Of a stretch of DNA of 64,000 nt, positions 1 through 64,000 are shown piece after piece. Below the pieces are notes generated by a model, which was not told where the DNA came from, searched no databases, and saw only the letters and a program-made list of their open reading frames with translations. The translations under genes were made by a program, and so were the position numbers. The stretch's first letter is position 1, and every line of letters begins with the position of its first letter. Source of the stretch: an uncultured Acidimicrobiia bacterium (GTDB taxonomy: Bacteria > Actinomycetota > Acidimicrobiia > Acidimicrobiales > AC-14); the NCBI GenBank assembly GCA_963836205.1, contig CAWIIV010000014.1:96001-160000 (forward strand). Direction: 5' to 3'.

Positions 1-1327
1 GATGATGAAGACGGTCCTCGACGAGCGCAGCGAGGGCGGGGGCGACGACGTCCGCCACGTGTGGGACGCGTTCTCCGGCGGGTTCCGCTACGTGGCCGGC
101 GACTACGGCTCGCCCGACACCTTCGCCCGGCTCAAGGAGGTGCTGGAGGAGCTCGACCGCGAGCGGGGCACGGCCGGCAGCCGCCTCTACTACCTGGCCA
201 CCCCGCCCGACACGTTCCCGACGGTGGTCGAGGGCCTCGGCGCCCAGGGCCTCAACAAGGCCCCGTCCGACCAGGGGTTCGTGCGCATCGTCATCGAGAA
301 GCCCTACGGGCGGGACGGGCGGTCGGCAGCCAGGCTCGACGAGATCGTCCACCGGTCCTTCGACGAGTCGCAGGTCTACCGGATCGACCACTACCTGGGG
401 AAGGAGACGGTCCAGAACGTCCTCGCCCTGCGCTTCGCCAACGCCATCTTCGAGCCCCTGTGGAACCGGCGCTACGTCAACCACGTGCAGATCACGGTGG
501 CCGAGTCCCTCGGGGTGGGCCACCGGGGCAGCTTCTACGAGCGGGCGGGCGCCCTGCGCGACATCGTCCAGAACCACGTGATGCAGGTGCTGGCCCTCAC
601 CCTGATGGAGCCGCCGGCCACGTTCGACGCCGACGGGATCCGCGACGAGAAGGTGAAGGCGCTCAAGGCGGTCGACATCCTCACCCCGGAGGAGGTGCCC
701 TTCGAGGTCGTGCGGGGCCAGTACCGCAAGGGCTGGGTGGAAGGCCAGGAGGTGAAGAGCTACCGGGAGGAGGAGGGGGTCGACCCCCACAGCACCACCG
801 AGACCTACATCGCCATGCGCCTGCGGGTCGACAACTGGCGATGGGCGGGGGTGCCGATCTACGTCCGCACCGGCAAGTACCTGCCCAAGCGGGTCACCGA
901 GGTGGCCATGGAGTTCAACCGGGTGCCCCACCTGCCCTTCGCCGCCAACCAGGCCGAGGGCCTCGACCCCGACGCCCTGGTGCTGCGGGTGCAGCCCGAC
1001 GAGGGCATCACCCTGCGCTTCGGGGCCAAGGTGCCGGGCCAGGCGTTCCGGGTGCGGTCGGTGTCGATGGACTTCTTCTACGGGGCCGCCTTCCTGGAGG
1101 AGACGCCCGAGGCCTACGAGCGGCTGCTGCTCGACGCCCTCCTCGGCGACCAGACCCTGTTCATCCGCTCCGACGAGGTGGCCCAGGCCTGGCGTATCGT
1201 CGACCCGGTGCTTGAGGCGTTCGAGGAAGGTCACGTGCCGCTGGCCCGCTACGAGGCCGGTAGCTGGGGCCCGGAGGAGGCCGACGAGCTCCTTCGCCGC
1301 GACGGCCGCGGCTGGCGACGGCCGTGA
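1..1327 (+). CDS. zwf: Glucose-6-phosphate 1-dehydrogenase (5' part outside window)
   Basis: RIDHYLGKE catalytic motif, EKPYG, RDIVQNH, RWAGVPIYVRTGK; N-terminal Rossmann GATGDL is absent, so the gene starts upstream. Confidence 0.97.
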   Translation, partial: MMKTVLDERSEGGGDDVRHVWDAFSGGFRYVAGDYGSPDTFARLKEVLEELDRERGTAGSRLYYLATPPDTFPTVVEGLGAQGLNKAPSDQGFVRIVIEKPYGRDGRSAARLDEIVHRSFDESQVYRIDHYLGKETVQNVLALRFANAIFEPLWNRRYVNHVQITVAESLGVGHRGSFYERAGALRDIVQNHVMQVLALTLMEPPATFDADGIRDEKVKALKAVDILTPEEVPFEVVRGQYRKGWVEGQEVKSYREEEGVDPHSTTETYIAMRLRVDNWRWAGVPIYVRTGKYLPKRVTEVAMEFNRVPHLPFAANQAEGLDPDALVLRVQPDEGITLRFGAKVPGQAFRVRSVSMDFFYGAAFLEETPEAYERLLLDALLGDQTLFIRSDEVAQAWRIVDPVLEAFEEGHVPLARYEAGSWGPEEADELLRRDGRGWRRP

Positions 1328-2346
1328 GCCAGGCGTCGTCGACCACCATCGGGACCTGGGAGGCCGACGACGTCTCCATCGGCGACGTCGAGCGGGCCCT
1401 GTCGGGGTTGCGGCGCCACGAGCAACGGGCGGCGGTTCGGGCCAGCGTGCTCACCCTGGTGGCCGTCACCCAGAGCCAGGCCGAGGCCGACCTGGTACGG
1501 GGCACCATCCACGACCTGGGGATCAGGCACCCGTCCCGCACCCTGGTGGTGGTGCTGCAGAAGGGCGACCCCGGCCAGCCCGCGGGCGACGGCGGCACGG
1601 GCGTCGACGCCGCCCTGTGGGTCCACGCCCTCGAGCACGACGGCCGGGCGGTGTGTTTCGAGGAGGTCCGCCTGCTGGTGCGGGGCCCGGCCCGGTACCA
1701 CCTCGACTCCATCGTGGGCCCGTTCGCCCTGCCCGACGTCCCCCTGGTGGTGTGGCTGCCGGCCAGCCTGCCCGCCCCCGGCGATCCCCTCCTCGACGTG
1801 GCCGACCGCCTGGTGGTCGACAGCCGGGCCGCCGACGAGGGCGGCGGCGACGTGCTGGCCCGGGCCGCGGTCCTGGCCCGGCGCCTGCCCGTCACCGACC
1901 TGTCGTGGATCCGCCTGGCGCCGTGGCGCAGCCTGCTGGCGGGCTTGTTCGAGGGCTCCGTCAACCGGCCCTTCCTCGACGGCGTCGACCGGGTGCAGGT
2001 GGGGGGCAACGCCGGCCCCCGCCAGCTACTCGGGGGATGGCTCCTCCGCCGCCTCGGCCTCACCCCGGCCCGGGTCGAGCTGAAGCCGGCGCCCCACGTG
2101 TCGGTGTGCGTCGACGCCACCGATCACCAGGGCCGGCGGGCCACCTTCTGCGTCGCCCGCGCCGGCGCCGAACGGGTGCTCACGGCCACCGTCCGGATCG
2201 AGGACGGTCCCCACCTGGAGCAGGTGCTCACCATGCAGGAGCGGTGGCCGGCCCTCGCCCTCGCCGGTGCCCTCACCAACGTCGGCCACGACGAGCCCTA
2301 CGAGGAGGCCCTGGCCGGAGCCCGCGAGCTCCGGGGCGCGGCGTGA
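1324..2346 (+). CDS. opcA: G6PDH assembly protein OpcA
   Basis: GTGA overlap with zwf; HPSR, LPDVPLVVWLP, DRLVVDS and DLSWIRLAPWR motifs. Confidence 0.9.
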   Translation: MSQASSTTIGTWEADDVSIGDVERALSGLRRHEQRAAVRASVLTLVAVTQSQAEADLVRGTIHDLGIRHPSRTLVVVLQKGDPGQPAGDGGTGVDAALWVHALEHDGRAVCFEEVRLLVRGPARYHLDSIVGPFALPDVPLVVWLPASLPAPGDPLLDVADRLVVDSRAADEGGGDVLARAAVLARRLPVTDLSWIRLAPWRSLLAGLFEGSVNRPFLDGVDRVQVGGNAGPRQLLGGWLLRRLGLTPARVELKPAPHVSVCVDATDHQGRRATFCVARAGAERVLTATVRIEDGPHLEQVLTMQERWPALALAGALTNVGHDEPYEEALAGARELRGAA

Positions 2347-2383
2347 GCGTGAACGGGCCGCATGCCATGAACGGTGAGTTGCC

Positions 2384-3058
2384 ATGAACGGCGAGCTGAT
2401 CATCGTCGACGACGTCGCCACCGAGTTCGCCGAGCGGGTGGTGGAGGCGTTCCACACCCGGCCCGGGGAGAGCTTCGCCCTCACCGTCTCGGGAGGTGCC
2501 ACCGCCCGCCGCTGCTACGAGAAGCTGGCCGCCGACGGTGCCGACCAGATCGATTGGTGGCAGGTCGACGTCTACTGGGGCGACGAGCGCTGCGTCCCGC
2601 CCGGCCACTCCGACTCCAACGAGCGGCTGGTGCGGGAGGCCCTGCTCGAACGGGTGGGGGCGGCCAACGCCGTCTACCCCATGCGCTGCGACGAAGGGCC
2701 CGACGCCTACCAGCAGCGGGTGGTCAGCGCCGGCCGGTTCGACGTGGTCCATCTCGGGCTCGGGCCCGACTGCCACACCGCGTCGCTCTTCCCCGACTCC
2801 CCCGCCCTCGACGCCGACCCCGGCCGCCTGGTGGCGCTGAACGAAGACCCCCACGGTCGCAACCCCCACGCCCGCATGACCCTCACTTACTCGGGCATCG
2901 CCCGGGCCCGGCTGGTGATCTTCACGGTGGCCGGGGAGGCCAAGCGGGAGGCGTTCGCCCGGGTGCGGGCGGGCGACCTGGCCTGCCCCGCGACCCGGGT
3001 GCGGGCCGAGCGCATCGTGTGGCTCGTCGATCCCGCGGCCGCAGGCGAGGAGGCCTGA
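2384..3058 (+). CDS. pgl: 6-phosphogluconolactonase
   Basis: SGG, WGDERCVPPGHSDSN, LGLGPDCHTASLFP, RMTLT; located after zwf-opcA. Confidence 0.95.
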   Translation: MNGELIIVDDVATEFAERVVEAFHTRPGESFALTVSGGATARRCYEKLAADGADQIDWWQVDVYWGDERCVPPGHSDSNERLVREALLERVGAANAVYPMRCDEGPDAYQQRVVSAGRFDVVHLGLGPDCHTASLFPDSPALDADPGRLVALNEDPHGRNPHARMTLTYSGIARARLVIFTVAGEAKREAFARVRAGDLACPATRVRAERIVWLVDPAAAGEEA

Positions 3059-3079
3059 CCGGAGCCGCAGCCCCGCCCG

Positions 3080-3877
3080 TCAGGCGACCTTCACCTCCTG
3101 CTTCATACCGAGGGTGTAGTGGGGCTCGGCGGTGGTGGGGTCGTCGTCGTCGGTGGTCCCCTTGCCGTAGTTGCAGATGAAGAGGTAGTCGCCGACGGGA
3201 AGGGCGGTCACCATGTAAGCCGTCTGGCCGGGATCGGTGCTCACCGCGTTGGCAAACGCGACCTTGGTCTCGGCCTGGTCGTCGGGCAGTTCGAGGATCT
3301 GGTCGAACGACTCGGTGACCCCCGGGTTCTTGCTGAACACCAGCATCTCGTGGGCCTCGTCGGAGGTGTTCTCCATCTCGATGCGGACCGTGCCCGCGGG
3401 AAGGGTCGCCGGGAGCCCCTCGTAGGCGTAGTTGACGGCATCCACCGTCGCCTTGGCGCCGGTGCAGTTCTCGTGCATGTAGGCGTCGACGGTGCCGATG
3501 AGGTCGGAGTAGTCGCTGCTGAGGAGGACGGACCGGTCGGCGGTGGCCCGGAACTCCCGGGACTTGGTGGCGACCTCGCCGACCTCGTCCCTGACCTCGT
3601 CGGGCGCGCTACCGACGAGGGTGGCCAGAGGGCCGGCCACGTTGGCGTCGTAGGCGGCCTGGACCTGGCCGACGAGCTCGGCGGGCGGCGGGGCCCCGTC
3701 GGGCGGCTCGGGCGTGCTCGTGAGGACCTTCGTGTACCCGACGCTCATGGCCCCGTGGGCCTCGCAGGCGTCGGCGATGTCGGCGCTCTCGGCGTCGTCG
3801 CCGCAGGCGGTGAGGCCGGCGATGAGGGCGATGCTCAGGACGGCGGCCACGTTCCACGGACGGCTTCGGACGATCAT
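3080..3877 (-). CDS. Lipoprotein with C-terminal cupredoxin (type-1 Cu) domain
   Basis: GGAGG RBS before ATG 3877; lipobox LTAC; HE...YLFIC...PHYTLGM gives His/Cys/His/Met ligand spacing. Confidence 0.7.
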   Translation of the reverse strand: MIVRSRPWNVAAVLSIALIAGLTACGDDAESADIADACEAHGAMSVGYTKVLTSTPEPPDGAPPPAELVGQVQAAYDANVAGPLATLVGSAPDEVRDEVGEVATKSREFRATADRSVLLSSDYSDLIGTVDAYMHENCTGAKATVDAVNYAYEGLPATLPAGTVRIEMENTSDEAHEMLVFSKNPGVTESFDQILELPDDQAETKVAFANAVSTDPGQTAYMVTALPVGDYLFICNYGKGTTDDDDPTTAEPHYTLGMKQEVKVA

Positions 3878-3941
3878 GCGGCTTCCTCCCCGGGCTCCCT
3901 GCACGTGGTGGCGAACCTACCCATCGGGGTACGGACCACTC

Positions 3942-4136
3942 ATGACCAGAATCCTGTTGATCGTCGCCGTGGCCTGCTTCGCCATCGCCACCCTGTCCGC
4001 CTTCACCGACGCCATCGCCGTCAACGAGCTCGGCTTCATCGCCCTCGGGCTCACCGCCTACGCGGCTGTGCCCCTCGTCGCCGACTACGAGGCGTTCGGG
4101 TCGGGCGCAACACGGAGGCGGCGCGTTCTGCGGTAG
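3942..4136 (+). CDS. Small two-TM membrane protein
   Basis: MTRILLIVAVACFAIA...GFIALGLTAYAA hydrophobic segments; GC3-rich codons. Confidence 0.55.
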   Translation: MTRILLIVAVACFAIATLSAFTDAIAVNELGFIALGLTAYAAVPLVADYEAFGSGATRRRRVLR

Positions 4137-4156
4137 CCGGGGGTATCGTCCGAGTC

Positions 4157-4549
4157 TTGGACGACACCACCAACCGCCAGGTCCTGCAGGCGCTCTATGA
4201 CGCCCTCGGTGCCGGCGATTTCGGGACCGTGCTCGGCCTCCTGTCCGACGACGTGATCGGCCACGTGCCCGGCAACAGCCCGGTGGCGGGCGACTACGTG
4301 GGCAAGGGGGCGGTGGCCGGCTACGTGGGCCAGCTGGCGGAGCGGTCGGGCGGCACCATCCGCTTCGAGCCGCGAACCGTCCTGGTCGCGGGCGACCGCG
4401 GCGTGGGCCTGCTCCGTGACCTGGCCGAGCGCGACGGCAAGACCCTGGCCATGGACAACGTCCACGTCTGGCGCATGGGCGACGGCACCCTCGACGAGAT
4501 CTGGATCTACCCCGGCGACCAGTACGCCTGGGACGACTTCTGGTCGTAG
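4157..4549 (+). CDS. SnoaL/NTF2-like family protein
   Basis: LYDALGAGD...LLSDDVIGHVPGNSPVAGDYVGK pattern; TTG start 7 nt after TATCGT (-10-like). Confidence 0.8.
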   Translation: MDDTTNRQVLQALYDALGAGDFGTVLGLLSDDVIGHVPGNSPVAGDYVGKGAVAGYVGQLAERSGGTIRFEPRTVLVAGDRGVGLLRDLAERDGKTLAMDNVHVWRMGDGTLDEIWIYPGDQYAWDDFWS

Positions 4550-4568
4550 GTCGTGCTCGCCACGATCG

Positions 4569-6158
4569 CTACGACAGACTCCCCGGAGACAGGGCGAGCA
4601 CCCGCAACCGGGGCTGGGCGTCGATCGGCACCGCGAGGGATGCGATCGCACCGGGGCCGGCGTCGACGGCGGACACCGACCAGGAGGCGTGGGGGTCGGG
4701 CCCGGAGACGACCCATCGGCCCGGTCCGGCGGGGCGGGCCTCCACCAGGGCCGGGTCGAGGGAGAGCCCGGTGCCGAGAGCCTTGAGGAACGCCTCCTTC
4801 ACCGTCCACAGCCGCAGGAAGGCGGCGTCCCGCTCTCCTTCCGGAACGGCGGCCAGCCCGGCCTGCTCCTGCTGAGTGAGCACCATCGCCGCCATCAGGT
4901 GGCGGTTGCCGACCGGGCGCAGGCGCTCGATGTCGACCCCGACATCGTGGTCGCGGGCGACGGCCACGGTGGCCAACCCGTCAGACGAGCTGGCGCTGAA
5001 CCGCAGGCGGCCGTCGGCGAGAGCCTCCGGCTTGCCGTTGGGGCCGGTTGGTATGGCTCCGACGCCGGGATCGGCGCCGTAGGCGGCCAGGAGACGCCGG
5101 AGCAGCCACCGCCGCCGGACGAAGCGGGACGCGTGGCGGGCGAACCGAAAGGTGTCGGCCCGGGCGACCTCGTCGGGAGAGAGGTACCGGCGCAGCCCGG
5201 GATCGGAGAGCGCCAACTCGTCGGTCCGGGCATGCCACACATGGACCTCGCCCGCCTCCAGGGCGGGCACGGACACTCGGGCGGTACCCACGGCCCCGGT
5301 GGCCAGGTCGGCGGCGATGGACGAGACGAGCCGGGCCCGAGCGGAGTGCAGGAAGAAGTGGTCACCGGGAAGGACCCGGACGGCGAACGGGCCCGCAGTC
5401 AGATCCCCCCAGGCGAAGAGGTCGTCGACCGGTGTCTCGGGGTCGCGATCGCCGGCGAAGACCGTCAAGGGGCAGGGAAGGGGCGGGCCTTCCCGGAGGA
5501 GGTACTGGTCGACGTAGCCGAGGTCGGCCCGGAGGACTCGCAGGGCCAGACCCCGCATGTCGGGGTCGTCGAAGATCTCCGGCGGCGTGCCTCCCAGCTC
5601 GGTCACCCGGGCGATGAGCTCGGCGTCGGGCAGGACGGAGGCGGGGTCCTTCAGGCGGGGGAGCTGGGGAGCGTGGGCACCGGAGACGAAGAGCCACACC
5701 GGGTTGGGCGCGCCGCTGGCGACCAGCTCCCGGCACAGCTCGAAGCCGAGCCGGGCCCCGAAGCTGTGACCGAAGACGGCGTAGGGACGGGCGGTGTGCG
5801 GCCGGATGGCGGCAACCAGGTCGTCGATATCGACCACCGGCGACTCGCGGATCCTGCCCTCGCGCCCGGGGAGCTGCACCGGCAACACGTCCACCTGGGG
5901 CAGAACATCGGCCCACCCCCTGAAAGCCGACGCCCCCGCCCCCGCGTACGGCAGGCAGAACAGCCGCACCGCCGCGCTGGACCGCGCCCGGGAGGCCGGC
6001 AACCACGCCGAAGCCCCCGGCACCGCGGGCGGCGGCGGTCCGGCGGAGGGCGGCGGTCCGGCGGTTGGCGGCGGTCCGGCGGAGGGCGGCGGTCCGGCGG
6101 AGGGCGGCGTCCCGGCGGAGGGCGGCGGTCCGGCGGAGGGCGGCGGCGGCGCGCTCAC
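4569..6158 (-). CDS. Type II thioesterase fused to Sfp-type 4'-phosphopantetheinyl transferase, with N-terminal PPSAG repeats
   Basis: TE motifs LFCLPYAGAGAS, FGHSFG, PGDHFFL; PPTase motifs GKP, VGVDIE, FLRLWTVKEAFLKALGTGL. Confidence 0.88.
   Translation of the reverse strand: MSAPPPPSAGPPPSAGTPPSAGPPPSAGPPPTAGPPPSAGPPPPAVPGASAWLPASRARSSAAVRLFCLPYAGAGASAFRGWADVLPQVDVLPVQLPGREGRIRESPVVDIDDLVAAIRPHTARPYAVFGHSFGARLGFELCRELVASGAPNPVWLFVSGAHAPQLPRLKDPASVLPDAELIARVTELGGTPPEIFDDPDMRGLALRVLRADLGYVDQYLLREGPPLPCPLTVFAGDRDPETPVDDLFAWGDLTAGPFAVRVLPGDHFFLHSARARLVSSIAADLATGAVGTARVSVPALEAGEVHVWHARTDELALSDPGLRRYLSPDEVARADTFRFARHASRFVRRRWLLRRLLAAYGADPGVGAIPTGPNGKPEALADGRLRFSASSSDGLATVAVARDHDVGVDIERLRPVGNRHLMAAMVLTQQEQAGLAAVPEGERDAAFLRLWTVKEAFLKALGTGLSLDPALVEARPAGPGRWVVSGPDPHASWSVSAVDAGPGAIASLAVPIDAQPRLRVLALSPGSLS
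6025..6150. repeat. About 7 copies of an 18-bp tandem repeat (ggcggtccggcggagggc) encoding PPSAGP
   Basis: Directly visible tandem repeat. Confidence 0.9.
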
Positions 6159-6427
6159 GGCTTGGGGGCGGCGAGCGCGGTGCGGTCGATCTTGCCGATG
6201 CCGGTGAGGGGCACGCCCAGGATGGCGACGGGAATCGCCAGCCCCCGGGCCAGGCGGATGGCGACGAAGGAGCCCGGATCCACCCCCGCCCGCTCCAGCT
6301 CGCTCGCCACCCGGTCACTGAGGGCGTCCAGCTCGCGGTAGCTGAGCCGGTCGGTCGCGCCGCGAACTGCCAAGGCCTCCGGCTGCCGCGCCGCCGTCGC
6401 CCGGAAGCGCCCATGCAGTGTGTCCAA
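6155..6427 (-). pseudogene. Internally deleted NRPS-type adenylation domain (90 aa)
   Basis: N-terminal A1 motif LSYRELD and VAILGV joined directly to the C-terminal A10 motif PLTGIGKIDRTAL; about 400 aa core missing. Confidence 0.8.
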
Positions 6428-6523
6428 GCGCCTAGCTCCTCCCCACCCGAGAGTCCGCCCGGGAGGTTATCCCGCAAGCCCACCGGCGCTTCTTCGTCAG
6501 CCTCGTCTCGTAGGGTGGAGGCC

Positions 6524-8792
6524 ATGACGGCCGCCGAGCTTCTCGCCGCGTCCGTCGGCGACCTCGTGGCCGCGGCATCGGTCCGGCGGGACGCGGCCAC
6601 CGGCACCCGCATCACGTTCTCGCCCAAGGTGTTCATCCCCCTCACCCACCTGTGTCGCGACCGGTGCGGCTACTGCACGTTCGCCCAGCCGCCGGCCCGG
6701 GTGGCGGCGCCGTTCATGACGGCCGACGAGGTGCTGGCCGTGGCCCGGGCGGGAGCCGTCGCCGGCTGCCACGAGGCCCTCTTCACCCTGGGCGAGGCGC
6801 CCGAGGACCGGTACCCGGTAGCCCGGCAGTGGCTCGCCGCCGCCGGCTACGGGTCGACGGTCGACTACCTGGCCGCCATGTGCGGACTGGTCCTGTCCGA
6901 GACGGGGCTGCTCCCCCACGCCAACGCGGGCGCGTTGTCGGCCGCCAACCTGGCCCGGCTGCGGACGGTGTCGGCGTCGCAGGGGATGATGATCGAGACG
7001 CTCAATGCCGGCCTCGACTGCCACCGGGGGGCACCCGACAAGAGCCCCGCCCGCCGGCTGGCCACGCTGGAGGCGGCGGGCGAGCTGGGCATTCCGTTCA
7101 CCACCGGTGTTTTGGTGGGCATCGGTGAGTCCCGAGCCGACCGGCTGGAGGCGCTGGAGGCCATCGCCGCGAACCACCGCCGCCACGGCCACGTGCAGGA
7201 GGTGATCGTCCAGAACTTCCTGCCCAAGGCGGGGACGGCCATGTGGTCGGCCGCCCCCTGCCCGCCGGAGGAGCTGGTGTGGACGGTGGCCGCCGCCCGC
7301 CTCCTGCTCCCGGCCGAGATCCATCTGCAGGCCCCGCCCAACCTGTCCGACGACCTCGCTCCCCTGCTGGCCGCCGGCATCGACGACTGGGGCGGCGTGT
7401 CGCCGGTGACGCCCGACCACGTCAATCCGGAGCGGCCGTGGCCCGCCCTCGACGTCCTCCGGGCGGCCACCGAGGCCGCCGGCTACGAGCTCGCCCCCCG
7501 CCTCACCATCTATCCCGAGTTCGCCCTGGCCGCCGAGCGGTGGCTCGACCCCGCGGTGCGCCCGGCGGTGCTGGCCGCGTCCGACGCCCACGGCCTGGGC
7601 CGCGACCTCGACCGGTGGTATGCGGGCTGCGAGTCGGTGCCGCCCCGGTTGCTGCCGGCGTTCCCGTCGGCCGGTGGACGGGTGGCCGAGGTGCTGGCCG
7701 GCGTGGTGGCCGGCCAGGAGGTGGGCGAGGACGAGATCGTCATCCTCTTCGGCGCCCGGGGCCGGGAGGTGGTGGCGGTGGCGGAGGTGGCCGACGACCT
7801 CCGCCGCCAGATTGTGGGCGACGAGGTCACCTGGGTGGCCAACCGCAACATCAACTACACCAACGTGTGCACGTTCAAGTGCCGGTTCTGCGCCTTCTCC
7901 AAGGGACCGCTGTCGCTCAACCTGCGGGGCGACCCCTACCTGCTGGGGGTCGAGGAGATCCAACGCCGGGTGGTGGAGGCGGTCGACCTCGGTGCTACCG
8001 AGGTATGCCTGCAAGGAGGCATCCACCCGAGCTTCGACGGCGACTACTACATCGACGTCTGCCGGGCGGTGAAGGAGGCTGCCCCCGGCATCCACGTCCA
8101 CGGCTTCACCGCCCTGGAGGTCACCGAGGGCGCCCGCCGTCTGGGCGAGCCGTTGGTCGACTACCTGCGGCGGCTGAAGGACGCCGGCCTGGCCACCCTC
8201 CCCGGCACCGCGGCCGAGATCCTCGACGACGAGGTCCGCCGGGTGCTGTGTCCCGACAAGATCACCACCGACGAGTGGCTGGAGGCCCACCGGGCGGCCC
8301 ACTCCATCGGCCTGCGCTCGAACATCACCATCATGTTCGGGGCCATCGAGCAGCCGGTCTCGTGGGCCCGCCACCTGCTGCGCACCCGCGACCTGCAGAA
8401 GGAGACGGGCGGGTTCACCGAGTTCGTCCCCCTGCCCTTCGTCCACATGGCCACACCGATGTTCCTCCAAGGCAAGTCGAGGCGGGGCCCGACGTTCCGG
8501 GAGGCGCTCCTCATGCACGCGGTGGCCCGCATCGCGTATCGGCGAACTGGTCCCCAACGTGCAGGTGTCGTGGGTGAAAATGGGCGCGGTCGGGTCGAGG
8601 CAGGCCTTGCTCGCCGGCGCCAACGACCTCGGTGGCACCCTCATGGACGAGAACATCTCGAGGGCCGCCGGTGCCAGCCACGGCCAACGCATGGCCGAGG
8701 ACGACTTCCAGGCGATCGTCGAGCCGTTAGGCCGGCCCTTGCGCCAACGGACGACCTTGTACGGCCGGGTCGAGCGGGCCGGGGCCGCATAA
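6524..8792 (+). CDS. fbiC: Bifunctional FO synthase (CofG-CofH), frameshift near 8543 (probably an assembly indel)
   Basis: Two radical-SAM motifs, CRDRCGYC and CTFKCRFC; DDWGGVSPVTPDHVNPE; C-terminus QVSWVKMG...GANDLGGTLMDENISRAAG continues in another frame. Confidence 0.93.
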
Positions 8793-9153
8793 CTGCCGCT
8801 CAGCCTGAGGTACCGAGCACACGTTCCGTTTCCCAACGAAGCGATCTCGGTGGGCGACCACGGACGCTGCGGCGCAGGAGTGCGCCGATTCGGCCCACCT
8901 CCCCTGGAAGCGTCACTCGTCTGGGCTGCCGTCGTGGTCGTCCTGGGTTGCTACGACAGCCGCTGCGCGAAGTACGGCGGCCTCGGCCGCGGACCATCGT
9001 CGTCGCCGGGCCCCGGCGGCGCAGGAGGCTCTGGCGGGCCCCGGCGCTCGAAGCGCCCAGCCGCGATGGTCAGGACCTGGTCGCCGGCCAGCACCGCCTC
9101 GCGCAGGATCTCGTAGTCGCACTGGGCCGCTTCCGCCGCCGGCCAGAACGACC

Positions 9154-9585
9154 TCACCGCCGCCGGGCCCGCTCGACGGTGCGCCGGTGCATCGAAACCC
9201 CGAACTGCGACGCCACCTCCTCGGCCAGCTCCGCCCCCGAGCGTGCGGGGTCGGCACCGGTGATGAACTCCAGCACCTCGGGACGCAGCTTCAGCGGCCC
9301 TCGCCGGCCCCGGCGCTCGTCCAACAGCCCGGTCATGCCGGCGTCGGCGAAGGCGGCCGCGACAAGGTAGAACGACGCCCGGGAGTAACCGTGGGTGGCG
9401 GCCGCCGAGGTCACGGTCAGCCCGTCGACGACGTGGGCCCGCAGCATCTCGTACTTCACCTGGACCTTGTCCTCGGCCAGGAAGAACAGGATTCGGCCGT
9501 CGAAGAGGGCGGCGGTCACAGCCTCGGGGGTGGGATGGACGAGCCCCTTCGCCTCCAGCGCCGCCCTCCGTGCCGCTGCGGTCAT
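9154..9585 (-). mobile_element. Mobile-element HTH protein, followed by a truncated small ORF (about 9040-9157)
   Basis: DKVQVKYEMLR...GYSRASFY...GLLDERRGRRGPLKL resembles HTH genes that lead transposase/serine-recombinase modules (recognition from memory); no catalytic partner follows. Confidence 0.65.
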
Positions 9586-10116
9586 CGTCGCCCACCTCCC
9601 GCGGCGAGCGTAGCGAGCATCGCACTACATGTCTAGTATTTACAGCCGCAACGGGCTGTCCATCCGTCGTCTGAAGCACACGAGAGCCGGGCATCACCGG
9701 TCTTGCCTGCGATGCATGGTCCCAAGAAGCCGAACGGCGACCATCATAGCTAAAACAGGGCGGTCTTCAATGCTCGACACTTCTGCACTCACGGGCGGTC
9801 GACACAGCCCGCGTCGGTGCCACTCAGGACGGCTGTAGATGCCGGCTGCGGTGGCGCTCAGCGCAGCGACGTGCTGAAGACGAGCTTTGCGTTCCGCCCG
9901 TGGTCACCGAGGGGGAATCGTTCCGCATGCAGGTAGCCCGTTCGAAGGGAGGACGCCCGAAGCCCCCGATGACCTGAATCACGCCCGGAGGGGTGGGGAC
10001 TTCTGCTGGCCACCAGGCGGACGACGACTTGGCCATTGACAGATGTCTCTACGTATTTCGGTCGCTACTCGGGGCTCTCTGTATCCACAGGCGGGTCGTT
10101 CTGACCCCAAGGCGGA

Positions 10117-10767
10117 TTGGGGAGCTCAGTGGCGAGATCTTTGGTGCTGGATGGGATTCAGGGCCGGGTGACAACCCGGCCGGCGTCGTTGTTGCGTTGG
10201 GCTCGCACGACGATGCGAGACACGGCGGACTTTTACGTCGACCGCCAGGCTCGACGAATGCTGGTGGTCACCTCCGTCCTGCTGACCTACGGCGGCGGGG
10301 TCGTGATGTTCTGGCTCCACGCCATCTACCGCGGCGAGCAGGGGCCCGCCATCAACGACGTGTCGCACTGGTTCCTGGACTCGACCCTCGGGTTCGTCGC
10401 CCTGACCCCCGTCATCTTCTTCCTGATCGCTTCGGCAGGCCGGCTGACCCGGGCGACCGACCGGCCCGGGTACCGGCGCCTGGCCTTCTACGCGGTGCTC
10501 CTGGGGACGTCGTTCGCCCTCGTCACCGCCCCTGGGCCGGCGCTGCACAACTTCATCGCCGGCGAGGGCAAGCCGCTCGCGAACTGGGCCACCGACCTGT
10601 TCGGCCACGACGCCGCCGTGGCCGCCCGGGCGCTCACCGCAGAGCCGCGCTCCCATGTGATCGAGGGGGTCCTCCAAGTGGCCGTGGGCTTCCCGGTGTA
10701 CATCGCCATCTCCTGGCTGGCCGCTCACCTGGCCGCCGCCACCCGGATTCTCAACCACAACGGATAG
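10117..10767 (+). CDS. Four-TM membrane protein of unknown function (start uncertain)
   Basis: Four hydrophobic helices, several with adjacent His residues; ends 23 bp upstream of the haloperoxidase. Confidence 0.7.
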   Translation: MGSSVARSLVLDGIQGRVTTRPASLLRWARTTMRDTADFYVDRQARRMLVVTSVLLTYGGGVVMFWLHAIYRGEQGPAINDVSHWFLDSTLGFVALTPVIFFLIASAGRLTRATDRPGYRRLAFYAVLLGTSFALVTAPGPALHNFIAGEGKPLANWATDLFGHDAAVAARALTAEPRSHVIEGVLQVAVGFPVYIAISWLAAHLAAATRILNHNG

Positions 10768-10790
10768 CCCACAAGGGTTAGAAGGAGAAA

Positions 10791-12245
10791 GTGAACACAA
10801 TGGACCCGATCCTGTACTGGAACGATGTGGCCCTTGAGGCCAACAAGGTGAGTCACACCAACGGCAAGCGGGAGCAGACCGGCCCCGTCCTGAGCGCACG
10901 CGCCCTGGCCATCGTGCATCTGGCCATGCACGATGCCTTCGCGGGTGTGTCGGCGGACCCAACTCTCCCTCCTTACCTCACCCCCCTGCCCGCGCTGCTC
11001 CCCGGCGCCTCGCTCGACGCCGCTGTCGCCGCGGCTGCCCATGGCACCCTGTCGAGCCTTTTCCCCAGCCAGAAGCCGTTCTTCGACGCCAAGCACGCCG
11101 CTGCCGGCCTCGCCGGTCCCGGGCTCAACGAGGGCAACGCTTTCGGCGTGCTGGTGGCCGCCGCCATCCTGAAGGACCGGAAGGACGACCCTGGCGTCAG
11201 CGACGACGGGTACGCCGTCTCCATGGGCCACACCTCGCACCGCCCCGACCCCGACGGCCCCGACCAGGGCATCCACGGCCCGTTCTACGGCGCCCGCAGC
11301 AAGGGCTTCGCCATCACCGCCCGCCACGAGCTGGCGCCCCCGCCCGACCCGGCGACCAACGAGTTCCGGACAGCTCTCCGCCAGGTGCGCTCCCGGGGTG
11401 CGGCACCCGAGCTACTGGGGGCGTCGGGCCCGGACAACGCCCGCCGCACCGGTGACGAGACCGTGATCGGGCTCTACTGGGCATACGACGGGGCGGTTGG
11501 GATCGGCACTCCGCCGCGGCTCTTCAACCAGATCATCCGAGAGCTTGCCCTCAAGCGGGCAGTGCCCAACACGCCAGCGCAGAACGCCCGGCTGTTCGCC
11601 CTCGTCAACGTGGCCATGGCCGATGCCGGCATCCTGGCATGGGACCAGAAGTACATCCACGACCTGTGCCGGCCGGTGGTCGCCATCCGCGAGCTGGACG
11701 CCTCGATGGGGCCCGCAGGTGTGGGCGGGAACAACCTCAACAACGACACCGACGTCAGCTGGCTGCCCTTCGGCGCGCCGAACACCAACGTGACGGGTGG
11801 CAAGAACAACACGCCGCCGTTCCCCGCCTACCCATCCGGACACGCCACCTTCGGCGCCGCCGCCCTCCACATGACCCGGCTGTTCTACGACCCGAAGTTG
11901 GTGGGTGACCGCAGCCCCGACAAGCTCTTCAAGGGCCTCACCTTTGTGTCCGAAGAGCTGAACGGGATCAACAAGGACAACAAGGGGACGGTGCGACCCC
12001 GCCACGTCCGCAACTTCCCGGGTGGTCTGTGGCAGATGATCGAGGAGAACGGCCGCAGCCGCGTGTACCTGGGCGTGCACTGGGTGTTCGACGCCTTCGT
12101 GGTGGACAGCGCCGACGACCCCGACGTGGGCCGGATCGACCCCGTCACCGGCCTGCCCTTCGGCGGCGTCCCCCTCGGCCTGACGATCGCCGAGGACATC
12201 TTCGCCACCCAGATGAAGAAGTCCACGGTCGGGCCCCGAGTGTGA
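10791..12245 (+). CDS. Vanadium-dependent haloperoxidase (chloroperoxidase-like, PAP2 superfamily)
   Basis: KYIHDLCRP, PPFPAYPSGHATFG and SRVYLGVHWVFD vanadate-binding motifs; AGGAG RBS. Confidence 0.9.
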   Translation: MNTMDPILYWNDVALEANKVSHTNGKREQTGPVLSARALAIVHLAMHDAFAGVSADPTLPPYLTPLPALLPGASLDAAVAAAAHGTLSSLFPSQKPFFDAKHAAAGLAGPGLNEGNAFGVLVAAAILKDRKDDPGVSDDGYAVSMGHTSHRPDPDGPDQGIHGPFYGARSKGFAITARHELAPPPDPATNEFRTALRQVRSRGAAPELLGASGPDNARRTGDETVIGLYWAYDGAVGIGTPPRLFNQIIRELALKRAVPNTPAQNARLFALVNVAMADAGILAWDQKYIHDLCRPVVAIRELDASMGPAGVGGNNLNNDTDVSWLPFGAPNTNVTGGKNNTPPFPAYPSGHATFGAAALHMTRLFYDPKLVGDRSPDKLFKGLTFVSEELNGINKDNKGTVRPRHVRNFPGGLWQMIEENGRSRVYLGVHWVFDAFVVDSADDPDVGRIDPVTGLPFGGVPLGLTIAEDIFATQMKKSTVGPRV

Positions 12246-12545
12246 GGGTCGGCAGTTGGTGTGAGGTCGGTTTCGGGCCGACATAGGGGCCCGACTCGCC
12301 GAGCAACCGGGCGCCGAGGATCATCCCCAGTGCTGGAGCGGGATCGGATGATCTCGGCGGCCCGGAGCCGCTCGAAAAGGGCAGGAGGGTGGGACTCTGG
12401 TTGAGTTTCGGCGTGGTCTCGCGCCAGCCAGGGCAGAATTGACGGTTCGACGCCTGCCATGGACGCTCATTGATCGATCTCCCCGTTGCTCAGCGAACAG
12501 CGCCTCGACGGCAGCTGTGGTTGTATGTGAGAGGCGGCGAAAGAA

Positions 12546-13133
12546 GTGATGCCCATGTCCCTGACACCCACCGGCAGGAAAGCGTGGTTGTGGCCAGTAC
12601 TGGCCGTCGCCGTCGGCTTGGTCGTTCTGGTCCTTTTCTGGTTCCAGCCTCAGAAGCTGTTCATCGATGAGAGCGTCGACGACCAGATCCCCACGGTCGT
12701 CGCCGACACGGCGGTGCCGCCAGGCGACGACCCCGGAGGTTCCGATCCGGCTGTGCCAGGCGCGGCGGGCACGCCGACGGCGCCCGCGGAGCCGGTCGAG
12801 TTGGCCCGGGGCGACTTCATCTCGATCGACCATGGCACGTCCGGCGTCGTCCGCGTCCTCGAGCTGGCCGACGGGACGCGCATCGTCCGCCTCGAGGACC
12901 TCGACACCGACAATGGCCCCGACCTCTTCCTCTACCTCTCCCCCAACCCAAGCTCTGGCCCGGAGGGCGCCTTCGACGACGGCTTCGTGAACCTGGGCCG
13001 GCTTCAGGGAAACAAGGGCAACCAGAACTACGACCTCGCGGCCGACATCGACCTGTCGGCGTTCGAATCGGTGGTGGTCTGGTGCGAACGGTTTAGCTCC
13101 GCCTTCGGGGCGGCCGATCTCAAGCTGGCCTGA
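12546..13133 (+). CDS. DM13 domain protein, N-terminally anchored
   Basis: N-terminal TM; HGTSG...DNGPDLFLYLS...LGRLQGNKGNQNY...VVVWCERFSSAFGAA. Confidence 0.88.
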   Translation: MMPMSLTPTGRKAWLWPVLAVAVGLVVLVLFWFQPQKLFIDESVDDQIPTVVADTAVPPGDDPGGSDPAVPGAAGTPTAPAEPVELARGDFISIDHGTSGVVRVLELADGTRIVRLEDLDTDNGPDLFLYLSPNPSSGPEGAFDDGFVNLGRLQGNKGNQNYDLAADIDLSAFESVVVWCERFSSAFGAADLKLA

Positions 13134-13240
13134 CGGAGGCTCACGAAGGGCCGTCGACCGACGAGCGGCCCAAGACGAATCCTCACACAACCGCATCCGA
13201 TGCTGTTCACCTACGGTCGTCAAGCAGCCTGTACGCGACC

Positions 13241-13315
13241 CGTGCCGGCGACCAGCTGGTGGTCAGCAAGTTGGATCGGCCTGGCCGGTCGCGGGAGCGC
13301 CTGATCACCCTCTCG
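13241..13315 (+). mobile_element. Serine resolvase gene fragment
   Basis: Translates to RAGDQLVVSKLDRPGRS, matching the resolvase GDxLVVxKLDRLGRS motif. Confidence 0.6.
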
Positions 13316-13323
13316 AGAGACAC

Positions 13324-13392
13324 CGCCACCTCAACGACCTCGCCGCCGGCCACGTCGGCGCCGGCCGATCATCTCGGTCGACACCAAGAAGT
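13324..13392 (+). mobile_element. ISAzo13-family transposase fragment
   Basis: RHLNDLA...IISVDTKK resembles the ISAzo13 PVISVDTKKKE motif. Confidence 0.55.
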
Positions 13393-13544
13393 CAGCATGA
13401 TCGGGTCGGTCACGCGGCAGGCATGAAATGCTGGCGCCGCCCCGCCGGGCGCGGTCGTCGTCCCCTTTTTGGTGCCGTCGAGCCCGAACAAGTCTGGCGC
13501 TGGGACCGCCGGGACCCGGGATTGTCGCCTTGAGCACGAACCCG

Positions 13545-13696
13545 GGGCATCTGCTCAGCACCGGCGTTTTGTCTACCAGGACCTCGGGAGTGATTGGTTC
13601 GAGTGTCGACGCGACCCTGAGCGGGAGACCAAGCGCCTCGTCCGCCAGCTTGAGGCTCTCGGCCACTCCGTCAACCTCGCCACGCCGGTCGGGTAA
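13545..13696 (+). mobile_element. IS110-family transposase C-terminal remnant
   Basis: YQDLGSDWF...DPERETKRLVRQLEALGHSV is the typical actinobacterial IS110 tail. Confidence 0.7.
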
Positions 13697-13752
13697 CCGC
13701 TCGTACCGCCGACGGGCATTGCCGACGCCCCGGTCGCCGGCGCGCCGGCGAG

Positions 13753-14220
13753 CTACCCCAGCAGATTTCGAGCGGCGACTATCGCCCGCCCGATCAGAGC
13801 GGAAACGATCATGACCTCGCCAAAGAGGAGCATCCAGCGATCGCGATACGAGACGCCAAGGCGGTTACCTCGCCAGCCTGTGAACAAGCAGTAACCGCCC
13901 AGGAACAGCACGCCCAAAGTTGCCAGGACGCCCGCGCTATCGACGCTCGTTACTGTCGCCGCGACAAGGAGCATTCCAAGAAATACGTTGAGGCCAACGA
14001 AGGCATACTCCCACCCAGACGGCCCAACCCCTAGGCGGGTAGTCAGATCTGGCGCGTCGGAAGGACGGGACCGACGGGGCCAAAAGCGTTGAGGATCAAG
14101 GATCAGCCGACCGCTGTCTTTCCCAACTGTCACGCGCACATGAGGCCTCGGCCCGACGCGGGTCTGCGCCAACGAGCAAGACTGCCGTGCTGCCGCCCGG
14201 GCCTCGGTTGGACCCATCAG
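13753..14220 (-). CDS. Hypothetical 3-TM membrane protein (start uncertain)
   Basis: Hydrophobic C-terminal half; GC content lower than its neighbours. Confidence 0.4.
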   Translation of the reverse strand: MMGPTEARAAARQSCSLAQTRVGPRPHVRVTVGKDSGRLILDPQRFWPRRSRPSDAPDLTTRLGVGPSGWEYAFVGLNVFLGMLLVAATVTSVDSAGVLATLGVLFLGGYCLFTGWRGNRLGVSYRDRWMLLFGEVMIVSALIGRAIVAARNLLG

Positions 14221-14330
14221 ACCAGAACGCTCGGGCGACCTGGGTCTCGTCACGATGGGGCCAGGGTCGGGCACGTCGGGGAAACACTTGCCGTCCGTGA
14301 ACCCGGCCTCGGCACCATCCCGACCTTGTC

Positions 14331-14373
14331 CTGGGTCAGAAAAGGGGCGCCAGGCACCCCTTTTCGTGCCCAG
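14331..14373. repeat. Imperfect palindrome (REP-like or terminator-like)
   Basis: ctggg..gaaaaggggcgcc a ggcaccccttttc..cccag inverted repeat. Confidence 0.6.
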
Positions 14374-14398
14374 AAGCGTCGGGTCAGCACTCGGCGGA

Positions 14399-14543
14399 GT
14401 GGTCGCCGTCAGCGTCGTCGCTGCGCCTGCACGCCCTCTACACACCGCGCGCGACACTCCCGTGCTGCGGAACTCCCCAGATGCGTCACGTCACTCGCTC
14501 CCCAACGACTGGTGGTCGCCGTCGGCGTCGTCGCTGCGCCTGC
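14399..14543. repeat. Two copies of a 32-bp direct repeat (14399-14430, 14512-14543)
   Basis: gtggtcgccgtc(a/g)gcgtcgtcgctgcgcctgc, one mismatch. Confidence 0.8.
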
Positions 14544-14739
14544 GGTCGGGCTCCGACCCTCCCGCCGGCGGATCAACGCCTGCCCGAAGTGACCGCCCCG
14601 GTCGACGCTTCGGTGAACACTGGGACAGGTTCTCGCCGACGTCGCCGCGGGGCACGGGGCTGCGGAACGGGCTCGTCCCCCTGCCACCGGCCTTGCATCC
14701 AACGAGCGCGGCGACCAACTCGCCGTCGCCGCGCATGCA

Positions 14740-14851
14740 GGGGCCCGACGTCGTTGTCGATCATGAAGGGATAGGCCAGCACCGCCGCCAGCTGGGCGGC
14801 GAGCAGGAGCGCGGACGGTTCGCGCTTGGCGAGGGCCAGCACGCCCGGCAA
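14740..14851 (-). pseudogene. N-terminal fragment of a putative ion-channel (K+ channel-like) protein
   Basis: REPSALLLAAQLAAVLAYPFM resembles the start of actinobacterial Ion_trans_2 proteins; similarity stops abruptly. Confidence 0.4.
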
Positions 14852-14955
14852 CGTAGCTTCCGCACCGGTCGTCGTGGCGCGCGACAGCGGCGAGGAACCG
14901 TCCGTCGGCGGGGATGTGGATGGAATGGCTTGCGGATGACCGCCGTGGTCTGCCG

Positions 14956-15359
14956 CTCAGCGCTTCCTGCCGGCGGAGGACGGGCTTGAGGTCGAGGACG
15001 GGTGTGCCGTCGACGGCCTCCAGGTTCCGGACCTGCACCCGGGTGCCGTCGACGGCGAGGATTTCGACCTGATGGAGGCCGATGGGGTTGGGCCGGTCGG
15101 CGGACCGGGTGCTGAACACGCCCGTCAGCGGGTTGGACGGGTCGTCACGGGGCCGAACAACCAGCACCGAACGGTCGGCCCGGTCGAGCCACGTGAGCAC
15201 GATCACCTCCGACCCCACCCGTAGATCGCGTAGGCCCTCCGCCACCGACGGGTGGAAGACGAGCCAGGCGTCGGGCGCTCCCTCGAAACCTTGCTTGGGA
15301 GCGTCGGCCGGGTCGACCAGGGGAGACTCGACCCGACCGATCGGCCGCAGTTCGATCAG
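14956..15359 (-). CDS. tsaA: tRNA (N6-threonylcarbamoyladenosine37) methyltransferase TrmO/TsaA; nearby stop is out of frame
   Basis: LRPIGRVES, GVFSTRSADRPNPIGL, EAVDGTPVLDLKP. Confidence 0.88.
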
Positions 15360-16456
15360 AGGATGAGGGGCTTCTCGAGGGGGTTGCCGCTGTCGGCGAC
15401 CCAGACGTCGAGGACCGTGAACTGCTCCGGGTTGGTCACGCCGGTCACGAAGGCGTGGTTGGTGATCAGCATCCTGCCCGTACCGTCGAAGGCGATGTTG
15501 GCCGGGGAGTCGTAGGGGAAGACGGGGTTGCCCTGGTTGGCCAGGCGCACCACCTCCGTCCCGTTGGGCGCGAGGATCGACACCCCCGAGGCGAACGGCG
15601 TGGCGATGGCCACGTACAGCCGGCCCGCCTGTCCGAAGGCGATGCCGTCGGGGGCGTCGCCGTTGGTGTACTCGTGGAACACCGTCAGGGCGGCCGCCGC
15701 CGGCTTGGCCACCAGAGGCAGCGTGTAGACGAAGGCCCGGTTGGTGAGGTCGGCGGTGACCGTGAAATAGACCTTGGTGCGACCGGGGTCGAGGCGGATG
15801 CCGTTGGTTCCGAAGGACGCGGAGGCCAGGCGGACGTCCTGGAACCAGATCTGGGGCACGCCACCGCCGGGCGGGACCCGCCAGATGGTCGCCTGGAGAG
15901 AGTCGGTCACGTAGAGGTTGCCGGCGGCGTCGAAGGCGAGGTCGTTGGGCAGGGCGGGGGCGTCGAACGGCGTCGGCGAGCACGGCGTGCCGGCCGGCAC
16001 CGTGGAGCACGGCTTCAGGTCGGGGAACGGCGTGGAGTACTGCTGCTGCTGGCCGGCGACCGAGAGCCGGTAGACGCCCAACTGGGTGTTGAGGACGTAG
16101 GCCCGCGCCGACCGGTCGAGGGCGAGGGACGAGTTGGCGTGCTCCTGGGCCAGGTTCTCGCCCTTGGTGTCGAAGGTCCTCAGCAAGGTGCCGGTGAGGG
16201 CGCTGTAGAGCAGCACCTTCGAGGGCCCCTGCCCGGCGGTGCCGAAGGTGGCCGGCCCCGAGACCCACACCAGGTTGTTGGAGACGGCGATGCCCTCCGG
16301 GAACCCGGGCGGGGTCGGCACCTGGGCCAGCACCTTGGCGTCACCGAACGGCCGGGGGGCGGCGTCGACCGGGCCGACTGCGGCGACGGATGCCGCCAGC
16401 ACCAGGGCCAGCAGCCCGCCCAGCCTCGTCACCATCGGTCTCCGGAACCTCGCCAT
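15356..16456 (-). CDS. Secreted SMP-30/gluconolactonase-like beta-propeller protein
   Basis: Signal peptide; repeated PEGIA, PNDLAFD, PDGIAF and PANIAFD blades; GGAGG RBS. Confidence 0.8.
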   Translation of the reverse strand: MARFRRPMVTRLGGLLALVLAASVAAVGPVDAAPRPFGDAKVLAQVPTPPGFPEGIAVSNNLVWVSGPATFGTAGQGPSKVLLYSALTGTLLRTFDTKGENLAQEHANSSLALDRSARAYVLNTQLGVYRLSVAGQQQQYSTPFPDLKPCSTVPAGTPCSPTPFDAPALPNDLAFDAAGNLYVTDSLQATIWRVPPGGGVPQIWFQDVRLASASFGTNGIRLDPGRTKVYFTVTADLTNRAFVYTLPLVAKPAAAALTVFHEYTNGDAPDGIAFGQAGRLYVAIATPFASGVSILAPNGTEVVRLANQGNPVFPYDSPANIAFDGTGRMLITNHAFVTGVTNPEQFTVLDVWVADSGNPLEKPLIL

Positions 16457-16565
16457 CTCGCTCCTCCCGCTCGACCCGATCCGCCGAATCGCACGGACCG
16501 GTGCCATCGTCCCATAAGGGCGGCACCCGACGGAAGGGCGGGGCTGGGCGTCGCGGCGCCCCCGG

Positions 16566-17750
16566 TCAGGCGGGAACCGCGCTCCCGAGCTGCTCGACGG
16601 CGCCCTTGGCACCAGCGGGCGAGGGTGCGGGCGGCGGTGCGGGCGGCGCCGGGTCCGGGACCGGGTCGGGGACGAGCGCGGGGCCGGCGCCGGGGGCGTC
16701 CTCCTCGCCGGGCATGGCCAGCGAGGACGCCCGGGCGAGCATGTCCTGGGCGAATCGCTCGCTGAATCCGGCCAGGAAGGAGAAGGCGAGGAAGAGATAG
16801 GTGGAGTCGGGGGCCTCTTCCGGCACGTCCACCGGCACGAGCCCGGACAGGATCACCACGTAGACGACCAGCGCCATCACCGCGCCGATCACCGGCCGGG
16901 CCGCGCCGGTCAGGCGCAGGAGGCTGCGCGAGGCATGCCCGTCGAGGGCGAGCTTCCCGCTGCTGATCCGAGACATCACGCTGATGATGGCGCCCGCACC
17001 ACCCGCGACCACGACGAACGGCGGCAGCAGGGCCGCGCTGCCCTCCCCGCCGTGCACCATTCCGACACCCACTGCCAGCGGGAACAGGCCGAAGAGCCCG
17101 AAGAGCATGCCCAGGAGGTACTCCTTCTGCGCCATCGACTGGGTCGCCCGGCGCAGGTGATTGGCGATCCGGTCGAGCTCCTTGCCTGCCGTGACCAGGG
17201 ACTTCTCGATCCGCTTTGCCGACTCCGGCCCGGACAGGCCGACGGCGAGGATCGCCCGCCGGTCCAGCGAGTCGAGGATGCCCAGGAGGTAGACGAACAC
17301 CGACTGGACCATCGCGGCCAGGATGCTCGCCCGACGCCCGGTGAGCAGCTGGTGGCCCTCACGGGACAGCGCGTTCGCCCGCCAGAGGGCGTCCTCCAGC
17401 CCGGGGTGGAGGGCGGCCACGTCGGCCGGGTAGCGCACCCGGATCTCGTGCCTATCGGTGAGGATGGAGCCCGCACCCTCGACGTTCTTGCAGACGTAGA
17501 AGTCGAGGATCACACCGTTGTACTCCTCGTAGCGGGCCCTCAGGTCGGCGTACTCGAGGAGCTCCGCGGCCTTCGCGCCCGGCCGCCGCCTCTGCCGTTC
17601 CGCCTGGAGGAGCTGGTCGAACGACGGCGGCCACCTGGGATCGTCGATCTCGGTGAGCCGCGCCCCGTCTGTCGCCGGCGGCCGCAGGGGCACGACGTCG
17701 TTGTCGCGCTCACTGCTGCCCTGCTGGCTGGTTTTCGCCTGATGGAACAT
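16566..17750 (-). CDS. Hypothetical membrane protein (soluble N-domain plus 4 TM)
   Basis: GGAGAIISVMSRI, RPVIGAVMA and FLAGFSERFA C-terminal TM bundle. Confidence 0.7.
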   Translation of the reverse strand: MFHQAKTSQQGSSERDNDVVPLRPPATDGARLTEIDDPRWPPSFDQLLQAERQRRRPGAKAAELLEYADLRARYEEYNGVILDFYVCKNVEGAGSILTDRHEIRVRYPADVAALHPGLEDALWRANALSREGHQLLTGRRASILAAMVQSVFVYLLGILDSLDRRAILAVGLSGPESAKRIEKSLVTAGKELDRIANHLRRATQSMAQKEYLLGMLFGLFGLFPLAVGVGMVHGGEGSAALLPPFVVVAGGAGAIISVMSRISSGKLALDGHASRSLLRLTGAARPVIGAVMALVVYVVILSGLVPVDVPEEAPDSTYLFLAFSFLAGFSERFAQDMLARASSLAMPGEEDAPGAGPALVPDPVPDPAPPAPPPAPSPAGAKGAVEQLGSAVPA

Positions 17751-17843
17751 CTCCGCCCCCCGCCGTTGGTCGGTGCTGGATCCGACACAGTGTTGATCCG
17801 CTCCGGGGCCGTGAGATACCTGGAGTTGTGGAAAACGGGTCGG

Positions 17844-18068
17844 TCAGCGGCGGCGTCGGGGACGGGTGAGGTTCTCGTCCTCCAGGAGGCGCTCGGCCTG
17901 GCTGCGGACGAGGGCCTCGACGTGCTCGGGAGAGGCGCTGCGGCTACGGGCGGTGTGGAGGATGATCGACCGGGGCGAAAGGACTCGTTGCTCGAACCAG
18001 GTGACACCGGCCAGGAGGGCCACCAGCACGACCAGCGACGTCACAACCAGCAGGACGGCGGAGGGCAT
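17844..18068 (-). CDS. Small membrane-anchored hypothetical protein
   Basis: N-terminal TM followed by a charged tail; 74 aa. Confidence 0.55.
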   Translation of the reverse strand: MPSAVLLVVTSLVVLVALLAGVTWFEQRVLSPRSIILHTARSRSASPEHVEALVRSQAERLLEDENLTRPRRRR

Positions 18069-18082
18069 GCCCGAAGTCTGCC

Positions 18083-19826
18083 CTACCGGACGGCTGTGAA
18101 ACCGGGATGCCAGCGCCTGGCTGTCGCCGCTGGGCCGCGATCTGGTCGGCCGTCACCCAGATCCCGTGGAACCCGTACGGCACCCGTCGGGGCAGGAGCA
18201 GGCGGGCGACGGGGCCGGAGGCCACCTGCCGGGCGTCGAGCACCACCAGCTCCGAGCGATCGGCGCCCTCGTCGTGCACGAAGGTCAACAGCCAGCCGTC
18301 GTCCTCCCCGGTCCCGCCCGGCCGAGGGGCGAACACGGGCTCGCCGCCGAACCGACGGGCCCCGTAGGCGAAGGTCGTCTCCTCCCCGGTGGCGAGGTCG
18401 TACTTGACGATCCCGTCGAAGCAGGGCCGTTCGAGGTCGCCCTCGGCGTCGACGAACCCCGGCACCTCCGGGATCGTCGCCGCGTACACGTAGCGCACGG
18501 CACGGCCCGCCCGACGGTTGTCGATCGTCGGCAGCTCGATGGGGCGGTGGCCGAGGGACTCCTCCTCCACCCGTCCCGAGCCCAGGTCGAACCGCCACCG
18601 GTGGAGGTATGCGACGTCGTCGGCGCCCGGGCTGGCCGCGCCCGCCCCAGGGACGAAGAAGGCGGTCGACGCCATCCTGCAGCCGAGAAGGGTGAGCACG
18701 CCGCCCTCCTCCCACGCGTTGGCCACGTGGTACACCACGCACCTCGGGATCTCGAACCACCGCACCGACGCGTTGTCGCCGCGCCGGGGCAGGATGCCGA
18801 CCCGGCTGGTGCCCTCGGGGTCGAACTTCAACGCCGGCTCGCCCGCCAGCAGCCGTCCCAGGCTGAAGGCCACCGGCATGTCGAGCAGGACTGTGTGGCG
18901 GGCGGTGATGGCGAAGTCGTGGATCAGCACGCCGCGCGGCAGGTCGATGGCCTCGGAGTGCACCAACTCCCCCGCGGCCGACACCACGCCGTAGGTGAGG
19001 TACGGACGGGCCACGGGGGAGTAGCCGAAGAACAGCATCTCGCCGGTTTCGGGGTCGACCTTGGGGTGGGCGCAGAAGGCGGACCGAAGCCGGTCGTCGA
19101 ATGTTTGCAGCCCCACCGTCGCCAGCTCGGGAAGGCGGATGGCGTGGGGCGCCCCTCCCTCCCACAGGGCCAGCATCCGCCGGTCGTGCCACACCAGGGC
19201 GGTGTTGGCCGTGTTCTTGAGCAGGAGGCCGTGGGGGAGGTCGAAGCGGGGCAATTCGAGAACGCCCGGCCAGAGGGCCTTGCCCTCGGCCCGCTCGGCC
19301 AGCAGGCCCCTGGTGAGCACGTAGCGGTCGCGGTACACGATCTGGTCGTCTCCGAGCTCGACCCCGTGCAACATCCCGTCGCCGTCGAGCCAGTGGTGGC
19401 GGCCGACCGGAGGGGAATCCGTTCGTCCAGCGCCAGCAGGTGGGCGAAGGCGTCCTCCGACACCCGGAGCACCTCGACCTCGGTGTGGGCGACGACGGTG
19501 GCCGAATGGGGCGCGCCCGTCAGCATGCTCCGCTCGCCGACGACCGCCCCCGGCTCGACCACGAAGCGGCGGATCTCGCCGGTGGTGGCGGACGAGGCGG
19601 CGCCGACGACGTGTCCCCGGACGAGCACGAAGGCGTTGGCGGCCCGGTCGCCCTGCTCGAAGAGCACCGTCCCCTCGGGCAGGCGCTCCCGGGAGAGGTA
19701 GCGGGCCAGCTCGCGGATCTGCCCATCGGCCAGCAGGCGGCCGCCGTCACGATCGCGCACGAGCGTGGTGACGAGGTCACTGCGGGCCAGGTCGTCGAAG
19801 CTCCGGTCGGACGAGGCACCCGCCAT
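18083..19826 (-). pseudogene. cNMP-binding domain joined out of frame to a carotenoid-oxygenase (RPE65/CCO) domain
   Basis: cNMP: LFEQGD...VGERSMLTGAPHSATVVA. CCO: HWLDGDGM plus four iron His (AHPK, IHDF, YHVAN, FHGIW). Frame changes near 19415; C-terminal stop ambiguous. Confidence 0.75.
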
Positions 19827-19925
19827 GAGGGGGAGAAGATAGTCGCCGGGGACTGGGGTCGACCTGGCCTCGGGTCGACGGGTCTCGGCCCGGTAGGCGC
19901 ACGGAAGGCCGTAGCCTCGGCCGCA

Positions 19926-21030
19926 GTGAGCCAGTCGCGACACAACACCGGCGATCCCGATCTCGACCGCCTCCTGGTCGAGGTCCTCGACGCGGTCGGC
20001 GCCACCGCCGACCGAGATCAGCTCATGGACATCCTCGTCACCGTGGCCGGGCTGGCCGGCGACGAGGCCCAGCGCCTCAACCTCAAGATCACCAACGCCG
20101 CCCTCCGCGAGATGCGGGAGGCGTTCAGCCTCTTCACGCCCTTCACCGACGTCCCCAAGGTGACGATCTTCGGCTCCGCCCGCACCCTCCCCGACGACCC
20201 CCTCTACGTCCAGACCTGCGACCTGGCCGCGGACTTGGCCGACGCCGGTTGGATGGTGGTCACCGGGGCCGGTCCCGGGATCATGGCCGCGGGGGCCGAG
20301 GGGGCGGGGCCGGAGCGCTCCATCGGCGTCAACATCCGCCTCCCGTTCGAGTCGCCCAACGCGCTCGATCGCCGACCCCAACATGGTGTCGATGAAGTAC
20401 TTCTTCACCCGCAAGCTCATGCTGATGAAGGAATCCGCCGGCTTCGCCGTCCTCCCCGGGGGCTTCGGCACCCTCGACGAGGCCTTCGAGCTGCTCACCC
20501 TCCTCCAGACGGGCAAGGCCGCCCCCGCCCCCATCGTCCTGCTGGAGGTGCCGGGTGGCACCTACTGGCGGGCGTGGGAACGGTTCATCCGGGAGGAGGT
20601 GCTGGCCCGGGGCCTGATCTCGGAGGACGACCTCGCCCTCTACCGGATCACCGACGACGCCGCCGTCGCCCGCGACGAGATCCTCGGCTTCTTCCGCAAC
20701 TACCACTCGATCCGCTTCGTCGGCCAGCGGCTGGTGATCCGCCTGCGAGCGGCGCCGACCGCCGACGAGGTGGAGGCCCTCGGCCGGGACTTCGCCGACA
20801 TCGTCACCAAGGGCCACATCGAGGCCACCGGACCGTTGCCGGCGGAGGTGGCCGACGACGACCATCCCGAGCTGCCCCGGCTCGTCCTGCGCTACGACCG
20901 GGCCCGCCAGGGTCGCCTGCGATCGCTCATCGACGCCCTCAACCGGCTGCCATCGGCGCCGCCCCTGGCCCCGCCCGACGCCGACGCCACCGTGGCCGCC
21001 GGCACCACCCTGGGCACCGACACCGACTGA
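19926..21030 (+). CDS. LOG-family (TIGR00730) protein, frameshift near 20367
   Basis: IFGSAR, VTGAGPGIM, KYFFTRK, PGGFGTLDE. Confidence 0.88.
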
Positions 21031-21117
21031 CCGCTCAGGCGAGCGCGCCGAGTCGCGCCGGGAACCGGGCCTCCCGGGCCCGGATCGCGGCGCGACCGGC
21101 TCCTGCGAGCGTGCCTG

Positions 21118-21369
21118 CTACTGGACTTCGGCGTCGGGCGGGGCCAGCTCGAAGGTCGTCTCGCCCTCCACCGCGGCCACGTCGTCGAGGGCGGTGATCG
21201 CCGCCCGCCTCTCGGCCGGCACCGACCCCACGATGATGCCGAGCGACCCGAGCACCTGGTCGACCGCCATCCCCTCGCCCTTGAGCCGCTCGACCACGTC
21301 ATCGATGCGCTCCAGTCCGCCGTCGGCGACCGTCACCGTCACCCGCTGCCCGTCGTCGGTCGAGGCCAT
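21118..21369 (-). CDS. 83-aa acidic protein coupled to the subtilase; possibly I9 propeptide/inhibitor-like
   Basis: TAATG overlap with the S8 gene; pattern VTVTVAD...LGIIVGSV...LDDVAAVE. Confidence 0.7.
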   Translation of the reverse strand: MASTDDGQRVTVTVADGGLERIDDVVERLKGEGMAVDQVLGSLGIIVGSVPAERRAAITALDDVAAVEGETTFELAPPDAEVQ

Positions 21370-22727
21370 TACTGGGGGGCCTGGGCCAGGCCGGCGCCGA
21401 CGTCGACCGACGGGAGGTTGAGGCGCTTGGCGGTACGGACCAGCGTCGACCACAGGGTGGCACCGGTGCCGCCGCCGGACTTGATCCACAGGGCGGCGAT
21501 GCCGGCCACGTGGGGCGTCGCCATGCTCGTGCCGGAGTGGGTGGCGTAGCGCTTGGGCATCGGGGTGGTGGAGTAGACGTCGACGCCGGGGCCGGCGATG
21601 TCGACGCCGCCGCCGCGGGCGAAGGGATTGCTGCGGGCGGAGAAGCTGGCGATCCCGAACCGGGGGTCGATGGCGGCGACGGCCATGATCGACCGGGAGT
21701 TGGCCGGGACACCGACGAAGCCCTTGTTCTTGGGCCGGTCGGCGTTGTTGCCGGCCGCAGCGATGATCAGCGACCCCGCCTCGAGGGCGCGGCGGCCGGC
21801 AGTCTCGTAGGCCGTCGACGCAAACCGGACGTCGGCACCGAGCGACATGGAGATGACCTGGCAGTGGTTGCGGACGGCCCAGTCGATCCCGGCCAGGATG
21901 GTGGAGTCGTCGCCCCGGCCGTTGGTGCCGAGCACCTTGCCGGCGAAGATCTCGGCCTCGCTGGCCACGCCGTAGCGGCGGCTGCCCGCCGGGCTCAGGG
22001 GGCCGCACGAGGTCCCGATGCAGTGGGTGCCGTGGCCGTGGCCGTCCTGGACGGTCTCCCCGGGCACGAACGACTGGCTGGTGATGCTGCGGCCGACGAA
22101 GTCGGGGTGGCGGAGGTCGAGTCCGGTGTCGAGCACGGCCAGCTTGATGGCGGTGCCCCGCTTGGACGACGTCGACGCGCCGGTGGCCTGCAGCCCCCAC
22201 GTGAACTGGGCGTTGTCGGCGAAGGCGCCGAACGCCATGGCCTCGATCCCCTCGTCGATGGCGTCGGAGAGGTCGAAGAGGTGCGCCGCCGCGTCGCGGT
22301 AGCCGCGCAGGTAGTCGACGGTCATGACCGCGCCCTCGTCGATGGCGTGCATGACCAGCTCCGGCTCGATGGCCAGGATGCGGGGGTCGGCGGCTGCCGA
22401 CTCGAGGATGGAGATGCCCGCCACACCGGTGCCGCCGCCGTCGCCGCTGATCACGGCCATGCCAAGCTCGGCGTAGACCACGGCGTCGGCCGTGGACACG
22501 GATTCCAGGTTCATCGCCCCCCCGTCGAAGTCACGGGTGCTGGCCACGCTCTGGCTACCCGCCACCGAGCGCAGGGCCTCGGCCTGGGCCTCCGGGTCGC
22601 CCTGGATCTCGTCGCTGAACGTGACGACGTACCGACCCGTCGTCTCGAATGGCTCGTCCGATCCGGACCCGCCGTTGCCGTTGCCGTTGCCGTTCCCGTT
22701 CCCGAACCCGCCTTGTGACATGGACAT
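21369..22727 (-). CDS. S8 subtilisin-like serine peptidase (no signal peptide)
   Basis: VLDTG, HGHGTH, AAAGN, SGTSMATPHVAG; GGAGGA RBS before ATG 22727. Confidence 0.95.
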   Translation of the reverse strand: MSMSQGGFGNGNGNGNGNGGSGSDEPFETTGRYVVTFSDEIQGDPEAQAEALRSVAGSQSVASTRDFDGGAMNLESVSTADAVVYAELGMAVISGDGGGTGVAGISILESAAADPRILAIEPELVMHAIDEGAVMTVDYLRGYRDAAAHLFDLSDAIDEGIEAMAFGAFADNAQFTWGLQATGASTSSKRGTAIKLAVLDTGLDLRHPDFVGRSITSQSFVPGETVQDGHGHGTHCIGTSCGPLSPAGSRRYGVASEAEIFAGKVLGTNGRGDDSTILAGIDWAVRNHCQVISMSLGADVRFASTAYETAGRRALEAGSLIIAAAGNNADRPKNKGFVGVPANSRSIMAVAAIDPRFGIASFSARSNPFARGGGVDIAGPGVDVYSTTPMPKRYATHSGTSMATPHVAGIAALWIKSGGGTGATLWSTLVRTAKRLNLPSVDVGAGLAQAPQ

Positions 22728-22888
22728 GTCGATTCCTCCGCTGATGGTGATCTTGTGCCGTAGAGCGCGCTCGGCGTCGAGAAATACGCCGGATTCGTCG
22801 CCGTATGGAGCCAAACGACTCATCAAGGCCGCAGCGGCCGCGGCCGATGCCTGGATTGGCCCATCGTCGGCTCCCGAGGGGATCTCCC

Positions 22889-24448
22889 ATGCGTCCTTCC
22901 ACTCTCCGTCGCCTGGTCGTCAGCGTGACCTTCGTCGCGTTCGCGGGCGGGCTCCTGTCCTCCGCCCCCAGCAGCCAGGCCGCGGCTGCGACGCAGACCG
23001 GGATGGTGCAAGGGGTCCGCGACGAACGCCGGGGCCTCGTCTACGACGGGCTGCAGCGACGGGCGGGTGGCCCGTGCGGCGACGCCTACGAGATCGTCGA
23101 GAGGATCGGCAACGGCCGCGTCCGCTGCTCCCACGGACCCGACCCCGCCCCCGACGGGGTGGACGTGAGGGTGCGCAAGGAGTTCGGGTCGGCCACCGGA
23201 TCTGCGCCCCAGGCGGCGGTGGCCGCGGCCCAGGCCGGGATCCCCTGCTTCGGTACGGGCAGCGACGGGTACCGGGTGCAGCTCGTCTACGTCCGCCTGG
23301 CCGGCTCGGTCGACCGGTCGGCGACCCTCTTTCCCAACTTCGTGACCTGGGCGGCCAACACCAACGCCGTGTTCCGCGACAGCGCGGCCCAGACGGGCGG
23401 GGTCCGCCACGTCCGCTACGTCACCGACGCCTCCTGCAACCTGGTGATCGCCAAGGCCGAGGTCTCGTCGACGGCCATGGGCAACTTCTCGAACTACGTC
23501 TCGGAGCTGAAGGCGCTCGGCTTCAACCGCTCCGACCGCAAGTACCTGACCTGGGCCGACGCCAACACCTACTGCGGGATCGGCGAGATCTACCTCGACG
23601 ACAAGCCTTCCGCCACGCCCGGCCTCTCGACCAGCAACTACAACAACGGCCACCCGCAGGTGAGCGGCGCCGTCTCCCGCACCGACAACGGCTGCTGGGG
23701 ACTGTCGCAGCCGGTCGAGGCCCACGAGCTGACCCACAACCTGGGCGGGGTGCAGCGCACCGCGCCCCACGCCACCACCGGCCTCCACTGCACCGACGAG
23801 TCCGACCGCATGTGCTACGTCGACGCCGGCGGCGTGGTGATGAACCAGGTCTGCGCCACCAGCAACGAGCGCCTGCTCGACTGCAACCACGACGACTACT
23901 TCAGCACCAGCCCGGTCGGCGGCAGCTACCTGGCCACCCACTGGAATGTCGCCAGCAGCGCCTTCCTGGCCCCGTCCGACCCGACGACCACCACCACCAC
24001 GACCGTCCCCCCGCCGACGACGACGACCGTGCCGCCGACGACCACGACCACCATCCCGCCGACGACCACGACGACCACGACGACCACGACCGTGCCGCCG
24101 ACGACCACGACCGTTCCCCCGACGACGACCACCCGGCCACCGACGACGACCACCACCGTGGTGGCGGCGACGCCGTCGGCCCCCCGGAACCTGAAGGCCA
24201 CCCGACCGGTCTTCACCCGGGGCGTGAACCTCACTTGGCAGGCGCCGACCAAGGGCCCGGTGACCGGCTACAACGTCTACCGCCGGACCGGTTCGGGCTC
24301 GTTCGTCAAGATCGCCGACCTGGGCAAGGTCACCAGCTGGTCCGACACCGGGACCGTCTCGGGGACCTCGTACACCTACACGGTGTCGGCCGAGAACGGC
24401 CCCCGGGAAGGTCCCAAGTCGAACCAGTCGACGGCGACCGCGAGGTAG
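22889..24448 (+). CDS. Secreted zinc-metallopeptidase-like protein with Thr/Pro linker and FN3 domain (copy 1)
   Basis: Signal peptide; EAHELTHNLG (HExxH); Cys-rich; PTTTT linker; PSAPRNL...GYNVYR...YTYTVSAEN FN3. Confidence 0.8.
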   Translation: MRPSTLRRLVVSVTFVAFAGGLLSSAPSSQAAAATQTGMVQGVRDERRGLVYDGLQRRAGGPCGDAYEIVERIGNGRVRCSHGPDPAPDGVDVRVRKEFGSATGSAPQAAVAAAQAGIPCFGTGSDGYRVQLVYVRLAGSVDRSATLFPNFVTWAANTNAVFRDSAAQTGGVRHVRYVTDASCNLVIAKAEVSSTAMGNFSNYVSELKALGFNRSDRKYLTWADANTYCGIGEIYLDDKPSATPGLSTSNYNNGHPQVSGAVSRTDNGCWGLSQPVEAHELTHNLGGVQRTAPHATTGLHCTDESDRMCYVDAGGVVMNQVCATSNERLLDCNHDDYFSTSPVGGSYLATHWNVASSAFLAPSDPTTTTTTTVPPPTTTTVPPTTTTTIPPTTTTTTTTTTVPPTTTTVPPTTTTRPPTTTTTVVAATPSAPRNLKATRPVFTRGVNLTWQAPTKGPVTGYNVYRRTGSGSFVKIADLGKVTSWSDTGTVSGTSYTYTVSAENGPREGPKSNQSTATAR

Positions 24449-24519
24449 GCGGGCGGCCGGTCGGCCTGACGGGCGGCCTCACCCCCCGGTAGCGTGAGCC
24501 GGTCCCTCGGGGGTGACCG

Positions 24520-26182
24520 TTGCGCCGAACCTTCCTGATCGTGCTGACCGCGGTGGCCTTGGGCGCGACCCTGCTGACGGCCGCCCCGGTACAGGGCCAG
24601 ACCGTTCCTCCGTCCCGGGAGACCCGTGACGAGACGGTCCAGGCCCTGCGGGACGAACGGCGGGGCATGGTCTACGACGGGCTGCGCCTGCGCCCCGGGG
24701 GGCCCTGCGGCGACGCCTTCGAGATCGTCGAGGACGCACCCCTCGGCCGCACCCGCTGCTCCCACGGCCCCGACCCCGCCCCCGACGGTGTCGACGTGCG
24801 GGTGCACCGGGACTTCGGCGCGGCCGACCCGGCGGGCGCCATCCCCCAGCCGGGGGTGGCCGCGGCCCAGTCCGGCATCCCCTGCTACGGCACCGGGAGC
24901 GACGGGTACCGGGTCCAGCTCCTCTACGTGCGCCTGAAGGGCAGCACCGACAAGTCGACCACCTACTTCCCCAACTTCGCCGGTTGGGCGGCCGCGGCCA
25001 ACTCCATCTACAAGGACAGCGCGGCCAAGACCGGAGGGGATCCGCAACATCCGCTTCGTCACCGATGCCGGGTGCAACCTCGCGATCGCCAAGGCGGAGG
25101 TCTCGTTCGCGGCTATCAGCAGCCTTTCCGGCATGGTCAACGAGTTGACCGGCAAGGGCTTCAACCGGACCGACCGCAAGTACCTGGCGTGGGTCGACGA
25201 CAACACCTACTGCGGCATGGGCGAGATCTACACCGACACCCGGGCTACGGCGACGCCCGGGCTGTCGACGAGCAACTACAACAACGCCAACCCCCAGGTG
25301 CGGGCCACGTTCGCACGGGTCGACAACGCCTGCTGGGGGCGCCCGGAGTCGGTCGAGGCCCACGAGCTGACCCACATGCTGGGCGGGGTGCAGACGAGCG
25401 CACCCCACGCCACTCGTGGCTTCCACTGCCGGGACGAGTCCGACCGCATGTGCTACGTCGACGGCGCCGGCGTCACCATGAGCCAGGTCTGCCCGGTGGT
25501 CAACGAACGCCTGCTCGACTGCAACGGCGACGACTACTTCAACACCAACCCGCCCGCCGGCTCGTGGCTGGCCACCCACTGGAACGTGGCCAGCAGCGCC
25601 TTCCTGGCTCCGACCAACCCCGGCAACCCCCCACCACCGCCGACAACGACCACCAGCACCACCCGGCCGCCGACCACGACGACGACCACCCGGCCGCCGA
25701 CCACGACGACGACCACCCGGCCGCCGACCACGACCACCACCACCCGGCCGCCGCCGACCACCACGCCGACCACCACCCCGCCGACGACTGCCACGACTAC
25801 GACCGTCCCCGGGATCACCCCGTCCGCGCCCCGCACCTTGACCGCCCGCTCGTTCGGATCGGGCGTCCTGCTGTACTGGTCGGCGCCCGCCACCGGCCCG
25901 GTCACCGGCTACAACGTCTACCGGAAGGCCGGCACGGGCTCGTTCGCCAAGATCGCCGACATCGGGACGACCATCACCTACACCGACGCCACCGGACTGG
26001 CCGGCGTCACCTACACCTACGCCGTCTCCGCCGAGAACGGCCCCACCCGGGAAGGCCCGCTGTCGAACCAGGTGAGCGCGGCCCGGTCAGCGCGGGCCCT
26101 CAGGAACGCGGGCCCGGGAGGTTGCGGAGGAGCGGGGGGGTCAGCGGACAGTGCGGTTCGTGATCATGGATTGGTCCTCTGA
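24520..26182 (+). CDS. Paralogous secreted HExxH/FN3 protein (copy 2), frameshift near 25038
   Basis: EAHELTHMLG; collinear with copy 1; frame break at G-run ggagggga. Confidence 0.78.
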
Positions 26183-26199
26183 CCAAGGCAAGCGCTGGA

Positions 26200-26246
26200 G
26201 CTTCTGGAGCAAAAACGACATCTGGTGTCGCTTTTGCTCCAGAAGC
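26200..26246. terminator. Long hairpin between convergent genes (terminator or REP-like)
   Basis: gcttctggagcaaaa/ttttgctccagaagc 15-bp arms plus inner cgaca/tgtcg. Confidence 0.7.
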
Positions 26247-26328
26247 GCTGGCGGCGCAACCCGACAGCCGCTCGATCTCGACCGCTCCTCGGGTGGATTG
26301 GGGTCAGCTGACGGCCCGAATGGCTGGG

Positions 26329-27168
26329 TCAGCGGCGGCGGCCGGCGCGGTCGAGGGCCCGCAGGGGTGGGAAGAGGTCGATCACCCGGCTGAACGACAC
26401 CAGCTCGCCGGCCACGTTGAGGGTCACCAGGGCCACGAGGACCACGTCGCGCACACCCGCACCGGTGGTCAGGACCACGGCCAGGCCCAGGACGGCCCCC
26501 AGAGGGTTGGCGCCGGCGTCGCCGAGCATCAGCCGCTCGTGGAGGTCGTCGGTGAGCAGGCCGGCGGCGGCGCCGACCACCACCGCCACCGCGACCAGCT
26601 CGGGGGCGGCGCCGACGCCGAGCAGCAGGAGGACGAAGATGGCGCCCGCGGCCTTCGTCGTGCGCCCCGGCGCCCGGTCGAGGAGGTTGGCCATGTTGGC
26701 GGCCAGGGCCACGACGAGAGCGTCGGCGATCAGCCGGCCCGGCGAACGCCCGACCTGAGGGGCCACGACGAGCAGGGCCACTGCGCCACCACCGGCCAGC
26801 TTCAGCAACCCGCTGGTGACCTGGCCCGCCAGCAACGCCGTTCCGTGGCCGCGGAAGCCCTTGTGCTGCGCCGAGCCCAGCACGTCGTCGAGCAGGCCAA
26901 GGACGCCGTAGCCGAGGACCGCCACCAGGACCAGGACCCGGGGTCGGTTGAGGCCCAGGTCGCCCACGCCGAAGGAGGCAGCCAGGGCCCGTCCCCCCTC
27001 GACCGCCAGCACGACGAGGGGCAGCACCACGCCGGCGGCGGTGGGCAGGGTGGCGCCCCGGTAGTTGGTACGGGTGAGGCTCGGGGACTCGAACATCGGA
27101 GCCAGCCCCAACCACAGCAGCCGGGCCATCAGCAGGCCGACCAGCAGCCCCGCGGCGACGGCCGTCAC
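26329..27168 (-). CDS. MraY/WecA-like glycosyltransferase family 4 membrane protein
   Basis: RTNYRG, GLLDD, ANMANLLDRAPGR, MLGDAGANPLG. Confidence 0.85.
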   Translation of the reverse strand: MTAVAAGLLVGLLMARLLWLGLAPMFESPSLTRTNYRGATLPTAAGVVLPLVVLAVEGGRALAASFGVGDLGLNRPRVLVLVAVLGYGVLGLLDDVLGSAQHKGFRGHGTALLAGQVTSGLLKLAGGGAVALLVVAPQVGRSPGRLIADALVVALAANMANLLDRAPGRTTKAAGAIFVLLLLGVGAAPELVAVAVVVGAAAGLLTDDLHERLMLGDAGANPLGAVLGLAVVLTTGAGVRDVVLVALVTLNVAGELVSFSRVIDLFPPLRALDRAGRRR

Positions 27169-27217
27169 CGGTCCACCCCGCGGTCGCGCGCCGCAGCCCG
27201 ACCGGCCGACACCTGGG

Positions 27218-30200
27218 TCACCGGGCCTCGGTGGGCTGAGGTTGGGCCGGGGGCGGCGGCGAGGGCGAGTCCAGGTCGAGGGCGGGCTCCAGCAGCGCCG
27301 GCCGCCGCCCGCTCCCGTCCTCGGACAGGGCGAGGAGGGTCAGGAAGGGCGCCACGAAGACCAGGACGAGGGCGGTGACCACGATGCCGGAGTCGTTCAC
27401 CGCGCAGCCGAGGAGGCCGGCGGCCACCGCGGCCACCACCCCGATGCGGCGGGGGGAGCGGGGCGGGAGCAGGTCGTCGACCCGCAGCCGCCAGGCGAGC
27501 AGGCCGAGGACGAAGGCGGCCACGATCGGCACCAGCCAGGCCCAGATCGACGCCCGGAACACCCGGACGTTGGCCTCCGCCTTGCGGGCGATGGTGGTGC
27601 CGAGCTGGCCGTGGCCGTCGATGGTGTCGGCCACGACCCGGCCCAGGTGGGTGCGGGCCTCGGGCGGGCGGAGGAGGTCGATGCCGGCCGCGATCCCGAG
27701 CACGGCCAGCGTGGCCACCAGCGCCACCGCCACCACCCGCCCCGTGATCCGGCGGCCGGACAACGCCACGAGGGTGAGGGCGAACACCGGCCCCAGGGTG
27801 AGGACCCCACCCACGTCGTCGCCCAGGGTGGGGGCGCCGTCGAGGACGAGCACGAGGGCGAAGAGGGCGGCCACCGCCACCAGCGCCTCCCGCCGGCGGG
27901 GGCGCGCTCGAAGTGGAGGACACCGGCCAGGATGGTCGTGCCCGCCAGCACCGCGAAGGCGCTGTTGCCCAGCCCGTAGAAGCGGGCCGCGGTGTGGGGC
28001 GAGTAGCCGAGGACAGAGGCCGTCTGCAACCGGGCCCCGGTGGCGACGTCGAGGGCGAGGACGGCCACGGTCGCTCCCATCACCCACGCCAGGGGCGACA
28101 GCGGGTGGCGACGGGCCCGGACGGCGAGGGCCACGATGGCGGCGTCGATGGCCACCAGGAGGCCGGCGCCGGCCGGGCCGAGGGCGGGGGCGAACGGCAC
28201 CGCCCGGAGCAGGAACGTGGCCAGGGGGAAGGCGGCGAAAGCGATGACGCCCAGGCGGACGATGGTGGCGGCATCGGTCGCGGTCGGCCACCATCCGTCC
28301 GGGAGCGGCCATCGGCCCCCCGCCGGCTGCCCCGACAAGGCCGACGCCCCGGCCCCCGACGTCCGGTCCCTCGACGCCCCGGGGCCCGACGCCCCCGTCC
28401 CGGCCGACCCGGGCCCCGCCGCACCGGCAGCCGCCGCCTCCCCGGCCGTCCCTACCGCCCTCGCCCCCGCCGGGCCGGTCCTCCGCCGGCTACCGAACAC
28501 GACGAGGGCCAGGGCGTAGACCAGCCCCTGGGCGACGACGAACCCGGCCGCGACCCGGAAGTAGATCCGCTCCCGGTAGGCGGCGTCGCGGTCGAGCCGG
28601 GCCAGGCGTTCGACCCGGGGCGCCGTCGTCGAGAAGCGCAGCGGGTGCCCGATCATCGCCACCGGCACCGGCGCGCCCACGGCCGCCAGCACCGTGGGGG
28701 CGACGTCGGTGAGCGTCACCAGGCCCAGCCGCTTGGTCGACGGTGACGCCAGCGTGCCCGGCACCACGCCCGGACCGGCCGCCACCACCGGCGTCAGCCG
28801 CCACTCCTCGTCGGGCGGGACCACCGACACGATCAGCACCAGCGTCGTCGGTTCGAGTCCGGCCACGATGCGGCCGAGGACGGCGTCGGTGTCCTCCAGG
28901 GCGAAGTCGCGGGACAGATCGCCGAACCCGGGCAGCGCCACCTCCTCCCAGTCCTCGGCCCGGGTCATGTCCCCCGGGTCGACGATGACCACGTCGGCCT
29001 CGTCCAATGCCCGGAGGGTGGCACCCGCCACCTGCTCGGGGTCGGCCCGCTCGTCGAACGGTGCCCCCGCGTCGAGCATGAGGAGGTCGGTGTCCACCCG
29101 GCCGGTGTCGACCACGCCCGCCCGGTCCATCAGGGCGAGCGCCGCCGGTCGGAACCGGGCCGGTCGGTCCTCGAGGATGCCCGGCCAGGTCAGCCCCTCG
29201 GCGATGTCGGACACCCCCACCACCGCCGTCGTGCGGCCGGCGGCGTGCAGCGCCTCGCCCAGGTCGCCGGGCAGGGTGGGGAGGTGGCGGCCCGCCGACC
29301 GGCGGATGTCGGCCGCGTCGGCGACCACGATCGGTCGGTCTCCGTCGGGCTCGACCCGGGCCGCGGCCTCGTCGGACACTCGCACCCGTGCGCCCGCACC
29401 CAGGGTGGCGTAGCCCTCGGCCACCGACGGGTGGGACGACCCCGTGCGCACGCTCATCGCCCCCAGGGAGCCGGCGTCGATCAGCCGGTCGAGGTTGGGC
29501 ATGGTGCCGTTGCCGACGTCGTCCCACCCCAGGCCGGGGACGCCCACCAGCAGCACCTTGGACGCGGTGGCGGTGGAGGCGACCGTGTCGGGCTCCCACT
29601 GCGAGCCGGACCAGGCCATTCCCAGCAGGACCAGTACCAGGGCGCCGACGATGACCGCCATCCGGACCCGGGCCGACGTGAGCCGCACCCAGAGGGCGCG
29701 GGCGATGTCGACGCCCTGCCGGCCCCGGTGGACGAAACCCTGGAGGCGCCGGCCGGTGTGGCGATGGTCCATGACCACCGGCATCTCCTCCACCCGGGCA
29801 CCGGCCCGGACGGCGTCGATGGTGAAGGCGGTCTCCAACCCGAAGCGGGCCGCCAACTCGAGGGTGCGGAGGAGCTCGCCCCGCACCGCCCGCTGGCCGG
29901 ACAGCGGCGCCTGGGCGGCGAAGCCGCAGGCCCGCTCGATGCCCGCCGCCGCCAGCCGGCGCACGAGCCCGAACCCGCCCCGGCCGCCGGCCCCGGGGAG
30001 GACCCCGATCACCACGTCGGCCCGGCCCGCGAGGACCGGTTCGAGGAGGGCCCCGGCGGCGGCCGCGGTGACGCCGACGTCGGCGTCGACCAGCAGGTAG
30101 ACGTCGGTCTCCGAGCTGGTGGCCACCCCGGCTGCCACCGCCCCGCCCTTGCCCACGTTGGCCGGCAGGCGCAGCACCCACGCCCCCGCCTGGATCGCGG

Positions 30201-30366
30201 CCGACGAGGTGTCGTCGGTGGACCCGTCGTCGACCACCAGGACCTCGTCGACGTCGGGCAGGGACCGCAAGGCGGCGACGGTGGCCCCGACGGTGTCGGC
30301 CCGGTCCTTGGCCGCCACCAGGGCCACCACCCGCGGCCGGCCGGGCGCGACCTCGTTGGTGGTCAC
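27218..30366 (-). CDS. GT2 glycosyltransferase fused to an alkaline-phosphatase-like, multi-TM domain; frameshift near 27900
   Basis: VVDDGSTD, NVGKG, VDAD, LSGQR; then ASPSTKRLGLVTLTDVAPT and RFYGLGN; C-terminus NDSGIVV in a second frame. Confidence 0.75.
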
Positions 30367-31994
30367 GGGGCGTCCAGGGCGGGAACGAGGTGGGTGCGGT
30401 CGAGCTCGGGCGCCCGCAGCAGCCGCTGGACGCCCAGATAGGCGGCCAGCCCGGCGCCGCCGGCGACCACCAGGGTGACGGCGGCACCGGCCCGGGATTC
30501 GCTGCCCACCGCCCGGGCGACGACCGCCGCCGCCCCGGCCGCCACCGTCGCCGCCAACGCGGCCCGGGCCCCGGCCGCGGCCACCGGCACCGGCTCGCCC
30601 ACCCGCCGGCGGACGAGCACCAGCAGGACGCAGGCGCCGACCACCATCGCCACCGAGTGGGCCACCCCCAGGACGACCACCCGGCCGTCGCCGGTGGCGG
30701 ACACGAACCCGGCCACCATGAGCGCGGAGCCCCCGATCGCCACCCCCAGGCCGACGAGGGCGGGCGTCCGCACGTCTCCGGCGGCGTAGGAGGCCCGGGT
30801 GAGGAGGTGGATCCCGGCGTAGCCGGTGATCCCGAAGGCGTAGGCGGCGAGCACGCCGGCCACCAGGCGGGCGCCGTCGGAGTCGAGGGCGCCGATCCGG
30901 ATGAGGCGCAGGGCGGGGCCGCCGAGAACGGCCAGCAGGGCGGTGGCGGGAACGGTCCAGAACACGATGGTGCGGGCCCCCTGCCCGAGGGCACCCGCGA
31001 ACGTCGCCCACCGGCGCTCGACCGCAGCCGCGGCCAGGCGCGGGTAGAGGGTGGTGAGCACCGGATGGGCGAACAGGGCGTGCGGGAACAGGAACATGGT
31101 GAAGGCGATCTGGAACGCCACCACCCCGCCCTCCACCCGGTTGGCCAGGACCAACGTGGTGGCCAGCAGGACCTGGGAGGCGGCCAGCGACGCCGCCCCC
31201 CACAGCCCGGCCCGGCCGATCGCCTTCAGCCCCGGGTGGTGAGGGTCCCATCGAGGCCGCAGCCGCAGACCCGCCCGCCAGGCGGCCACCACCGGCACCG
31301 CGGTCATGGCCACCACCCCGGCCGTGGTCCCCAGCGCCAGCAGCAGCCGGGGACCGAGGTCGAGCTGGAGGCCGGCGCCCCGTCCCCCGTCGTGGGTGAC
31401 GGCCCAGAACAGGCCCATGGTGGCGATGACGGCCAGGTTGTTGGCGACGGGAGCCAGGGCGGCGGCGGCGAAGCGGCGGGCGGAGTGGAGCACGGCCGTG
31501 GCCACCGCCCCCACCACGTAGAGAAGCACCTGGGGGATGAAGAACACCAGGAGGAACGACCCCAGGCGGATCTCGGCCTGGCGGACCTCGGCGTCGGGGA
31601 CGGCGACGGTGAGGGCGCGCATGATCCACGGCCGGGCCACCAGGCCGGCGACGGTGACCACGGCCATCACCGCCAACGTCATCCCCAGGAGGGCGCCGGC
31701 CAGGCGCTCGACGTCGCGCCGGCCGTCGCCGTCGGCCCCGCCCCGGTCGGCCTGGAGGAGGGCCACGAAGGGTGGTACCAGCACCGACGAGAGCATCCCC
31801 GCCGCCAGCAGCTCGAAGAGGAGGTTGGAGACGAGGTTGGCCGTCTGGTACACGTTGCCCAGGAAGGTGGTGCCGAGGGCGCCGCCGATGGCCAGCACCC
31901 GCAGCAGGCCGGTGGCGCGGGACACCACGTTGGCCGCCGTCACCTGGGCCGTGGGTCCGGTGAAGGCCGCCCGCCGGGACGGGGGGGCGGTCAC
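30363..31994 (-). CDS. murJ: Lipid II flippase MurJ/MviN family
   Basis: SRATGLLRV, YQTANLVSNLLFELLAAG, APVANN; about 14 TMs. Confidence 0.88.
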   Translation of the reverse strand: MTAPPSRRAAFTGPTAQVTAANVVSRATGLLRVLAIGGALGTTFLGNVYQTANLVSNLLFELLAAGMLSSVLVPPFVALLQADRGGADGDGRRDVERLAGALLGMTLAVMAVVTVAGLVARPWIMRALTVAVPDAEVRQAEIRLGSFLLVFFIPQVLLYVVGAVATAVLHSARRFAAAALAPVANNLAVIATMGLFWAVTHDGGRGAGLQLDLGPRLLLALGTTAGVVAMTAVPVVAAWRAGLRLRPRWDPHHPGLKAIGRAGLWGAASLAASQVLLATTLVLANRVEGGVVAFQIAFTMFLFPHALFAHPVLTTLYPRLAAAAVERRWATFAGALGQGARTIVFWTVPATALLAVLGGPALRLIRIGALDSDGARLVAGVLAAYAFGITGYAGIHLLTRASYAAGDVRTPALVGLGVAIGGSALMVAGFVSATGDGRVVVLGVAHSVAMVVGACVLLVLVRRRVGEPVPVAAAGARAALAATVAAGAAAVVARAVGSESRAGAAVTLVVAGGAGLAAYLGVQRLLRAPELDRTHLVPALDAP

Positions 31995-32980
31995 GCAGGA
32001 AGGGCGGGGAGGAGGCGCTGGGCGCCCGGGCCCACGCCGAAGTGCCCCACCCGGGCCTCGCCCAGCTCCTCGAGGGCGAGGACGACCGCGGCCTGGCCCA
32101 TCGGCGACTCCAGGTTGTCGACGGTGGACACCTTGCCGTTGGCGGTGGCGTCGCCCCGCAGCAGGCCGACGAACACGCCCCGGCCGCCGTCGGTGTCCTG
32201 GCCCGCCTCGGCCGCCACCGCCCGCCCGTCACCGGTGGCCAGGGCCCGGGCCAGGGGGAGGGCGAGGATGTCGTCGCCGACCTCGGCGCCGGCGCCGGAC
32301 ACGACCACGAACCGGGTGCCGGCGATCGGAACCACCCCCAGGGCGGGGGGTGCGCCGGTGATCTCGGGCGGCGGCTCGTAGGACAGGAACCCGGCCGACA
32401 CCATGGCCGCCAACGTCGCCGGCTCGGCGATGAGCCTGGCCAAGGCCTGCTGGCGCACCTGGTCGGCGGTAGCGACGGTGGCGACGGCCGTGGTCGTGGG
32501 TGTCGGCGCCGATCCTCCGGATGCCCCGGCGTCGGGTGCCACCGTGGTGGTGGGCACGGCGCCGGTGAGGGCGGTCGTGAGGGCCCGGATCTCCCCGTCG
32601 TTGTCGAGGCGCATCTTGGACGTCACCCACACCGTTCCCTGGAGAGACGCCCCCGACGTGACGAGGGACTGGCGGAGGGCATCGACCGGCTTGCGGTCGA
32701 TGCCGGTGACCGCGATCACGAGCACGGGCACGCCCGGGAGCTGGTCGCGCACGACGTGGGTGAGGGCCTGGTCGGCGAAGTCCTGTCCCTCCCGGACCTG
32801 GTCGGACAGCCGGCGGTTCTCCTCCCGGGTCCGGTTCACGTCCGACCGCACGTTGTTGAGGTTGTTGTTGAGGGCGTCGACGGTGACCCGGTCGATCACC
32901 GTCGACCCCATCACGATTCCCATCCCCAAGGCGAGGAACACGGCCACCAGGGAGACGACGTGGTACCGAAGGTTGATCAC
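31991..32980 (-). CDS. steB: MctB/SteB family protein
   Basis: INLRYHVVSLVAVFLALGMGIVMG N-terminus; VSTVDNL...GHFG C-terminus; follows steA. Confidence 0.85.
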   Translation of the reverse strand: MINLRYHVVSLVAVFLALGMGIVMGSTVIDRVTVDALNNNLNNVRSDVNRTREENRRLSDQVREGQDFADQALTHVVRDQLPGVPVLVIAVTGIDRKPVDALRQSLVTSGASLQGTVWVTSKMRLDNDGEIRALTTALTGAVPTTTVAPDAGASGGSAPTPTTTAVATVATADQVRQQALARLIAEPATLAAMVSAGFLSYEPPPEITGAPPALGVVPIAGTRFVVVSGAGAEVGDDILALPLARALATGDGRAVAAEAGQDTDGGRGVFVGLLRGDATANGKVSTVDNLESPMGQAAVVLALEELGEARVGHFGVGPGAQRLLPALPA

Positions 32981-34236
32981 AGGAGGGCGCGCCAGGTCTC
33001 TTCGAGGCTGAACCACAAGGCCCGGATGAAGACGTGCAGGGGTTGGGCCACGGCCACCATCACGAGCATGGCGAACAGGGCCGCCGCCACCAGGAAGCCC
33101 AGGTCGCGGGTGCGGACCCGGCTCTGGTACAGCCGGCTCACGCCCTTGGCGTCGACGAGGATGGGTCCCACCTTCAGCCGCACGAGGAAGGTCGAGGCCA
33201 TCCCCGCCCGGCCCTTGTCGAAGAACTCGACCATCGAGGCGTGGGTGCCGACGGCCACGATCAGCTCGGCCCGCTTCTCGTAGGCCAGCAGCATGGCCAC
33301 GTCCTCGGAGGTGCCGGCGGCCTCGAAGGTGGCGTAGGGCAGCCCCAGCTCGTCGAGGCGGGCGGCCCCCGGGGCGTGTCCGCCCCGGAAGGCGTGCACC
33401 ACCAGCTCGGCCTCGCCCCGGAGGGCGTCGGTGGACACCGAGTCGAAGTCGCCGATGATGACGTCGGGCCGGTGCCCGGCCTCGATCACCGCGTCGGCCC
33501 CGCCGTCGACGGCGATGACGACGGGCCGGATCTCGTGGATGTAGGCCCGCAGGGCTTGCAGGTCGGCCCTGGAATCCGACCCGCCCCGCACCACCACCAG
33601 GACGTGACGGCCGGCCATGTCGATCTTGAGGTCGGGCAGGACGGGCGTCTCGGTGAGGAGGTGCCGCTCCTGGCGCAGGTACTCGAGGGTGTTCTCGGCG
33701 AAGGCCTGCAGCTCGACGTCGATCGACTGCTTGGCCACCTCGATCTGGGCCTCGAGCGACTCCAGGCTGTGGCGGGTGCCGGTGGCGACCACCTCTCCGT
33801 CGCGGGACACGGCGCCGCCCTCGATCCGCAGGACGTCGCCCTCCGCGATCCGGTCCATCACCTGGCTGCCGATCTCGTCGACCAGGGGAATGCCGGCCGC
33901 GGCCAGCAGCAGGGGCCCGAGGTTGGGATAGCGGCCGGAGATCGACCGAGAGGCGTTGACCACCGCCGCCGCCTGGGCCCGGATGAGCCCCTCGGCCGCC
34001 ACCCGATCGAGGTCCTCGTGGTCGATGACGGCCACCTCGCCCGGGAGCAGGCGGGGGATGAGGTTCTTGGTGCGGCGGTCGACCCGGGCCCGGCCGACGG
34101 CCACGCCCGTCTGCTCGGGGGCGGCCGGCCCCCCGGGTTGGCCGTTGCCGTTGGCCCGCGACCACACCTGGCGCAGCCGGGGCGCCAGCCGCGACCGCTC
34201 CCGGTCGGCAGTCGGGTCGGTGGTGGGACGGGCCAT
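32977..34236 (-). CDS. steA: Cytokinetic ring protein SteA
   Basis: DRRTKNL, IDHEDLD, SISGRYPNLGP, VDGGAD, GTSED, DKGRAGMASTFL. Confidence 0.92.
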   Translation of the reverse strand: MARPTTDPTADRERSRLAPRLRQVWSRANGNGQPGGPAAPEQTGVAVGRARVDRRTKNLIPRLLPGEVAVIDHEDLDRVAAEGLIRAQAAAVVNASRSISGRYPNLGPLLLAAAGIPLVDEIGSQVMDRIAEGDVLRIEGGAVSRDGEVVATGTRHSLESLEAQIEVAKQSIDVELQAFAENTLEYLRQERHLLTETPVLPDLKIDMAGRHVLVVVRGGSDSRADLQALRAYIHEIRPVVIAVDGGADAVIEAGHRPDVIIGDFDSVSTDALRGEAELVVHAFRGGHAPGAARLDELGLPYATFEAAGTSEDVAMLLAYEKRAELIVAVGTHASMVEFFDKGRAGMASTFLVRLKVGPILVDAKGVSRLYQSRVRTRDLGFLVAAALFAMLVMVAVAQPLHVFIRALWFSLEETWRALL

Positions 34237-35850
34237 CAGCGTCCCCGCGCGGGACGCGGCGGCCAGCAGTTCCTCGGCGTGGTCGTGGGCGGTGGCGCTC
34301 GACGGCTGACCCGACAGCATGCGCGACAGCTCCACCACCCGCTGGCGGTCGCCGAGGGGACGCACGTCGGCCACCGTCCGCCCGTCCCGCTCGTCCTTGG
34401 TGACCGCGACCTGGTGGTCGGCGAAGGCGGCCACCTGGGCCAGGTGGGTGACGACCACGACCTGGTGCCCGGTGCCGTAGTGACCCGCCCCCGGACCGGC
34501 CAGCTCGGCGAGAGCCCGGCCCACGGCCAAGGCGGCCTGGCCCCCGACGCCGGCGTCGACCTCGTCGAAGACCAGGGTGGGCGGGGCGTCGCTCAGCACC
34601 AGCCGGCAGGCGAGCATGGTGCGGGCCAGCTCGCCACCGGAGGCGACCTTGGCCAGGGGCAGGGCGTCCTCCCCCGGGTTCGCCCCCAGGAGGAAGCTCA
34701 CCGAGCCGCCCGCGGGGTCGTCGTCGGCCACGGACACCTCGAACCGAGCCCGGGGCAGGGCCAGCTCCCTCAGGTGGCGCTCGACCGCGGCCGCCAGCCG
34801 GGGCGCCGCCGCTCGGCGGGCCCGACCCACGGCCGCGGCGGCATCTTCGACGGCGGCCACGGCCACGATCCGCTCCTTCTCCAACTCCTTCACCCGCTCG
34901 TCGTGGGAGTGGAGCTCGGCCAACCGGTTTCGAGCGTCGGCCCCGTACTCCAAGACGTCGGACAACCGCTCACCGTACTTGCGGCAGAGCTCGCTCAGCA
35001 GTCGCCTCCGGCCCCGGACCTGATCGAGCCGCTCCGGATCCTCGGCGATGGCGTCGGCCGTCCGGCGGGCGTCGGCCGCGGCCTCGTCCAACTCGGCCGC
35101 CACCGAGCGCAGCCGGGACTCGATCTCGGCGAACGGCCGCCGCCCGGCGACGGCCTCGATCGCCACCGCCACCGCGTCGGCGGCACCGCCGTCGTCGCGC
35201 AGGGCGGCGTGAGCGGCCGTCCCCGCCTGACGGTGGGCGGCGGCCGCAGCCAACAGCTCCTCCTCCACCTCCAAGGACTCGTCCTCACCCGGATCGGTGA
35301 TCCCGGCCGCGTCGAGCTCGCCCACCTGGAAGGCCAGCAGGTCGATCTCCCTGGCTCGCGACCGGGCGTCGCCCCCGAGCGCGCCGAGTGCGTCGTCGAG
35401 CTCCTTCACCCGAGCCCGGGCCGCGGCCAGGGGCTCGAGGTCGACCGCGCCGAAGCGGTCGAGGGCGGCCCGCTGCACCCGTCCCCCGAGCAGGGACTGG
35501 TGGGCGTGCTGGCCGTGGAGGTCGACCATCCGGGCGCCGATCTCGGCCAGCTCGGCCACCGTGGCCAGCCGCCCGTCGACGTAGGCCCGCGACCGCCCAC
35601 GGCGGGGCACGACCCGGGCCAGCACCACCTCGTCGTCGCCGATCACGAACCGTCCCTCGACCCGGGCCTCGTCGGCCCCCGGGCGCACCAGGACGGGGTC
35701 GGCCCGCTCGCCGACCAGCAGCTCGATGGCCTCCACCACCAGCGTCTTGCCGGCACCGGTCTCGCCGGTGAGGGCGGTCATTCCCGGTTCGAGGACGAGG
35801 GTGAGGTCGGCGATCACCCCCAGGTCGCGCACGTGCAGCTCGGCCAGCAT
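34236..35850 (-). CDS. recN: DNA repair protein RecN (stop out of frame, apparently fused to steA)
   Basis: TGETGAGKT Walker A, KVASGGE signature, FDEVDAG Walker B, VTHLAQVA. Confidence 0.95.
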
Positions 35851-36716
35851 CAGCGGTCGGCCACCCGCAGCTTGGCCCGGAGGACGCCGTAGAAGTCCCG
35901 CGATCCGAAGGTGACGAAGCGGGCGGGCCGGGCCGCAGGGCGGCAGACGATGGCGTCACCCCGACGCAGCATCCCGTGCTCGCGGCCGTCGACGGTGAGG
36001 GCGGCGGGACGGTCGTCGGCCACCTCCACCCGTACCGGCTCGTCGCCGGCCACCACCAGGCTGCGGTCGAGGGCCAGGTGGGGGAACACCGGGGTGACGA
36101 CCATGGCCCGCAGCCGGGGCGACACGATCGGCCCCCGGGCGGAGAACGAGTAGGCGGTTGATCCCGTGGGCGTGGCCACGATGAGGCCGTCGCCGGCGTA
36201 GGTGACCCACGGCTGGCCGCCGATGGTGGTCGAAAGGTGGACGGTGTTGCCCGGCCGCGGCTTCTCCACGACGGCGTCGTTGAGGGCGAGGATCTCGGCG
36301 CTGGCGGCGGCGGAGCCGGACGCCGCCCGCCGGACCTCGACCGCCAGCATCATGCGCTCTTCGATGGTGTAGTCGCCGGCCAGGAAGCGCTCGAGGGCGG
36401 TCAGAAGCTCGTCCGGCTCGACCTGGGCCAGGTAGCCGAGGTGACCGAGGTTGACGCCGAGGACGGGCGTGCCCGGCCCTGCCGCCAGCCGCACGGCACG
36501 GAGGACGGTGCCGTCGCCGCCGAGGGCGACGATCACGTCGGCCGGGTCGGCCAGGTCGTTGGCGCCGGCACCGAGCTCGGCCATACCCAGGTGGGCGGCG
36601 TCGTCCTCCGGCATGTTCACCGCGTGGCCCCGCTCGGCCAGCCAGGCCGACGCCTTGCGGGCGTACTCGCCGGCGTGGGGGCGGCGGGGGTGGACGACGA
36701 GGACGACGGTGGCCAT
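35850..36716 (-). CDS. nadK: NAD kinase
   Basis: LGGDGT, GVNLGHLGYL, ALND, DGLIVATPTGSTAYS. Confidence 0.95.
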   Translation of the reverse strand: MATVVLVVHPRRPHAGEYARKASAWLAERGHAVNMPEDDAAHLGMAELGAGANDLADPADVIVALGGDGTVLRAVRLAAGPGTPVLGVNLGHLGYLAQVEPDELLTALERFLAGDYTIEERMMLAVEVRRAASGSAAASAEILALNDAVVEKPRPGNTVHLSTTIGGQPWVTYAGDGLIVATPTGSTAYSFSARGPIVSPRLRAMVVTPVFPHLALDRSLVVAGDEPVRVEVADDRPAALTVDGREHGMLRRGDAIVCRPAARPARFVTFGSRDFYGVLRAKLRVADR

Positions 36717-37586
36717 TCAGTCCGCCCCTGGCTCGGCCGCCCGGACCGCCTCGGCCACGGTGTTCTCGACGAGGTCGGCCAGGAGGGCGGGTGCGAGGCC
36801 CGGGTGGCCCGGGTGGCCCGGGTGGCCCGGGTGGCCCGGGTGGCCGACGCCGAGGTGGGCGAGGAACTCGACGTTGCCGTCGGCTCCCCGGAGGGGCGAG
36901 ACCATCAGGCCCCGGAGACCGGCATCGGCCGCGCCGTACGTGGCCACGACCTCGGCGACGACCCGTGACCACACGTCGGGGTCGCGGATCACGCCCCGGT
37001 TGCGGCTGGCTTCGGCCCGTCCCGCCTCGAACTGGGGTTTGATCAGCACGACCAGGTCGGCCCCGGGCGCGGCCAGCCCGAGCAGGGCGGGAGCGACCGT
37101 GCGCAGGGAGATGAAGGACAGGTCGGCCACGATCAGGGGGAAGGGCTCCGCCTGGAGGCGGTCGGGCGTGAGGTCGCGGATGTTGGTGCGCTCGACGACC
37201 GTCACCCGGGGGTCCTGGCGCAGGCGAAGGTCGAGCTGGCCGTAGCCGACGTCGACCGCCACCACCGACGCCGCCCCCCGCTGGAGGAGGCAGTCGGTGA
37301 AGCCACCGGTCGACGACCCCGCGTCGAGGGCCCGCCGCCCCTCGACGACGACGTCGAAGCGGTCGAGGGCGGCGTCGAGCTTGTCGCCGCCCCGGCCCAC
37401 GAACCGGGCCGGGGGACCCTCGATCTCCAGACGGTCGTCGGGCGCGACCATCCGGGCCGGCTTGTCGGCGGGGACGCCGCCCACCCGCACCCGGCCGGCC
37501 TCGATGTCGTGGCGCGCCCGATGACGGGTAGGCGCCAGGCCACGCCTGACCATCTCGGCATCCAGCCGCCGGCGCAGCGAGCTCAG
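36717..37586 (-). CDS. tlyA: TlyA family rRNA 2'-O-methyltransferase
   Basis: RRRLDAEM S4 domain, GGDKL, DAGSSTGGFTD, DLSFISL, IKPQFE, GADGNVEF. Confidence 0.93.
   Translation of the reverse strand: MSSLRRRLDAEMVRRGLAPTRHRARHDIEAGRVRVGGVPADKPARMVAPDDRLEIEGPPARFVGRGGDKLDAALDRFDVVVEGRRALDAGSSTGGFTDCLLQRGAASVVAVDVGYGQLDLRLRQDPRVTVVERTNIRDLTPDRLQAEPFPLIVADLSFISLRTVAPALLGLAAPGADLVVLIKPQFEAGRAEASRNRGVIRDPDVWSRVVAEVVATYGAADAGLRGLMVSPLRGADGNVEFLAHLGVGHPGHPGHPGHPGHPGLAPALLADLVENTVAEAVRAAEPGAD
36797..36846. repeat. 9-bp tandem repeat x5 encoding (GHP)n in the TlyA C-terminus
   Basis: cccgggtgg repeated in tandem. Confidence 0.9.
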
Positions 37587-38283
37587 GCCTTCTCGGGGGC
37601 GGACGGCCCGGACGGCCCCGCGGCTCGGCCCTTCCGCGGCGTCGCCCTCCCGGCGGCCGGCTTGAAGGCCGGCTCAGCCGCGTCGACTGCCGGCGCGGCG
37701 GCCCTCGCCGCCGGCGTGGCCGGCATGGCAGTGTTGGCGGCTGGGGCCGGCCCGCGCCTCTTGGCGGACGGCGTGGCGGTCTTGGCGGCCGGCGGGACCG
37801 GCGTGGCGGTCTTGGCGGCGGACGGCTCGGCGCGTCGACACGCGGCTTGGGGGTCTTGGCGCCTGGCTTGGGGGTCTTGGCAGCCGGGTTGGGGGTAGTC
37901 GCGGCCGGCTTGCCGAGCCTTGCGGTCTTGGCGGTCGGGGCCGGGGGGCGGGCGGGCGGCTCCGGTCTTGGCTCGGCGGGCGACTTCGGGTTTGCGGGGC
38001 GAACGGCGTCGAGCTTGGCCTCCATGCGGGCGATGTCGTCCTTGGTAGCCAGACCCAGGGCGGCCACCTGCTCCCGGATCTCCGACCGGACCAGGTCACG
38101 CAGCTCCTCCGAGCCCTGACGGCTGCGCTCGACGATCCGCTCGAACGCCTTCTGCGCCTGGCCCACCGCCGTCTCCCCCGAGTCGGCCAGATCGCGCAGG
38201 ATTCCCTCCGCCTTCTGTTGCGTCACCGAGAACCAGGCCATCCCCGCCTCCACGTAGCGGCGGAACCCTTCATCCTCAGACAT
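37583..38283 (-). CDS. Phasin/PhaF-like protein with basic AKT/P-rich tail (tail frameshifted)
   Basis: VTQQKAEGILRDL...LGLATKDDIARMEAKL; AKTP/AKTA histone-H1-like repeats. Confidence 0.7.
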
Positions 38284-38333
38284 GGGTCGAGGGTACCAAT
38301 CGACCCTCCAGCCGAGCGTAAGCTCGGCCAGGC

Positions 38334-39092
38334 GTGATCCCGCTCAAGGACTACAACCCGACACGCAGGTTCCCGGCGGTGACGGTGCTGCTGATCGCCA
38401 TCAACGTCGGCGTCTACTTCCTGGTGCAGCAGCCCAACGAATCGCGCGACGGCGAGGCCGAGTTCACGTACTCCCATGCCGCCATCCCCTGCGAAGTGGT
38501 CGAGGGTGAGCCCCTCTCGGAGGAGGAGGTTCGTCGCACCCTGGCCCTGAACGACACCGAGTCCTGCATCCACAACGACTCGACCCCTCAGGTGTTCCCC
38601 AACAAGAGCGTCTACCTGGCCCTTCTCTACTCGATGTTCCTGCACGGCAGCCTGCTGCACATCGGCGGGAACATGCTCTTCCTCTGGATCTTCGGCAACA
38701 ACATCGAGGACCGGATGGGTGTCGGCGGCTACCTCGCGTTCTACGTGGTGTCGGGCCTGGTGGCGAGTGCGGCCCACATCGCGGTCCAGCCCAACAGCAC
38801 CATCCCCGTGATCGGGGCGTCGGGGGCCGTGGCCGGGGTGATGGGCGCCTATCTGGTGCTCTTCCCGCACGTGCGCATCCGGACCCTGTTCCTCTTCCTC
38901 CTCGTCCTCATCCGCGACATCCAGGCCAAGTGGCTGCTCGGCTTCTGGTTCGTGCTCCAGTTCTTCACCAATCCATCGGCGGGGGTGGCGTGGGTGGCCC
39001 ACGTCGGTGGCTTCGCCTTCGGCGCGCTGGTCGCGCTCTTGCTCCGCAACCGCCTGCGGCCAGCCACCGTCGACCCCACGCCGGCGTACTGA
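38334..39092 (+). CDS. Rhomboid intramembrane serine protease
   Basis: MIPLKD, SMFLHG..HIGGNM, GASGAVAG, AWVAHVGG. Confidence 0.95.
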   Translation: MIPLKDYNPTRRFPAVTVLLIAINVGVYFLVQQPNESRDGEAEFTYSHAAIPCEVVEGEPLSEEEVRRTLALNDTESCIHNDSTPQVFPNKSVYLALLYSMFLHGSLLHIGGNMLFLWIFGNNIEDRMGVGGYLAFYVVSGLVASAAHIAVQPNSTIPVIGASGAVAGVMGAYLVLFPHVRIRTLFLFLLVLIRDIQAKWLLGFWFVLQFFTNPSAGVAWVAHVGGFAFGALVALLLRNRLRPATVDPTPAY

Positions 39093-39094
39093 CG

Positions 39095-40306
39095 ATGGCC
39101 CTGTTCCAGCCCTTCCCCGGCATCCGCTACGACCCCGACCGGGTCGAGCTGGCCGACGTGCTCGCCCCCCCGTACGACGTGGTCGACGACGAGGCCCGGG
39201 CCCGATTGGAGGCCCGCAGCCCTTATAACGCGGTATCGGTGGAGTTGGGCCGGGTCGGCGCCGACGACGATCGCTACGACCGGGCCACCCGGCACTTCGA
39301 CGACTGGCTGGCCGAGGGAATCCTCGTCGTCGACGAGGAGCCGAGCTTCTACGTCTACCGGATGGGGTGGCACGACGAGTCGGGCCAGGCCCACCAGACC
39401 ACCGGCATCCTGGGCGCGCTCGAGCTGTCGCTGCCCGAGGAGGGTCGGGTGCTCCCCCACGAGCGGACCATGGGCAAGCCCAAGGGCGACCGCCTCCGCC
39501 TCTTACGGGCGTGCCGGGCCAACCTGTCGCCGGTGTGGGGCCTGTCGCTGGCCGAGGGACTCTCCGATCTCTGTGTGGTGGCGGGTCCGCCGGTAGGGCG
39601 GGCAACCGACGAGGACGGAGTGCACCACCGGCTCTGGCGCGTCACCCAGCCCGGCGTGGTGGCGGCCATCGCCGAGGCGGTGGGTTCGGCGCCGGTGGTG
39701 ATCGCCGACGGCCACCATCGGTACGAGACCGCTCTCGCCTACCGGGACGAACGGCGGGCCGCGACCGGCAAGGCCAGTGGCGACTTCGACATGCTTCTGG
39801 CCCTGGTGGTGGAGCTGAGCGAGGATCAGCTGCAGGTACAGCCGATCCACCGGCTGATCTCCGGCCTGCCCGACAACTTCGATCTCGTGGGTGCCCTGGC
39901 CCGGTTCTTCGAGGTGCAGGACCTGGTCGACCCGCCCCCCGCCGGCGCCGCCGCGTGGCTCACCACGCGGATGGACACCGACGGCGCCCTCGCGCTGGTC
40001 GTGGGCGAACGGGCCTGGCTGCTGCGACCCCGCGGCCACGAGAACAGCGCCGACGAACCCGACGCCACCATGCTCGACGCCGCCCTCTCCGCCCTGCCCG
40101 ACCACATCCTCGACTTCCACCAGTCGGCCGCCCTCGTCGTCGAGCTGGTGCGCTCCGGCAAGACCCAGGCGGCCGTGTTCGTGCGCCCGGTGGCAGTGCG
40201 CCAGATCGCGGCCGCGGCCCGGGCCGGCCATCGGATGCCGGCCAAGACGACGTTCTTCGCCCCCAAGCCTCGCACCGGCCTGGTGTTTCGCCGCCTCCAC
40301 GACTGA
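39095..40306 (+). CDS. DUF1015 family protein
   Basis: PFPGIRY, PPYDV, PHERT, IADGHHRYETA, MPAKTTFFAPK. Confidence 0.9.
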   Translation: MALFQPFPGIRYDPDRVELADVLAPPYDVVDDEARARLEARSPYNAVSVELGRVGADDDRYDRATRHFDDWLAEGILVVDEEPSFYVYRMGWHDESGQAHQTTGILGALELSLPEEGRVLPHERTMGKPKGDRLRLLRACRANLSPVWGLSLAEGLSDLCVVAGPPVGRATDEDGVHHRLWRVTQPGVVAAIAEAVGSAPVVIADGHHRYETALAYRDERRAATGKASGDFDMLLALVVELSEDQLQVQPIHRLISGLPDNFDLVGALARFFEVQDLVDPPPAGAAAWLTTRMDTDGALALVVGERAWLLRPRGHENSADEPDATMLDAALSALPDHILDFHQSAALVVELVRSGKTQAAVFVRPVAVRQIAAAARAGHRMPAKTTFFAPKPRTGLVFRRLHD

Positions 40307-40340
40307 TTCCGCCGTCGCCCGACCCGGGGGCGCCTGCCCC

Positions 40341-40697
40341 TCACGTGCACGCCGCGTCCAGCCGGGCCTGGGCCGCCTCCAGCGCCGATCGGGCCCGCTT
40401 GGCCTGGCGGGCGGCGACCACGATGTCGGCCACCACCTCGGTGCGGCTCTGGGTAGCGCCCCCGGTTCGGAAGAAGCGCCGTCGGACCCGGCCGACCACC
40501 ACCACCTGCTCGTCGACCGGCAGCTCGGCCGCCCGAGCGGGCGCATCGAACCACACCACCGGCACGCTCTCCGCCCGCTCCCCCGGGCGGGGAACCGTCA
40601 CCTCGTAGGTGACCATCCGGTCGCCCGACGGGAGCTCGCGCACCTCGGCCGGCCGGGCCAGATGCCCCACCAGCGCCACCACGTTCGTCATCGCCAT
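40341..40697 (-). CDS. Short single-stranded DNA-binding protein (SsbB-like)
   Basis: NVVALVGHL, RELPSG, GRVRRRFF, TEVVA OB-fold; no acidic tail. Confidence 0.85.
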   Translation of the reverse strand: MAMTNVVALVGHLARPAEVRELPSGDRMVTYEVTVPRPGERAESVPVVWFDAPARAAELPVDEQVVVVGRVRRRFFRTGGATQSRTEVVADIVVAARQAKRARSALEAAQARLDAACT

Positions 40698-40896
40698 CAC
40701 CCCTGTTGTCGTGGCCGCGAAGGCCCGGAGACGAGGGGGAAGCGTCTGCCGACAAGGCTATCGGGAGGCTGAGACACCTCGGTCCGCTCGAAGGTCCGGC
40801 CATCTCTGTGGACGGCCTTCGTCGTCGGATCGGTTCCTTCGGTTCGGCTCACGGTGCGACCGGAGCGGCCACCACTCGACAGCGGCGCCGGCCGGG

Positions 40897-42546
40897 TCAG
40901 TCAAGGGCGAGAAGGCGCTCGGCGGCGTCGGCGAGGGTGGCGTCGGCCGCCACCACCCGGCTGAAGAGCTCGCGCGCCCGGGGGGCGTCACCCGCCCGTT
41001 CGTGGAGGTCGGCGAGGGCGTACCAGAGGCGGAGGTGGTAGGGCCGGACCACCCGGCGGGGCTCGAGGGGGCCTCGCTCCAAGAGGCGGATCGCGCCCTT
41101 CACGTCGCCCCGGTCGGCCAGGGCCCCGGCGGCGACAATCCGGCCCTCGGCCATCAGCTCCGGCTCGGGCGACGCCTCCCGGAGCTCCTCCCACAGGGCG
41201 TCGACCTTGGCGTAGCGCCCGAGGGCGCGGTAACAGTCGGCCAGCACCGGGTGTTGCTCGAAGGACCCGGTCGCGGAACGGAACGCTTCCAGGTGGCGGG
41301 ACGCCTCCGCCCACCGGCCCAGCCGGTAACAGGCCAGCCCGGCCAACTCCCGCACCGAGGGGACCTCGGGCGCGTCGCGCAGAAGAGGCCGGAGCAGACG
41401 CATGGCGTCCTGGGGGCGGTCGCGCTCGAAGGCGGACGCCGCCTCCACCAGGCGAGCCTCCATTTTGACCGCAATCGGGGCACCGACGGCCCGGACGAGC
41501 TCGTCGGCCACCGGCTTGGGGGCCTTGCGCCGGGGCCGCTCTGGTGCAGGCGGGGGCCGACCGGTCGAGCCGGCCGGGGCGAGCGCGGCCGCGGTCTCCA
41601 CCGGGCCCTCCCTCTGCCAATCCTCCGGCTCCCACGCCGGCGGCGGCCCCCCTCGCTTGTCGTACTCGTCGTTGCGGGGCCGGTCGTCGGCCACCTGCAT
41701 GTTGTGGGCGCCCTTGCGGGCCAGACTCCCCCATCCCTTGGGACCGGGCGGCGACCACGGCCCGGCGTCGGCGGGACGTGCCCCTTGGCCGCGTGGGCTC
41801 CGACCACGGCTGTCGCTGTCACCGCCGCCGGTTGGCGGGCGGGGTGATCGAGGGTCGTCACCGCCGGACCGGGCCGGACCCCGTCCGGTCGACGTGGGAC
41901 GCCCGCGAACCGGCGGGCGGTCGGAGCGGGGGTCACGGGGCGACGACGATCCCGGGACTCGTCCTCCGCTCCACGCGCCGGAGTCGGCCGTGGGTGGTCG
42001 AGCGCCCCGGACCGGTCGACGCTCTCCATCGACGCCATCGGACGAGGGCCGAGCCGACGAGGATCGCCCTGTCGACGGACGAGGCGTCGAGGGCCGGGCT
42101 GACGAGGTTCGCCCCGGGAACGGTCGGTCTGAGGAGGGCCGCTCTGACGGCCGGTCTGAGGAGGGCCGGTCTGAGGACCGAGCCGACGACGGACGGGCTG
42201 ACGAGGACCGAGCCGAGGAGGGACGCCCCGACGAGGGACGGGCTGGCGACGGACGGGCTGGCGACGGACGGGCTGACGAGGCTCGAGGCGGCCGGGCCCC
42301 GGGCCCGGCGGCCGACGGGCGATCACTCCGGCTTGGTCGGCGCTCACCCTCGGACCCGGCCGACGGGCGAGGCCCCCGCCCGGTTGTCGCCGGTCGGCGC
42401 GACCCGGCATCGGCACTCCCACTCCCCGCTCGTCCGGCCTGGGGCCGGGCCCCGGAGGGCCGCTGGGTCCCTCGTGCCGGCGGTCGTCCGCCCTGACCGG
42501 CAGGGGGCGTCGGCTCGTCGTCGGGCCGGGGACGACGGGTAGCCAT
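40897..42546 (-). CDS. TPR protein with long disordered R/S/P-rich N-terminus
   Basis: VRELAGLACYRLGRW, LADCYRALGR, LRLWYALADL; typical gene downstream of actinobacterial rrn; 15-bp RPSSA repeats at about 42050-42280. Confidence 0.8.
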   Translation of the reverse strand: MATRRPRPDDEPTPPAGQGGRPPARGTQRPSGARPQAGRAGSGSADAGSRRPATTGRGPRPSAGSEGERRPSRSDRPSAAGPGARPPRASSARPSPARPSPARPSSGRPSSARSSSARPSSARSSDRPSSDRPSERPSSDRPFPGRTSSARPSTPRPSTGRSSSARPSSDGVDGERRPVRGARPPTADSGAWSGGRVPGSSSPRDPRSDRPPVRGRPTSTGRGPARSGGDDPRSPRPPTGGGDSDSRGRSPRGQGARPADAGPWSPPGPKGWGSLARKGAHNMQVADDRPRNDEYDKRGGPPPAWEPEDWQREGPVETAAALAPAGSTGRPPPAPERPRRKAPKPVADELVRAVGAPIAVKMEARLVEAASAFERDRPQDAMRLLRPLLRDAPEVPSVRELAGLACYRLGRWAEASRHLEAFRSATGSFEQHPVLADCYRALGRYAKVDALWEELREASPEPELMAEGRIVAAGALADRGDVKGAIRLLERGPLEPRRVVRPYHLRLWYALADLHERAGDAPRARELFSRVVAADATLADAAERLLALD

Positions 42547-42570
42547 GCTTTGCAGACTACCTACGAACGC

Positions 42571-42601
42571 GGAGAAGGCTCCCCGACGGGGAGCCTTCTC
42601 C
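42571..42601 (-). terminator. rrn terminator hairpin after 5S
   Basis: Perfect 14-bp stem ggagaaggctcccc-gac-ggggagccttctcc. Confidence 0.85.
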
Positions 42602-42609
42602 TGAAGAAA

Positions 42610-42726
<117 letters not shown>

Positions 42727-42915
42727 ACCTGTTGTCAACGGGATTTCTCCCGAGAACTTGATAGCGAGCACAAGCAAAAATATCCCCAAGCCCTCGGCCG
42801 ATTAGTACCGGTCGGCTGAAGACCTTGCGATCCTTACACCTCCGGCCTATCAACGTGGTCATCTGGCCACGGGCCTTACCAGGTTAACCCTGTGGGAGAT
42901 TTCATCTTGGAACGA

Positions 42916-42947
<32 letters not shown>

Positions 42948-43064
42948 CACCCGCAGGTCGCTAACCAGCCGTGCCCTTGGCAGGACAACTGGCACACGAG
43001 AGCTGCGTCCGTCCCGGTCCTCTCGTACTAGGGACAGCCTTCCTCAAATCTCCTACGGCTGCGA

Positions 43065-43096
<32 letters not shown>

Positions 43097-43112
43097 AAAC
43101 CCAGCTCGCGTA

Positions 43113-43146
<34 letters not shown>

Positions 43147-43156
43147 GATGCTTCAC

Positions 43157-43195
<39 letters not shown>

Positions 43196-43731
43196 TCCCG
43201 TCGATATGGACTCTTGGGGAAGATGAGCCTGTTATCCCCGGGGTACCTTTTATCCGTTGAGCGACGGCGCTTCCACACGCTACCGCCGGATCACTATGCC
43301 CTGCTTTCGCACCTGCTTGACGTGTTTGTCTCGCAGTCAAGCTCCCTTGTGCCATTGCACTCGACGGCTGATTGCCAACCAGCCTGAGGGAACCTTTGGG
43401 CACCTCCGTTACATTTTAGGAGGTGACCGCCCCAGTCAAACTACCCAGCTGCCGCTGTCCCCGATCCGGATAACGGACCTGGGTTAGAGCCCCAGTACGA
43501 ACAGGGTGGTATTTCAACGTTGGCTCCACCACGGCTGGCGCCGCAGCTTCCTAGCCTCCCACCTATCCTACACAATCCGTACCAAAGCTCAACATCAGCC
43601 TATAGTAAAGGTCCACGGGGTCTTTCCGTCCTGTCGCAGCTACCGAGCATCTTTACTCGGAGTTCAATTTCGCCGGGTCAGTGGTTGAGACAGTAGCCAA
43701 GTCGTTACGCCATTCGTGCAGGTCGGAACTT

Positions 43732-44109
<378 letters not shown>

Positions 44110-44844
44110 CCCTATATCCCCATATCGCTATGAGGGGTGGACCATATCTTCATCCGTCAGCTTCGATGACGGAGCTCTGCGTATGGCCTCTGAGGATTCC
44201 CAACACCTCAACACACCGATGATCTGCTCATCGGTGCGGCGTCGCTTGCCACCGCGGTTCATCGGGCTCCTCAATGCGAGGATTTCGATGATGCCTGCGG
44301 GTAGCAGGTGACGATCTGACTGGACGAGGCTCGTGATCTGACGGAAGACCGCCAGGTCGTTGGCCTTGGGGCCGCGCAACGGAAAGCGCTCGAAGAACGG
44401 GAAGACCCGCACCGCGAGCTCCGTCGGCCTTGTGACTTCAAAGTAGAAGACACCATCGCCGCGGCCTCGCACCGTTCCCACTCCGAAGGTCTGCCGCAGA
44501 AACGATGGCGCTTCTGGACCGACCTGCGAAACGTTGAACGACAGCGAGACCCGCCATGGCAGGCCACGGTCACCACTCCGACGGATGGGAACGTTGAAGC
44601 TTCCTTCTCCATCGACGAATCCCGCGATGTAGTGACCTACATCGGATGGAATCCGGTCCAACCAGTTCGAGGACCTGGGCCTTTCCTGCTGATTGTCCGC
44701 ACCGATCGGATTGTCACTGCTCACCCCACACACTCTACAAAGAGGGTGCGACATGAACGAGTACCGTCGGATACACGGGGTTTCCAGCATATAGCAGAGT
44801 TTTTGTCTGGCGGATTACTCCACCAGGGCCGCAACTTGGACCTT
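44110..44844 (-). mobile_element. Group I intron (IB-like, 735 nt) after 23S U1911, carrying a homing endonuclease gene
   Basis: Removal restores GGCGGCCGT|AACTATAACGG; ends in G; P1 GGCCGU/GCGGCC with U-G pair; P10 AGUU/AACU; P/Q AUGCUGGAAA/AAUCAGCAGG; P3 CUCUGC/GCAGAG; P7 GGCCAU/AUGGUC; P8 UCCGUCA/UGACGGA. Confidence 0.95.
44128..44724 (-). CDS. Single-motif LAGLIDADG homing endonuclease (start GTG 44724 or ATG 44754)
   Basis: YIAGFVDGEGSF motif, SFNVSQ, FGVGTV, VFPFFERFPLRGPKAND; ORF intact. Confidence 0.93.
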   Translation of the reverse strand: MSSDNPIGADNQQERPRSSNWLDRIPSDVGHYIAGFVDGEGSFNVPIRRSGDRGLPWRVSLSFNVSQVGPEAPSFLRQTFGVGTVRGRGDGVFYFEVTRPTELAVRVFPFFERFPLRGPKANDLAVFRQITSLVQSDRHLLPAGIIEILALRSPMNRGGKRRRTDEQIIGVLRCWESSEAIRRAPSSKLTDEDMVHPS

Positions 44845-45715
44845 ACGGCCGCCGTTTACTGGGGCTTAGGTTCAGAGCTTCGCCCTTGCGGACTAACCCT
44901 TCCCCGTAACCTTCCAGCACCGGGCAGGCGTCACAGCGTATACATCGTCTTACGACTTCGCACGCTGCTGTGTTTTTAGTAAACAGTCGCTTGGCCCTGC
45001 TCTCTGCGACCTCCTCGAGCTCGGCACGCGAAGTGCTTCACCCTAATGAGGCCCTCCTTCTCCCGAAGTTACGGAGGTATTTTGCCGAGTTCCTTAACCA
45101 CTGTTCTCCCGATCGCCTTGGTATTCTCTACCTGCCCACCTGCGTCGGTTTGGGGTACGGGCACCATGTCAGCTCGCTAGAGGCTTTTCTCGGCAGCATG
45201 GGATCAGTCACTTCGCCTGAAACGGCTCGGCATCGCGTCTCAGAGTATATGAAGCCCGGATTTGCCTAGGCTTCCTCCTACACGCTTACCCCGGGACAAC
45301 CAACGCCCGGGTTGACCTACCCTCCTGCGTCTCCCCATTGCTGTCCGCCACGGAAAGGGTCGGTTCGTCTCCCGAAGGAAACAAGCCCCTTAGCATTTCC
45401 GTCTTGGAATGGGCGCGGACACGGTGGTACTGGAATATCAACCAGTTGTGCATCGACTACGCCTCTCGGCCTCGCCTTAGCTCCCGACTCACCCTGGGCG
45501 GATTAGCCTTCCCCAGGAACCCTTGGGCATTCGGCGGACGAGTTTCTCACTCGTCTTTCGCTACTCATGCCGGCATTCGCTCTCGAACGCGCTCCACGAC
45601 GGTTTCCACCCCCGCTTCACGGCACGCTCGACGCTCCCCTACCACTTCTGCGCAAGCGCAGAAATCCGCAGCTTCGGCTCTAGGCTTGAGCCCCGTTACA
45701 TTGTCCGCGCGGGAC

Positions 45716-45746
<31 letters not shown>

Positions 45747-45747
45747 T

Positions 45748-45790
<43 letters not shown>

Positions 45791-46799
45791 TCCCACATCG
45801 TTTCCCACTTAGCCTAGAATTTGGGGCCTTAGCTGGCGGTCTGGGCTGTTTCCCTCTCGACCATGAAGCTCATCCCCCATGGTCTCACTGCCGGGCTGTG
45901 AGCATTGGCATTCGGAGTTTGATTGGGGTCGGTAAGCTTGTAGGCCCCCTAACCCATTCAGTGCTCTACCTCCAATGCTGATCACCCGACGCTGCACCTA
46001 AATGCATTTCGGGGAGAACCAGCTATCACCGAGTTTGCTTGGCCTTTCACCCCTATCCACAAGTCATCCCCCATGTTTTCAACCATGGTGGGTTCGGTCC
46101 TCCACGGGGTCTTACCCCCGCTTCAACCTGCCCATGGATAGATCACTCGGCTTCGGGTCTACCGCAAGCGACTGAACGCCCTATTCAGACTCGCTTTCGC
46201 TCCGGCTCCCCCTCACGGGTTAACCTTGCCACTTACGGTAACTCGCCGGCTCATTCTTCAAAAGGCACGCCATCACGGCCTTGTGGGCGAACCCACAAGA
46301 CGACGCTCTGACTGTTTGTAAGCCAACGGTTTCAGGTACTATTTCACTCCCCTCCCGGGGTGCTTTTCACCTTTCCCTCACGGTACTAGTTCGCTATCGG
46401 TCGCCTGAAAGTACTTAGCCTTACGAGGTGGTCCTCGCAGATTCACGCCGACCTTCCCGGGTCCGGCGCTACTTGGGATGACGATCTGAGTCTGAATACC
46501 TTTCGCATACGGGGCTCTTACCCACTACGGCGCGACGTTCCAGAACGCTTCTGCTAGGCATCAGATTTGTAACTCAGTTCGTGGGTCTGGTGCCCCACGC
46601 TATCGGTCCCGCAACCCCGAACTGGCAACGCCACCAGGCTATTGCACCAATCCGGTTTAGGCTCTTCCCGTTTCGCTCGCCGCTACTCAGGGAGTCGCAT
46701 TTGCTTTCCTTTCCACAGGGTACTGAGATGTTTCAGTTCCCCCGGTTCCCTCTACCCGCCCTATATATTCAGGCGGGAGTAACGCCCCATGACGGGCGC

Positions 46800-46831
<32 letters not shown>

Positions 46832-47301
46832 AGCTTGGTCGGCAGCTCCCCGTAGCTTTTCGCAGCCACCCACGTCCTTCATCGGCTTCAGGCGCCAAGG
46901 CATCCACCGTTGGCTCTTTGTAGCTTGGAGAATCAAAGATGCTCGTGCTCGCTATGAAGTTCTCAAGAGGCCGACGAATCGGCACCGAAGGCGCCTTCGA
47001 CTCGTCGGAACAGACAAGCGGTCAGCGCCGAAGGCGCTGGCATTGCCTTTGCTGGCTGGAGACGCCAACGGCCGCCCCTCGAAAGGAGCGGCGCGGGGAC
47101 GACCCCGAAGGGGGCGAGTGCCCCCAGAAAACGGAACAGAGACATGCGAGAAACAAACGTCGAGGCCGACCCGGAATGGGTCGTCTACCTCGGCGGTCCT
47201 TCCAGCGAGACCTTGCGGTCGGGCCGGTCGACCAGTGATCAACTGGGAGTCCTCGAGTGACGAAACCTCAGTGAAGAGGCCTCGTGTCGAGCAGTAAGAC
47301 T

Positions 47302-48832
<1,531 letters not shown>

Positions 48833-49025
48833 GACCTCAGGCCAGCTGTCCCCCCAAAAAATGAGTGGGCAACCAACCGTGAAATCGGAGAGCCAGGCCG
48901 CGGAGTGACTGAACTCCTTGGCCCGACTGGCACAGAGCGGTTTGTGGCGTCTGGATCGCTCCAGACGCGTTGTCCGTTCAGTGCTTGAAACTGATGCGAT
49001 CGCACGCGATCGCCCGCACTGGCGT

Positions 49026-49054
49026 TTACAAGCTGTCTCTGTTCCGTTTTCAAG
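49026..49054 (-). promoter_or_regulatory. rrn leader boxA-like/RNase III processing stem, complementary to ITS 47125-47160
   Basis: Minus-strand leader GAAAACGGAACAGAGACA pairs with ITS TGTCTCTGTTCCGTTTTC; an analogous 23S stem pairs about 46940-46966 with 42751-42777. Confidence 0.8.
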
Positions 49055-49206
49055 GAGCGCTGGCCAGGGGGGCACGCGTCGGAGACGGTGGTGCACTCCT
49101 GTCTGGTCGAGGGTTGCGGGCAGAACTCGCACTTCCTCGGCACTCGGACCTCTCACCTGCTCGCAGCCCTGGGTCTCCCCGAGGCCGCAGTCCGGCGCAA
49201 TTGCCT

Positions 49207-49235
49207 AACGTACCACCGCGGGTGCCTCTTGGCAA
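49207..49235 (-). promoter_or_regulatory. Putative sigma-A promoter of the rRNA operon
   Basis: TTGCCA-17 bp-TACGTT with an extended TG. Confidence 0.7.
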
Positions 49236-49259
49236 CCGGGCGGGGCGTGCACGGACCCC

Positions 49260-50531
49260 TCAGACGAAGCGCACCAAGTGGTAGCTGCGCTTGCCCCGCC
49301 GGAGCACGAGGTACGAACCTACCAGCAGATCGGAAGGCCCCAGTCGCCGGTCGACGTCGGCCTCCCGCCGGTTGTTGACGTACACCCCGCCCTGGTCGAT
49401 CGCCGTCCGCGCTGCCGACTTCGACGCCACCAGCCCGGTGTCCACCAGCAGCTCCACCAGGCCGAGGCCGTCGCCGTCGAGCTCGGCCCGCGGCCGCGAG
49501 GTCGCGGGAGCCTCCGCGAACACCTCCAGCAGGGTCGGCCCGTCGAGTCCGTCCAACTCGCCGCCGAACAGCGCCGCCGCCGCCTGCTCCGCGGCGACGG
49601 CGGCATCCCGCCCGTGTACGGCCGTCGTCACCTCCCGGGCCAGCACCCGCTGCGCCTCCCGCCGCTCGGGGTGCTCCGCCACCGCCGCCTCCAGCTCCTC
49701 GATGCGGGCGCGGCCGAGCCACGTGAACAGGCGCAGGTAACGGCCGACGTCGGCGTCGCCCACCCGCAGCCAGAACTGGAAGAACTCGTAGGGGCTGGTG
49801 CGGGCGGGGTCGAGCCAGAGGTTGCCGCCCTCGCTCTTGCCGAACTTCGATCCGTCGGCCCGCGTGACCAGGGGGAACGTCATCCCGTAGGCCTGGACGC
49901 GGGAGCGGCGATGGATGAGGTCGATGCCGGCGGTGATGTTCCCCCACTGGTCGCTGCCGCCGACCTGGAGCCGGCAGCCGCGATGCTCGCACAGGTGCCA
50001 GAAGTCGTAGGCCTGGAGCAGCATGTAGGAGAACTCCTTGTAGGAGATCCCCTGGTCGCGCTCGAGGCGGGCCCGCACCGAGTCCTTGGCCATCATGTCG
50101 TTGACCCGGAAGTGGCCGCCGACGTCGCGCAGGAAGTCGGTGAGGCGCAGCGGACGCAGCCAGTCGGCATTGTCGACCAGGTCGATCTCGGTGCCGACGA
50201 TCCGCTCCACCTGCCGGCGAATGCCCTCGGCGTTGGCCCGGATCTGGTCATCCGCCAGCATGGGGCGCTCGGCGTCCTTGCCGCTGGGGTCGCCGACCAG
50301 GGTGGTGCCGCCGCCGAGCAGCACGATCGGACGATGCCCCGCCCGCTGCAACCGGGCGGTGACCATCAGCGGCAGGAGGCTGCCCACGTGCAGGCTGTCG
50401 GCGGTGGCGTCGAAGCCGACGTAGAAGGTGAGCGGCTTCCCCCCCAGCCGGGTGCCGAGCTCGGGGTCGGTGACCTGGGCCACCATGCCCCGCCACTCCA
50501 ACTCCTCGAACACGCCCGACGTGGCCCGCAC
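49260..50531 (-). CDS. tyrS: Tyrosine--tRNA ligase
   Basis: YVGFDATADSLHVG, QVGGSDQWGN, KFGKS, C-terminal S4 domain. Confidence 0.98.
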   Translation of the reverse strand: MRATSGVFEELEWRGMVAQVTDPELGTRLGGKPLTFYVGFDATADSLHVGSLLPLMVTARLQRAGHRPIVLLGGGTTLVGDPSGKDAERPMLADDQIRANAEGIRRQVERIVGTEIDLVDNADWLRPLRLTDFLRDVGGHFRVNDMMAKDSVRARLERDQGISYKEFSYMLLQAYDFWHLCEHRGCRLQVGGSDQWGNITAGIDLIHRRSRVQAYGMTFPLVTRADGSKFGKSEGGNLWLDPARTSPYEFFQFWLRVGDADVGRYLRLFTWLGRARIEELEAAVAEHPERREAQRVLAREVTTAVHGRDAAVAAEQAAAALFGGELDGLDGPTLLEVFAEAPATSRPRAELDGDGLGLVELLVDTGLVASKSAARTAIDQGGVYVNNRREADVDRRLGPSDLLVGSYLVLRRGKRSYHLVRFV

Positions 50532-50708
50532 CGCGGCACCGTACCCCGCTCCCGACCGACCACCTCGGGTTTGGTCCCCCGCCCGTAGGCGCAGGCGACC
50601 GTCGGGTCGGCGACGACCAAGGCAGGTCGCCCTTGCGACGGGTGGGGGAGCGGACGCCGTCGGCGGCGGGTGCCGGCGCGAGCGACGCGAGCGTCCCTGC
50701 CGGTCGGC

Positions 50709-51299
50709 TCAGCCGGGGCGGGACAGGCCGGGGGCGCCGGAGACGTAGTAGCGCCAGGGGCGCTCGGTTGCCACCCGGATGCCGACGCGGGCGCTGGATG
50801 CGACCGCCAGGGGCGGCGGCGTCCCGTCGTCGGCGACCACCACGCCCCGGTCGCCTGTCACCAGGTCGGCGCCGTCGAGCGCCCGGTCGATCCCGAGGGC
50901 CAGACAGAGGCGGGCGGGTCCGGCACACAGGTCCCGTTCACGATGGCACCGAGGGCGGACCGTCCACATCTCGTCGACGCCGTTCACCGGGGTCAGGCCC
51001 CGGAGGAGCACGGCCGACGCCTCCCCCTCGGCGCCACAGACCACGTTGGCGCAGAAGTGCATCCCGTAGGTGAAGTAGACGTAGAGGTGCCCGGGCGGAC
51101 CGAACATGGTCGCGTTGCGGGCGGTGCGGCCCCGGAAGGCATGGCTGGCGGGGTCGTCGGCGCCGCAGTAGGCCTCCACCTCCACGATCCGACCGGCCCG
51201 ACCGTCGCCCACCACCAGCAGCTTGTTGAGCAGGTCGGGGGCGACCTCCAGGCTGGGCCGGCGGTAGAAGTCCCGGGCCAGGGCACCCGCCTCGGTCAA
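50709..51299 (-). CDS. mpg: 3-methyladenine DNA glycosylase (MPG/AAG)
   Basis: IVEVEAY, MFGPPGHLYVYFTYGMH, GPARLC, RVGI. Confidence 0.93.
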   Translation of the reverse strand: MTEAGALARDFYRRPSLEVAPDLLNKLLVVGDGRAGRIVEVEAYCGADDPASHAFRGRTARNATMFGPPGHLYVYFTYGMHFCANVVCGAEGEASAVLLRGLTPVNGVDEMWTVRPRCHRERDLCAGPARLCLALGIDRALDGADLVTGDRGVVVADDGTPPPLAVASSARVGIRVATERPWRYYVSGAPGLSRPG

Positions 51300-52684
51300 C
51301 CGCGGGCCAGCCGTTCCCCGTCGAGGTCCAGTCGGGACCGGAAGCGGCGCAGCTGCTCGGCCACCGGACCCGGTCCGGCCCCGCCCGGCGTGGTGCGGCG
51401 GGTGACGGGGACCCCCGGCTCCAGCAGGCCCACCGCGTCGGCCCCCAGGTGGGGCGAGGCCGCCACCAGCTCGGCCAGGGGGACGTGGCGGTCGAGCGAT
51501 TCCCGCACCAACTCGGCCACGATCCCGTGGGCGGCCCGGAAGGCCACCCCCCGCACCACCATCCACTCGGCCAGGTCGACCGCGGCCGCCTCGGGCGAGT
51601 CGGCGGCCGCGGCCATACGGCGGACGTCGAAGCGGGCGGTGTCGAGCAGCCCGGTGAGGGCGAGCAGGCCCAGACCCATCTGGTCGACCGAATCGAAGAG
51701 CGGTTCCTTGTCCTCCTGGAGGTCGCGGTTGTAGGCGAGGGGCAGGCCTTTGAGGGCCACCAACATCGCCATCAGGTTCCCGATGAGCCGGCCCGCCTTG
51801 CCCCGGGCCAGCTCGGCCACGTCGGGGTTCTTCTTCTGGGGCAGCATCGAGCTGCCGGTGGCCCACTCGTCGGCCAGGCGGAGGAAGCCGAACTCGCCGC
51901 TCGACCACAGCACCACCTCCTCCCCGATCCGGGACAGGTGGATGCCGAGCAGGGCCAAGGCGAACAGGGACTCGGCCACGAAGTCGCGGTCGCCCACCGC
52001 GTCGAGCGAGTTGTCGAAGGTGGCCGCGAAGCCGAGGTCGCGGGCGGTGCCCACCGGGTCGAGGGGCAAGGACGAACCGGCCAACGCCCCCGCCCCGAGG
52101 GGGGACACGTCGACCCGGCGACGGGCGTCGAGCAGACGGTCGACATCGCGGGCCAGGGCCCATCCATGGGCCAGCAGGTGGTGGGCCAAGAGCACCGGCT
52201 GGGCCCGCTGGAGGTGGGTGTAGCCGGGGAGGTAGACCCCCTTGTCGAGGGCCCACTCGGCCCGGCCCAGCAGGACCCGCTGGAGGCCGATCACCTGGCG
52301 GGCGACGGTGACCAGCTCCCGCTTCGTCCACAGCCGCAGGTCGGTGGCCACCTGGTCGTTGCGGCTGCGGCCGGTGTGGAGCTTTGCCCCCGCGGGGCCG
52401 GCCAGCTCGGTGACCCGGCGCTCGACCGCGGTGTGCACGTCCTCGTCGCCGGGGCCGAAGCGGAAGGTGCCCTCCGCCAGCTCCTCGCCCACGGTGTCGA
52501 GGGCCTCGAGGATCGAGGCGGCTTCTTCACCGGTGAGCAGACCCCCCCGCTGGAGGCCCCGCACGTGGGCCTTGGAGCCGGCCACGTCGTCGGCCGCCAG
52601 CCGGACGTCGACCGGCAGGCTGGCGGTGAAGGCCATGAGGCCGTCGGCCGCCTCGGCGTCGAACCGTCCCTGCCAGAGGGTCAC
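51296..52684 (-). CDS. argH: Argininosuccinate lyase
   Basis: LWQGRF, HTGRSRNDQ, GSSMLPQKKNPD, YNRDLQEDK. Confidence 0.97.
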   Translation of the reverse strand: MTLWQGRFDAEAADGLMAFTASLPVDVRLAADDVAGSKAHVRGLQRGGLLTGEEAASILEALDTVGEELAEGTFRFGPGDEDVHTAVERRVTELAGPAGAKLHTGRSRNDQVATDLRLWTKRELVTVARQVIGLQRVLLGRAEWALDKGVYLPGYTHLQRAQPVLLAHHLLAHGWALARDVDRLLDARRRVDVSPLGAGALAGSSLPLDPVGTARDLGFAATFDNSLDAVGDRDFVAESLFALALLGIHLSRIGEEVVLWSSGEFGFLRLADEWATGSSMLPQKKNPDVAELARGKAGRLIGNLMAMLVALKGLPLAYNRDLQEDKEPLFDSVDQMGLGLLALTGLLDTARFDVRRMAAAADSPEAAAVDLAEWMVVRGVAFRAAHGIVAELVRESLDRHVPLAELVAASPHLGADAVGLLEPGVPVTRRTTPGGAGPGPVAEQLRRFRSRLDLDGERLARG

Positions 52685-53907
52685 GAGCCCCCGTCGCCGG
52701 AGCCGGAGCCGGAGTCGCCGCGCACCTGGCGGCTGGCCCAGGTCTGCACGCCCAGTCCCCAGAGGCGGACGAAGCCGGCGGCGTCGTCGTGGTTGAAGGT
52801 GTCGGACGCGTCGTAGGTGGCCAGCCCGTGGTCGTAGAGGCCGACCGGGCTGCGGCGGCCGACCACCTCGCACCGGCCGGAGGCGCAGCGCAGGCGAACG
52901 TCGCCCGTCACGTAGGTCTGGCTCTCGTCGACGAAGGCGTCGATGGCCTGCTTGAGGGGGGAGAACCACATCCCGTCGTAGACCAGCTCCGCCCACCTCG
53001 GTTCGAGACGGAGCTTCTCGTGGGCCAGGTCGTGCTCGAGGGTGAGCCCCTCCAGGTCCTGGTGGGCGTGGATGAGGGCGAGGGCGCCGGGGGCCTCGTA
53101 GACCTCCCGGCTCTTGATGCCTACCCGGCGGTTCTCGACCATGTCGATCCGTCCCCAGCCGTAGGAGCCGACGACTCCGCCGACGGCCGGGATCAGCTCG
53201 TGGAGGGCCATCCGCACCCCGTCGACCGCCACCGGGAGGCCGGTCTCGAAGCTGATCGTCAGCTCGGTGGGCTCGGTGGCGGTGGGCACCGTCATGGCGA
53301 AGACGTCCTCCGGCGGCTGGGCCCAGGGGTCCTCGATGATGCCGCACTCGATGGCCCGGCCCCACAGGTTCTCGTCGATGGAGTAGAGGCTGGTCTTGCT
53401 GGCCCGGATGGGGATGCCGTGGCGGTGGGCGTAGTGGAGGGAGTCCTCCCGGGTCATCCCCCACTCCCGCACCGGGGCCAAGACCTCCAGGTCGGGGGCC
53501 AGGGCCCGGGTGGAGACCTCGAAGCGGACCTGGTCGTTGCCCTTGCCGGTGCACCCGTGGGCGACGGCGTCGGCGCCGAACTCCCGGGCCGCGGCCACCA
53601 GGTGCTTGACGATCACCGGCCGGGAGAGCGACGACACCAACGGGTAGCGGCCCTCGTACAGGGCGTTGGCCTTGAGCGCGGGGGCGACGAAGTCAGCCGC
53701 GTACTCGGCCTTGCAGTCGACGACCAAGGCCTCGATGGCGCCCGCGGCCAGGGCCCGCTCCTTGAGGGTCTCGGGCGAGTCGGATGCGCCCTGGCCCACG
53801 TCGGCGGCGAGGGCGATCACCTCCACGCCCTTCTCCTCGATCAGCCAGCGGACGGCGACCGAGGTGTCGAGCCCCCCCGAGTACGCCAACACGACACGCT
53901 TGGCCAC
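52681..53907 (-). CDS. argG: Argininosuccinate synthase
   Basis: LAYSGGLDTS, HGCTGKGNDQVRFE, ENRRVGIKSRE. Confidence 0.98.
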   Translation of the reverse strand: MAKRVVLAYSGGLDTSVAVRWLIEEKGVEVIALAADVGQGASDSPETLKERALAAGAIEALVVDCKAEYAADFVAPALKANALYEGRYPLVSSLSRPVIVKHLVAAAREFGADAVAHGCTGKGNDQVRFEVSTRALAPDLEVLAPVREWGMTREDSLHYAHRHGIPIRASKTSLYSIDENLWGRAIECGIIEDPWAQPPEDVFAMTVPTATEPTELTISFETGLPVAVDGVRMALHELIPAVGGVVGSYGWGRIDMVENRRVGIKSREVYEAPGALALIHAHQDLEGLTLEHDLAHEKLRLEPRWAELVYDGMWFSPLKQAIDAFVDESQTYVTGDVRLRCASGRCEVVGRRSPVGLYDHGLATYDASDTFNHDDAAGFVRLWGLGVQTWASRQVRGDSGSGSGDGGS

Positions 53908-53910
53908 AGG

Positions 53911-54498
53911 TCAGTCTTCTCCTTCAGAGGGGGTGGAGGCAGAGGGGGTGGAGGCAGAGGGGGAGGCAGAGGGGTCGGGGGTGCCGAACGCGAACCGGCT
54001 CAGGCGCTGGGCCACCTTCTGGCCGCCAGCCCGTTCGGTGGCGATCACCAGGAGGGTGTCGTCGCCGGCCACCGTCCCCACGATGTCGGGCAGCGAGGCC
54101 CGGTCGAGGGCGGAGCCGACCACGTGGGCCGACCCGGGCGGGGTGCGGAGGACGACGACATTGTCGGAATAGGCCACCTCCAGCACCCACTCGCCCAGCA
54201 CCCGGCGGAGGTGCTCCTCGGGCGCCAACCGCTCCTTGGCGTGCTCGGGGATGGCGTACATGGGCTCGCCCCCGGCCATCCGCACCTTGACCGCGCCCAG
54301 GTCGTCGAGGTCGCGCGACACGGTGGCCTGGGTGGCCACCACGCCCTCGGCGGCCAGGAGGTCGACGAGCTGGGCCTGGCTGGACACGGCCTGGGCCTCG
54401 ATGATGCGGGCCAACCGGTGCTGGCGCTGGGGCTTGGCCAGCCGCAACGGGCCCCCCGCGATCACGGGGTCCCGCCGGGGCACGCCGGCGTTGGTCAC
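53911..54498 (-). CDS. argR: Arginine repressor
   Basis: TQATVSRDL, LRTPPGSAH, GTVAGDDT. Confidence 0.95.
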   Translation of the reverse strand: MTNAGVPRRDPVIAGGPLRLAKPQRQHRLARIIEAQAVSSQAQLVDLLAAEGVVATQATVSRDLDDLGAVKVRMAGGEPMYAIPEHAKERLAPEEHLRRVLGEWVLEVAYSDNVVVLRTPPGSAHVVGSALDRASLPDIVGTVAGDDTLLVIATERAGGQKVAQRLSRFAFGTPDPSASPSASTPSASTPSEGED

Positions 54499-54507
54499 GC
54501 GCCGCCC

Positions 54508-54623
54508 GCCAACCAGTGACGGATCCGGTGGTCCTGGCCACCGAAAACGTCACCGGTTCGTACGGGGTGGGCCAACCGGTGACGGCTCCGGTGGTCCTGG
54601 CCACCGAAAACGTCACCGGTTCG
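54508..54623. repeat. Two tandem 53-bp palindromic units (period 63 bp) between argF and argR
   Basis: gccaacc(a/g)gtgacgg(a/c)tccggtggtcctggccaccgaaaacgtcaccggttcg x2; each unit folds aaccggtgacg/cgtcaccggtt and cggtgg/ccaccg. Confidence 0.9.
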
Positions 54624-54637
54624 CACCGCAGTGGCAT

Positions 54638-55519
54638 TCATGAGCGGGCTCCGAGGAGCCAGAGGAGGAGGCCGCGCTGGGCATGGACCCGGTTGGCGGC
54701 CTGGCGCCACACCGCGCTCTGGGGGCTGTCGATGACCGAGGCCGAGACCTCTTCGCCCCGGTGGGCGGGCAGGCAGTGGAGGAAGACGGCGTGGGGCGCG
54801 GCCGCGGCCAGCATGGCGTCATCGACGGTGAAGCCGGCGAAGTCCTCCCGGCGGCGGGTGGCCTGGCCCTCCTGGCCCATCGAGGCCCACACGTCGGTGT
54901 AGACGGCGTCGGCCCCCGACACCGCGGCCAAGGGGTCGTTGCCGACCTCGACACCATCGCCGTCGCCGGGATCGGGCCGGGGGGGCTCGTAGCCGGCCGG
55001 CGTGGCCACCCGGACGGTCATCCCGGCCAGGGCGCCGGCCTTCATCAGCGACCGGCACACGTTGTTGCCGTCGCCCACGTAGGCCACCGTCAGCCCCTTG
55101 AGCCGGCCGAAGCTCTGGCGCAGGGTGAGGAGGTCGGCCAGCGTCTGGCAGGGGTGGGCGTCGTCGGACAGGAGGTTGACCACCGGCACCGTCGCCGCCC
55201 CCGCCATCCGCACCAGCCGGTCGTGGTGGTAGACGCGGGCGGCCAGGGCCGCGCAGTAGCTCGACAGCACCTTGGCCACGTCCTCCGCCGGCTCGCGGTC
55301 GTCGACGCCCACCTCCTCGGCCCGCAGGCTCACGGGATGCCCGCCGAGCTGCACCACGGCCATCTCCATCGACACCCGGGTGCGGGTGGACGCCTTCTCG
55401 AACAGCAGCGCCACCCCCCGCCCGGCCAGCAGCGGCGGCGGGCTGGGGAGCTCGGCCAGGTCGAGGACGTCGGCCAGCTCGGCGGGATCGAGGTCGTCGA
55501 CGTCGAGCAGGTGTCTCAT
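54638..55519 (-). CDS. argF: Ornithine carbamoyltransferase
   Basis: [30 protein letters not shown]. Confidence 0.97.
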
Positions 55520-56682
55520 CGGGCCAGCACCTCCCTCAGGACGGCCAGCGCCTGGTCGATCTCGTCGTCGGTGACGAGGAGCGACGGGGCGAGGCGGATG
55601 GCGGTGGGCGTGACCGGGTTGACGACCAGGCCCCGAGCGAGCGCGGCCAGGGCCACGTCGCGCGCCGCCGGCCCGTCCGGCGAGAGCTCGGCCGCCAGCA
55701 GCAGGCCCAGCCCTCGCACCGACACCACGCCCGGCAGCGCGGCCAGCCCGGCGGTCAGGCGGGCCCCGGCCCGCGTCGCGCGGGCCGGCACGTCCTCCGC
55801 CTCCATGACCGCCAGGACGGCCCGGGCGGCGGCGGTGGCCAGGGGCTGGCCGCCGTAGGTGGTGCCGTGGTCGCCGGGGCGGAAGGCGTCGGCGATCTCG
55901 GCCCGGGCCCAGCAGGCGCCGATGGGCATGCCGTTGCCGAGGGCCTTGGCCAGGGTGACGACGTCGGGCCGGATGCCGTCGTGCTCGAACCCGAACCACC
56001 GGCCGGTGCGGCCGAGGCCGGTCTGGACCTCGTCGACGATGAGCAGGACGCCCTTCTCGTCGCACAGCCGGCGAACCTCGGCCAGCCAGCCCCGGGGCGC
56101 CACGTTGACCCCGCCCTCGCCCTGCACCGGCTCCAGCAGCACCGCCGCGATCGACGGGTCGATGGCCGCGGCTAGGGCGTCGAGGTCGCCCAGGGCGACG
56201 TGGCGGAAGCCGGGCGGCAAGGGCTGGAAGGGCTCGTGCTTGGCCGGCTGTCCGGTGGCGTGGAGGGTGGCCAGGGTACGACCGTGGAACGACCCGTAGG
56301 CGCTGACCACCCCGTAGCGTCCGGGGCCGCCCCACCGGCGGGCGAGCTTGATGGCGCACTCGTTGGCCTCGGCGCCCGAGTTGCAGAAGAAGACGCGTCC
56401 CCCGCCGCCCAGCAGGCGGTCGAGGGTGGCCGCCACCTCGGGCCCGACCACGTTGCCGTAGAGGTTGCTCACGTGGACCAGGGTGCGGGCCTGCTCGGCG
56501 ATGGCGTCGGCCACGGCCGGGTGGCAGTGACCGAGGGACGTGACCGCCAGCCCGCCGAGGAAGTCGAGGTAACCCTTCCCGTCGGCGTCGAACAGCCACG
56601 ACCCCTCCCCCCGCACGAACGTGACCGGCGGGGGGGCGTAGTTGCGCATGAGCACGTCGGACAGAACGGGCGCCGCACTCAC
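55516..56682 (-). CDS. argD: Acetylornithine aminotransferase
   Basis: [31 protein letters not shown]. Confidence 0.96.
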
Positions 56683-57536
56683 GGCGTCACCATCGTGCCG
56701 ACGCCCTCGCTGGTGAAGACCTCCAGGAGCAGGGCGTGGGGCACCCGCCCGTCGAGGATGTGGGCGTGGCCGACACCGTTGCGGACGGCCCGCACGCAGG
56801 AGACGATCTTGGGGATCATCCCCCCCTTGACCCGACCGGTGGCGAGGAGGGCCTCCAAATCGTCGGCCGACGTGGTGGTGATGAGGCTGAAGGGGTTGCC
56901 CACCTCCGACAGCAGGCCGACCACGTCGGTGAGGTAGACGAGCTTCTCCGCCCCCAGGGCCTCGGCCACCGCCCCCGCCACCGTGTCGGCGTTGATGTTG
57001 TAGGCCTGCCCCTCGGCGTCGGAGCCGATGGTGGCCAGCACCGGGATGAGCTCCTCCGCGATCAGGCGCTCGAGCAGGCCCGGGTTGACGCCCTGTACGT
57101 CGCCCACGAAGCCCAGCTCGGGCGACCGGGCGCTGGCCACGATGAGGCTGGCGTCCTCCCCCGAGAGGCCCACCGCCAGCGCCCCGTGCACGTTGATGCT
57201 GGCCACGATGTCGCGGTTGACCTTGCCCACCAGCACCATGCGGGCGATGTCGAGGGTGTCGGCGTCGGTGACCCGGAGGCCGTCGAGGAACTCGGGCACC
57301 TTGCCCAGGCGCTGCATCAGCTCGCCGATCTGGGGCCCGCCGCCGTGGACGACGATGGGGCGAATGCCGACCATCCGCATGAGGACCACGTCCTGGGCGA
57401 ACAGCGACCCCAGGCTGGGGTCGGTCATGGCCGCCCCGCCGTACTTGATGACGACGACCTTGCCCGAGAACCGGCGGATGTAGGGCAGGGCGTCGGCCAG
57501 CACCGCGGCCTTGGCCAGGGCAGTGGTGAGGTTCAT
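56679..57536 (-). CDS. argB: Acetylglutamate kinase
   Basis: [25 protein letters not shown]. Confidence 0.97.
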
Positions 57537-58690
57537 GAGGTGCGCATGTTCTCGTCGATGTAGCCGGGGGTGAGGTCGGTGAAGAGCATGGCCGCCCGGC
57601 CCTCGCCCAGGCCCAGGTCGGCGGTGATGACGACGTCGCGGTCGGCCAGGTGCGCGGCCACCGCGGCGGTGTCGTGGTCGGCTGCGATCCCGTCCCGGCA
57701 AACCTCGACCCCGCCGTAGGAGATCGTGACCCGAGACCCGTCGAAGTCGGCGCCCGAACTGCCCAGCTCGCTGATGATGCGGCCCCAGTAAGGGTCGGCG
57801 CCGAACAGCGAGCACTGCACCAGCTGGCTCTCGGCGATCTTGCGGGCGGCGCGGCGGGCGTCGGCGTGGGACGCCGCCCCGTGGACCCGGATGCGGGCCA
57901 GCTTGGTGGCCCCCTCGGCGTCGGCCGCCATCTGCTCGGCCAGGGCGTTGCAGGCGTCGGCCAGCACCGAGGCGTCGAGCGGGCGCCCGGAGCGGCCGTT
58001 GGCCAGCACGATCACGGTGTCGTTGGTCGAGGTGCACCCGTCGACGACGAGGGCGTTGAACGAACCCGCCACCGCCTCCCGCAGCTGCCCGACGAGCAGG
58101 TCGGGGTCGGCGACGGCGTCGGTGGTGAACACGGCCAGCATGGTGGCCATGTCGGGCGCGAGCATGGCCGCCCCCTTGGCCATCCCGCCCACGGTGTAGC
58201 CGTTGACCGTGATCGACACCTCCTTGGGCACGGTGTCGGTGGTCATGATGGCGTGGGCGGCGGCCAGCCCCCCGTCCGCCCGCCGAGCGGCCACCAGGGC
58301 GGGGATGCCGTTCTCGACCGCGGCCATGGGCAGGTAGTAGCCGATGAGGCCGGTTGAGCAGATCAGCACCTCGGCCGTCTCGCACCCGAGGCCGGCAGCC
58401 ACCAGCTCGCACATGCGCTCGGCATCGGCGTCACCGGTCGCGCCGGTGGCGGCGTTGGCGCAGCCGCTGTTGACGACCACCGCCGAGGCCCGTCCGCCGG
58501 TGGCGGCCAGGTGGGCGCGGGTGACGTTCACCGGCCCGGCCGTGGCCTTGTTGGTGGTGAACACCGCCGCGGCCACGACCGGCCGGCCGTCGTCGGTGGC
58601 CACCAGGGACAGGTCGGAATCGCCGCTGGCCTTGATCCCGGCAGCCACGCCCGCAGCCACGAAGCCCTCGGGAGACGTCACGCCGCTCAC
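57533..58690 (-). CDS. argJ: Ornithine acetyltransferase
   Basis: NSGCANA, MTTDT, KGAAMLAPDMATML, DGCTSTND, EGATK. Confidence 0.97.
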   Translation of the reverse strand: MSGVTSPEGFVAAGVAAGIKASGDSDLSLVATDDGRPVVAAAVFTTNKATAGPVNVTRAHLAATGGRASAVVVNSGCANAATGATGDADAERMCELVAAGLGCETAEVLICSTGLIGYYLPMAAVENGIPALVAARRADGGLAAAHAIMTTDTVPKEVSITVNGYTVGGMAKGAAMLAPDMATMLAVFTTDAVADPDLLVGQLREAVAGSFNALVVDGCTSTNDTVIVLANGRSGRPLDASVLADACNALAEQMAADAEGATKLARIRVHGAASHADARRAARKIAESQLVQCSLFGADPYWGRIISELGSSGADFDGSRVTISYGGVEVCRDGIAADHDTAAVAAHLADRDVVITADLGLGEGRAAMLFTDLTPGYIDENMRTS

Positions 58691-59709
58691 GGGTACACCC
58701 CCACCGGCGACAGGCCCGCGGTCTCGTCGAGGCCGAGGACGATGTTGGCGCACTGGACGGCCTGCCCCGACGCCCCCTTGACCAGGTTGTCGATGGCGGC
58801 CAGGACCACCACCCACCCGGTGCGGGGGTCGAAGCGGGCGGTGAGGTGGGCGGTGTTCGATCCCCAGGCGGCCTTGGTGGACGGGGGCCCGTCGCCGACG
58901 ACCACGAACGGTTCGCCCGCGTAGGTGTCGCGGAGCAGTTCGAGGAGGGCGGCGGTCGACGTGGGACCGGCGGGGCGGGCGTAGCAGGTGGCCAGGATGC
59001 CCCTGGTCATGGGGGCGAGGTGGGGGGTGAAGAGGACGGTGGCTCCGGTGGCCTGCTCGATCTCGGGCGTATGGCGGTGGTCGAGGAGGCCGTAGGCGAC
59101 GAAGTCCTCGTTGACGGTGCCGAAGTGGGACGTGTGGCGCAGGGTGCGACCGGCCCCCGACACCCCGCTGGCGGCGTCGACCACGATCCCCTCGGGCTCG
59201 ACCACCCCCGCCGCCACCAGGGGGGCGAGGGCAAGGGCGGCGGCCGTCGGGTAGCAGCCGGGGGCGGCCACCGCGGTGGCACCGACGATGTCCTTGCGGT
59301 GCAGCTCGGGCAGGCCGTAGGCGAAGCGTGGGAGAAGGTCGGGGGCGGTGTGGGCCTCGCCGTACCATCGCTGGTAGGCGGACGGGTCCTTCAGCCGGAA
59401 GTCGGCGGCCAGGTCGACGACGCGGGTGCCGGGAGCGGCGGCCAGCAGCTCGGGCACCAGCTTCTGGGACGCCCCGTGGGGAAGGGCCAGGAAGACGAGG
59501 TCGACGCCGGCGGCCATGGCCGGGTCGCACGAGTCGAACACCATGGTCGGGTAGGCGGCGGCCAGGCTCGGGTAGAGGGCGCCGACGGCGGTGCCGGCCT
59601 GGGTGTCACCCGTCGCCCACGCCACCCGGAGGTGGGGATGGCCGTGGGCCAGGCGCAACAGCTCGGCGCCCGTGTACCCCGACCCCCCGACGATCCCGAC
59701 TTCGGCCAT
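58687..59709 (-). CDS. argC: N-acetyl-gamma-glutamyl-phosphate reductase
   Basis: GGSGYTG, PGCYPT, SGVSGAG, DNLVKGASGQAVQ. Confidence 0.97.
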   Translation of the reverse strand: MAEVGIVGGSGYTGAELLRLAHGHPHLRVAWATGDTQAGTAVGALYPSLAAAYPTMVFDSCDPAMAAGVDLVFLALPHGASQKLVPELLAAAPGTRVVDLAADFRLKDPSAYQRWYGEAHTAPDLLPRFAYGLPELHRKDIVGATAVAAPGCYPTAAALALAPLVAAGVVEPEGIVVDAASGVSGAGRTLRHTSHFGTVNEDFVAYGLLDHRHTPEIEQATGATVLFTPHLAPMTRGILATCYARPAGPTSTAALLELLRDTYAGEPFVVVGDGPPSTKAAWGSNTAHLTARFDPRTGWVVVLAAIDNLVKGASGQAVQCANIVLGLDETAGLSPVGVYP

Positions 59710-59715
59710 CCGCCG

Positions 59716-59744
59716 AGCATACACACCGCTGCATCATTATGCGA
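59716..59744 (-). promoter_or_regulatory. ARG box overlapping a leaderless argC promoter
   Basis: CGCATAATGATGCAG resembles the actinobacterial ArgR site TGCATAnnTATGCA; TATGCT -10 lies 6 nt before the ATG. Confidence 0.75.
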
Positions 59745-59779
59745 GCGGATTAACCCGGGCTCACGGGCGCCCGGTCGGG

Positions 59780-60985
59780 TCAGGGGTGCCGGCAGAACTG
59801 GGTCTCGTCGTCGAACCGGGGGGCCAGGTCGAGCGGCTCGAAGCCCCCGACCATGACGAGGTCCCAGTCGCCGCGGAACGGCTCCTCGGTTCCGAACCGC
59901 CAACTCCCGAAAACGACCTCCCCGGTCGGTGTCGAGGCCAGCGTCCACTCGACGTCGCCGGCGTCGTCGGGGGGTTGACGGGTCGACGTGTGACACCACC
60001 ACCCACGGAACACGCCATCGGGCGAGATCCGGCCGACGACCGTCCCCGTGCCGAGCCGGTACACGGCCCGCAGCTCGTCGCCGACCTCACGAATGACGAC
60101 GACCCCGTACGTGTCTGAGTTCCACACACCGGCCAACTTGCTCGGCGTGAGGTCGAGCTTGATCTCGTCGTCGGCCAGGACATGAGGCTCGTCCCTCGCC
60201 CAGAACGTGGCCAGGGCGCCGGCCTTGAAGTGGTTGCTGCTGACGGAGACGTCGCCCGAGAACGGGTAGTTCATCACGATGGTGAGCAGGTAACAGAACG
60301 ACACCACGGTGGCGAGCAGGCCCATGTGTATGAACCGGGGTCGCAACGGCATCCTCGACCGGTATTCGAAGACGAGCAGGAGCAGGACACCCAGCGGGAG
60401 GATGACTCGCAGCAGGGCGGGAAGGTCGGACGAGCTCAGGCTGAGGCGCTCCCGCCGAGCCGAGGTCACCTCTGAAAGCTGGTCCACCGCCTTGCTGTAG
60501 AACTCGGCTTCCACCCCGTCGGCCGGCGGCGGACTGTAGGACTGGTAGAGGGCGTACAACGACTCGAGGGCGGCTGAGGCGCGCGGGCTGCCTTCACCGT
60601 CGCCGGTGCGCATGGTGTCCCACTCTGTTTCGACGATGGCGTGGACGTACTGGTTGATGCCTGAGTCCAACCGTCGCTGCTGGTCAAAGGGCAGCCCGTC
60701 GTTGGCCCGCTTCATGTGGGACAGGGTGGAGGCCTCGGCGGCCACCGAGGCCTCCGCGGTCGAGAAGCTGTCGAGAACCGAGCCGATGACGAAGGCGAGG
60801 ATGAGCGCGAAGACGAGCTCGTAGACCACTCGGAGCCCGTCGACGGTGTCCTCGAAGGGACCATCGGCCAGGTTGGGGAAGAACTTGTTGGCCACGAGCA
60901 CCCCGACCAACGCCAAGGCGACCGTGCCCCCGACGAACATGAGAATGATCGTCGTCGACGAATACGAATTGAGCAGCGAGCGCAT
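59780..60985 (-). CDS. DUF4239 (bestrophin-like) membrane protein with C-terminal beta-domain
   Basis: VFALILAFVI...AEAS...Y.HAIVETEW..M, ARRER, MNYPFSGDVSVS. Confidence 0.75.
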   Translation of the reverse strand: MRSLLNSYSSTTIILMFVGGTVALALVGVLVANKFFPNLADGPFEDTVDGLRVVYELVFALILAFVIGSVLDSFSTAEASVAAEASTLSHMKRANDGLPFDQQRRLDSGINQYVHAIVETEWDTMRTGDGEGSPRASAALESLYALYQSYSPPPADGVEAEFYSKAVDQLSEVTSARRERLSLSSSDLPALLRVILPLGVLLLLVFEYRSRMPLRPRFIHMGLLATVVSFCYLLTIVMNYPFSGDVSVSSNHFKAGALATFWARDEPHVLADDEIKLDLTPSKLAGVWNSDTYGVVVIREVGDELRAVYRLGTGTVVGRISPDGVFRGWWCHTSTRQPPDDAGDVEWTLASTPTGEVVFGSWRFGTEEPFRGDWDLVMVGGFEPLDLAPRFDDETQFCRHP

Positions 60986-61129
60986 CAGTCGAGGCCCCCA
61001 CGGCCGAGGCTCCGAGCCGGGCCGTTACGCAAACGACCCGGGCCCGAAGATCGGCCTCGTTCCTATCGCCCTAGTCGCCGATGGGCATGGAGCACGACGC
61101 CCACGCGGTGCCGAGCGGGATGCGCGCTC

Positions 61130-62929
61130 CTACTCGTGATGCACCGCCACCGGGAGCTTCTCGACCACCGAAACCGCCTCCATCATGCCCAGATCCTCGT
61201 GATCGAGGACATGGCAGTGCATGACGAAGGTGCCGGTGAAGTCCTTGTAGTCGGTGTAGATCCAGACGGGTACCGCCGGCTCCCCGAATGGAGGGGCGGG
61301 TACGAGGACCGTGTCCCTCCAAACCAGGGCCGTGCCCTCCGGTCCTTCCCGCTCCACCTGGAACGGATTGATGTGGATGTGGAAGATGTGCTCCACCGGG
61401 GGAACTCGTTGTGCCGGGTCGAGAGGCACGCCCTCGGGGTCGCCCTCGGCGATGATCCTCCAGGCATCGGTCGAGTTGAGCTCCACGTACCGGATTTGCG
61501 TCTCGGTAAAGGCGTGCCCGTTGACCTGGAAGTAGTGCTGGGCCGAAGCCTGGAGGTCGCTCCCGACCAGGAACTGGACTTGCTGCACACCTACCGCCGG
61601 ATTCACCTTGGTGCGCAGGTCTTCGCCCGCCCTGAACGCAAGTGGCGCCATCTCGGCATCGGTGGGCAGCGCCATGTCGATCGGATCGCCTTCGATCTTC
61701 ACCGTGGCGAGGAGCACCTTGTCCTCCGCGGTGCCGCGCACCGAGTCTTCGGCCGGCACCGCTGCGTCGTAGAACTCGTAAGTGCCCGGCGTGGAGCTGG
61801 CCTTGACCACGACGTCACTGCGGTAGCCGGACTCCATGGGGAGGCTCTGGTCGGTTCCCCACGTGTCGACCTTGCCCGTGTACAGGCCGTCGAGCGCGAT
61901 CTCGTGGAGCTCGTGACCCTCGAGGCGGAGGTGCAGGCTCTCCCGGAAGGTGCCGTCGACCAACCGCCAGCGTTGGACCTCTCCCGGCTGCATCCGGATG
62001 ACCGGGGCGATCAACCCGTTCACGACCGTGCGCCGGTTGGAGTGCTGCCACGTGCAGTTGTCCTGGCCCTTTTCGCAGAACACCTTGGTGTCGGGGGAGT
62101 CGGGGAAGGAGGCCTCGATGTTGTCGACCGCGCCGTGGGTGTCGTAGAGGATCTGTTCGAAGACGATGACCTTCTCGCGCGCGGTGGCCTCTCGCAGGGA
62201 CGCCGGCAGCTTGGCCGCGTCGTCCTCGATGATGAGGGCACCGACCATGCCGCTGCCCACCTGGATCGAGCTCGAGCCGTGGGCGTGGGCGTGGTACCAG
62301 TAGGTGCCCGCGGGGTGGTCGGCCGGCAGCCTGAACTGGTAGTGGAAGTCGGTACCGGGCCCGACCGCGATCAGGACGTTGTCGCTGTTTCCCTGCGGCG
62401 AAACGTGCAGGCCATGGGTATGGATGTTGGTGGTGTTGAAGGAGTTCGGCTCCATGATCAGGTGCGCGTTCGCCGTCTCCTGGGCGATATCACGGGCCGG
62501 ATCGCCGAGTGGCAGCTCGTTCTTCAGCGTGAAGTCGATGGTTTCACCGGCCTTGGCCCGGATGGTGGGGCCGATGAGCTTTCCGTTGTAGGAGCGGAGC
62601 TTCACCTCGCATCCGCCGATGGTGGTGCCCGCATCCGAGTACTTCACTGAGAGCGTCTGCGAAGCATCGGTGAAACGCGCATCCGGTGGGTTCGCGAAAT
62701 CAAGGCCCCCGAACCTCACGACATCGATCGGGTCATAGGGGCAGGGGCCGTTGGTCAGCGGACCCGCATTTCCCGCCGGCTCGGGCCCCACCGTCTCGGC
62801 CGCTGCCGTCTCTGTCCCCGACCCTCCGGGGGACGCGGTGTCGGAATCGGAATCCGAGTCGCTACAGGCGGCCCCCAAGAGGGCAAACACGGCCACGGAC
62901 ACGATCCCAGACATGAACCGGGTCTTCAT
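61130..62929 (-). CDS. Multicopper oxidase (laccase-like) lipoprotein
   Basis: Lipobox GAAC; HTHG, WYHAHAH, HIFHIH and HCHVLDHEDLGMM copper motifs. Confidence 0.93.
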   Translation of the reverse strand: MKTRFMSGIVSVAVFALLGAACSDSDSDSDTASPGGSGTETAAAETVGPEPAGNAGPLTNGPCPYDPIDVVRFGGLDFANPPDARFTDASQTLSVKYSDAGTTIGGCEVKLRSYNGKLIGPTIRAKAGETIDFTLKNELPLGDPARDIAQETANAHLIMEPNSFNTTNIHTHGLHVSPQGNSDNVLIAVGPGTDFHYQFRLPADHPAGTYWYHAHAHGSSSIQVGSGMVGALIIEDDAAKLPASLREATAREKVIVFEQILYDTHGAVDNIEASFPDSPDTKVFCEKGQDNCTWQHSNRRTVVNGLIAPVIRMQPGEVQRWRLVDGTFRESLHLRLEGHELHEIALDGLYTGKVDTWGTDQSLPMESGYRSDVVVKASSTPGTYEFYDAAVPAEDSVRGTAEDKVLLATVKIEGDPIDMALPTDAEMAPLAFRAGEDLRTKVNPAVGVQQVQFLVGSDLQASAQHYFQVNGHAFTETQIRYVELNSTDAWRIIAEGDPEGVPLDPAQRVPPVEHIFHIHINPFQVEREGPEGTALVWRDTVLVPAPPFGEPAVPVWIYTDYKDFTGTFVMHCHVLDHEDLGMMEAVSVVEKLPVAVHHE

Positions 62930-63145
62930 GAATCCTCCCGCCCTTCACCTGCGTCGAGCCCCCAGCTCGCGCGGAAGTCTCCAGCGGGACCGGCGCGCTG
63001 TCAAGCCGGCGGGCAGATTTCGCTCGAATGCGATATCGCCGTCGGGAAATGGCGCCGCGACCGGACGCCGTCATGACGCGATGAAACCGGTTTCAGCCCC
63101 GTGACGACGCAGATGTGACCGCCCTGCCGGGGAGCTGACTTGGCG

Positions 63146-63574
63146 CTACTCCATCCAGATGTCGTACTTCTCGCCCAAGGCGTTCACCACGTCTTCGTCC
63201 GAGAGCTTCTCGCCGAGGGCGGCGAGCTCGGCGAGGTAAAGGTCGAAGCCGCCCGGGGTGAAGACGGTGATCAGCCGGGCACCGTCGGGGGCGTGAGCCT
63301 CGTGCCACTCGCCTGCGGGGACGGTGACCGTCGTGCCGGCACTCGCAGTGACCGTCTCGTCGTCGAAGGTGAAGACGATCTCGCCTTCGAGGACCACGAA
63401 GATCTCGACCATCGAGCGGTGGTGATGCCGGGGGAGATGGAATCCGGGCTTGAGGGTGTCCTCGACGACCGTGACCCGTCCGTCGGCCATCCCCACCGGC
63501 GTCTTGACGAAGACGTGGTCGCTTTCCCACTCGTACTCGGCGCCCTCACCAGGGAGCACGACGCTGTGTCGCAT
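63146..63574 (-). CDS. Cupin domain protein
   Basis: PRHHH..E.F.VLEG, VPAGEWH. Confidence 0.88.
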   Translation of the reverse strand: MRHSVVLPGEGAEYEWESDHVFVKTPVGMADGRVTVVEDTLKPGFHLPRHHHRSMVEIFVVLEGEIVFTFDDETVTASAGTTVTVPAGEWHEAHAPDGARLITVFTPGGFDLYLAELAALGEKLSDEDVVNALGEKYDIWME

Positions 63575-63777
63575 GTCGGCGGCCTACCTTTCAACGACGC
63601 ACGAGAGGGCTTCGGGTGCATTTCTCGCCACCTGTGGTCGAAGCCTAACCCCGAACCTCGGCACTCGGCGCTGACAGCCGTGGGGTCCGGGGTTCCACCA
63701 GGTGCTGCCTGCGCCGGGCCACGGAGCCCGACCGGCGGGTGTGTTGAGAAAGCGCTGCTCCTCGGTAGAGTTGCTCT

Positions 63778-64000
63778 ATGGGCTGGACGATCGTGGTGCG
63801 TCCCAAGGAGATGGAGGTCCTCCGCGCCTGCCGGCGCCAGTGGGACTTCGACAGCCGGCTGCGCCAGAACCTGGTTCCCATCAAGCCGCCGACGATGTTC
63901 GACTTCGACCTGGCCATGCATCAGGCCCTCGCCGTCTGGTACTTCCCGGCCATGGACGACTGGAGCCGGGTCATCGTGCGGCCGGTGGCGCTCAAGGGAT
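63778..64000 (+). CDS. Partial ORF, possibly PD-(D/E)XK (RecB/Cas4-like) nuclease N-terminus; runs off window
   Basis: MGWTIVVRPKEMEVLRACRRQWDF...FDLAMHQALAVWY; TTGAGA-16-TAGAGT promoter 6 nt before ATG. Confidence 0.5.
   Translation, partial: MGWTIVVRPKEMEVLRACRRQWDFDSRLRQNLVPIKPPTMFDFDLAMHQALAVWYFPAMDDWSRVIVRPVALKG

Follow-up and report, generated by a model that had tools for sequence, protein, structure and literature searches.

What is the 735-nt insertion in the 23S rRNA gene of this uncultured soil bacterium of the Acidimicrobiia, and is it still mobile? The window (the whole stretch of DNA that was analyzed, 64,000 nt) contained one complete bacterial 23S rRNA gene, which was 4149 nt long compared with the 2925 positions of the Rfam model. 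The insertion is very probably a mobile group I intron that encodes a homing endonuclease and is placed after U1911; it would be spliced from the rRNA, its enzyme would cleave intron-less copies, and it would still be moving at present. The gene was the single 23S match in its genome, a MAG with a completeness of 88.6%, and the missing 11% could hold a second, intron-less rrn operon.

BLAST comparison with the intron-less 23S gene of a congener (G002) revealed two extra blocks, of 735 and 338 nt, and the gene was 3076 nt long without both of them. Taking out the 735-nt block rejoined ...GGCGGCCGU directly to AACUAUAACGG. The dinucleotide AA was repeated at both ends of the block, and three cut points were therefore allowed. 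The splice site was placed after the U because only this cut point gives an exon-terminal U together with an intron-terminal G. The exon-terminal U was position 1911 of the E. coli K-12 rrlH gene (2904 nt), which is where the 5′ strand of helix 69 (H69) ends. E. coli strain G1/2 was rejected as the numbering reference, as its rrl copy has 2860 nt and the U falls at 1897, and K-12 rrlH was used instead.

The fold was scored on 28 introns inserted at this same site (L1911), with 80 pairs in 13 helices from P1 to P10. Across these introns, 95.0% of the cells were paired, compared with 88.0% in shuffles (0 of 500 as high) and 37–47% in slid controls. Changes on both sides were found in 35 of the 80 pairs, compared with 18.5 in shuffles, again with none of 500 as high. 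P1 consisted of GGCCGU with GCGGCC, with a U-G pair at the 5′ splice site, and P10 consisted of AGUU with AACU. Both the U1911-G pair and the terminal G were present in 28 of 28 introns. The middle pair of P1 had changed from C-G to G-C in four of them, and the host exon switched along: exon GGCCGU went with guide GCGGCC(U), and exon GGCGGU with guide GCCGCC in loci L037, L042, and L066. The core from P3 to P9 could be drawn for the 28 introns, including the P3/P7 pseudoknot and the P4–P6 domain (Table 1). P5c, which was poorly aligned, was paired in just 61.6% of the cells. The loop between the P6 strands (L6, ~470 nt) was the part of the ORF that was free of ribozyme constraint, and the ORF-less L1911 intron at L066 (316 nt) retained P6.

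Table 1. Features of the 23S rRNA gene and its introns. Positions are those of the window; percentages are paired cells among the 28 L1911 introns.
Feature	Position	Strand	Evidence
23S rRNA gene, sole copy found	42782..46930	-	Rfam RF02541, 2723 bits; one match in genome
Group I intron L1911, 735 nt; first base 44844, terminal G (omega-G) 44110	44110..44844	-	BLAST, K-12 numbering, fold
40-nt exon (1912-1951) separating both introns	44070..44109	-	Comparison with intron-less 23S
Second group I intron, L1951, 338 nt, without ORF	43732..44069	-	BLAST vs. G002; Rfam
P1 exon strand GGCCGU, H69 5′ stem 1906-1911; U1911 = 44845	44845..44850	-	99.4% paired
P10 intron strand AGUU; partner 3′ exon AACU 44106-44109 = 1912-1915	44833..44836	-	97.3% paired
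Internal guide sequence GCGGCC, P1 intron strand	44827..44832	-	Fold alignment
P2 hairpin, 7 bp	44807..44826	-	96.9% paired, both-side changes in 7/7 pairs
P3 5′ strand; partner 44175-44180	44794..44799	-	98.8% paired, 3/6 pairs compensatory
P4-P5-P6 domain	44675..44789	-	P4, P5 invariant
P4 (classical P and Q elements)	44784-44789 with 44687-44692	-	Invariant
Extended P5/P5a/P5b/P5c arm	44697-44778	-	P5a 98%, P5a3/P5b 97% paired with compensatory changes
P6 5′ strand	44675-44679	-	
P6 3′ strand	44199..44203	-	93.8% paired, 5/5 pairs compensatory
Catalytic core 3′ half, J8/7 = AUGAAGAU	44140..44188	-	Rfam alignment and fold
P7	44183-44188 with 44140-44145	-	99.4% paired
P8 hairpin	44154-44172	-	99.4% paired
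P9 hairpin, GCGA loop	44118..44135	-	100% paired, 4/7 pairs compensatory
Homing-endonuclease gene, 198 aa plus stop, GTG start 44722-44724	44128..44724	-	Pfam, homologues
LAGLIDADG motif IAGFVDGEGSF, single	44596..44628	-	Pfam; homologue alignment

The Rfam model Intron_gpI (RF00028) matched the L1911 intron with 19.3 bits (E = 0.021), under its gathering score of 50, and aligned the J8/7-P7-P9 stretch. Only the 3′ core was aligned because the ORF splits the model, and the gathering score is a detection threshold and no structural criterion. As judged by the covariation-supported fold, the 735-nt insertion is a genuine group I intron. The identity of 70–92% between its core and the L1923 and L1931 introns gave indirect support to IB4 as a candidate subgroup.

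The frame of the endonuclease gene was open for 220 codons (44128-44790), up to an ATG at 44790. This ATG was rejected as the start, since the homologues were mostly called at 198 aa and shared M or V at the GTG position, where most of them start with ATG. The gene began in the 3′ strand of P5b, filled L6, and ended in P9, and it overlapped the ribozyme core at both ends. Its product matched Pfam LAGLIDADG_1 (PF00961) over profile positions 1–101 of 102 (E = 6e-13, 50 bits, cut-off 23.1). The residues A-G-F-x-x-G-E-G-S-F of its motif were invariant among 34 aligned homologues, and its acidic residue, which in LAGLIDADG helices binds metal, is the putative equivalent of I-CreI D20. Single-motif LAGLIDADG enzymes act as homodimers. 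By sequence, the L1911 enzyme matched each half of the two-domain structures in the I-SmaMI and I-OnuI family (E down to 1e-29), and weaker matches were the single-domain structure 5gkk (3e-15), I-MsoI, an I-CreI-derived single chain, and I-Vdi141I. With the intact gene, this Pfam match, the fold, and the K-12 numbering, the earlier note was borne out: helix 69 is interrupted after U1911 by a group I intron whose LAGLIDADG homing-endonuclease gene is intact, with the P1, P10, and terminal G given above.

The median dN/dS between this gene and 19 intact homologues was 0.19 over the 157 codons lying in L6 only; where the ORF overlaps the ribozyme, the values were 1.09 and 0.75, and synonymous change was low. 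These ratios indicated that the ORF is under purifying selection solely where it is free of ribozyme overlap, and that the overlapping ribozyme, and not the protein, sets roughly 20 residues at the N terminus and 25 at the C terminus. The ORF was intact in 19 of the 27 other L1911 introns and broken, shortened, or missing in the remaining eight. These eight showed that ORFs are decaying, although long-read errors may account for some of the frameshifts. The sequence around the insertion site had no clear dyad symmetry; the best center (1905/1906) had six of 11 symmetric positions, and 1913/1914 had five of 11. Such weak symmetry makes no cleavage site predictable from it.

Here, the following scheme was proposed for the element. 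The intron would be part of the pre-23S rRNA transcript, in which its guide would pair with the 5′ strand of H69 to form P1 with the U1911-G wobble. Free guanosine bound in P7 would cut after U1911; P10 would then align the 3′ exon, and U1911 would attack after the terminal G. The joining of the exons would restore an ordinary helix 69, with the joint ...GGCCGU-AACUAUAAC. Such guanosine-initiated splicing is common to all group I introns, and splicing would be necessary in this host because only one 23S gene was found in its genome. The 198-aa protein with its single LAGLIDADG motif, probably a dimer, would cleave intron-less copies of the 23S rDNA close to the sequence coding for H69, and repair from the intron-bearing copy would spread the intron (homing). 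No new kind of mechanism is revealed by this scheme.

Contigs of the soil metatranscriptomes X15, X17, and X20 and of one soil DNA run (X2) were compared with the intron region. The 5′ exon-intron junction was crossed by a 194-nt contig from X2 and a 105-nt soil RNA contig from X17, with two to three differences each. Joints skipping 735–736 nt at the intron borders were found in X17 and X20, with one contig each per joint and sides of 24–25 nt. The joined sequence was that of the conserved intron-less H69, and it also appeared as loose ends in the DNA run. Depth values were left aside, as they are given per contig and pool several organisms. These joints were rejected as evidence of splicing, since they are not assignable to this organism and can come from intron-less relatives.

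Of the loci that encode relatives of the endonuclease in species-representative genomes, the best 80 included 27 with an L1911 intron. Most of these 27 were labelled Acidimicrobiia, Acidimicrobiaceae, or Acidimicrobiales, and they were mostly Acidimicrobiia MAGs. Metagenomes contained more than 120 close protein clusters of the endonuclease. L1911 introns were also found under the labels Acidobacteriota (on a 395-kb contig) and Rubrobacter. The pattern of a P1 hairpin was tried as an intron counter in 401 genomes of the class and was rejected as unspecific in this GC-rich set, because reversed-pattern controls were equally frequent. One genome of the set (G420) is unpublished and underlies none of the claims made here.

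The protein-coding flanks of the rrn operon were syntenic on both sides with those of three congeners (G002, G004, and G006), and the introns at this locus were patchily distributed. Our genome and G004, a second species-level genome with 96.5% identity across the 23S gene, had both L1911 and L1951; G002 had none, and the exons of our gene were 97.7–99.5% identical to it. G001, G005, and G006 had L1931, and G003 had L1923, L1931, and L1951. The L1923 and L1931 introns lie in the same 23S domain as the L1911 introns, and often stood next to them in a single gene.

The L1951 intron of our genome, 40 nt downstream of the L1911 intron, matched Intron_gpI with 38.6 bits (E = 1.7e-8). A core comparison found no similarity between its core and that of the L1911 intron, and it is, on that comparison, of an unrelated core type. 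The earlier note had not covered the L1951 intron, the overlap of the ORF with the ribozyme core, or the family shared with the L1923 and L1931 introns.

In a quick tree of the endonucleases, the 23 L1911 sequences formed a clade of their own (SH-aLRT 99), which was joined to the L1917 enzymes (SH-aLRT 98) as their sister or adjoining them. Sequences labelled Acidobacteriota and Rubrobacter fell inside the actinobacterial clade, and by its topology the tree does not simply track host labels. The core of the L1911 intron showed homology to those of L1923 and L1931 introns in relatives, with an identity of 70–92% in the 5′ core and 70–82% in the 3′ core. As far as core similarity indicates, the L1911 intron belongs to the same family as its L1923 and L1931 counterparts in close relatives. 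FastTree trees suggested a sorting of the 5′ core (P3–P6) by host lineage across sites and of the 3′ core by site. Domain swapping between introns was considered for this pattern; a single L1911 clade was not rejected by an AU test on the 5′ core alignment (p = 0.52), whose 121 columns and 59 rows gave too little power, and neither recombination nor concerted evolution is therefore claimed.

With 27 of the 80 loci bearing an L1911 intron and more than 120 metagenomic protein clusters, the description of L1911 in the earlier note as an uncommon site in an unexpected host had to be given up; a high frequency of L1911 introns in Acidimicrobiia was what the note itself had named as refuting novelty. 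Its view that the element is likely still mobile gained support from the purifying selection, from presence and absence at one syntenic locus within the genus, and from the Acidobacteriota-labelled contig. It is also possible, although we consider it unlikely, that the ribozyme splices and the element is immobile in this lineage, with an endonuclease that is inactive or acts as a maturase and with vertical inheritance. The single rrn operon would fit this, as the cell then has no intron-less target; so would the intron shared with G004, the closest relative, and the ORFs damaged or missing in eight of 27 introns. An inactive enzyme is at odds with the low dN/dS outside the overlaps and with the invariant catalytic motif, but purifying selection would fit a maturase too. 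Vertical inheritance accords poorly with intron states that vary within the genus at a locus syntenic in three congeners, and with Acidobacteriota and Rubrobacter sequences within an actinobacterial clade.

A highly improbable explanation is that the insertion is an intervening sequence removed without exon ligation, which would leave a fragmented 23S rRNA and no self-splicing. Bacteria are known in which RNase III cuts out intervening sequences and leaves fragmented 23S rRNAs (accessible part of PMC11270868), and the Rfam group I score was below its threshold. However, across all 28 introns the terminal G, the U-G pair, and both exon-pairing helices (P1 and P10) were kept, and P1 co-varied with the exon; such conservation makes sense only if the intron undergoes group I splicing with ligation of the exons. 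The insertion also lies in a universally conserved functional loop-stem and not at a variable helix tip. That a foreign intron was joined into the operon by assembly or binning has an almost negligible probability. In its favor, the genome was assembled from a metagenome, and chimeras arise easily in the assembly of rRNA operons; the earlier note had wanted this checked. However, a contig longer than 160 kb encloses the operon, the protein-coding genes on either side of it agree with those beside rrn in the three congeners, and the exons are nearly those of the intron-less G002. The same arrangement of introns was found on a 585-kb contig of G004, and a same-site intron in 26 further genomes. 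We retained a mobile group I intron as the preferred reading.

According to most descriptions, bacterial rRNA genes rarely contain group I introns outside the candidate phyla radiation (CPR). The published bacterial 23S sites that we found were L1917, L1931, L1951/1952, L2593, and a few more (PMC1995217 and PMC11270868, in their accessible parts). A group I intron at L1911 was not found in the searchable literature, and the supplements of these two papers may list it. The sole literature match for an rRNA intron at "position 1911" was a group II intron in green-algal mitochondrial rnl, under a different numbering (PMC13190283, accessible part). The L1911 site seems undescribed, yet it is common among related uncultured bacteria, and elements of this kind are well known. 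In ordinary soil Actinomycetota, 23S group I introns are common, often with several per gene. In rRNA-based surveys and annotation pipelines, such intron-bearing 23S genes can be overlooked or given a wrong size, and the practical consequences are modest. The L1911 clade of enzymes is a candidate for a new cleavage specificity in a family used as a genome-engineering scaffold, and the set of L1911, L1917, L1923, and L1931 elements makes it possible to study directly how ribozyme and endonuclease are retargeted in a coupled manner.

We speculated further that L1911 is a so far unrecorded site of homing into rDNA and that its endonuclease has a specificity of its own. In this scenario, the L1917 endonuclease lineage would have given rise to it through an insertion point moved by six bases and a re-written guide, on the ribozyme chassis of the L1923 and L1931 introns that the same hosts carry. 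It would be part of a large, overlooked radiation in soil Actinomycetota outside the CPR, with one to three mobile introns in 23S positions 1911–1951. This scenario could equally well prove right or wrong. If true, it would provide a natural series for the joint retargeting of homing endonuclease and ribozyme within 40 bp of a universally conserved gene.

Among known systems, the L1917 introns (Synechococcus sp. C9; 23IS6 of CPR bacteria) resemble the L1911 intron in lying in the helix 69 region, six bases away, and in having a single-motif LAGLIDADG gene. Their enzymes were the nearest outgroup of the L1911 clade, with 41–46% identity. The L1911 intron differs in its insertion after U1911 instead of U1917, in a guide that pairs with the 5′ stem strand of H69, and in endonucleases that fall outside the L1917 clade. 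The L1917 ORF is reported to start in P6 and continue through the ribozyme core (PMC1995217, accessible part), and similarly the ORF studied here starts in P5b, fills L6, and crosses the 3′ core into P9. The Synechococcus L1917 and L1931 introns were described as lacking P2 (PMC1995217, accessible part), whereas the L1911 intron has a P2 hairpin. Its 3′ core could hardly be aligned with those of the sampled L1917 introns.

The L1931 introns are known in Thermotoga and Synechococcus, and Haugen et al. described the L1917 and L1931 introns as IC1-like (both from the accessible part of PMC1995217). Nawrocki et al. (2018; PMC6125680) typed L1923 and L1931 introns in archaea as IB4. The 5′ core (P3–P6) of our intron was 91.6% identical to that of the L1931 intron of G006 and 87–88% identical to those of L1923 introns belonging to this family. 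However, the L1911 introns differ from the L1923 and L1931 introns in site, P1 guide, and 3′ core, in which the identity was 70–82% and the tree sorted by site. Their endonucleases belonged to a different clade, with 34–41% identity.

The I-OnuI/I-SmaMI family and enzymes of the I-CreI type share with the L1911 enzyme the same motif with its acidic residue; I-OnuI and I-SmaMI are fused two-domain monomers, whereas the L1911 enzyme has one domain of 198 aa. I-Vdi141I (L1927) and I-PpoI (L1925) home into the rDNA encoding H69 and the B2a bridge, and their target, like the presumed one of the L1911 enzyme, is fixed by ribosome function (PMC2602781, accessible part). The sites of these two enzymes cover positions 1915–1938 and belong to archaeal or eukaryotic nuclear introns, and I-PpoI is a His-Cys box enzyme. 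The target of the L1911 endonuclease must lie further 5′ than these sites.

The minus strand of the window carried a 5S-23S-16S operon (Rfam). BLAST comparison with the 23S of congener G002, which is intron-less, revealed two extra blocks, without which the gene measured 3076 nt. The first block was flanked by ...GGCGGCCGU and AACUAUAACGG. Its 5′ end, AA, had the same letters as the start of the 3′ exon, and thus three cut points were formally possible; only the one after U yielded both a 5′ exon-terminal U and an intron-terminal G. This U was position 1911 in E. coli K-12 rrlH (2904 nt), in whose numbering the neighbouring Us are 1915, 1917, 1923, 1926, 1931, and 1951. The numbering therefore confirmed U1911, the site proposed in the earlier note, and made the second block L1951. 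Helix 69 is described as a stem of 1906–1911 paired with 1919–1924, with 1911 ending the 5′ strand (PMC2602781). A 23S copy of E. coli strain G1/2 (locus L105, NZ_CP060083.1 4959574–4962433) was annotated at 2860 nt, not 2904, and its helix 69 U was base 1897 from the 5′ end, which indicated deletions in this copy relative to K-12.

Features of the 23S gene, the predicted L1911 intron fold and its endonuclease gene (median dN/dS and synonymous difference, pS, of this gene vs. 19 intact homologues)
Feature	Position or size	Strand	Remarks
23S rRNA gene	42782–46930	-	Rfam; 4149 nt vs. model of 2925 positions
First block, L1911 intron	44110–44844, 735 nt	-	base-by-base exon walk
Second block, L1951 intron	43732–44069, 338 nt	-	base-by-base exon walk
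Exon between the two introns	44070–44109, 40 nt	-	
P1			GGCCGU with GCGGCC; U1911-G at splice site
P10			AGUU with AACU
P2			present in drawn fold
P3			CUCUGC with GCAGAG
P4			classical P and Q elements
P5/P5a/P5b/P5c			extended arm; P6 present too
P7			GGCCAU with AUGGUC
P8			present in drawn fold
P9			hairpin with GCGA loop
Terminal G	44110	-	
Open frame	44790 to 44128, 220 codons	-	one LAGLIDADG_1 domain, Pfam E=6e-13
L6-only part	157 codons		dN/dS 0.19; pS 0.55
N-terminal part overlapping ribozyme	16 codons		dN/dS 1.09; pS 0.11
C-terminal part overlapping ribozyme	25 codons		dN/dS 0.75; pS 0.19
Two-frame C-terminal tail region	44128–44203 and homologues		columns 220–245 of endonuclease alignment A2

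The L1911 insertion is no artefact. A chimeric assembly, which the earlier note had considered, was contradicted by the contig of >160 kb in which the window was embedded (the MAG comprised 25 contigs, 4.05 Mb, and was 88.6% complete), by flanks matching three congeners, and by the same two introns in congener G004. Both protein-coding flanks of the operon resembled the rrn flanks of G004, G002, and G006 at 79–89% identity, and a syntenic rrn locus was demonstrated in these three. The gene shared 96.5% identity with that of G004 across all 4149 nt, and its exons were 97.7–99.5% identical to those of G002. In addition, a 194-nt contig from soil DNA run X2 spanned the 5′ exon-intron junction with two differences.

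On its sequence and predicted fold, the L1911 insertion is a group I intron. With 19.3 bits (E=0.021), the Rfam group I model stayed below its gathering score of 50, aligning the J8/7-P7-P9 stretch while the remainder was split by the ORF, and the structure was therefore drawn by hand and with RNAalifold. The fold was tested on this intron and 27 further same-site introns (n=28), aligned with 10 nt of exon on either side. Standard pairs occupied 95.0% of cells over 80 pairs, compared with 88.0% after column shuffling (0/500 shuffles reached the observed value) and 37–47% when the 3′ partners were slid by 1–3 columns. Two-sided changes were found in 35 pairs (shuffle mean 18.5; 0/500 as high). 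All pairs of P2 (7/7) and P6 (5/5) were compensatory, as were 3–5 in each of P3, P5a, P8, and P9; P4, P5, and P7 were almost invariant and hence uninformative on pairing either way, and P5c was 61.6% paired in a poor alignment. Where the host helix 69 stem read GGCGGU for GGCCGU, the guide read GCCGCC for GCGGCC (L037, L042, and L066). This change of the P1 guide with the host exon is the most telling structural evidence. P1, P10, the U-G pair, and the terminal G stood as first described, the exon-terminal U and the intron-terminal G occurring in 28 of 28 introns.

The endonuclease matched each half of the two-domain I-SmaMI/I-OnuI family structures (E down to 1e-29), and matches to single-domain structure entries were weaker. 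Homologues were mostly called at 198 aa and kept M or V at residue 23 of this protein, and the start was therefore taken as GTG 44722–44724. The ORF began in the P5b 3′ strand, ran through P5a′, P5′, P4′, P6, and the whole L6 loop, and beyond L6 took in P6′, P7, P3′, P8, and P7′, with its stop codon in P9. The contrast in dN/dS and pS between these parts indicated that the protein was under purifying selection where free, and that the RNA dominated in the overlaps. The conserved P6′-P7-P3′ RNA was read in two frames by different L1911 lineages, giving tails WESSEAIRRAP... or GNPQRPYAELP...; such a tail seems to be incidental to the ribozyme sequence and not to serve the protein. Among 34 homologues, L1917 enzymes included, the motif A-G-F-x-x-G-E-G-S-F was invariant, as were some 27 further positions.

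The rarity of the site, as the earlier note had it, did not hold: L1911 introns proved common in Acidimicrobiia and are not rare in sequence data. In genomes each representing one of 185,579 species, 121 loci encoded relatives, and typing of exon junctions in the best 80 of the 121 found an L1911 intron in 27. By record title, 14 of these belonged to Acidimicrobiia, Acidimicrobiaceae, or Acidimicrobiales, 10 to Actinomycetes or Actinomycetota, one to Rubrobacter sp. (2.5-kb contig), and two to Acidobacteriota (L035 on a 395-kb contig, the other on a 1.6-kb contig and hence of uncertain binning). The majority of the 27 had extra introns at L1923, L1931, or L1951 of the same gene. The ORF was full-length in 19 of the 27 introns. 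Frameshifts or truncations, which may reflect long-read errors, affected it in L039, L041, L044, and L046; L063 and L082 had internal deletions of the ORF, L095 an interruption, and the 316-nt L066 no ORF at all. A protein search of metagenome collections gave 2040 matches at E <1e-5, whose best 120 clusters showed 71–96% identity, one of them from an 'Actinobacteria bacterium' MAG.

In L048 (1437–2700; labelled Actinomycetes), the L1911 5′ part and endonuclease gene were fused to an L1923-type 3′ part and exon bases 1912–1923 were absent; possible explanations are a hybrid intron, an assembly error, and a deletion that would take out the loop of helix 69. In L095 (1448–2370), ~190 nt interrupted the endonuclease gene (columns 320–507 of intron alignment A1). 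The interrupting stretch duplicated the 3′ end of the intron itself together with a few bases of exon and a 5′ core resembling that of L1923 introns, which looks as though part of the neighbouring junction had been copied into the ORF. Soil contigs from two RNA libraries and one DNA run brought 44200 and 44678 together, one of them across 27 intervening letters; these joins, whose sides were only 22 nt, suggest ORF-less versions of the L1911 family in the environment.

Among 41 relatives' genomes, the helix 69 part of the 23S gene was assembled in 19 (this genome included), and intron states were typed by sequence, in six of the 19 by contiguous BLAST pieces only. L1911 plus L1951 occurred in this genome and G004; L1931 in G001, G005, G006, G011, and G012; L1923 plus L1931 plus L1951 in G003; L1923 plus L1951 in G016; and L1923 in G013, G027, and G033. 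No intron lay between 1911 and 1955 in G002, G030, G031, G035, G037, G038, and G039. Since G000–G006 (7 of the 19) represent one genus, intron content turns over among congeners. The L1951 intron of the window had no ORF (Rfam Intron_gpI 38.6 bits, E=1.7e-8); the same intron carried a LAGLIDADG ORF in G003 and G016, degenerate in the latter.

The L1911 enzymes were 63–93% identical to this protein, compared with 41–46% for L1917, 35–41% for L1923, 34–40% for L1931, and 28–33% for L1951 enzymes. In a quick maximum-likelihood tree, 95 enzymes sorted by site, and the 23 L1911 rows fell into a single clade (SH-aLRT 99) that grouped with the L1917 rows (98). The predicted L1911 ribozyme is of the family found at L1923 and L1931 in relatives: its 5′ core shared 91.6% identity with the L1931 intron of G006 and 87–88% with the L1923 introns of G003 and G013, and its 3′ core 82–96% within L1911 and 70–82% with L1923/L1931 introns. 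Core comparison found no similarity to the L1951 intron. An exchange of 5′ cores between introns of one host, hinted at by a tree, failed the AU test (p=0.52). More LAGLIDADG genes, a separate clade of 25 rows, were found in L026, L029, L033, L100, and many Pseudomonadota, Omnitrophota, and other loci, ~330–630 nt (mostly 330–450) past the last reference exon base (~2300), presumably in introns near the peptidyl-transferase region.

The L1911 element would act by the standard steps of a group I intron with a homing endonuclease. Around L1911, no dyad symmetry pointing to a cut site was found, and soil RNA contigs over the junction were unspecific as to splicing. The single 23S gene found in this 88.6% complete MAG holds both introns, and thus the cell should depend on their efficient splicing. 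The literature search, which covered papers rather than the CRW and GISSD intron tables, found no publication that names L1911 as a group I intron site. L1911 is not among the sites in the portion of an archaeal survey covered here (PMC6125680), and the main text of a 2024 survey of CPR rRNA insertions gives 1917, 1931, 1952, 2593, 2604, and 2657 without '1911' (PMC11270868). A 2007 compilation placed bacterial endonuclease-bearing introns at L1917, L1931, L1951, and L2593 (PMC1995217). Archaeal L1923 and L1931 introns have been typed IB4 (PMC6125680), and cyanobacterial L1917/L1931 introns termed IC1-like (PMC1995217). In the cyanobacterial L1917 intron, too, the ORF is described as starting in a peripheral loop and running on into the core (PMC1995217). 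The L1911 element is thus best regarded as a site variant, new by this search and with an endonuclease clade of its own, of a well-known kind of intron.
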